Origin: a virus
Taxonomy: Duplodnaviria > Caudoviricetes
Direction: 5' to 3' (one strand)
Virus record (IMG/VR): IMGVR_UViG_3300006428_000044
Span: 1 to 32,949 of that record
Length of the DNA: 32,949 bases
Shown: piece by piece, positions 1 through 32,949 of the stretch
Numbering within the stretch: the first letter of the stretch is position 1
Layout: each line of letters begins with the position of its first letter
Notes under the pieces: generated by a model
What the model saw: the letters and a program-made list of their open reading frames with translations, nothing else
Database searches by the model: none
Told to the model about the DNA's origin: nothing
Translations under genes and position numbers: made by a program

Positions 1-1197
1 TCATTTTGGATTGTTTGCAAATGCCAAGTTGACCTTTGAAATCAGATCCTTGGGCTGATTGTATGTCAGGTGAGCGTAAATATCCAGAGTGATTTTTGCA
101 TGCTCATGTCCGGCGAGCACCTGAACCGTCTTGACATCAACACCGGCCAGCAGGAGATTTGTGATATACGTGTGCCGGAGCTGGTGCGGCGCTACATGGA
201 AGTCGATGCTGTAAACGACCGTATTGTTGTGAGCAGCCTTTTCGCCTAGCGTCGGGGTCACGGTGTGCTTTATTTTTTGACCGTTAACATAGCGGGTATA
301 GGTTCGCTCCTTCGTACTGCGGACGGTAACGTATTTCCAAAGCCGCGTCCATTGTGTCCCGGAAAGCGGGCCACCGGTGCTGCTGGCGATCACATAATCA
401 TCCGCAGAGGATTCTTTGACGGCCTTTAGGCACTCCACCAACTGGGGCGGAATTGGGATGGTTCTCTTCGAGGCTTTTGTCTTCAGGTCGGGCAGCACGA
501 CCGGCCGGTTATGCTCCGTGTGCCATGCCCTGCAGACCGAAATATGCGGTGCATTGCCGTCAAGGAATACACTGTCCCATTGCAGGGCTAGAGCCTCCTC
601 GCGGCGGAGGCCGGCGTAAAGACATAGCATGATGAATGGATATGGGGGCAGCCCACGAACGGCGTTCAAAAGAATCGTGACCTGCTCCCCGGTAAGAGCC
701 TGCTTTTCCTTTGCGGCCTTCCCGCCTTTTGGGTTTAAGTTTTCACAGGGGGATTCGTCTATGATGTGGCTCTCAACGGCAGAGGCGAAGATCATCTTGT
801 AAAGCATTTGCACACCCCGATAGATCGAAGCGGACTGTGAGGCGGCTTTGGTTGTCGCCATCTTCACATCGTCTGGGGTAACTTCGAGCATATGCTTCTC
901 ACCAAGCGGAGCAATAATATAAATTTTAACCTTTGAGGTGTAATCAATCAGTGTCGTAGTTCGGATATGCGGCGCGTGCATGGCAAGCCACTTCTCGGCG
1001 TAGTCCTGCACCGTTGGATTCTCGCGCCGGTACACGGCCTCTTCAATCTGGCGCTGCGCAGCTTCTATTTTTTCCGTCAGCGCCACCGGGGTCTGGGCGT
1101 AGAGAGCCGCATACTTACCATCCGGACCTTTAATCCGCTTGCGGTACTCATTCCGACTTGCAACGAATTCATAAGTCGGTTTTTTCGGTCGCGCCAT
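1..1197 (-). CDS. int: Tyrosine recombinase/phage integrase
   Basis: Catalytic motifs GLRREE, KT, HQLRH, LAGH, DIYAH; GGAGG RBS just upstream. Confidence 0.95.
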   Translation of the reverse strand: MARPKKPTYEFVASRNEYRKRIKGPDGKYAALYAQTPVALTEKIEAAQRQIEEAVYRRENPTVQDYAEKWLAMHAPHIRTTTLIDYTSKVKIYIIAPLGEKHMLEVTPDDVKMATTKAASQSASIYRGVQMLYKMIFASAVESHIIDESPCENLNPKGGKAAKEKQALTGEQVTILLNAVRGLPPYPFIMLCLYAGLRREEALALQWDSVFLDGNAPHISVCRAWHTEHNRPVVLPDLKTKASKRTIPIPPQLVECLKAVKESSADDYVIASSTGGPLSGTQWTRLWKYVTVRSTKERTYTRYVNGQKIKHTVTPTLGEKAAHNNTVVYSIDFHVAPHQLRHTYITNLLLAGVDVKTVQVLAGHEHAKITLDIYAHLTYNQPKDLISKVNLAFANNPK

Positions 1198-1246
1198 AAC
1201 ATTCCTCCGTCACTTCTTTAGCAATGCAGTGAAATATTAACGATTT

Positions 1247-1990
1247 TTAATTGCTATTTGTTTCTTGTATTGCTTCGACTATACCATTGTCAAAATAGAT
1301 ATATCCACAAGAATAGACCCATTGCTCTCCAGCGCCGTTGACTGTGGTCGTTTTGTTCTTTTTTTCCGGATACCCCCAAGTCGAATCAATTACTTGTTCT
1401 TCCGTCATACCGATTTCCGGAGCCACTAGCAGCTCGGGATGGTCTGTGGAATCGCTTTCTTTGTCAAATACATTTCCGTCTGATACAGTGCCGTTTTTTT
1501 GGACAGCTCGATAAACCAGCTGCCCGTTTTCATCAACGAGCAATACCGCTGGAAGCAAAGCGCTTGAACCACTGCTATTAACCGAACCGTCATCGTTCAA
1601 GGATAAATCAAAAGAATCCTCAGTATCTCCGCTACTATGGTGGTTAATATACAACAATTCCCAACCACTGATTACGATTGTTTTGGGAAGGAATTTGGCT
1701 CCATCTTCCCACGTCCCTTGATATGGCATCATAACCGATATATTTTCAATATAACTTTCTGAATCACGATATTCCCCTAATTCTTGAAACATAACAACAG
1801 CCGTTGCAAAGTCCCCTGCTTCATATTTCTCAACAGCATTTAGATATTTTGATTCTGACGGTGAATTTATTGATGAATTTACTGACGATGGTAAGTCATC
1901 AGAAGTGGGACTTGTTTCACCACCATGATCGCATCCAGATAAACAAATAAGTATTATTAATAAGTACGCTATGAATGCTTTTTTTCTCAT
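1247..1990 (-). CDS. Lipoprotein, lysogenic-conversion or superinfection-exclusion candidate
   Basis: MRKK + hydrophobic stretch + lipobox LSGC; Ser-rich linker; TPR-like helix pair; C-terminal IGMTEEQV..WGYP..EQWVY..YIYFDNG domain; AT-richer than the rest of the window. Confidence 0.8.
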   Translation of the reverse strand: MRKKAFIAYLLIILICLSGCDHGGETSPTSDDLPSSVNSSINSPSESKYLNAVEKYEAGDFATAVVMFQELGEYRDSESYIENISVMMPYQGTWEDGAKFLPKTIVISGWELLYINHHSSGDTEDSFDLSLNDDGSVNSSGSSALLPAVLLVDENGQLVYRAVQKNGTVSDGNVFDKESDSTDHPELLVAPEIGMTEEQVIDSTWGYPEKKNKTTTVNGAGEQWVYSCGYIYFDNGIVEAIQETNSN

Positions 1991-2085
1991 TTAAATTTCC
2001 CCCATAAATTTAAATATACAGCAAGAAATTGTCGTTTTGTGGCGGAAGTAATTAAATATCTTTTCCAGCATGAAATACTAAAATC

Positions 2086-2094
2086 TGCTATAAT
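2086..2094 (+). promoter_or_regulatory. Extended -10 promoter (TGcTATAAT) upstream of small ORF 2137..2304
   Basis: Perfect TG-N-TATAAT ~40 nt upstream of an RBS-led ATG; no clear -35. Confidence 0.6.
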
Positions 2095-2136
2095 GACCAT
2101 ACTGCCGGCAGCTACTTTTTAAAAGGAGCTGGTCAC

Positions 2137-2304
2137 ATGGATAAGCGAGATAATAGCTGGGAAGAGGTGCGCGATACGTACCTCTCGCTTGACGATGGAG
2201 AAAAAAGCCGAGTACACGAGTTCATTTTGAGTTTGCTAAAAACCGAATATAATCAGCAACGTTCTGTTTCTTCTCTGAGGGAAGACCAGCAAACAAATGA
2301 CTGA
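2137..2304 (+). CDS. 55-aa small protein, putative anti-repressor, convergently overlapping the repressor 3' end
   Basis: AAAAGGAG RBS at 2121-2128; MDKRDNSWEEVRDTYLSLDDGEKSRVHEFILSLLKTEYNQQRSVSSLREDQQTND; resembles the repressor C-terminus. Confidence 0.7.
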   Translation: MDKRDNSWEEVRDTYLSLDDGEKSRVHEFILSLLKTEYNQQRSVSSLREDQQTND

Positions 2305-2575
2305 TATCCGCATCCAGTCCGTCATCAGAAATGGTGGCGGACGTTTTTATTTCACGTTCCATACAGGCGTCAAAGCCCATAAGCCACGCTTCGGAGACAT
2401 CAAGTGCGAGTGCAATGGCATATACAGCATCTTGCTTTCCCTCCCAGTCACCTTTTAGGTAGTGGGTGATGCTGGATTTGCTTATTCCTGTTCTTTTCGC
2501 CAGTTCAGTTTGCGTGACATTCCGTATATCTATCGCTTCCCTTAATCTGGCCGCAAACGTTTCGACCTTCGCCAT
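2222..2575 (-). CDS. Xre-family HTH repressor (CI-like), 117 aa, no S24 peptidase domain
   Basis: RLREAIDIRNVTQTELAKRTGISKSSITHYLKG HTH; start moved to ATG 2575 because of GAGGTG RBS at 2582-2587. Confidence 0.9.
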   Translation of the reverse strand: MAKVETFAARLREAIDIRNVTQTELAKRTGISKSSITHYLKGDWEGKQDAVYAIALALDVSEAWLMGFDACMEREIKTSATISDDGLDADISHLFAGLPSEKKQNVADYIRFLANSK

Positions 2576-2606
2576 ACCCAGCACCTCACATTTGAAGAGT
2601 GAAATT

Positions 2607-2635
2607 ATTATAACCTGCTTGTTTAGAAAAATCAA
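2607..2635 (-). promoter_or_regulatory. Repressor promoter TTGATT-17-TATAAT
   Basis: Minus-strand -35 at 2630-2635 and -10 at 2607-2612, 17-nt spacer. Confidence 0.7.
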
Positions 2636-2730
2636 CATTAATGGAGAAAAAATTTAGATTTCTCAAATAACCGTGTTGACAAACTCAAACCCGTATGCTA
2701 ATCTTGTCTCGGCGGTTGAGATTTATCAAC
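2621..2730. promoter_or_regulatory. Operator cluster, consensus GTTGAG-N4-CTCAAC
   Basis: GTTTAGAAAAATCAAC 2621-2636, ATTTAGATTTCTCAAA 2652-2667, GTTGAGATTTATCAAC 2715-2730. Confidence 0.75.
2676..2704 (+). promoter_or_regulatory. Early lytic promoter TTGACA-17-TAATCT with TG extension
   Basis: TTGACA 2676-2681, TG 2696-2697, -10 at 2699-2704. Confidence 0.7.
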
Positions 2731-2751
2731 AGATATTCGGAGGTGGTAAAA

Positions 2752-2970
2752 GTGCCAAAAATGAATTACTCAAGACTGCTGGGCAGAATTAAAGAGTTCG
2801 GTTACACACAAAAATCTATTGCCGCCCTTGTGGGAATCAGCGAGGGACAAATGAGCCAAAAGCTAAACTTCAACTACGGATTCAAGCAAACTGAGATTCA
2901 GAAAATGTGTAACCTGCTTGATATATCTGCTCAAGAAATTGGCGAATATTTTTTTTCGCCGTGTAGTTGA
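2752..2970 (+). CDS. Cro-like HTH protein (DUF739-like), 72 aa
   Basis: YSRLLGRIKEFGYTQKSIAALVGISEGQMSQKLN...EIGEYFF; GTG start after GGAGGTG; divergent from the repressor. Confidence 0.88.
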   Translation: MPKMNYSRLLGRIKEFGYTQKSIAALVGISEGQMSQKLNFNYGFKQTEIQKMCNLLDISAQEIGEYFFSPCS

Positions 2971-2983
2971 GAAACCTCAACTA
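2964..2983. promoter_or_regulatory. Perfect operator palindrome at the end of cro
   Basis: TAGTTGAG-AAAC-CTCAACTA. Confidence 0.75.
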
Positions 2984-2999
2984 AGGAGGTGATGACGTT

Positions 3000-3242
3000 G
3001 TGACTAATGAAAAGGCGTGCGGATTGTTAACCAGAAAAGAAGCAGCGGCGCGGTTGGGTGTATCCGTGGTTACCCTGGATATCGAACGCAGCAGCGGACA
3101 TCTAGCGTACATACAGCGCAAACCGGGAGGCAAAGTGTGGATTACGGAAGAAGCAATTTCCGAATATCTGGCGCGAGCAACACACCAAGCCAGACCTGAA
3201 AAGAGCACGATTCGGTCGCAGTTCCTTCGAAAAAGAGCCTGA
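3000..3242 (+). CDS. Excisionase-like HTH DNA-binding protein
   Basis: LLTRKEAAARLGVSVVTL...VWITEEAISEYL; AAGGAGGTG RBS. Confidence 0.8.
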   Translation: MTNEKACGLLTRKEAAARLGVSVVTLDIERSSGHLAYIQRKPGGKVWITEEAISEYLARATHQARPEKSTIRSQFLRKRA

Positions 3243-3272
3243 AGGGCCAAAATGATGAAAGGAGCACACAAG

Positions 3273-3428
3273 ATGAAAGGAGCTGTTATTACCCCTAAAA
3301 CGAGCGGCGCGATCGCAAAAAAAGAAGAGGCCGTGCTGCTGTCACAGACACGACCCCGGGCAAATAAACCTGTCAGCATCATATCAGTATCGCGCGCAGC
3401 TGTCAATCAGGAGAGGTGGTGCAACTGA
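3273..3428 (+). CDS. Possible 51-aa leader ORF, TGATG-coupled to the next gene
   Basis: GAAAGGAG RBS; stop overlaps ATG 3428; spans the antisense sRNA. Confidence 0.4.
   Translation: MKGAVITPKTSGAIAKKEEAVLLSQTRPRANKPVSIISVSRAAVNQERWCN
3317..3372 (-). ncRNA. Putative ~55-nt small RNA antisense to the early operon
   Basis: Follows a consensus promoter; hairpin GGGGUCGUG...CACGGCCUC then UUCUUUUUUU; G-U pairs work only on the minus strand. Confidence 0.6.
3378..3406 (-). promoter_or_regulatory. Promoter TTGACA-17-TATGAT with TG extension
   Basis: -35 at 3401-3406 and -10 at 3378-3383 on the minus strand. Confidence 0.75.
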
Positions 3429-3901
3429 TGGACAACCTGAAAGAAACACTATTGGCCGGAGGCATTGCGCCGAAGGAGGCCGTCCGCGTGGTCAAGGCCC
3501 GTTTCCCCAGCTTCGACAAGACGCTGCTTTCCAAATGCTCAAAGCCAGAAAAATACGGCGTGGTACTCCATCCTGACGGCTACGAAGCATTGTTCACGAA
3601 GTATCCTGCCGCGCAGCCCCAGGAGCCTGCGGACACTTCGCAGCAAGCCAAAGCCGAACCAACCACGAAAAGACATAAATCCGGCGGCCATCGCCTGAAG
3701 TGCCGCATATCATGCCGCCTTGAAAATGACGAGTATGAGCAGTTGCAACGCCTTGTCCGGTCCGATGGGTTTGATACCATGCAGGACTGGCTCACTTATC
3801 AGGTCAGGCAGTACATCGCAGATTTTGAACAAAGGAGAGACGCAATATGCCAGGAAGAGAAGATTACGAAGAGCGTCGTCAAGCCAGGATCGACCGATTG
3901 A
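3428..3901 (+). CDS. Hypothetical phage protein with C-terminal ribbon-helix-helix-like segment
   Basis: RISCRLENDEYEQLQRLVRSDGFDTMQDWLTYQVRQYI; GAGGTG RBS. Confidence 0.7.
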   Translation: MDNLKETLLAGGIAPKEAVRVVKARFPSFDKTLLSKCSKPEKYGVVLHPDGYEALFTKYPAAQPQEPADTSQQAKAEPTTKRHKSGGHRLKCRISCRLENDEYEQLQRLVRSDGFDTMQDWLTYQVRQYIADFEQRRDAICQEEKITKSVVKPGSTD

Positions 3902-4563
3902 ACGACGCAGCCTATAAGGCATCAAAAGAATCAGATGCGGCAAGCAAGAGAAGTTTCGATCTCGTGAAGGATATCCCGCTCGGGCAGCCTAACATCATCG
4001 GCCGGCCTGCACTTCCGAATCTGAGGGCCAAAAGCGCAAAGCTGATGGACAAGTCCGTTGAACTGTCCGACAAGTCCGCCTATTACGCTGATCGCGCCGA
4101 GGCGGCAGAGAGCAACAGCGCGATTTCCTCGGACGACCCGGCCGCCATCGAAAAGCTCCGGGAGAAGGTCGCAAGGCTGGAAGCTGAGAGGGACCGGGTT
4201 AAGGCTTTTAATAAAGAGGCAAAGAAAAACGGGACCGAACCGGCGCCTTGGTACACCCTTCCGTATCTCGGCCGGGACATCAAGGCCGCAAAAGAGCGCA
4301 TCGCAAAGCTGGAGCGCGTCGACAACATGCCTGCGGAGCAGATCCAGTTCGATGGCGGAGAGATCGAGAGCGACCCCACCACCAACCGGGTAATGATCCG
4401 CTTTGATGAACGGCAGGATGACGCCATGACGCAAAAGCTCAAATCGAACGGTTTTCTCTGGGCACCATCGGTCAAGGCGTGGCAGCGGCTTCGTAGCCTG
4501 AACGCGCTGTATGCGGCTTGCCAGATCTGCGGGGTCGACTGGAAAGAATGCGGACAAGCATGA
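3847..4563 (+). CDS. DUF3560-like protein
   Basis: DYEERRQARIDRL, IPLGQPNI, ISSDDPAAIEKLREK, LKSNGFLWAPSVKAWQR; AAAGGAG RBS. Confidence 0.8.
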   Translation: MPGREDYEERRQARIDRLNDAAYKASKESDAASKRSFDLVKDIPLGQPNIIGRPALPNLRAKSAKLMDKSVELSDKSAYYADRAEAAESNSAISSDDPAAIEKLREKVARLEAERDRVKAFNKEAKKNGTEPAPWYTLPYLGRDIKAAKERIAKLERVDNMPAEQIQFDGGEIESDPTTNRVMIRFDERQDDAMTQKLKSNGFLWAPSVKAWQRLRSLNALYAACQICGVDWKECGQA

Positions 4564-4778
4564 ACCCGCATGATATTCCAGAGGACCCGATCATTCGCAA
4601 TATGGAGCGCACAGGTTATCCGGACGGCAAGGAGCCGAGCTTCCCCCGTTGCCCTGTGTGTGGCGAGGAGACCGACACTTTTTACAAGAACAACGACGGC
4701 GATATCGTCGGCTGCGACAACTGCATTTCCACTGTCGACGCCTGGGATGAAACCGCCAACGAGAGGGGCCGAGAATGA
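4560..4778 (+). CDS. Small Cys-motif protein
   Basis: CPVCG...GCDNC; ATGA overlap with the upstream stop. Confidence 0.7.
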   Translation: MNPHDIPEDPIIRNMERTGYPDGKEPSFPRCPVCGEETDTFYKNNDGDIVGCDNCISTVDAWDETANERGRE

Positions 4779-5174
4779 ATGATTGATCTGCATCCCACAA
4801 CCTGCAATATCTGCGGAGGCAAGGTTATCTATACCTCAAACGCTGCGGTATATGGCCGCGAATACGGAAGCGGCATGTGCTATCTCTGCACGAAGTGCGG
4901 GGCCTACGTTGGCACCCATGAGCCGCGGCCGAGAGAAGCCCTTGGGATTCTCTCCAACAAGGAGATGCGAAACATGAAGATGGCTTGCCACAGCCTTTTC
5001 GACGCCAGGTGGAAGGGCAAGTCGAGCAAAGGCAGCAGTCAAAATCCTCGCCGCAAGGCTTATCACTGGCTGTCTGAGCGGCTCGGTATCCCGGAAGAAG
5101 AATGCCACTTCGGGTATTTTGATGTGGATATGCTTCAAAAAGCGTATTCGCTGCTGAAGGAGGGCCTCGCATGA
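4779..5174 (+). CDS. DUF3268-like zinc-finger protein
   Basis: CNICGG, CTKCGAYVGTH, CHSLFD, AYHWL, CHFGYFD. Confidence 0.8.
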   Translation: MIDLHPTTCNICGGKVIYTSNAAVYGREYGSGMCYLCTKCGAYVGTHEPRPREALGILSNKEMRNMKMACHSLFDARWKGKSSKGSSQNPRRKAYHWLSERLGIPEEECHFGYFDVDMLQKAYSLLKEGLA

Positions 5175-5323
5175 AGAATCCGCGTAAGCTGACCAGAAAT
5201 CAGAAAATCCTTCTCAGCCAGATGGGTTATGATCCCAAAGCCTATGCCCTCGCGCGGGAATTGGAGAACACCCTGATCTTGGTCTGCAAGGCCACCGGCG
5301 AAAGGCTCGTGGTTGAGAAATGA
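5171..5323 (+). CDS. 50-aa small phage protein (DUF6906-like)
   Basis: MKNPRKLTRNQKILLSQMGYDPKAY...; AAGGAGG RBS, ATGA overlap; below the ORF-track cutoff. Confidence 0.65.
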   Translation: MKNPRKLTRNQKILLSQMGYDPKAYALARELENTLILVCKATGERLVVEK

Positions 5324-5341
5324 TGAAGAGAGGATGACGTT

Positions 5342-6082
5342 ATGAAAATACATACATCGGCAAAGGCCGAGGGCACCGGCTCTCCGGCTCCTGCGGCCGC
5401 TCAAATGCGGAGACTGCGGAAATCTCGGGGAAAGGCACGCAGAGCCCAGGGCGCAATAGTCATCGCGGCGCTGGCGCTTTGTTCCGGTATAATCTTCGGC
5501 GGCTTTACAACGAATACTGAAGCTGAGTCAGATAAAGCAACCTTCACCCCGACCGCAGAAGCCGCTGTACCATTGGTAAAATGCATCACCACCAAGGCGG
5601 CACAGCCAACAGAGTCTATTGCTCCTGAGCTCCCTGCGCTTCTGTCCGGAGCTGCGGACCTTGACATCGACACCCAGCGGCAGATCTACGAGGTGTGCGG
5701 AGAAGACGATCGCCTGTTCTGCTGCGTCATGGCTATCGCAGACCAGGAGACTAAATTCGATACGGAGGCCGTCGGTGACGGAGGCCGGAGCATCGGCCTC
5801 ATGCAGATCAACACCGCATGGCAGCAGGACAGGATTGACAGGCTCGGAATCACAGACCTTACAGATCCCGCACAGAATGTAACCGTAGCCATTGATTACA
5901 TAGCATGGTTGACAAGCCACCTTGATTTAGGTGAAAGCCCCTACGAGAGCCACGCCCTATACATGGCCTACAACATGGGGCTAAAAGGTTCCAAAGATTG
6001 CGGCGCCGCCCAGACGGAATATAGTACTGCGGCCTTGGAGCTTTATCATGCCTACCTCGCGGAAATGGAGGCGGCAAAGTGA
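5342..6082 (+). CDS. Membrane-anchored SLT-domain lytic transglycosylase-like protein
   Basis: Hydrophobic segment near the N-terminus; QET, GLMQIN and AYNMG motifs. Confidence 0.8.
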   Translation: MKIHTSAKAEGTGSPAPAAAQMRRLRKSRGKARRAQGAIVIAALALCSGIIFGGFTTNTEAESDKATFTPTAEAAVPLVKCITTKAAQPTESIAPELPALLSGAADLDIDTQRQIYEVCGEDDRLFCCVMAIADQETKFDTEAVGDGGRSIGLMQINTAWQQDRIDRLGITDLTDPAQNVTVAIDYIAWLTSHLDLGESPYESHALYMAYNMGLKGSKDCGAAQTEYSTAALELYHAYLAEMEAAK

Positions 6083-6450
6083 AGATCGCGCTCAAGGGTG
6101 ACACCCTTATGATCCGCGAAGCGGACAATGTGCAATTCACCATCATCAAGTCGTGGAACAAGATGAGATGGAGCAGATCTACCCAGACCCTGACTGGCGT
6201 CGCTGATCTTGAATTGCTGGACAAGCTGTCCAGCATCGTGAAACTTCCTCCTGCGGTCGAAGCGCGTCGGGTGACACTCCACACCATTGCCGATGCGGTG
6301 GACAGAGAACGCATGAACACCGATCCAGTCCCGTTCGCAAAATATCCGGTCAAGCTTCCCCTCTACCAACACCAGGTGAGGGCCGCTAATATGTGCCTCC
6401 TCACCTTCGGATGGGAAGCTCCCGAACAGGCGGTGATCCGCAGTGAGTAA
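6079..6450 (+). CDS. Protein resembling the N-terminal/Q-motif part of a SNF2 helicase
   Basis: Ends with PVKLPLYQHQVRAANMCL. Confidence 0.7.
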   Translation: MKIALKGDTLMIREADNVQFTIIKSWNKMRWSRSTQTLTGVADLELLDKLSSIVKLPPAVEARRVTLHTIADAVDRERMNTDPVPFAKYPVKLPLYQHQVRAANMCLLTFGWEAPEQAVIRSE

Positions 6451-6826
6451 AAAGCAAATCAAGCCCGGCGTTGGGATGGACTTCATTCTTTATCAGCTGA
6501 GCAGCCTCAAAGACAGCAGCGCCGAATTCGCGGCGGCTCCGGACTCCGATTCTATATGGCGGGATGATGTGGCCGCATTGGAGACGGCAATCAGCATTTT
6601 CAGCGCCCTGCAGGATGAAGGCTGCGGCAGCGCGGAGGAAGTCAAGGACATCCTGCACGATTACCGGCAGCAAGCCGAAGAGCTCAAAACTCTGCGCCAG
6701 AAATACGAATCAGCCTCCCGCCCTGTCTACACTGACGGAGTTTGGCACTGCCCGGCTTGTAACCACAGGATTGCCCCGAAGCACAGCTTCTGCCATTGGT
6801 GCGGCAAAAAGATCGGAGGATGGTGA
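6443..6826 (+). CDS. Hypothetical protein with C-terminal zinc ribbon
   Basis: CPACN...FCHWCGKKI. Confidence 0.75.
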   Translation: MSKKQIKPGVGMDFILYQLSSLKDSSAEFAAAPDSDSIWRDDVAALETAISIFSALQDEGCGSAEEVKDILHDYRQQAEELKTLRQKYESASRPVYTDGVWHCPACNHRIAPKHSFCHWCGKKIGGW

Positions 6827-6830
6827 AGAG

Positions 6831-7007
6831 ATGCTGGAGATACTCGGAAATCTGAATTACACGGCGATCATTATCACGATCCTTCTTTGCGTCACCATCC
6901 GCAAGGTTTCGGAGCAAGCCAGGTACATAGTCCGGTGCTGGTTGGAGGGCATGAAGGTGGAGTTGGAAATCCAGAGAGCCATAAACCAAAGGAGCGTGAA
7001 GTTCTGA
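6831..7007 (+). CDS. Small membrane protein, 58 aa
   Basis: GGAGG RBS; hydrophobic TAIIITILLCV. Confidence 0.55.
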   Translation: MLEILGNLNYTAIIITILLCVTIRKVSEQARYIVRCWLEGMKVELEIQRAINQRSVKF

Positions 7008-7040
7008 TGGGTAGCCAAAGAGAGGAGCGTGATTTAAAAA

Positions 7041-8417
7041 ATGGAAGAAAGTGAAGCAACCAGAAACGGGAAAGGGTTCGGATTTCTTTTCGAGATGGGC
7101 TGCGGCAAAACCCTTACGGCCATAGCGGTGGCCGGCATTGGATACCAGATGGGCAAGATCAATAAGGTCCTGATCGTGGCCCCGACTTCTGTCTGCGCCG
7201 TCTGGCCGAAGGAATTTCAGGAGTACGCGGACTTCAAGTACACCATCACAACACTGCTGGGCGAAAAGAACAAGCGCATCAAGGCGCTGGACGACCTTGA
7301 CCGATTCCCTTTTAAGGCCATGAAGGTGGCGGTGATCAACTACGAATCCACGTGGAGAGACGGCATCTTCGAGCGCCTGCAGGAGTTTGACGCAGACCTT
7401 ATCATCGCCGACGAGAGCCAGCGCATCAAAACACACGACGCCTCGCAGAGTAAGGCAATGCACAAGCTCGGCGACCAGGCCAGATACAAGATGATCCTTT
7501 CAGGTACCCCGGTACAGAACGAGGCAATCGACATATTCAGCCAGTACAGATTCCTCGACAGCACGATCTTCGGTCAGAACTTCTACGCCTTCAGAGGCCG
7601 CTATGCCGTCATGGGCGGGTTCAACCGCAAACAGGTAATCGGGTACCGGGATCTGGACGGCCTTATCAAGAAGGAACACAGCATTGCATACCGCGTGACC
7701 AAAAACGAGGCCCTTGACCTGCCGGAACAGACCTTTGAAAACCGCTACATACAGTTTAACCCCAAAGAGAAACAACTCTATGACCGCCTCAAGCGTGACA
7801 GCTTCGCGGATCTGGACGGCGGCGACAGGATCACAGCGACAACCGTTCTGACAAAGCTCCTCCGGCTCCAGCAGCTCACGGGCGGGTTTCTCGTGGGAGA
7901 CGAAGCGGACCGTCCGCAGCTGGTCAGCACCGGGAAACTGGATGCGCTGGAAGATATCCTTAACGATTATGTCCTCGAAGGAAAAAAGAAGCTTGTGATC
8001 TTCGCCCGGTTCATTCCGGAGGTACATGAAATTATACGCCTCGCAGAGAAAACGCTCGGCAAAGCCGGAATGAAAACCGTTGGTATTTACGGCGACGTCA
8101 AAAAAGAGCTAAGGGGCGATATCATCAAGCAATTTCAGGAAGACCCGAAAACGATGGCCTTCGTCGGGCAGATCGACACGGCGGGTACCGGTATCACCCT
8201 GACGGCGGCCGACACCTGCGTGTACTACAGCGTGAACTTTAACTACGCCACCTACAGTCAGAGCCTGTCCCGGATTCACAGAATCGGCCAGCATCACCCC
8301 TGCACCTACATTCACCTCATGGTAGAGGGAACCATTGATGAGATGCTCATGAAATCGCTGGCTAAAAAGGAAGACCTTGCAAAAACGGTGGTAGACACAT
8401 GGAGGGAGTACTTCTAA
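7041..8417 (+). CDS. SNF2-family helicase lacking its N-terminal Q motif
   Basis: EMGCGKT, IVAP, IIADESQRIK, LSGTP, GITLT, SRIHRIGQ. Confidence 0.92.
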   Translation: MEESEATRNGKGFGFLFEMGCGKTLTAIAVAGIGYQMGKINKVLIVAPTSVCAVWPKEFQEYADFKYTITTLLGEKNKRIKALDDLDRFPFKAMKVAVINYESTWRDGIFERLQEFDADLIIADESQRIKTHDASQSKAMHKLGDQARYKMILSGTPVQNEAIDIFSQYRFLDSTIFGQNFYAFRGRYAVMGGFNRKQVIGYRDLDGLIKKEHSIAYRVTKNEALDLPEQTFENRYIQFNPKEKQLYDRLKRDSFADLDGGDRITATTVLTKLLRLQQLTGGFLVGDEADRPQLVSTGKLDALEDILNDYVLEGKKKLVIFARFIPEVHEIIRLAEKTLGKAGMKTVGIYGDVKKELRGDIIKQFQEDPKTMAFVGQIDTAGTGITLTAADTCVYYSVNFNYATYSQSLSRIHRIGQHHPCTYIHLMVEGTIDEMLMKSLAKKEDLAKTVVDTWREYF

Positions 8418-8647
8418 TGACGTGCAAAGAATTGATTGAATACCTGTCCGAGTTCGACCCGGAAGAGGGCGTCGCCGCCTTGATTTTAGATCTGGAAAGC
8501 AGGCAGGCGTACAAGCCTAAAGCCTACCAGCTCATGTCCGGTGCCGAATTCCCTGTGCTCCTCTTCGAACTTGGCGAGGCGTCGCCGCTGGATGAGATGG
8601 TAGAGCAAGTCGAGGAAGGAGGCGATTCGGATGGAAATGAAGCGTGA
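8417..8647 (+). CDS. Hypothetical acidic phage protein
   Basis: TAATG coupling; MTCKELIEYLSEFD start. Confidence 0.7.
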   Translation: MTCKELIEYLSEFDPEEGVAALILDLESRQAYKPKAYQLMSGAEFPVLLFELGEASPLDEMVEQVEEGGDSDGNEA

Positions 8648-8807
8648 GGACTACAAGGCCGTCAAGCACATGGACAAAGCGCAACTCACGGCCTATCTGG
8701 CTCGGGTATATCGGCGCGGCTACGAGGCTGGGGTAAAGGCTCTCGCATCCGAGATGAAGAATGCTCCTCAAAGCGAACGGGCGGATTCAGGCGGTGCCAA
8801 GTCATGA
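8631..8807 (+). CDS. 58-aa hypothetical protein
   Basis: AAGGAGG RBS; MEMKREDYKAVKHMDKAQLTAYLARVYRRGYEAG. Confidence 0.65.
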   Translation: MEMKREDYKAVKHMDKAQLTAYLARVYRRGYEAGVKALASEMKNAPQSERADSGGAKS

Positions 8808-8977
8808 AGCAGATTATGCATCTTTGCTACAGCTGCGCCGAACGCATGGCCGAGGGGTTCAGCGTAAGAAAGACCTCAGACAGCTCGGCTGACGAGAAAT
8901 GCGAGCTCTGCAAGAAACGGTCATACCTGAATACCTACGAGGTCTCCTCCAAAAAAGGAGGCGGACAGGATGAATAA
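8804..8977 (+). CDS. 57-aa two-CxxC protein
   Basis: ATGA overlap; LCYSCA...KCELCKK. Confidence 0.6.
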   Translation: MKQIMHLCYSCAERMAEGFSVRKTSDSSADEKCELCKKRSYLNTYEVSSKKGGGQDE

Positions 8978-9362
8978 GCAGCCGCTTCCCTTTGCCATAT
9001 ATGACACGGCCGACGCGGAGCTTCCCACTCTGCAAGAGATAGGCGACGCGCTGGAAAACTACAAGCCTCAGCCGTCACAATTCATAGCAGCCATTTGGAA
9101 AACCCTTCAGACTGTCAAAGCGCACGGTTCCCATCGGCTGATTGTCACGATACTATCCCAGCCTCCAAAGGGCCGGCGCTGCATCGTTTCCAAGCTTGAT
9201 GACGGATACCGCATTGAGAAGGGGTGTCTGTACGGTACGCAGCGAATAGACATCTGCCCCAACGCCGACAAATGCCCGGGCGGGGTAACTGACGCCAGAG
9301 TTTGCGAGGACATATTCAGCCGCTTCAAGAGCAAGCACGGGATGTGCGGAAAGGAGGAATAG
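8970..9362 (+). CDS. Hypothetical protein
   Basis: AAAGGAGG RBS, tightly packed in the operon. Confidence 0.65.
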   Translation: MNKQPLPFAIYDTADAELPTLQEIGDALENYKPQPSQFIAAIWKTLQTVKAHGSHRLIVTILSQPPKGRRCIVSKLDDGYRIEKGCLYGTQRIDICPNADKCPGGVTDARVCEDIFSRFKSKHGMCGKEE

Positions 9363-9365
9363 GCA

Positions 9366-9944
9366 GTGAAGCTTACTATATCAACCAAAATTCAATCCTT
9401 CACCTTAGAGCTTCCGGATGAGGAATGCGCAGAGCGTTTTCGTGAGCTGGTGGGCGCTGTTATTTCTGCGAAGACCACCTCAGGCAGCGTTGAGGCGGAC
9501 ACGCCAGATCTTCCTGTTGAAGACGAGCCTGAGCCAACACCAAAATCAATGGAGCAGGTGTTGCCCACCGTGAAAATGCCGGTTCCCTTGCAACCTGCTT
9601 CAGTACCGGAGAGACAGCCTGAGCCAACACTGTATCGAGGCTTTCTATACATCAAGTGCCCAAAATGCGGAGAAGCCCGGGGATTCAACGCAAAGAATGA
9701 GGTCAGCCGATACTATTGCAATTCCTGCGGTACTTCGAGCGAGCTTCCGGCAAACCTTACGCCCCTCTTCGTTAACTGCGAATGCGGCCGACGCTTCAAG
9801 TACATGACAAACATCACGGAGGATCTCTTCGATATCCCATGCTTAAACTGCGGAAGTCCAGTGCCTGTTCAATACAATCCCAGATCAAACTCCTATGAGA
9901 CCATCGGCAGAACCCAAAGGAGGAAAAAAATATGCCTGAAATAA
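9366..9944 (+). CDS. Multi-zinc-ribbon protein
   Basis: CPKC, CNSC, CEC, CLNC motifs after a Pro/Glu-rich linker. Confidence 0.75.
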   Translation: MKLTISTKIQSFTLELPDEECAERFRELVGAVISAKTTSGSVEADTPDLPVEDEPEPTPKSMEQVLPTVKMPVPLQPASVPERQPEPTLYRGFLYIKCPKCGEARGFNAKNEVSRYYCNSCGTSSELPANLTPLFVNCECGRRFKYMTNITEDLFDIPCLNCGSPVPVQYNPRSNSYETIGRTQRRKKICLK

Positions 9945-10423
9945 CTGTTATGAAAGCAATCACAGTATGGCAGCCGTGGGCGTCGCTCTGGGCCTGCGGT
10001 GCAAAGCAATTCGAGACTCGCCCTTGGGCGACAAAATACCGCGGGCCGATAGCCATTCATGCCGGGCTTGCCTTCGACAACTCTTTTACAGAAGAGTTTG
10101 CCAAAGCTGCACATGCTGCCCTCAAGAAGTCCCTGCCAGGGTTCACCTACATGCACGAGCTCCCGCGCGGCGCGATCATCGCTACTGCCGAGCTGGTAGG
10201 CTGCCACAAGATGGTGTTACACGGCGGGCGCGGCCTGTCCAGCGCCTCCCCTGGCTGGCTCGAAACAGACCGTGGAATTTACGAGCCGGACGAACAGGAG
10301 CTGCTTTTTGGTGACTGGACACCGGGGCGCTATGCCTGGGAGATCGCCAACGTTAAGATGCTGGAGACGCCTATTTCCGCCAAGGGCAAGCAGCGCCTGT
10401 GGAATTGGGAGAATGCATCATGA
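9932..10423 (+). CDS. ASCH-domain protein
   Basis: KAITVWQPWASL..GAKQFETR.W...YRGPIAIHA...GKQRLW. Confidence 0.88.
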   Translation: MPEITVMKAITVWQPWASLWACGAKQFETRPWATKYRGPIAIHAGLAFDNSFTEEFAKAAHAALKKSLPGFTYMHELPRGAIIATAELVGCHKMVLHGGRGLSSASPGWLETDRGIYEPDEQELLFGDWTPGRYAWEIANVKMLETPISAKGKQRLWNWENAS

Positions 10424-10596
10424 ATACCATAACAGTCAAAAACCTTTCAACCTTTGCGGACTATTCAGCGGTAGCGAGAGTGGCCCGGCTCATGTCCGGA
10501 AATGAATACTATGCCACTCACGATGAGCACGGCAATGAGGTGATCCGGATCACGCGCAGCGGAAACACCTACACCGTGCTTGATATGGGGGGCTGA
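10420..10596 (+). CDS. Hypothetical 58-aa protein
   Basis: ATGA overlap, operon packing. Confidence 0.6.
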   Translation: MNTITVKNLSTFADYSAVARVARLMSGNEYYATHDEHGNEVIRITRSGNTYTVLDMGG

Positions 10597-10598
10597 GC

Positions 10599-10856
10599 AT
10601 GAACAGGTACATTTGCCCGGTCTGTGGCCGGTTTTCCTATTCTTCCGCGCCCCCGGAAACGCAGGTTGACGATAGCTGCCCGTATCCCTTCTGCGACGGG
10701 CACGTCATCCCAGCCCCTGAAGACCAAAAATGCCGCGTCTGCGGATGCACCTGGGATCATGCCTGCCCCGGAGGCTGCTACTGGGTAGAACCTGACCTGT
10801 GCAGCCGGTGCGCGGAAAAGGAGGCAACGAAGCATGGCGACGAAAAAACAATATAG
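10599..10856 (+). CDS. Cys-rich small protein
   Basis: CPVC, CPYPFC, CRVCGCTWDHACPGGCYWVEPDLCSRC. Confidence 0.75.
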   Translation: MNRYICPVCGRFSYSSAPPETQVDDSCPYPFCDGHVIPAPEDQKCRVCGCTWDHACPGGCYWVEPDLCSRCAEKEATKHGDEKTI

Positions 10857-11355
10857 CGGCGACACATCCGTTTTTGAAAAGAAGTTGAGCCGCGTCATGG
10901 AGCGGCTTGGCGTCAAAAAGTATCAATGCGACTGGACGCAGGGCAAAAGCGGAAGCAGCTGCTACGTTGAAATGCACTATGGCGGATCTGTTTACCGCTT
11001 CGAGAACAGCACTGAGAAATCGGCAAAATGCGGCCGGAATCTGGCCTATGTGAGCGACCTGTTTGCTGCCGTGGTCTATTCGCTGGAGGGCCTGGCTCGC
11101 GCGGTAGAACAAGGTATCTTCACGCTGGATATGCTGCTCGCGGGTGTCCCGGCGCTTCCTGCCGCCGCGCCGTTGGAGCCGTGCTTCTCAGCGCTCGGAT
11201 TTACCAGTCGGCCAGAAAGCGCCGATGCGGTGAAGCTTCAATATAAGCGCATGGCGAAGGTTATGCACCCGGACGCAGGTGGTAGCGCAGAAGCCTTTGC
11301 CGCTCTTAATGACAACTATGCCGCATGCTTGAAGGCGGTGGAACAGGAGGATTAA
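10834..11355 (+). CDS. Phage protein with C-terminal J domain
   Basis: VKLQYKRMAKVMHPDAGGSAEAFAALNDNY (HPD motif). Confidence 0.85.
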   Translation: MATKKQYSGDTSVFEKKLSRVMERLGVKKYQCDWTQGKSGSSCYVEMHYGGSVYRFENSTEKSAKCGRNLAYVSDLFAAVVYSLEGLARAVEQGIFTLDMLLAGVPALPAAAPLEPCFSALGFTSRPESADAVKLQYKRMAKVMHPDAGGSAEAFAALNDNYAACLKAVEQED

Positions 11356-11359
11356 CTTT

Positions 11360-11572
11360 ATGGATGAAATGAAGCGCATTGTACTCTGCCGGCTATGCGG
11401 CCGTCCTGAATATTACGGAGACATGCGCTGGCTCTCGGGGCGCTGCATGTGCCGGGCCTGCTACCGGGCAGATTATTACGATCGAACCGGAAAGCCTTAT
11501 TCCTGGGACGATCTCGACGGCCACGCCCCAACGATGGAAGAATATCTCGCCCAGCAGGAACAGGAGGCCTAA
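11360..11572 (+). CDS. Small Cys-rich protein
   Basis: CRLCG...CMCRACY; AGGAGG RBS. Confidence 0.7.
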   Translation: MDEMKRIVLCRLCGRPEYYGDMRWLSGRCMCRACYRADYYDRTGKPYSWDDLDGHAPTMEEYLAQQEQEA

Positions 11573-11576
11573 AAAA

Positions 11577-11780
11577 ATGTTTAGCATCAAGCTCAAAACC
11601 ACCACGGCAATCTATTGCCCCTATTGCCATTCCCCGCTGGTGGAACATGCGAAGCCGAAGGTCACTGAAGACCTGATTGCCCACAATGAGCTTTACGGCG
11701 TTCGGTGCAGAAATTGCGGAGCCAAGGGGTACATCCATGAAAGCTGGGGCTTGCCGAAACAGGCAGAAAAGGAGAGCTGA
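11577..11780 (+). CDS. Small zinc-ribbon protein
   Basis: CPYCH...CRNCGA; AGGAGG RBS before ATG 11577. Confidence 0.65.
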   Translation: MFSIKLKTTTAIYCPYCHSPLVEHAKPKVTEDLIAHNELYGVRCRNCGAKGYIHESWGLPKQAEKES

Positions 11781-11785
11781 AGACA

Positions 11786-11977
11786 ATGGAAAGCAAAAAC
11801 CTCTGCCCGTTCAAGAAACGGGTCCACAAGGAAACGAATCCCATGACCGGCGTAACCACAACTCATGAATGGTTCGAGGAATGTGCCAAAAAGCGGTGCA
11901 TGGCTTACCGGAACGGCAAGTGCCTCCGCCTGGAGTGTGCAAATAACAGAAAGGATGGTTCACATGATCCTGCTTGA
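11786..11977 (+). CDS. Small Cys-containing protein
   Basis: CPF...FEECAKKRCMAY...C. Confidence 0.65.
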   Translation: MESKNLCPFKKRVHKETNPMTGVTTTHEWFEECAKKRCMAYRNGKCLRLECANNRKDGSHDPA

Positions 11978-12404
11978 CATGGTACGGGAGTACCAAACCC
12001 TGCTTGAGCGCAAGGACGAACTTGCGGCTCAAACCAAAGATAACAATGCCGCCATCGAAGACCGCAAGGCGAAAATCGCGCAGCAGATGGTTGATGATGA
12101 CTGCCCCCGCATTTCCAGCGGCGGTTACTCATTCAGCCTCGCGCAGAAGACCATTTACAGCAAGCGGTCGGAAGAGGAGATCAAGGATAGTGGCGTGGCT
12201 TTCTTCGATGTTCTGCGTGAAGAGGGCCTGGGCGACATCATCGTGGAGAAGGTAGATCCCCGCACTCTCCAGGCTACGATGAAATCCTACATAGAGGAAA
12301 ACGGCGAGCTTTCCGAAGCGCTGGACAAGGTGGTCAATGCCTTCGAAACAGTTGACATTACCCGGCGAAAAGAAAGTGTGAAAATTGGAGGTAAAAAATC
12401 ATGA
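11964..12404 (+). CDS. Conserved-looking phage replication-module protein (coiled-coil N-terminus)
   Basis: GAAAGGA RBS; LREEGLGDIIVEKVDPRTL motif typical of proteins preceding phage SSBs. Confidence 0.7.
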   Translation: MILLDMVREYQTLLERKDELAAQTKDNNAAIEDRKAKIAQQMVDDDCPRISSGGYSFSLAQKTIYSKRSEEEIKDSGVAFFDVLREEGLGDIIVEKVDPRTLQATMKSYIEENGELSEALDKVVNAFETVDITRRKESVKIGGKKS

Positions 12405-12865
12405 GCGACTATGAGCAAATGGAAATGGACATGACCCTCAAGGCTGATCTGGACATCAAGGAGAATATCCTGACGGCGATCCACTTCACCAAGAACAAGA
12501 TCGTGGGCGGCGACACACCTCCGGCCAAGGTTTGCAACCGGCACGAAGCTTACGGCATCGCCGCAGAAAACTTCTCCGCCCTGCAGGGCAGGGTCAAGGC
12601 CATCAAGGACAACATGGGCACTTTGCTTAATACCCTGCCCGATCCCAATTTCCCGGCGCTGGAGGCCGTCAGCGCCCTTTGCAACAGCACAACCGACGCC
12701 GCAGTGCAGGCGGTCCGTATGGCCGCAGAGATGCAGAGAACCCTGAACGACCTCTACATCGTGGAACAGATGGGCAATGACAGCACCACTCCGATGGACG
12801 AGCTGGTCGCTGCCGTTGATGGTGACTTTGCCGAGGCTGAACCCGCCGAGGCCGAAAACGAATAA
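12401..12865 (+). CDS. Hypothetical helical protein
   Basis: GGAGGT RBS, ATGA overlap, strong codon bias. Confidence 0.75.
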   Translation: MSDYEQMEMDMTLKADLDIKENILTAIHFTKNKIVGGDTPPAKVCNRHEAYGIAAENFSALQGRVKAIKDNMGTLLNTLPDPNFPALEAVSALCNSTTDAAVQAVRMAAEMQRTLNDLYIVEQMGNDSTTPMDELVAAVDGDFAEAEPAEAENE

Positions 12866-12874
12866 TAGGAGGAT

Positions 12875-13738
12875 ATGAAAATGGCTAAGAAAACGGAACT
12901 TGCTGTGATGGACAGCTTCAAGATCGCGAACCGCTTTGAGGGCATGGACCCGGACCTCATGGCGGAGCTTCAGGACCAGATGGAAGATCTGGACAACGAG
13001 AGCGGTATTTCCTGCCGCATGGTCAAAATTCCCTCCGGCGGCGGCCTGGCCTACGAGGTGCAGGGTGACGACGAGGACGATGTGGAGTACATGAAGGAAG
13101 TCAGCGGCGTGATCGTCTTCACCCATCGCCTGAACGCTTACTGGGAAAAGGAATACGGCTCTGGCGACGACGGGGACAAAATCCCGGTCTGCTCCAGCAT
13201 GGACGGGAAGGTCGGCATCCGCAACGATACCGGCGAAGTCTGCGACTGCGAGCATTGTCCCCTCAACGCTTACGGCACCGACATCAAGGGCGGCAAGGGC
13301 AAGGCCTGCAAGAATATGCGCCGGGTCTACATCATGATGGACAATGACCCGAACCTTTATCTCCTGACCGTCCCGCCCACGTCCATCAAGGATGTGAATA
13401 AGCAGCTTGCCCGGATCATGGGTACCAAGGGCATTCCCTACACCGGACTGATCGTCTCCTTCAAGCTCGAAAAGGCGACCAATGCCGGCGGCATCGCCTA
13501 CAGCAAGGTAACCATCGAAAAGAAAGGCATCCTTCCTCCTTCAGCTTCCGGGATGGCCAAGGAGCTGCGCCGTCAGATCAAGGGCAAGTATACGCAAATG
13601 GCAATCACCTTGAACGACTATAACACGGTGACGCCGGCCGCGCATGATGCCGACGACCAGGAGCAAACCGATGAAGCGACCGGCGAGGCCGAGTTTACTG
13701 AGGTTGCCCCGGCAGATGATCTGCCCTTCAAGGATTAA
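12875..13738 (+). CDS. Putative ssDNA-binding protein
   Basis: KIPSGG, PVCSS.DG, C..CP.N.YG, GKACKN, LTVPPTS motifs; acidic tail ending DDLPFKD; upstream of the primase. Confidence 0.65.
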   Translation: MKMAKKTELAVMDSFKIANRFEGMDPDLMAELQDQMEDLDNESGISCRMVKIPSGGGLAYEVQGDDEDDVEYMKEVSGVIVFTHRLNAYWEKEYGSGDDGDKIPVCSSMDGKVGIRNDTGEVCDCEHCPLNAYGTDIKGGKGKACKNMRRVYIMMDNDPNLYLLTVPPTSIKDVNKQLARIMGTKGIPYTGLIVSFKLEKATNAGGIAYSKVTIEKKGILPPSASGMAKELRRQIKGKYTQMAITLNDYNTVTPAAHDADDQEQTDEATGEAEFTEVAPADDLPFKD

Positions 13739-13765
13739 GCTGAGCAGGTTCAAAGAATTGCAATC

Positions 13766-13791
13766 GCGGGGGTACCGCAAGGTACCCCCGC
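13766..13791 (+). other. Perfect 11-bp hairpin with GCAA tetraloop, no U tract
   Basis: GCGGGGGTACC-GCAA-GGTACCCCCGC. Confidence 0.85.
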
Positions 13792-13841
13792 ATGACGGGA
13801 GCAGCCTATGGAAATATACAGCGAAAGGACGGTGAGAGCAG

Positions 13842-16601
13842 ATGACGGCAAAAAATGCGGTTGACCTGGACAGGATTGTCGATTATAAAGCGGAATACAG
13901 CGCCGTCATTGAGAAGCACAAGATCACCGGCGATAATCTCACCGGGTTATGCCCTTTTCACGAAGACAGAAACAACAGCTTCTCCGTTGACCTGAAGACC
14001 GGGCAATGGCACTGCTTTTCGGAGGACCGGGGCGGGAACTTCGTATCCTTCTGGGCGGAATATTACAAGGTGGACACAAAAGACGCCTACAAGGCCATTC
14101 TTGACAAATACGGCCTGAATCAGGAGAGCCCCAAGGCGGCACGGCCTCAAAAGGCCAGTGAAGCAGATCCGGCCATGGTCTCTTATACCGTCGGTCAGTA
14201 TTCCTTTGAAAAGCGGCTGCCTGAAGACTTCCTGCAGGATACTTGCCATGTCAGCACAGGCAAGGAGCGGAACGGCACTACATTCCTCCGTATTCCGTAT
14301 CTCGACATAAATGGCGAGGAATCCACCTTCAGGAAAAGGTTTGGAAACAAGGATTTCAGGTGGAAGTACGGCTCCAGCGGTAAAATCTGCCTCTATGGAG
14401 AATGGCACATCCCGGAAATTCGCAAAGTGGGTTATGTCGTCATGGTCGAGGGAGAGTCAGATACGCAGAGCCTCTGGTATATGGGTATCCCCGCCGTTGG
14501 CGTGGCCGGAGCGTCCATGTTCAAGCCGCAGCAGGCCGACGTACTGCAGAATTTGAAGCTTTATATTCACAAAGAACCGGACAAGGGCGGGGATACCTTT
14601 GTTGCAAAAGTCTGCAGCGGCTTAAAAGAGGGCGGATTCATCGGGGAAGCGTATCTCTGGAGCTGCGAGCGGCTCGGGGTGAAGGACCCGTCCGATCTCT
14701 ACATAAAGCACGGGCAGGAAGAAGCGGCGAAGTTAATCCGGGAGGCGCTCGACGGTGCCGAGAAGATCGATCTCGATAAGGAGCAGGTACCCGAGGCGAT
14801 CACCGGCGCGCCAATTAATCTCAGACAACCAGAACACTGGCTCTACTCGGAAAAGGGAATCAGCATAATCGACGAAAAGAAGTTCACTCCGACCAGCGTC
14901 TGCAGAACGCCGATCATTCTGACGCAGCGCCTGAAGAGCATGGAAACCGGTGATGAGAAGATGGAGATTGCCTTCAAACGAGATGACAAATGGAACACCG
15001 CCATCTACCCACGTTCCACGATCTTTTCAAGCCGGGCAATCACAGCGCTTGCGGACTTGGGTTGTACCATCACCAGCGAGAACGCCAAACAGGTGGTGCG
15101 GTTCCTGGGCGCTTTGGAAGCGGAGAACATTGACATCATTCCAAAGGCCGATGCAACCGGCACGTTTGGATGGCAACCAGGCGGACGATTCCTCCCCGGC
15201 CGCGCGGAGGGGATCACGCTGGACATTGACCCTTCACAGCGCGGTATGGCGGCGGCTTATTGTCAAAATGGCACCTTCGAGAAGTGGATTGAGCACATGG
15301 CGCCTCACAGAGCAAGGGACAAGTTCAGGTTTATCCTTGCGGCCAGCTTCGCGGCTCCGCTTCTGCGAATCGTAAAGCAGAGGATCTTCTTCGTATATAA
15401 CTGGGGCGGATCAAAGGGAGGCAAGACCGCTGCCCTTAAAGCGGCGCTCTCTGCGTGGGGCGACCCGGAACGGCTGATGGTGAATTTCAACGCCACACAG
15501 GTCGGCCTCGAACGCACGGCGGCTTTTTATTGCGACCTCCCCCTCGGCATCGATGAGCGGCAGCTCGCGGGGAACAATCAGGGAACGCTGGAGAAGGTCG
15601 TCTATATGATCGCGTCCGGCACAGGCAAAATCAGAGGCGCAAAGGGCGGCGGTCTTCAGACTACGCACCAATGGCGCACCATAGCTTTGGCAACCGGCGA
15701 AGAGCCGCTCAGTACGGACACAACGCAAACGGGTGTCAGTACCCGTGTGCTGGAAATATACGGCGGCCCATTCGAGAATGAGCAGGACGCCGGGCTGATG
15801 CATCAGCAGTCTGTCATGGACTGCGGCTGGGCCGGTCCCGCCTTTGTGGAACGCATCATCGGGCTTCATGAGCGGCAAATTTGTGAAGCATATGAGAAGA
15901 TGCAGAGTTATGTCCGGGCAATCAGCGAGGGGAAAAACGGGTCGCACATCTCCGGGATCTCGACGGTTGCACTGGCCGATGCCCTTATTGACAGCTGGTT
16001 CTTCGGAGGCTCAAAGGAAGAGACGCTCATTCAAAATCCAGAAGCGAATTCGGAAATTCTGGAGCCGCTGGGAATTACCATGGAATCGTGGGCCAGAGCA
16101 AAGCGCATGGCGGCGAATATCCTCATTGACCAGGTGGAAAGCAACTCCATGGACGTCAACGAGAACGCGACGCAATTCATAGTGGACTGGATACTGTCAA
16201 ACAAGGCTTACTTCGGCACCAACGCCATAGGCACCTGCCTCGGCATGCTCTCTGAATCAGGGAACACGGTATACATATTTCCCTCAATGCTGAACCAGGC
16301 GCTGACGAAGGCCGGGTACTCGCCGCGCAAAACCATGAAGTACTTGGCGGAACAAGGGCTAATCTCATCCACGACAGATAATTCCGGCAAGAAGACTTAC
16401 TCTGTAATCCGCCGCTTTGGGACAAGGACCAGTCGGTTCGTTGAATTCTTCCTCGGGAATCTCTCCGAGAACAAAGATCCTATCGACGATATGGACGATA
16501 TGGATGAATCCGAAGTCCCTGCAGGCTGGCAGCAGGACAAGCAGACCTCGATCTCAGAGTTTACCGAGCTTGATAGCAATGATGAAGAGCTTCCATTTTA
16601 A
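13842..16601 (+). CDS. CHC2 zinc finger-TOPRIM-DUF927 primase/helicase
   Basis: CPFHED..SF, VEGESD, EPDKGG, KDPSD, GGSKGGKT P-loop, IDERQ, ATGE. Confidence 0.88.
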   Translation: MTAKNAVDLDRIVDYKAEYSAVIEKHKITGDNLTGLCPFHEDRNNSFSVDLKTGQWHCFSEDRGGNFVSFWAEYYKVDTKDAYKAILDKYGLNQESPKAARPQKASEADPAMVSYTVGQYSFEKRLPEDFLQDTCHVSTGKERNGTTFLRIPYLDINGEESTFRKRFGNKDFRWKYGSSGKICLYGEWHIPEIRKVGYVVMVEGESDTQSLWYMGIPAVGVAGASMFKPQQADVLQNLKLYIHKEPDKGGDTFVAKVCSGLKEGGFIGEAYLWSCERLGVKDPSDLYIKHGQEEAAKLIREALDGAEKIDLDKEQVPEAITGAPINLRQPEHWLYSEKGISIIDEKKFTPTSVCRTPIILTQRLKSMETGDEKMEIAFKRDDKWNTAIYPRSTIFSSRAITALADLGCTITSENAKQVVRFLGALEAENIDIIPKADATGTFGWQPGGRFLPGRAEGITLDIDPSQRGMAAAYCQNGTFEKWIEHMAPHRARDKFRFILAASFAAPLLRIVKQRIFFVYNWGGSKGGKTAALKAALSAWGDPERLMVNFNATQVGLERTAAFYCDLPLGIDERQLAGNNQGTLEKVVYMIASGTGKIRGAKGGGLQTTHQWRTIALATGEEPLSTDTTQTGVSTRVLEIYGGPFENEQDAGLMHQQSVMDCGWAGPAFVERIIGLHERQICEAYEKMQSYVRAISEGKNGSHISGISTVALADALIDSWFFGGSKEETLIQNPEANSEILEPLGITMESWARAKRMAANILIDQVESNSMDVNENATQFIVDWILSNKAYFGTNAIGTCLGMLSESGNTVYIFPSMLNQALTKAGYSPRKTMKYLAEQGLISSTTDNSGKKTYSVIRRFGTRTSRFVEFFLGNLSENKDPIDDMDDMDESEVPAGWQQDKQTSISEFTELDSNDEELPF

Positions 16602-16610
16602 CCTCGAAAA

Positions 16611-16902
16611 AATGTTACACCTAAAATTAGGTGTAACATTAGGTGTAACATTTCACACGATGTGGAAACCGCTGATAAATCAAGGCTTTTAAGTACCTGT
16701 TACACCTGTTACACCTGTTACACCTATTTTTATTGCATTCTGCAAATGCTGCACGATTCACGATTTTTTGTAAGTTGTGTAAAATTCCTAAAAAGAAGGT
16801 GTGTTTCAAGAATTAGGTGTAACAGGATACGTGGAGCCGTAAAACTCCCGCTGTTTCAAATGGTTGCGCTGTTACACCTATTTTTGAGGATTAGGTGTAA
16901 CA
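16611..16902. repeat. Iteron array, probable replication origin: nine TGTTACACC copies, direct and inverted
   Basis: Plus copies at 16613, 16698, 16707, 16716, 16870; inverted at 16630, 16642, 16816, 16894; AT-rich spacer. Confidence 0.88.
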
Positions 16903-16929
16903 AGCCCTAAAAGCGGCCATGCAAAGGAG

Positions 16930-17538
16930 ATGAAAACCGTGGACGAAATCGCAGAGAAGATCGCGACCTTCGAAAAGGCGCTGGAAAGGCTCAAGGCGAA
17001 CCGGGAAAAGGTCCCTATCGAGGATCTTCAGACTAAATACGCCAAATCGTACAATCAGCTGGTAGCGGAGGTCGAGAGCCTCGGGAAGTGGTACTGCGCC
17101 GAGTATTTCAACACTTTGAAATTTCCCACGCATCCGGGTGACAAGGCCGGGAATGAGTGGCTGGAAAAGAAGATCGCCGCCATCAAGCAGGATGAGCGTA
17201 AGGAGGGCGGGCTTTATGACCAGATGCGGTCCTCGCTTACCGATCGGCAGAATATGGATCAGTTCCAGGACTTGCTTGGCAAACTGTATGAGCGCCTCTA
17301 CAATGAAGCCTTTGACCCATACTGGCAGCGCCATAACAGATGGACCGGCGATCCGGGTAACCGCTGGATTTACAACGACATTCTAAAAGCCTTCTGGCTT
17401 CCCGGAAAGGAGAACCCAGAGTACGGCCATTGGATCGATAACAAATACAATCCCATCAGTTACGCATTCACGCCCCACATCGGGGACGACCCGAAGAAAG
17501 AAGCGGCCACTGAAAGCCAAACCGCAGAAACAGTATGA
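16930..17538 (+). CDS. Hypothetical protein
   Basis: 202-aa ORF, AAAGGAG RBS, N-terminal coiled coil, Trp-rich C-terminus. Confidence 0.75.
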   Translation: MKTVDEIAEKIATFEKALERLKANREKVPIEDLQTKYAKSYNQLVAEVESLGKWYCAEYFNTLKFPTHPGDKAGNEWLEKKIAAIKQDERKEGGLYDQMRSSLTDRQNMDQFQDLLGKLYERLYNEAFDPYWQRHNRWTGDPGNRWIYNDILKAFWLPGKENPEYGHWIDNKYNPISYAFTPHIGDDPKKEAATESQTAETV

Positions 17539-17553
17539 AAGGGGAACAGAAAA

Positions 17554-18279
17554 ATGGATACCAAAACACTGATTGCACGATTCGAGGCGGAGCTTGAGAA
17601 GGTTCAGCGCCCCGGTATTGATAAGCTCATGGCCTATATCCGTAAAAGCGATTTTTACGAGGCTCCGGCCAGCACCAAGTACCACCTCTCCTGCGAGGGC
17701 GGACTTCTCCAGCACAGCCTCAATGTTCTGGATGCGCTGCGGGGTAGCATGACCCCCACGCAAGACGGCCAGTGGGAATACCGGGCGGCCGGAAAGGTGA
17801 TCGACACGATCCCGGATGATAGCGTAATCGTCATGGCTTTGCTTCACGATATTTGCAAGACCTACTTCTACACGGTAAGCCTCCGCAACGCGAAGAACGA
17901 ACAAACCGGCAAGTGGGAGAAGGTCCCGTACTTCTCGGTCAAGGACAGGATGCCGCTCGGCCACGGCGACAAGAGCGTCATGATCATCAAGCAATACATA
18001 GAGCTGAGCAACCGGGAGATGTACGCCATCTGGTGGCACATGGGATATACCGACACGCAGGATACCTTGGCTCTCGGAAACGCTATTGAATTGTACCCGG
18101 CAGTCTGGGCGCTTCACAATGCCGATATGATGGCAAGCCGTATGATGGAGGCTGATGCCGGCAATAAAGAGCCGTTCACCCAGGCCGACCAGGAGATGGA
18201 GCAGGCGCCGGTTACGGATGAGCCCCCTTCAGACAATGCGGAGCCGGTCTTTGAGGAAGCACCGTCCTATGGCTCCTAA
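17554..18279 (+). CDS. HD-domain phosphohydrolase
   Basis: APASTKYH..EGGLLQHS, LLHDICK, GHG, WHMG, ADM. Confidence 0.88.
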   Translation: MDTKTLIARFEAELEKVQRPGIDKLMAYIRKSDFYEAPASTKYHLSCEGGLLQHSLNVLDALRGSMTPTQDGQWEYRAAGKVIDTIPDDSVIVMALLHDICKTYFYTVSLRNAKNEQTGKWEKVPYFSVKDRMPLGHGDKSVMIIKQYIELSNREMYAIWWHMGYTDTQDTLALGNAIELYPAVWALHNADMMASRMMEADAGNKEPFTQADQEMEQAPVTDEPPSDNAEPVFEEAPSYGS

Positions 18280-18694
18280 CGCTATCGCTATCCGGAAGCA
18301 GAGCCGCCGCCTTTCCCGATCGGAGATGATGGACTGGATCAAAGAGAAATCCGGAAAACCGATCAGCGCCGCAGACTTTGACAAGCTTATGCGGGAAGCG
18401 CTTCCCAAGGAGAGCTACTACCAAACCGCCATCATGAAGTGGATACAGGAAGCCTACCCTTCGGCCTTCGTTTGGAAAGCAGCTGCCGGGCCATACAGCA
18501 GGCAGGGCATCCCGGATGTTTGCGCCATCATTGACGGCAGGTTTTACGGCTTCGAGATCAAACGTCCATTCATTGGGGAGCTATCCAAAATACAGGAAGA
18601 AACGATAAAAGCAATTCGGGCAGCTGGTGGAGTTGCTGCCGTGGTTTCCTTCCCGGAACAGGCAAATAAAGTAATCGACAATGGAAACCCTTAA
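18269..18694 (+). CDS. VRR-NUC domain nuclease
   Basis: ESYYQ, GIPD, FEIKRP..G.LS.IQ, AAGG; start uncertain. Confidence 0.85.
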   Translation: MAPNAIAIRKQSRRLSRSEMMDWIKEKSGKPISAADFDKLMREALPKESYYQTAIMKWIQEAYPSAFVWKAAAGPYSRQGIPDVCAIIDGRFYGFEIKRPFIGELSKIQEETIKAIRAAGGVAAVVSFPEQANKVIDNGNP

Positions 18695-18706
18695 GGAGGT
18701 GCGAAT

Positions 18707-19006
18707 ATGAAAGACTTAAGCGAACTTGATAAATGCAGGTCGGACGAAAAAGATGAAATCGGCATGTACGGAAGCAACAAAAACGGAGGCTTCGGCATTG
18801 AGGTTAATGGTCATCGGTTTTTCGTAATATCCGCTGTGGGCGATGATGGGTGGGAAGCCGTCAGCATCAGACCACTTGACTTAGATCACTACCCGACCAA
18901 GGAAGATATTGCCGCCATAAAGGACATGTTTTTCGAGGCGAGCGAGGCTATAAGCACAATCAGCGTAGAGCTGTTTCGGCTGCCAGAGGCGTGGGGACGG
19001 CCATGA
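18707..19006 (+). CDS. Hypothetical phage protein
   Basis: TAAGGAGGT RBS; GWEAVS...PT.E.I..IKDMFF. Confidence 0.65.
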   Translation: MKDLSELDKCRSDEKDEIGMYGSNKNGGFGIEVNGHRFFVISAVGDDGWEAVSIRPLDLDHYPTKEDIAAIKDMFFEASEAISTISVELFRLPEAWGRP

Positions 19007-19061
19007 AAGAAAACCCTCGACTTAAACGCAGAAAGTAATTGGTTAGGGAGGATCAAAGCTG

Positions 19062-19610
19062 ATGGCAAAAGATAAATCGCAAGATTACATAATTCGTATG
19101 GCTGCAGAGGCCGGGACAAAGGCCGCTCTTGAGGCTTATGCGAAAGAAAAGGAAAAGGAAAAAAAGCGGCGCTCTGACAGGCGGCTGCGCGACACTAAGC
19201 GGCTGATGAAGAACTACCGAGAAATCAAGATTCACGCCGGCGACGCGGTCACCTCGCTCACAGAGGTGGAAGCCGAGGATTACGATTTTTTCCAAAGGCT
19301 TATGGAAGACAAGCACGATGTTGATGTTGATGCTATCGTTTCATCAAAAGCCAAATCTGCCATTATGCTCGCTCACATTGATGCAATGTTGTCGGCATAT
19401 CAGACGATTTGCATGTCGTCCAAAAAGCCAGAGGAACAGCGAAGGTATCGTGTTCTTGAATCATTATGTCTGAAGGATAAAGAGGAGCAAGTATGGGATA
19501 TTGCTGATCGTGAAAGCGTTGATGCGCGCACCATATACAGAGACTTTGATGCTGCCTGTGAAAAGATGAGCGCCTTGCTTTTCGGAATACAATGGATTGA
19601 GCGAGACTAA
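19062..19610 (+). CDS. Putative late transcriptional regulator with C-terminal HTH
   Basis: DIADRESVDARTIYRD HTH; last early gene before the late module. Confidence 0.7.
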   Translation: MAKDKSQDYIIRMAAEAGTKAALEAYAKEKEKEKKRRSDRRLRDTKRLMKNYREIKIHAGDAVTSLTEVEAEDYDFFQRLMEDKHDVDVDAIVSSKAKSAIMLAHIDAMLSAYQTICMSSKKPEEQRRYRVLESLCLKDKEEQVWDIADRESVDARTIYRDFDAACEKMSALLFGIQWIERD

Positions 19611-19681
19611 TGTCACAAACGTGTCTATGAATCGACGCGAAAACGGCTACAATCGATATTGTAAAATTTTAATCATACGCC

Positions 19682-19716
19682 AGCCGTCCTCTGCTCTGCG
19701 GGGGACGGTTATTTCT
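19682..19716 (+). terminator. Terminator-like hairpin at the start of the late leader
   Basis: AGCCGTCCTCTGC-TCT-GCGGGGGACGGTT then ATTTCT; weak U tract. Confidence 0.5.
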
Positions 19717-19737
19717 ATGGATTGGAGGTTGTTTAAC

Positions 19738-19765
19738 GGTCTCGCGTTGCTCCTTTCGCGGGATT
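19738..19765 (+). promoter_or_regulatory. Hairpin with anti-SD loop TTGCTCCTTT
   Basis: GGTCTCGCG/CGCGGGATT stem; 14-mer shared with 24083-24096. Confidence 0.5.
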
Positions 19766-19831
19766 CCCGGCTCGGGTTGTTCGTTCGCCACCGGACAGCA
19801 GCGGGTACGAAGTCTATGAGGAGCGCGTTCC

Positions 19832-21070
19832 ATGGAAATAATGAAAATGAAGCTCTCGGAGCTTCGGCCGGCGCAGTATAATCCGCGCAAGGCGCTGCGC
19901 CCTGGCGATCCTGCGTATGAAAAATTGAAGAATTCCATCCTCACCTTCGGAAATGTTGAACCCATTGTATGGAACCGCACCACAGGGAATGTCGTGGGCG
20001 GTCACCAGCGGCTCAGCGTGCTGCTTGATCTCGGAGTCGAGGAAAGCGAGGTCAGCGTGGTCGATCTGACCGAGGTCGAGGAAAAGCAGCTCAATATCGC
20101 ACTGAACAAGATCACTGGTGAATGGGACGAGGAGAAGCTCGTCATTCTATTGTCGGACATCACCGGCGAGGGCGCGGACGCAACTGTTACCGGATTCGAT
20201 GAAAAGGAGCTGGAGCTTCTGTTCGCCGAGCTGGCTGACGCAGATCCTGCCGAGGACAACTTTGACGTTGAAGCTGAGCTGCAGAAACCGCCGATCACAA
20301 AGAGCGGAGATCTCTGGCTGCTTGGCCAACACCGGCTCGTGTGCGGCGACAGCACGAAGAAAGAAACCTTTGATCTGCTGATGGATGGTAAACTGGCAAA
20401 CCTCGTGGTCACCGACCCTCCGTACAACGTGGACTATGAGGGCGTGGCCGGCAAGTTCAAGAATGATCATATGGCAAGCGAAGCGTTCTACACCTTCCTG
20501 CTCGCGGCGTTCCAGAACACCGAAGCGGCGATGGCGCAGGACGCTTCTATCTATGTATTCCATGCCGATACGGAAGGGCTGAACTTCCGGAGAGCGTTTG
20601 CCGATGCAGGGTTTTACCTGTCCGGCACATGCATCTGGAAGAAGCAGAGCATTGTTATGGGGCGAAGCCCGTATCAGTGGCAGCATGAGCCGGTGCTATT
20701 CGGATGGAAGAGGAAGGGCAAGCACCAATGGTATTCAGACCGCAAGCAATCAACGATATGGGAGTTCGATAGACCAACCAGGAATCCGGATCACCCAACG
20801 ATGAAGCCTGTGGATCTAATCGAACACCCGATTATCAATTCAAGCCTGACAAACTGCATTGTCCTTGACCCCTTCGGAGGCAGTGGTACAACACTGATCG
20901 CGTGCGAGCGTAAGAATAGAATCTGTTACACCATTGAACTCGAAGAGAAGTTTTGTGATGTGATCGTTAAGCGCTTCATAGAGCATGCCGGATCAGATCA
21001 GGAGGTCCGTGTGCTGCGCGATGGCAAGGAGTATGCCTACCGCGAGGTGCAGGGGGCCAAGGTACTGTGA
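19832..21070 (+). CDS. ParB-like domain + N6/N4 DNA methyltransferase
   Basis: YNPRK, VGGHQR; DPPY; HPTMKP; DPFGGSGTT. Confidence 0.92.
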   Translation: MEIMKMKLSELRPAQYNPRKALRPGDPAYEKLKNSILTFGNVEPIVWNRTTGNVVGGHQRLSVLLDLGVEESEVSVVDLTEVEEKQLNIALNKITGEWDEEKLVILLSDITGEGADATVTGFDEKELELLFAELADADPAEDNFDVEAELQKPPITKSGDLWLLGQHRLVCGDSTKKETFDLLMDGKLANLVVTDPPYNVDYEGVAGKFKNDHMASEAFYTFLLAAFQNTEAAMAQDASIYVFHADTEGLNFRRAFADAGFYLSGTCIWKKQSIVMGRSPYQWQHEPVLFGWKRKGKHQWYSDRKQSTIWEFDRPTRNPDHPTMKPVDLIEHPIINSSLTNCIVLDPFGGSGTTLIACERKNRICYTIELEEKFCDVIVKRFIEHAGSDQEVRVLRDGKEYAYREVQGAKVL

Positions 21071-21141
21071 CGGGGGGTACCCAAGGCGTGCGGGCTCGTC
21101 GACCCCGATTCTCGCGTAGTCTCCGGAAAATTTTTTTCCGG
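21060..21141 (+). other. Putative cos packaging region
   Basis: AGGTACT (cosQ-like) 21060-21066; CGGGCTCGTCGACCCCG 21091-21107 resembles lambda cosN; inverted repeat CCGGAAAA..TTTTCCGG; upstream of the small terminase. Confidence 0.55.
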
Positions 21142-21257
21142 GACTTTCCTTGTTGGGGCATAAAATGACCCCGAAAATTGGTGTGAAGTGAAGCGGAACG
21201 GCCGGGGAAATTGATTGACATTTGCCTGATGTCTACGCAGAAAGGGAGTGAATTTCT

Positions 21258-21851
21258 ATGGCTACGCCGAAAAAAGAACCGGTCCAGGAAGAACCGGGAT
21301 ATTGTAAAACGTTGGTATTAGCAAACCTTTTTGACATAACAAGTCAATGGGTAGGCCAGCTTACCCGCGACGGCGTGCTGCGTAAGCACCAGACGAAAGC
21401 CGGGCCGCGCTATAACGTGGTCGAAGCCACGAGAGCTTATTGCAATTACCTTCGGAGCAAGGCGGCCGGGCGTGAAGATAAGGGTAACCCGGAAGCGGAG
21501 AACAGCAAGCTCAGCGCCGAGGTCAGACTAAAACAGGCCAAGGCGGACATTGCCGAGCTGGAGGTCAAGGAGCTGCAGGGCAAGATGCACCGCAGCGAGG
21601 ACGTCGCGTCCATGACTGAAGATCTGATCTATTCCGTCCGCGGAATGCTGATCGCGCTTCCCGGTCGCCTGGCCGTCGACGTATCCAACATTTCCAGTCC
21701 TGCAGAAGCAGCCGACGTCATCCGCAAAGAGGTTTTCAAGATTATGGCGGAGATGGCCAATTACCGCTATGATCCTAAAAAGTACGAGGAGCGCGTCCGA
21801 GAGCGGCAGAACTGGGATGTGATGAACGGGCGTGACGAGGATGACGAGTAA
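21258..21851 (+). CDS. Terminase small subunit (Nu1-like)
   Basis: N-terminal wHTH LANLFDITSQWVGQLTRDG, coiled coil, LIALPGRLA; position. Confidence 0.82.
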   Translation: MATPKKEPVQEEPGYCKTLVLANLFDITSQWVGQLTRDGVLRKHQTKAGPRYNVVEATRAYCNYLRSKAAGREDKGNPEAENSKLSAEVRLKQAKADIAELEVKELQGKMHRSEDVASMTEDLIYSVRGMLIALPGRLAVDVSNISSPAEAADVIRKEVFKIMAEMANYRYDPKKYEERVRERQNWDVMNGRDEDDE

Positions 21852-23760
21852 CAACGACGCCCTCCGGTTGAACATTGCAATTGCAAAAGCTCTGGCTGGC
21901 ATGAAACCGCCCGAAGATTTGACCGTTACCAAATGGGCGGAGGATAACCGCCGTCTGTCCACCGAGAGCAGCGCCGAAACCGGGCCGTGGAGAGTAGACC
22001 GAACGCCGTACCTGCGCGATCCGCTGGATGCGTTCACCGACCCGAGGGTACGGCGCATCATCCTTGTTTCCTCTTCTCAGATCGGCAAGTCTGAATTTGA
22101 GAACAACATCATCGGCTACATCATCGACGAGGACCCGAGCAGCATTCTTTTTGTGCATCCGACAACCATCGACGCCAAGGAATATTCAAAGCTCCGTATC
22201 GCGCCGATGATTCGGGATTGCCCTACGCTCCGCAGAAAAGTAGCCAGTCCCAAAAGCAGGGACAGCAACAACACCATTCTTCAGAAAACGTATCCCGGCG
22301 GCATTCTTACGATGTGCGGTTCCACCGAGGCCCACTCCCTGGCATCCAAGCCGATCCGTTATGTAATCGGCGATGAACGGGACCGCTGGTCCGTGTCGGC
22401 CGGCAAGGAGGGCGACCCGTGGAAGCTTGCCATGGCCCGGCAGATTACGTTTTACAACGCAAAAGCCGTGGAGGTTTCCACCCCCACCATCAAGGGCGCC
22501 AGCGCCATAGAAGATTCATTTGCTGAAGGCACGATGGAACGCTGGTGTGTCCAGTGCCCGCATTGCGGCGGCTACCATGATATTCGCTTCGCTGATATCC
22601 GATATGAAAAAGAAGAAAAGATCGTCAATCACAAGAAGCAATACAAGGTAACCGAGATCTGGTATGTCTGCCCGGAATGTGCCTGCGTATCCGAAGAACG
22701 GACAATGAAAAAACAACCCGCCAAATGGATCGCGGAAAATCCGGACGCCTACGAACGGGGCGTCCGTTCTTTTTGGCTCAACTCCTTTATCAGCCCCTGG
22801 GCATCCTGGGAATCGACCATTCTGGAGTATCTTTACGCCATCGGCAGCTCGGCAAAGATGCAGGTTGTTTACAATACGCGCTTTGGTGAACTGTGGGAGG
22901 ACCGCGGCGATCTGGAAGACGAGGACAGCCTGATGGCTCGCCGGGAGGAATACTCCGCCGAGCTTCCGGATGGTGTCCTGGTTCTCACCGCCGGCGTGGA
23001 TACGCAGGACGACCGGCTTGAATATGAGATTGTCGGACACGGACATTTTGGTGAGACCTGGGGCGTTAAGAAAGGGATCATCATGGGTCGCCCGGATAGC
23101 AGTGAAGTATGGGAAACGTTAGACGACGTTGTCAACCACGAATACAGCTATGCAGATGGGATCACGCTCCGCCCGTCAATTACCTTTGTGGATGAAGGCG
23201 GACACTTCACGCAGGATGTGCGTATGCGCTGCCGGGAGCGGTTCAGCAGAAAGGTCTTCTGCATCAAGGGCAGCAACGGCGGAGACGGCGTGCCTTATAC
23301 GGCCCCACCGAAGAAGCAAAAAATAGTTGTGAACGGGAAAGCCATAGGCACTTGTTGGCAATACGCCATAGGTGTCGATGCTGGCAAGCAGCTCATCATG
23401 GACAATCTGCGGGTACAGGCTCCTGGATCAAAATACTGCCATTTCCCAAAGCGGGACGATTATGGCGGCACATATTTTTCCGGTTTACTCTCTGAACGGC
23501 TGGTATATAAGACAGATCGAAAGAACCCATGGCAATGGGCGAAAATACCCGGTCACGAGCGGAACGAGCCTCTTGACTGCCGCAACTATGCGATGGCGGC
23601 GTTCAAGGCACTCTCTCCAGATCTCGACGCAGCAGACAGGCGACTGCAGATGGCCCGTGGTGAACAGACAAAGACGGCCGTTGCAACGGTTCCTGCGGTA
23701 AAACAAAAACGCGCCCAGAAGCAAAACTCCCGGGCAAGCCGGTATTATGACGATTGGTAA
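21841..23760 (+). CDS. Terminase large subunit, lambda GpA family
   Basis: GPWR..RTPY, SSQIGKSE, GDERD, STPT, CPHC..CPEC, AGVDTQ, RNEPLDC; start could be 21832. Confidence 0.95.
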   Translation: MTSNNDALRLNIAIAKALAGMKPPEDLTVTKWAEDNRRLSTESSAETGPWRVDRTPYLRDPLDAFTDPRVRRIILVSSSQIGKSEFENNIIGYIIDEDPSSILFVHPTTIDAKEYSKLRIAPMIRDCPTLRRKVASPKSRDSNNTILQKTYPGGILTMCGSTEAHSLASKPIRYVIGDERDRWSVSAGKEGDPWKLAMARQITFYNAKAVEVSTPTIKGASAIEDSFAEGTMERWCVQCPHCGGYHDIRFADIRYEKEEKIVNHKKQYKVTEIWYVCPECACVSEERTMKKQPAKWIAENPDAYERGVRSFWLNSFISPWASWESTILEYLYAIGSSAKMQVVYNTRFGELWEDRGDLEDEDSLMARREEYSAELPDGVLVLTAGVDTQDDRLEYEIVGHGHFGETWGVKKGIIMGRPDSSEVWETLDDVVNHEYSYADGITLRPSITFVDEGGHFTQDVRMRCRERFSRKVFCIKGSNGGDGVPYTAPPKKQKIVVNGKAIGTCWQYAIGVDAGKQLIMDNLRVQAPGSKYCHFPKRDDYGGTYFSGLLSERLVYKTDRKNPWQWAKIPGHERNEPLDCRNYAMAAFKALSPDLDAADRRLQMARGEQTKTAVATVPAVKQKRAQKQNSRASRYYDDW

Positions 23761-23772
23761 GGAGGAAATCAT

Positions 23773-24030
23773 ATGGCAAGCACAACTGAGATCAAGGCGC
23801 GGCTGGCGTTCTGGCAATCTGCGCTCGAAAAGCTCCGCACCGCATATCTCGCTCTGGTGAGCGGCGGCGTGAAGAGCTACACCATCGACGACCGGCAACT
23901 CACCCGATTTGACATCCCGGACCTCACGGACGAGATCACGGCGGCCGAGGCAAAGGTCGACGAGCTGACCGCGGCGCTCGCAGGAAAGCGGCCGCGCAAG
24001 GCATTCGGCATTGTGCCAAGAGACTGGTAA
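23773..24030 (+). CDS. gpW-like head-tail joining protein
   Basis: Small gene between terminase and portal; SYTIDDRQLTRFDI. Confidence 0.78.
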   Translation: MASTTEIKARLAFWQSALEKLRTAYLALVSGGVKSYTIDDRQLTRFDIPDLTDEITAAEAKVDELTAALAGKRPRKAFGIVPRDW

Positions 24031-24042
24031 TCATGGGTATAC

Positions 24043-24111
24043 GCCCGAGAGGGCTTTTGCCACGGACTACCCGGCGGAGTTTGTTGCTCCTTTCGCCGCC
24101 GGGCGGTCCGT
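24043..24111 (+). promoter_or_regulatory. Structured portal leader: GAGA-loop hairpin and long hairpin with anti-SD loop
   Basis: GCCC-GAGA-GGGC; ACGGACTaCCCGGCGG / CCGCCGGGcGGTCCGT with loop AGTTTGTTGCTCCTTTCG. Confidence 0.6.
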
Positions 24112-24141
24112 TTATATTTCACAAACAGGAGGCGATGAACG

Positions 24142-25761
24142 TTGAGCAAGAAGAGGTCCAGACGCAGCGACGGCTCACCGCAGGCTAAGGGATACAGTGA
24201 AGCCGGAGCGAGTATCACCAGACGGGCGCTCAAGGGGTTTATCCCCAGCAGCGGATCGCCGAATGAAGATATCAATCGCAATAACAGCACACTTCGGCAG
24301 CGATCCCGAATGCTGTATATGGCTTCGCCCGTGGCAACGAGCGCGATCAACACCAACCGTACTAAAGTCGTAGGTACCGGCCTAACGTTAAAAAGCAGCA
24401 TTGACCGAGACGTTCTCGGCGTGTCCCCGGAAGCGGCTAAGGCGTGGCAGAAAACAACCGAAGCGGAGTTCAGATTATGGGCCGGGAAAAAACAAAACTG
24501 CGATGCGCTGGCCGTTAACAACTTTTTCGGAATGCAGCAGCTCGCCATAAAATCCTGGCTTATGAGTGGGGACGTGTTCGCAGTCGTAAAACGATACGAA
24601 CCGACACCGCTCAATCCGTATTCTCTTCGCATCCATATGGTAGAAGCTGACCGCATCAGCACACCGGCGGATTATGTCGGCGGAGCTGCTGTTTCCGGAT
24701 TGACAGAAGGAACCGTCCCGGACGGAGAGCCGGGGGCCGGGCACAAAATTCACGACGGCGTGGAAGTCGATGTTAACGGCCGTATTGTTGCCTACTATGT
24801 GCGCAACACTTACCCGTATCAGTACACGTCGGAGCAGACAAAATGGGAACGGGTCGAGGCATATGGAACGCTGACCGGGATTCCGAATATCCTTCAGGTC
24901 ATGGACAGCGAGCGTCCGGATCAGTACCGCGGCGTTCCGTATCTTGCCCAGGTCATAGAGCCACTGCTGCAGCTGCGCCGATATACGGAAAGCGAGCTGA
25001 TGGCAGCACTTATCCAGAGCTTTTTCACGGCATGGATCGAGACAAAGACAGACCCCACGGAGATCCCAACGAACGAAGTTGGCGCTGGAGATATTGGAGG
25101 CGTCCCAATCGAGGACCCGGAGGACGATAACCGTTCTTTGAGCGCCAACGAATACGAAATGGGGCCAGGTACGGTTACGCACTTGGAAGACGGCGAAACG
25201 ATTAAATTCGGAAACCCAAATATTCCGACAGCCGGATTTGATACCTTCGTCAAGCGAATCTGTCAGCTTGTGGGCTCGGCCCTGGAGCTGCCCTATGATG
25301 TTCTGATCAAAGAGTTCAATTCCAGCTACTCCGCCTCCCGCGGTGCGCTGCTTGAGGCATGGGAAGCATTCAAGATGCGGCGTGTCTGGTTTGTTGATGA
25401 TTTCTGCCAGCCAGTCTATGAACTGTTTCTTTCTGAGGCTGTGGCACGCGGACGGATCAAAGCTCCCGGTTTCTTCGATGATCCGCGCCTGCGCGAGGCG
25501 TGGTGCTGCGCTCGCTGGATTGGTCCGGTGCAGGGGCAGCTTGACCCAAAGAAAGAGGTCGAAGCTGCCATTCTGATGGCAGATCGCGGCATTAAAACTT
25601 ATGAGCAGATTACCCGTGAGTTAGGCGGCGGAGACTGGGAGGACAACATCGAGCAGTCAAAGCTCGAAAATGAAAAGATCAAGGAGGCTGGAGGCGGCGC
25701 ATTCTCCGCCTCAAACGGCGATCCGTCCGACGATGATGAAGGAGGAGGTAAAAAAGAATGA
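24142..25761 (+). CDS. Portal protein, lambda family
   Basis: LRQRSR, VVGTG, HDGVEVD..GR, RPDQYRGVP, SYSASR, DPKKE; TTG start after AGGAGG. Confidence 0.95.
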   Translation: MSKKRSRRSDGSPQAKGYSEAGASITRRALKGFIPSSGSPNEDINRNNSTLRQRSRMLYMASPVATSAINTNRTKVVGTGLTLKSSIDRDVLGVSPEAAKAWQKTTEAEFRLWAGKKQNCDALAVNNFFGMQQLAIKSWLMSGDVFAVVKRYEPTPLNPYSLRIHMVEADRISTPADYVGGAAVSGLTEGTVPDGEPGAGHKIHDGVEVDVNGRIVAYYVRNTYPYQYTSEQTKWERVEAYGTLTGIPNILQVMDSERPDQYRGVPYLAQVIEPLLQLRRYTESELMAALIQSFFTAWIETKTDPTEIPTNEVGAGDIGGVPIEDPEDDNRSLSANEYEMGPGTVTHLEDGETIKFGNPNIPTAGFDTFVKRICQLVGSALELPYDVLIKEFNSSYSASRGALLEAWEAFKMRRVWFVDDFCQPVYELFLSEAVARGRIKAPGFFDDPRLREAWCCARWIGPVQGQLDPKKEVEAAILMADRGIKTYEQITRELGGGDWEDNIEQSKLENEKIKEAGGGAFSASNGDPSDDDEGGGKKE

Positions 25762-27026
25762 GCATTCCGATGAAAAGGGCGTTCGGCAAGAAGCCGGCCG
25801 CCGTAAATATCAAACGAGACTTTTACACGATGGCCTCCGTAGATGGAGACAGCGCTGAGATCACTATGTATGGCGACATCGTCGAAGAGCAGCCGCGGGA
25901 CTGGTGGACTGATGAGCCCGTTGAGGGGCAGTACATCATCGAGAGCGAATTTCTCGAAGACCTGAATGCCGTCGCTGGGTGCAAGAAGCTGACGATCCGC
26001 ATGGACAGTCTCGGCGGAGACGCCGGTGTGTCTATCCTGATCCATAACCGGCTCCGTGAGCTGGCGGCGAATGGTACGGAGCTTATCTGTATCGTGGACG
26101 GCGTGGCCATGTCCGGCGGCTCTCTCATCATGTGCGCTTGTGACACGGTGCGCGTCAACCCGTCCAGCTTGGTCATGATCCACAAATGCTGGTGTATCGC
26201 CTGGGGCGGATACAACGCCGACGAACTACGGCAAATGGCAAATTCAAACGACGCCTGGGACAAATCCCAGGTTGCAATCTATAAGCGAAAGTGCGGCCTC
26301 TCGGAGACCGTTATTGCCCACATGATGGCAGAGACAACCTACATGACCGGAAAGGAAGCCGTTGAGAAAGGCTTCGCCGACGAGCTCATAGAGGATGCTG
26401 AGCCTCTGAATATCGCAGCCAGTGCAGACGGGCGAAGCTTGTTTGTTCGTGGGCGCGAGATGCACCTGACGCCCGGCATGTTTGTGCCGGACAACATTCC
26501 TACGGTCGAATCCGGGGCCGCAGCTCCGGTTAAGACAAATATAAATCAGCCGGCTCAGACCGGCGGTCATGAAGGAGGAAACACCATGGCAAAAACCCTT
26601 GAAGAGCTGCGGGCTGAAAACCCGGAGCTTGCTACCCAGCTGATGGCCGAGGCTCAGGCCGCCGCGTCCGCAGAGGCCACCAGTACCAACACTGCCGCGG
26701 TTGAGGCAGAGCGCCAGCGCATCGCCGATATCGACGCGATCGCCGGACTGTTCGACGATGAGGCCGTACATGAGGCAAAGTACGGCGAACATCCCTGCAC
26801 CGCCCAGGAGATGACTTACCGCGCGGCTCAGAAAGCCGCAAAGCAGGGATCTCAGTTCCTGAAGGACATGGCGGCAGACAATCAGGCTTCCGGCGCGCAG
26901 AAAGTTCCGGCCGCGCCTGGCGCAGAAACCGAGGTCGATGACAAGGATATGACCCCGAACCAGCGTATGACGAACGCACGGGCTGAGGTCGCTGACCTGC
27001 TCGGCAAGAAGAAGGAGGGCAAATAA
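25758..27026 (+). CDS. ClpP-type head maturation protease with C-terminal scaffold region
   Basis: MYGDI, SLGGD, GVAMSGGS, MIH, ETTYMT..EAVEKGFAD. Confidence 0.9.
   Translation: MSIPMKRAFGKKPAAVNIKRDFYTMASVDGDSAEITMYGDIVEEQPRDWWTDEPVEGQYIIESEFLEDLNAVAGCKKLTIRMDSLGGDAGVSILIHNRLRELAANGTELICIVDGVAMSGGSLIMCACDTVRVNPSSLVMIHKCWCIAWGGYNADELRQMANSNDAWDKSQVAIYKRKCGLSETVIAHMMAETTYMTGKEAVEKGFADELIEDAEPLNIAASADGRSLFVRGREMHLTPGMFVPDNIPTVESGAAAPVKTNINQPAQTGGHEGGNTMAKTLEELRAENPELATQLMAEAQAAASAEATSTNTAAVEAERQRIADIDAIAGLFDDEAVHEAKYGEHPCTAQEMTYRAAQKAAKQGSQFLKDMAADNQASGAQKVPAAPGAETEVDDKDMTPNQRMTNARAEVADLLGKKKEGK
26586..27026 (+). CDS. Nested in-frame scaffold protein (Nu3-like), 146 aa
   Basis: GAAGGAGG at 26571-26578 before an in-frame ATG; Ala-rich helical MAKTLEELRAENPEL. 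Confidence 0.65.
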   Translation: MAKTLEELRAENPELATQLMAEAQAAASAEATSTNTAAVEAERQRIADIDAIAGLFDDEAVHEAKYGEHPCTAQEMTYRAAQKAAKQGSQFLKDMAADNQASGAQKVPAAPGAETEVDDKDMTPNQRMTNARAEVADLLGKKKEGK

Positions 27027-27619
27027 TGTCTACCAATCTCTATCGGAAGGTCGGCGAGATGGACTATGACGGTCTGCTCGCCGATATCACTCCCCCTGTT
27101 CAGGTGAGGGGCGGCACAATTGATCGGCTTGAAACCGCCGCGATTCTTGCGCGCGGCACGGTAATGGCAAAGGGAGCAACTACTGGGAAGCTTTTCGTGC
27201 TCGGCACTGCTGAAACTTACCAGAAATCTCAGAAATTTTCCGGGGATGGAACAACAGATGACTTCACCGTAACGGATAAGCCTGCGACGTTTACCAAGGT
27301 TACCATTGGCGGCACTGCTACCACGGCGTATACCTATGTTGCGTCCACCGGTGTTATCACGTTCACTTCCGCGCCCGCATCCGGCACTAACAACGTCGAA
27401 GCATTCTATAACATGACCGACACCGGCACGGCGGATTGTATTCTCTGCGACAACACAGAAGTTGGCACGACCGCTGATGTAAATGCCGCCGTATACACTG
27501 CCGGTTGCTTTGACCCCAATAAGGTGACGGTGGCAGAAAGCTATACTTTGACCGAAGCGGACATGAAGCAGCTGCGTGAATACGACATCGTCTTCAAGGC
27601 TGCCTCCGCTGCAAACTGA
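27026..27619 (+). CDS. Head decoration protein (gpD position) with inserted beta-rich domain
   Basis: Between protease and capsid; RGTV, CILCD, YTAGCF motifs. Confidence 0.78.
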   Translation: MSTNLYRKVGEMDYDGLLADITPPVQVRGGTIDRLETAAILARGTVMAKGATTGKLFVLGTAETYQKSQKFSGDGTTDDFTVTDKPATFTKVTIGGTATTAYTYVASTGVITFTSAPASGTNNVEAFYNMTDTGTADCILCDNTEVGTTADVNAAVYTAGCFDPNKVTVAESYTLTEADMKQLREYDIVFKAASAAN

Positions 27620-27636
27620 TTGGAGGGTGTTAAATA

Positions 27637-28713
27637 ATGGCAACTACCATTGATTTTTTTGATACCTATGTGCTGCTGGCGATTACCGAGGAAATCGTCC
27701 CCCAGCCGTCCTTCTTCAAGGACAGGTATTTCCCCACCGGCGCAAATGACATTTTCGCCGCCGACAAGGTCCTCACCGAATACCGCAAGGGCGACCGCAA
27801 GATGGCCGCTTTCGTTTCTCCCCGCGCCGGCGATATCCCCATGGACCGCATCGGATATGCGATTCACGAGTATCAGCCCGCATTTATTGCGCCGTCCCGT
27901 TCTCTGACTCTGGACGACCTGCAGAAGCGCGGCTTCGGCGAAGCTCTGTATCCGGGCATGACCGCCGCCCAGCGCGCCGCTCAGCTCCAGCTTCGGGACA
28001 TGGCAGACATGGATCTGCGCATTCGCCGCCGCGAGGAGTGGATGGCTGTGCAGACCATGATCAACAACGCCTGCACCATGCAGGAGTACATCGACGCAAA
28101 CACCCAGGGCGATACGCTGTATGTCCAGTTCTATGACAGTGCCAGCGAGCACACCTACACCGTGGCGCATGTCTGGAACGGAACCGACGGGGATTTCTTT
28201 GGTGACGTCAAGGCTATGTGCCGGCTGCTCTCCCGCAGAGGTCTGCGTGCCGCTGACCTTGTGCTTGGTACCGATGCGGCTGATGCGGTTCTCGACCTTG
28301 AAAAGGTCCAGAAACTCCTGGACAAGAACAGCGGTATCATCATCGGCCAGATCGAGCAGGCGCTCAGCCCCTACGACGGCGTGGTCTATATGGGTACGCT
28401 GAACTTCGGCGGCTTCAAGCTGAACCTGATCAGCTGTGACGAAACCTACATGGGTGACAACGACAGCGAACAGAAATATTTCCCTGCTACTTCTGCGATG
28501 GTCACGGCCCCCGGCTGTGGTCACATGATGTATGGCCAGATCAGTCAGATTGACTATGGCAGCGAAAACTTTACCACACACGCTGCGGCTCGTGTCCCTA
28601 AGTTCATCCTGGATCAGCCGCATGACATCCGTAAGCTGCGCCTCGGTACCCGTCCGCTGGCCGCGCCGAACAACTATTGCCCGTACATCTACGCCGCCAA
28701 CGTGGTGTCCTGA
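27637..28713 (+). CDS. Major capsid protein, lambda gpE family
   Basis: FFKDRYF, MAAFVSP, IRRREEWMA; 358 aa; position. Confidence 0.92.
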   Translation: MATTIDFFDTYVLLAITEEIVPQPSFFKDRYFPTGANDIFAADKVLTEYRKGDRKMAAFVSPRAGDIPMDRIGYAIHEYQPAFIAPSRSLTLDDLQKRGFGEALYPGMTAAQRAAQLQLRDMADMDLRIRRREEWMAVQTMINNACTMQEYIDANTQGDTLYVQFYDSASEHTYTVAHVWNGTDGDFFGDVKAMCRLLSRRGLRAADLVLGTDAADAVLDLEKVQKLLDKNSGIIIGQIEQALSPYDGVVYMGTLNFGGFKLNLISCDETYMGDNDSEQKYFPATSAMVTAPGCGHMMYGQISQIDYGSENFTTHAAARVPKFILDQPHDIRKLRLGTRPLAAPNNYCPYIYAANVVS

Positions 28714-28736
28714 TGCCATACGGAAAGGAGTAGGAC

Positions 28737-29234
28737 ATGAGAAAAGTACAAATCACGAGTGGAGCTTACGGTTACAGACCGGAAGGTTCCCTGCACGTTC
28801 AGCCGACTACTAGCAGAGACGGGCCTATCAACCTGGCCGACGAGGAGGCCGAAAGGCTTGTCAAGCTTGGCGTTGCCAAGTACACCGCCGACAGTTCACA
28901 GGAAGCCCCTGCCACGCCCGTTGCAACGCCAGAAGGAGGCGGGAGCGACGGAAGGACGACCGAGAACCCGCCCAATGGCGAGGGCGACTCTCAGGAGCCC
29001 GAGACGCCCGAAAAGCACCTTGATTCCAAAGACCTCATAAAAAAGATGACCCGCCCGGAAATGGAAAAGCTGGCGGCGGACATGGGCGTTAACGTCAGCG
29101 GGGCGAAGAACAAGACGGAGATCGCGCAGCTGCTGGCGGCGGTGCCGGTAAGCGTTGACGAGGATGTGGACGGGGATGACGATGGCGATGGCGAAGATCC
29201 GCCTGATCTTTCTCCGGAAGTGCCTGAGACATGA
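28737..29234 (+). CDS. gpFI-position protein with HeH/Rho-N-like helical motif
   Basis: EAERLVKLGVA; MTRPEMEKLAADMGV..NKTEIAQLL; acidic tail. Confidence 0.65.
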   Translation: MRKVQITSGAYGYRPEGSLHVQPTTSRDGPINLADEEAERLVKLGVAKYTADSSQEAPATPVATPEGGGSDGRTTENPPNGEGDSQEPETPEKHLDSKDLIKKMTRPEMEKLAADMGVNVSGAKNKTEIAQLLAAVPVSVDEDVDGDDDGDGEDPPDLSPEVPET

Positions 29235-29605
29235 GCGGGTTCAGGGATATGGTGGCGGCCGACAGCAAAAACGTATTCATGAACGCGGACGAGTTTGCCG
29301 ACACCCGCACCATTATTTATGATGGGGTGACATATCAGGATATTCCCATTGTGCTTTCCGGCCTTAAGGAGCAGGACAGAAATCAGCTCGTTACTACTTC
29401 CGATCACGCGCAGGGGCTTTACCTTGTATCCTCCGTTCTTCACTGCGCGGTGGCGGACCTGGGCTGGGTCACTCCGGAGAAGGGCCAGCGTATCAAAATC
29501 AACGACGAGGAGGGCGGCGGCGGATTCTTTCGGGAATTCTACGTCGCCTCCTCTGTCTGCGAGATCGGCATGTTGCGCGTTGAACTGGAGGCGATTGATG
29601 AATGA
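29231..29605 (+). CDS. Head-tail joining protein
   Basis: F.DMVAAD...VFMN.DEFA start; position. Confidence 0.7.
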   Translation: MSGFRDMVAADSKNVFMNADEFADTRTIIYDGVTYQDIPIVLSGLKEQDRNQLVTTSDHAQGLYLVSSVLHCAVADLGWVTPEKGQRIKINDEEGGGGFFREFYVASSVCEIGMLRVELEAIDE

Positions 29606-30177
29606 GCACCGTATACTTCGACGAGGTCGGCGAGTACCATCTTGACCGCGTGACAAAGCTGTTGGCCGGCATCCCGGGCGGCGTTTACAAGGCAGTCGGC
29701 AGCGCGATCAAAAGGTCGGCGCAGCACGGGCTGACGGTCGGCATGAAGATCGTTTCGGAAGAATACGCCATCGGGCAAGGAGAACTCAAGAACCGCACGA
29801 AGCATATTAACACCGTTGCCAAAGACAGCGCCGGCTCCTACGAAGTAACCTTCGGATACCGTGGCAATGTGATCCCGCTGATTCACTTCGATACTAAGAT
29901 TGATACCAGCGGCCGCATTGCCACGCGCGTTCTTCGTAGCAGTGCGCGACAACTTCTCGACCATGCGTTTACCGCCCATGTTGGAGCGCATACCGGCGTG
30001 TTTGAACGTGAAACGAAGGAACGAACGCCGATCAAGGAGCTATTCGGACCGTCGGCTGTGCAGGCGTTCTACGCGCATGAGGAAACGGTGGACAAGATGG
30101 ACAAAGAGATCGGCAAAACCTATGAAGCGCGCATTGAGCATGAGATCACGCGCGTCCTTAATGGATGGGGAGGGTAA
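29602..30177 (+). CDS. Minor tail protein (gpZ-like)
   Basis: H.GVFER...R.PIKELFGPS motif. Confidence 0.75.
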   Translation: MSTVYFDEVGEYHLDRVTKLLAGIPGGVYKAVGSAIKRSAQHGLTVGMKIVSEEYAIGQGELKNRTKHINTVAKDSAGSYEVTFGYRGNVIPLIHFDTKIDTSGRIATRVLRSSARQLLDHAFTAHVGAHTGVFERETKERTPIKELFGPSAVQAFYAHEETVDKMDKEIGKTYEARIEHEITRVLNGWGG

Positions 30178-30180
30178 ACG

Positions 30181-30678
30181 ATGACCAAAAACGCATTGCT
30201 CGACGCACTGGCAGCCGTCACCGAAGAAGTGACCTGCGACCTGATCATGCCGATCTGCATGCAGAAAGGCGATTCGGAGCAGCAGTACAGAGCCGCCGAG
30301 GTGTATAAGATGCGTCTCCCGGACAGCAAGGCGGCCAAAAAAAAGGCCCCGTATATCCTTCACCAGATCATCACAACCAAAGACGAGCAGCCACAGGGCG
30401 AAAGTGTGGCCGCGACAGCGACCGTCCGCTCCATCTTCTGCGTCTATAACAACGATGAACAGGAGGGCGGCCTGATGCTGCTCAATCTCATGGAGCGGCT
30501 GCGCATCAGCCTGCTTCGGCGGGTCGTGATCGACAGGCGTTTTCAGCTTGACCTTCAGGCCGGGCTTGAATCGCTTATCTATCCGGACGACACCGCGCCA
30601 TACTATGCTGGGGAAATGTCCTCCGTTTGGAGGCTTCCGGCAGTTGAAAGAGAGGTGCCATCACTCAATGGCGACTAA
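30181..30678 (+). CDS. Putative tail completion/terminator protein
   Basis: Position before the sheath; APYI, LLNLMER, PYYAG. Confidence 0.65.
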   Translation: MTKNALLDALAAVTEEVTCDLIMPICMQKGDSEQQYRAAEVYKMRLPDSKAAKKKAPYILHQIITTKDEQPQGESVAATATVRSIFCVYNNDEQEGGLMLLNLMERLRISLLRRVVIDRRFQLDLQAGLESLIYPDDTAPYYAGEMSSVWRLPAVEREVPSLNGD

Positions 30679-31024
30679 GAAAGAAACCGAGCCTGCGGTC
30701 GTTGAGGCCGCAGAGGAAGAAACCGTTGTGGAAACCAGAAAGGCAGCTCATCCAAAGGCCGCGAAAGCGACTGTGGAGAGCTGCCGTTTTAGCGTCTACC
30801 TCGGTCCTTCCATTCGAGGGGTGATTCAGCGCGGTACCATTCTCAACGGTACAAAGGAAGAGGCTCTTGCTTCTATCTCTTACGCCGTTGAGAAGTTCCC
30901 GCTGATCGCCTCCCTCGTGGTACCCGACGAAACCATCGCCGAAGACCGCGTGAAGGTCAAAACGCCCGGCAACCTCCTGTACATCAATTACAGGAAGCTG
31001 GCCTCCGGGCAGAAATCAAAATAA
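30668..31024 (+). CDS. Hypothetical virion-module protein
   Basis: GAGGTG RBS before ATG 30668; VYLGPSI motif. Confidence 0.7.
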   Translation: MATKKETEPAVVEAAEEETVVETRKAAHPKAAKATVESCRFSVYLGPSIRGVIQRGTILNGTKEEALASISYAVEKFPLIASLVVPDETIAEDRVKVKTPGNLLYINYRKLASGQKSK

Positions 31025-31037
31025 GGAGGAAATCTAA

Positions 31038-32465
31038 ATGGCTAATCATGGCGTTTATGTGTCCGAGCAGGCAACGAGCGTCAGCACCCCTGTGGTTGCC
31101 GATTCCGGCATTCCGTTTGTCATCGGTACCGCGCCCGTGCAGAGCGCCGAATCTCCCGCCTCCGCCGGCACTCCCGTACTTTGTACGAGCTGGGATGAGG
31201 CAGTGGAAAAGCTCGGATACTCCGACAACTGGGGGAGCTACCAACTCTGCGAATTTATGTATTCCCACTTCAAGCTGTATGGCTGCCAGCCGGTTATCTT
31301 CTGCAACATGCTCGACGCTTCCACAATGAAATCCAGCGTTGCGGCTGCGGATGTGACCGTTGCCGACCACAAGACCAAGCTGCCGATCGAGGCGATCAAC
31401 GACAGCAATCTTGTCGTTAAGGCATCCGGCGGCACTGGCTCCGCGTATGTAAAGGGTACCGACTACGATACCTACTACTCCGGCGAGTACCTGATGATCG
31501 AAGTCCTGTCCGGAGGCAGTGCGTACAGTGCGTCCGCGCTGAACGTGGCCTACAACAAGGTTACCCCCGCATCCGTTACCGCTGCTATTGTGGCCTCCGG
31601 CATGGAGAACATTGAAAAATGCCTGACCACGCTGAACACAATCCCCGATCTGATCTGTGCGCCCGGCTTTTCCGACGCCACAACGGTCGCCGCCGTTATG
31701 GCGACCAAGGCGGGCGGCATCAACGGTATGTTCAAGGCCAAGGCGGTCATCGACATCAGTTCTTCCGACAGCGGCGGCGCTACGTCCTATACCGCGGCGA
31801 TGACGATGAAATCCAGCAACAACTTCACCGATCCTGATGAAATCGTGTGCTGGCCGATGCTGAAGCTCGGGAACTACAAGTTCCATATGAGCACACAGCT
31901 CGCCGGGCTGATGGCGCAGGTCGATACCGACAACAGCGGCTGCCCTTACGAGAGCCCATCCAACAAGAACTTCCAGTGCGATTCTATGGTGCTGGCGGAC
32001 GGTACGGAGCTTGACCTGACCAAGAGCCAGGGCGATACCCTCAACGCGGCCGGTATCGTTACCGCGCTGAACTTCCTTGGCGGCTGGGTATGCTGGGGCA
32101 ACTACACCGCGTGCTACCCGTCCAACACCGACGTTAAGGACTATTTCATTTCGGATTCCAGGATGTTCGACTGGGCGGGAAACACGGTCATCAAAACATT
32201 CTGGAGCAAGCTCGACAAACCGATGAATCGTCGCCTCATCGACACGATCCTGGACACCTGCAACATTTGGCTGAACGGTCTGGTTGGCGCGGGGTACCTG
32301 CTTGGCGCTCGCGCCGAGTTCAAGGATGGAGAAAATGCGCAAACAGACCTTATGGCAGGCATTGTCAAGATCCACATCTACATGACTCCGCCCAGCCCGG
32401 CGCAGGAGATCGACTTCGTACTCGAGTACGATGCCGACTATGTGACCTCGGCTCTGCAGAGCTAA
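31038..32465 (+). CDS. Contractile tail sheath protein
   Basis: HGVYVSE, VIGTAP, ICAPGFS, ESPSNK, LNAAGIVT, WGNYT, PPSPAQEIDF. Confidence 0.93.
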   Translation: MANHGVYVSEQATSVSTPVVADSGIPFVIGTAPVQSAESPASAGTPVLCTSWDEAVEKLGYSDNWGSYQLCEFMYSHFKLYGCQPVIFCNMLDASTMKSSVAAADVTVADHKTKLPIEAINDSNLVVKASGGTGSAYVKGTDYDTYYSGEYLMIEVLSGGSAYSASALNVAYNKVTPASVTAAIVASGMENIEKCLTTLNTIPDLICAPGFSDATTVAAVMATKAGGINGMFKAKAVIDISSSDSGGATSYTAAMTMKSSNNFTDPDEIVCWPMLKLGNYKFHMSTQLAGLMAQVDTDNSGCPYESPSNKNFQCDSMVLADGTELDLTKSQGDTLNAAGIVTALNFLGGWVCWGNYTACYPSNTDVKDYFISDSRMFDWAGNTVIKTFWSKLDKPMNRRLIDTILDTCNIWLNGLVGAGYLLGARAEFKDGENAQTDLMAGIVKIHIYMTPPSPAQEIDFVLEYDADYVTSALQS

Positions 32466-32481
32466 GAAGGAGGAATAACAG

Positions 32482-32949
32482 ATGTCGAAATTCGACGAGA
32501 GCGTGATCAACTTCGCTGTCTACGAGGACAGCGTTGAGTATGTCGGTATGGCGAAGGCGACGCTGCCCGATCTGACCGCTCTGACTCAGACCATCCAGGG
32601 CGCGGGAATCGCCGGCAACGTGGAGGCCGTTATTCTCGGCCACTACGACGCCATGTCCCTTACGCTCAACTTCCGCACCACCACGACCCAGAGCATCAAG
32701 CTCTCTGAGCCGCGCCGGCACAATATCGACTTGCGCGTGGCGCAGCAGGTCGAAGATACCGTAGCTGGCGCCGTGGCTGTCCAGAAGGTCAAGCACATTC
32801 TGGTGGTCATTCCCAAGAAAGACGCCGGGGGCTCTCTTGCCCCCGCAACGACCGGTGATGGCTCCGGCGAGTATGCTGTCCGTTACTGGGCCACCTACAT
32901 CGACGGCGTGAAGTACCGCGAGATCGACCCGCTGAACTACATTGCCTAC
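32482..32949 (+). CDS. Major tail tube protein (P2 FII-like), truncated by the window end
   Basis: AAGGAGG RBS; INFAVY..YVG....LPD....GAGIAG...IDG...EIDPLNY; open frame to the end. Confidence 0.88.
   Translation, partial: MSKFDESVINFAVYEDSVEYVGMAKATLPDLTALTQTIQGAGIAGNVEAVILGHYDAMSLTLNFRTTTTQSIKLSEPRRHNIDLRVAQQVEDTVAGAVAVQKVKHILVVIPKKDAGGSLAPATTGDGSGEYAVRYWATYIDGVKYREIDPLNYIAY

Follow-up and report, generated by a model that had tools for sequence, protein, structure and literature searches.

The DNA analysed (referred to as the window, 32,949 nt) spans a full viral record that represents a provirus with an estimated completeness of 63%. Profile searches gave the gene order integrase, lipoprotein-like gene, XRE repressor, DUF739 gene, and excisionase-like gene, followed by replication genes and then by terminase, portal, and capsid genes. 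The lipoprotein-like gene (247 aa, 1247–1990, minus strand, no Pfam match) lies between integrase and repressor in a slot that holds different genes in related loci. A gene with an SLT transglycosylase domain and a predicted membrane segment (5342–6082, plus strand) is located among the early genes, outside any tail or lysis block. A leader-plus-ORF module identical in type to the one described below was found in three named genomes (L182, L140, and L137), and because these are two Oscillospiraceae and one Clostridiales, the prophage host is probably a Clostridia-type bacterium. The features of the switch region are the following:

1–1197, minus strand: tyrosine integrase, open at the window edge (profile match)
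2030–2046, plus strand: tandem Spo0A-box-like site (7+3+7), about −71 to −55 from the predicted start
2047–2060, unstranded: conserved AT-rich block, consensus AGTnATWWWWATC (pairwise identity 0.45 versus 0.27–0.33 in the flanks)
2086–2094, plus strand: extended −10 promoter box, TGCTATAAT; no −35 box was recognised
2101–2112, plus strand: near-invariant palindrome R-CTGYCGRCAG-C at the predicted +1, sole exact copy in the window
2109–2131, plus strand: predicted hairpin enclosing the ribosome-binding site (2121–2128)
2137–2304, plus strand: ORF of 55 aa whose product is predicted to imitate the repressor tail with two helices; candidate antirepressor
2222–2575, minus strand: XRE repressor, 117 aa, with a TP901-1 CI-like DNA-binding domain, a linker, and two C-terminal helices
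2317–2352, plus strand: intrinsic-terminator-like hairpin with T-run, written in the repressor's linker codons
2621–2636, 2652–2667, and 2715–2730, unstranded: three related operator-like repeats between cI and mor, kept in the relatives L002 and L033
2752–2970, plus strand: DUF739 protein, homologue of TP901-1 MOR (E = 2.3e-9)
2966–2981, unstranded: distal operator-like palindrome (first noted as 2964–2983)
3000–3242, plus strand: excisionase-like HTH_17 protein (profile match)

The 55-aa ORF and the repressor gene overlap tail to tail by 83 coding nucleotides. On neither strand does the window contain a TGnTATAAT other than the box TGCTATAAT, and the ribosome-binding site AAAAGGAG (2121–2128) ends 8 nt before the ATG; box, ribosome-binding site, and overlap were all found where a preliminary description of this DNA had placed them. 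That description had called the ORF hidden, which is correct in part only: the ORF is present at 2137–2304, but an identical protein was already contained in the protein collection. With the small protein as query, tblastn against viral contigs gave no relatives, and the search of the protein collection gave two proteins only, itself and one relative. Relatives were therefore gathered via the repressor and via the promoter motif. Searches in Pfam, PHROGs, PDB sequences, and the Atlas, as well as fold searches, revealed no match specific to the peptide (Pfam and PHROG families stayed below significance, and all Atlas matches were <0.9), and Rfam gave no match in positions 1200–3400.

Using the repressor, 246 loci were collected (247 including the window), of which 226/247 were complete with 200 nt downstream and formed 125 clusters. 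An ORF was counted when it was preceded by a ribosome-binding site, ran on the opposite strand, had 35–80 aa, started 40–200 nt behind the repressor stop, and ended inside the repressor gene. Such a convergent ORF was present in 24 of 53 clusters with short repressors versus 2 of 60 with S24-type or long repressors (Fisher p = 6e-8, with the reservations that kinship among the loci lets p-values overstate independence and that three S24 genes with an apparent frameshift and the probably spurious match L149 were left in the short class), and in 1 of 12 clusters of other classes. Hence the ORF is conserved opposite homologous repressors, where the preliminary description had proposed to look for it. 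One locus with a type-B repressor tail (L127) had no small ORF by the criteria used; a double-HTH gene follows it. The search that started from the promoter motif used no protein and gave 80 loci (64 distinct). Eighteen of the 64 contained an ORF led by a ribosome-binding site; an HMM-confirmed convergent XRE gene was found in 14 loci, all among these 18, and in none of the 46 loci without such an ORF. Two loci of this set (L270 and L295) had a convergent XRE gene by inspection, and a relaxed leader search gave no additional module.

From the 39 repressor–ORF pairs obtained, 33 remained once near-copies were removed. The overlap was 2 modulo 3 in 33/33 pairs, i.e. a single reading phase, and the open frames at S24 control loci were split 14/13/12 among the phases. 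In the non-overlapping codons, pN was below pS in 6/6 pairs of the window's type; the values for the four types were 6/6, 66/66, 14/15, and 15/15 pairs (uncorrected, pairs not independent). Conservation within the small ORF was lowest at the third codon position (0.35 versus 0.54 and 0.61). Judged by these substitution patterns, the 55-codon ORF is a real, conserved gene under purifying selection. A chance open frame, with which the missing significant Pfam or PHROG family and the Atlas matches <0.9 would agree, is hardly conceivable in view of the cluster enrichment, the promoter-first search, the phase common to 33/33 pairs, the purifying selection, and a conserved terminator-like hairpin.

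This hairpin, followed by a T-run, is located in the linker codons of the repressor. On the antisense strand, a terminator-like hairpin was found in the linker of 27/33 loci with the ORF versus 8/89 without it (3/29 and 5/60), and the sense-strand control gave 0/33. With its predicted promoter, ribosome-binding site, and predicted terminator, the small ORF is a complete predicted transcription unit, and the opposite-strand terminator probably explains the conserved codons of the repressor linker. Because the predicted transcript stops in the linker, near 2350, its overlap with the repressor is limited to about the last 130 coding bases. The preliminary description had assigned to this transcript a second, antisense layer of the switch. 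This layer is not retained: the terminator-like hairpin would stop the transcript in the linker, and, by analogy, the RNA plays no role for AimX of Bacillus phages. It is rather improbable that the main effect of the unit on the messages of the repressor and the downstream integrase comes from antisense RNA or from interference by convergent transcription, with the peptide being secondary. The strong extended −10 box, the 83-nt coding overlap, the conserved terminator, and the type-C loci, which retain the unit although their peptide is no tail mimic, would suit such a role. It is opposed by the predicted transcript end near 2350, far from the repressor start, by the purifying selection on the non-overlapping codons, and by the recoded and start-to-stop alleles of AimX, which exclude an effect of the antisense RNA there, as given in the available text of the preprint (bioRxiv 10.1101/2025.11.23.689978).

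The core of the peptide had been aligned without gaps to the repressor tail in the preliminary description. The nine residue pairs are as claimed (V/I, Y/F, L/L, K/K, V/V, E/D, F/Y, I/I, and L/L), but the likeness of the window's own pair is within chance (p about 0.15) and reaches significance at the family level only. The core of the window's pair contains 5/26 identities at a BLOSUM62 score of 17, BLASTP of the peptide against its own repressor gave no alignment, and shuffling gave p values of 0.13 versus the tail and 0.42 versus the whole repressor (0.17 in a second test). Across the 33 pairs, the cognate score was 32.5 versus 26.0 for non-cognate pairs, with none of 20,000 permutations as high. 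The cognate excess persisted on the non-overlapping part (p = 0.001), and a control in which peptides were scored against the repressor HTH gave z = −0.25. Covariation between ORF and repressor, proposed earlier as a check, is thus evident from the better match of the peptides to their own than to non-cognate tails. Individually, 17/33 peptides beat their own shuffles and 16/33 did not, among the latter all five type-C peptides, which share the phase, the leader (4/5), and the terminator (4/5) and have no resemblance to the repressor tail. A profile–profile comparison of peptide and tail gave a probability of 96.7 and an E-value of 3.7e-10 in the register first noted; the E-value is flattered because the 19 of 39 pairs used were chosen by eye as mimic-like types. 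A predicted two-helix hook that shares apolar residues with the repressor tail is found at the family level, in this selected subset.

Further peptide types were observed. A second type of 57–61 aa (L034, L248, L268, L275, L309, and L320) occurs beside a distinct repressor tail; it has the same phase, mostly the same leader and terminator, is unlike its tail, and is possibly a non-mimic antirepressor. Another type (L144, L065, L246, L156, L100, L109, and L232) has promoters with a −35 box in some loci; L144 and L232 carry LexA-like boxes, and at five of the loci another XRE gene lies downstream. At L107, L227, L111, and L210, where the overlap is 38 nt, repressor and peptide are homologous over their last 12 codons, and both ends are written into almost the same 38 bases, one on each strand.

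Both proteins were modelled as two helices at the end concerned, comprising residues 3–16 and 20–52 of the peptide and 87–96 and 100–115 of the repressor. Modelling of the complex, which the preliminary description had suggested, gave a peptide–repressor score of 0.39 versus 0.02 for the best control; the runs agreed in at least 91% of contacts, and the pLDDT of the partner was 68. The score is in the weak range of the calibration, in which the mark was reached by 116/157 solved pairs and 2/215 mismatched pairs; of these, only 18 solved pairs, together with both mismatched ones, had scores of at most 0.60. The predicted complex lends weak support to peptide–repressor binding, and its passing of the mark may stem from likeness to the solved complexes 1B0N and 9SF2. 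In fold searches, the peptide matched generic helical hairpins only (best Z 5.9), and the repressor model gave SinR second in the ranking.

The head of the repressor matches the N-terminal domain of TP901-1 CI (E = 1e-7), and in the alignment the equivalents of the CI interface residues Gln55, Tyr59, Glu69, Met73, and Phe75 are kept. The gene referred to as cro in the preliminary description encodes a homologue of TP901-1 MOR, in which the equivalents of the interface residues Tyr5 and Phe67 are kept and those of Tyr3 and Trp43 are replaced. This identity had been overlooked there, as had the terminator, the upstream control elements, and the fact that the design is already in print. Together with the distal palindrome, four related operator-like repeats are present. 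By homology, the switch that carries the cassette is of the TP901-1 CI/MOR type. The available text on TP901-1 reports that its CI dimerises via a helical hook without autocleavage and that its induction is RecA-dependent by an unexplained route (PMC11149083). ORF3 of TP901-1 (L482:2212–2649), directly behind cI, gave a Peptidase_M78 match with an E-value of 1e-5, above the cut-off; it is a candidate for an ImmA-type route of the induction that PMC11149083, in the part available, calls unexplained. In PhiSepi-HH1, no overlapping convergent ORF of at least 25 aa was found.

If MOR alone ran the switch, the ORF would be a remnant left when the repressor 3′ end was duplicated in inverted orientation, or would have an unrelated role; the core of the ORF and the repressor tail are indeed mirror-symmetric about position 2236, and most interface residues of CI and MOR are retained. 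We consider this highly improbable, since the DNA identity between the cores is only 30/78, and scattered lineages have kept the frame, the ribosome-binding site, the promoter box, and the amino acids. That the ORF arose by inverted duplication would in itself be compatible with an antirepressor function.

Profile searches gave neither an S24 nor an M78/ImmA match in the record (provirus approximately 63% complete), which upholds the earlier statement that the repressor has no S24 domain and no ImmA-like gene nearby. The M78 scan covered 39/45 downstream ORFs, with six short or evidently spurious ones dropped and seven clusters having none; the window's own downstream ORF was covered in a separate profile scan. 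Of the clusters lacking the small ORF, 6/24 had an M78 neighbour (one of these below the cut-off), versus 0/15 of those containing it. The small ORF is nearly excluded from repressors with an S24 domain or a neighbouring ImmA-like protease. When presence of the small ORF was mapped onto a quick tree comprising 128 heads, 10 changes were required, with strong branches enforcing 3 of them. The clade of the window's head has support 97 and comprises 4 rows, among them L034, whose tail and peptide are different; its neighbours are heads with an S24 domain, in a region where the tree is poorly resolved. This arrangement suggests that tail and peptide are exchanged as a cassette, and terminator and leader appear to travel with them between repressor heads. 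On contig 5 of run X1, a leader as in window positions 2090–2131 with three changes is followed by a different reading-frame start, which hints at peptide exchange behind the same leader.

A peptide that binds the tail could also merely tune the repressor (its oligomer state or the switch threshold) or target repressors of co-resident prophages. The low identity between peptide and tail of the window's own pair, the fairly high score of non-cognate tails (26.0), and the MOR homologue already in the switch are in line with this reading. It appears unlikely, as cognate tails outscore non-cognate ones and as the ORF occurs where S24 and ImmA are missing, i.e. where an induction route is needed.

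The palindrome at the predicted +1 is mostly located 7 nt behind the −10 box. Its variation is nearly confined to two dyad-equivalent positions, so it would suit a DNA-binding dimer. As a host SOS box it was rejected, since 3/3 host lexA genes show GAAC-N4-GTTY-like boxes instead and the palindrome is absent from 7/7 lexA/recA upstream regions. A host regulon at that spacing was rejected as well: 7/301 genomes matched, one by the module itself and six without such a module. The ribosome-binding site was less accessible than in shuffled sequences in 19/24 hairpin predictions; a conserved structure is not claimed because the covariation of the hairpin equals that of shuffles (233/500 as high).

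The tandem site further upstream has 3 mismatches to TGNCGAA-N3-TGNCGAA and keeps G2, C4, and G5 in both halves, which are the bases contacted by Spo0A according to the available text of PMC3485338. Exact TGNCGAA boxes were present in 8/31 upstream regions (expectation 1.6; maximum 4 over 40 shuffles), without excess in 93 control loci and with 5/32 in the cI–mor gaps of the same loci. The 7+3+7 tandem fitted best at spacer 3, with ≤3 mismatches in 9/20 promoters (shuffles 1.7). Offset −59/−60 was the best of all tested (5.35 mismatches versus a median of 8.35); the best tandem match was at this offset in 12/20 promoters (≤4 mismatches) and missing there in 8/20, and the two nearest relatives, L002 and L033, have no tandem site at that offset. 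Spo0A-type domains are encoded in 5/5 host genomes tested, four of them in full-length-sized frames, and none was found in the phage record. No LexA box was found in the window, and LexA-like boxes were present in 5/39 related pairs; an AimR (PF22871) match was absent from the record (63% complete). Host Spo0A, not LexA, is the best candidate trigger of the small gene, although as a trigger it is put forward tentatively. Against Spo0A control, the site could serve a leftward promoter, the same box architecture precedes many other genes, and the adjacent AT-rich block is better conserved.

The tandem box was rejected as a module-specific element, as a convergent repressor was HMM-confirmed for 3 of the 34 distinct box-first matches, with 2 more being module-like by eye. 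A tandem TGTCGAA-like site exactly 42–43 nt before TATAAT fronts many unrelated phage genes (L491–L610; 34 distinct), possibly as a general promoter class. At L527, L492, and L495, tandem box and −10 box face short convergent genes; one of these is an HMM-confirmed repressor with a 36-aa tail-like ORF (4-nt overlap), and the other two are XRE-like by eye, with no ORF led by a ribosome-binding site found.

The product of the 55-codon gene probably acts as a peptide antirepressor of its cognate repressor. The preliminary description had it poison repressor oligomers; conservation, selection, covariation with the cognate tail, and the AimX/AimC precedent argue for this, and binding itself is suggested by the weak complex prediction. 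In the predicted heterodimer, the two predicted helices of the peptide, made from a transcript with predicted promoter and terminator, would occupy the position that the second tail has in the predicted repressor dimer. We infer that repression of the mor–xis lytic operon would thereby be lifted without repressor cleavage, and that MOR would then lock the lytic state through the DNA-binding domain of the repressor, as in TP901-1. The small gene would be tightly controlled by the +1 palindrome, the hairpin at the ribosome-binding site, and the upstream sites. This would provide a candidate induction route for repressors with neither S24 domain nor ImmA partner. In a more specific version, Spo0A bound at the tandem site, roughly 60–70 bases upstream of a promoter without −35 box, would activate the SinI-like mimic, which is otherwise silenced by palindrome and hairpin; the cassette would replace S24 on the same type of head and tie lysis of Clostridia prophages to development rather than to DNA damage. 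This version as a whole is doubtful. If the Spo0A link is true, it could account for prophages that wake on sporulation or stationary-phase cues and not on DNA damage.

The tail-mimic antirepressor mechanism is not new, as AimX–AimC and SinI–SinR precede it. Literature searches, with most subscription journals outside their range, found no paper on the tail-mimic design outside arbitrium or in Clostridia, and none on Spo0A gating a prophage antirepressor. Among known switches, TP901-1 (PDB 6TRI), in its available description, shares the CI head and MOR homologues, the related operators including a distal one, and a non-autocleaving CI. Its M78/ImmA-like gene lies directly behind cI, where the window phage has the small convergent gene, and its CI has 180 aa versus 117 aa here. 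In the lytic phage phi29, host Spo0A represses early promoters (available text of PMC2731898), so that there too a phage genome carries sites through which host Spo0A steers development; here, in contrast, Spo0A would gate the antirepressor of a temperate phage, either sign being possible. Phage–Spo0A precedents of other kinds are contained in the available part of PMC10294663.

In Bacillus arbitrium phages, small convergent overlapping ORFs bind the tail of short repressors, and binding of AimX to the C-terminal oligomerisation domain of AimC blocks oligomerisation and induces lysis, for which a likeness to SinI has been drawn (available text of bioRxiv 10.1101/2025.11.23.689978). The switch described here resembles AimX–AimC–AimL (PDB 9IAQ and 9SF2), as far as described there, in its short repressor without autocleavage domain, its divergent cro-like/HTH gene, and its small convergent overlapping ORF. 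As in AimX modules, the repressor is within 80–140 aa, and the convergent ORF is within 29–80 aa and co-varies with the repressor; 9IAQ was the only chain among the top 12 profile matches that ran into the tail (profile 8–113, E = 2e-8). According to the same available text, aimR/aimP lie directly upstream of aimX, whereas the upstream gene here is the 247-aa lipoprotein-like gene on the other strand, and a LexA box before the small ORF occurs in the phi106 family only among AimX systems, with none in the window. Unlike aimX as described there, the small gene apparently has its own promoter and terminator; its repressor has a TP901-1-type head with a MOR partner, and its peptide resembles the repressor tail in sequence at the family level.

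SinI–SinR (PDB 1B0N; available text of PMC3163267) likewise comprises a small two-helix protein that shares hydrophobic residues with the repressor tail, and sinI is transcribed under Spo0A control. The SinI family PF08671 matched 0/19 members at E up to 1 and nothing in the record. The present genes are located in a phage and are convergent and overlapping, whereas sinI and sinR are simply adjacent. The small ORF probably works like AimX and SinI yet belongs to neither system, and would extend their tail-mimic switch beyond arbitrium to Clostridia-type prophages.
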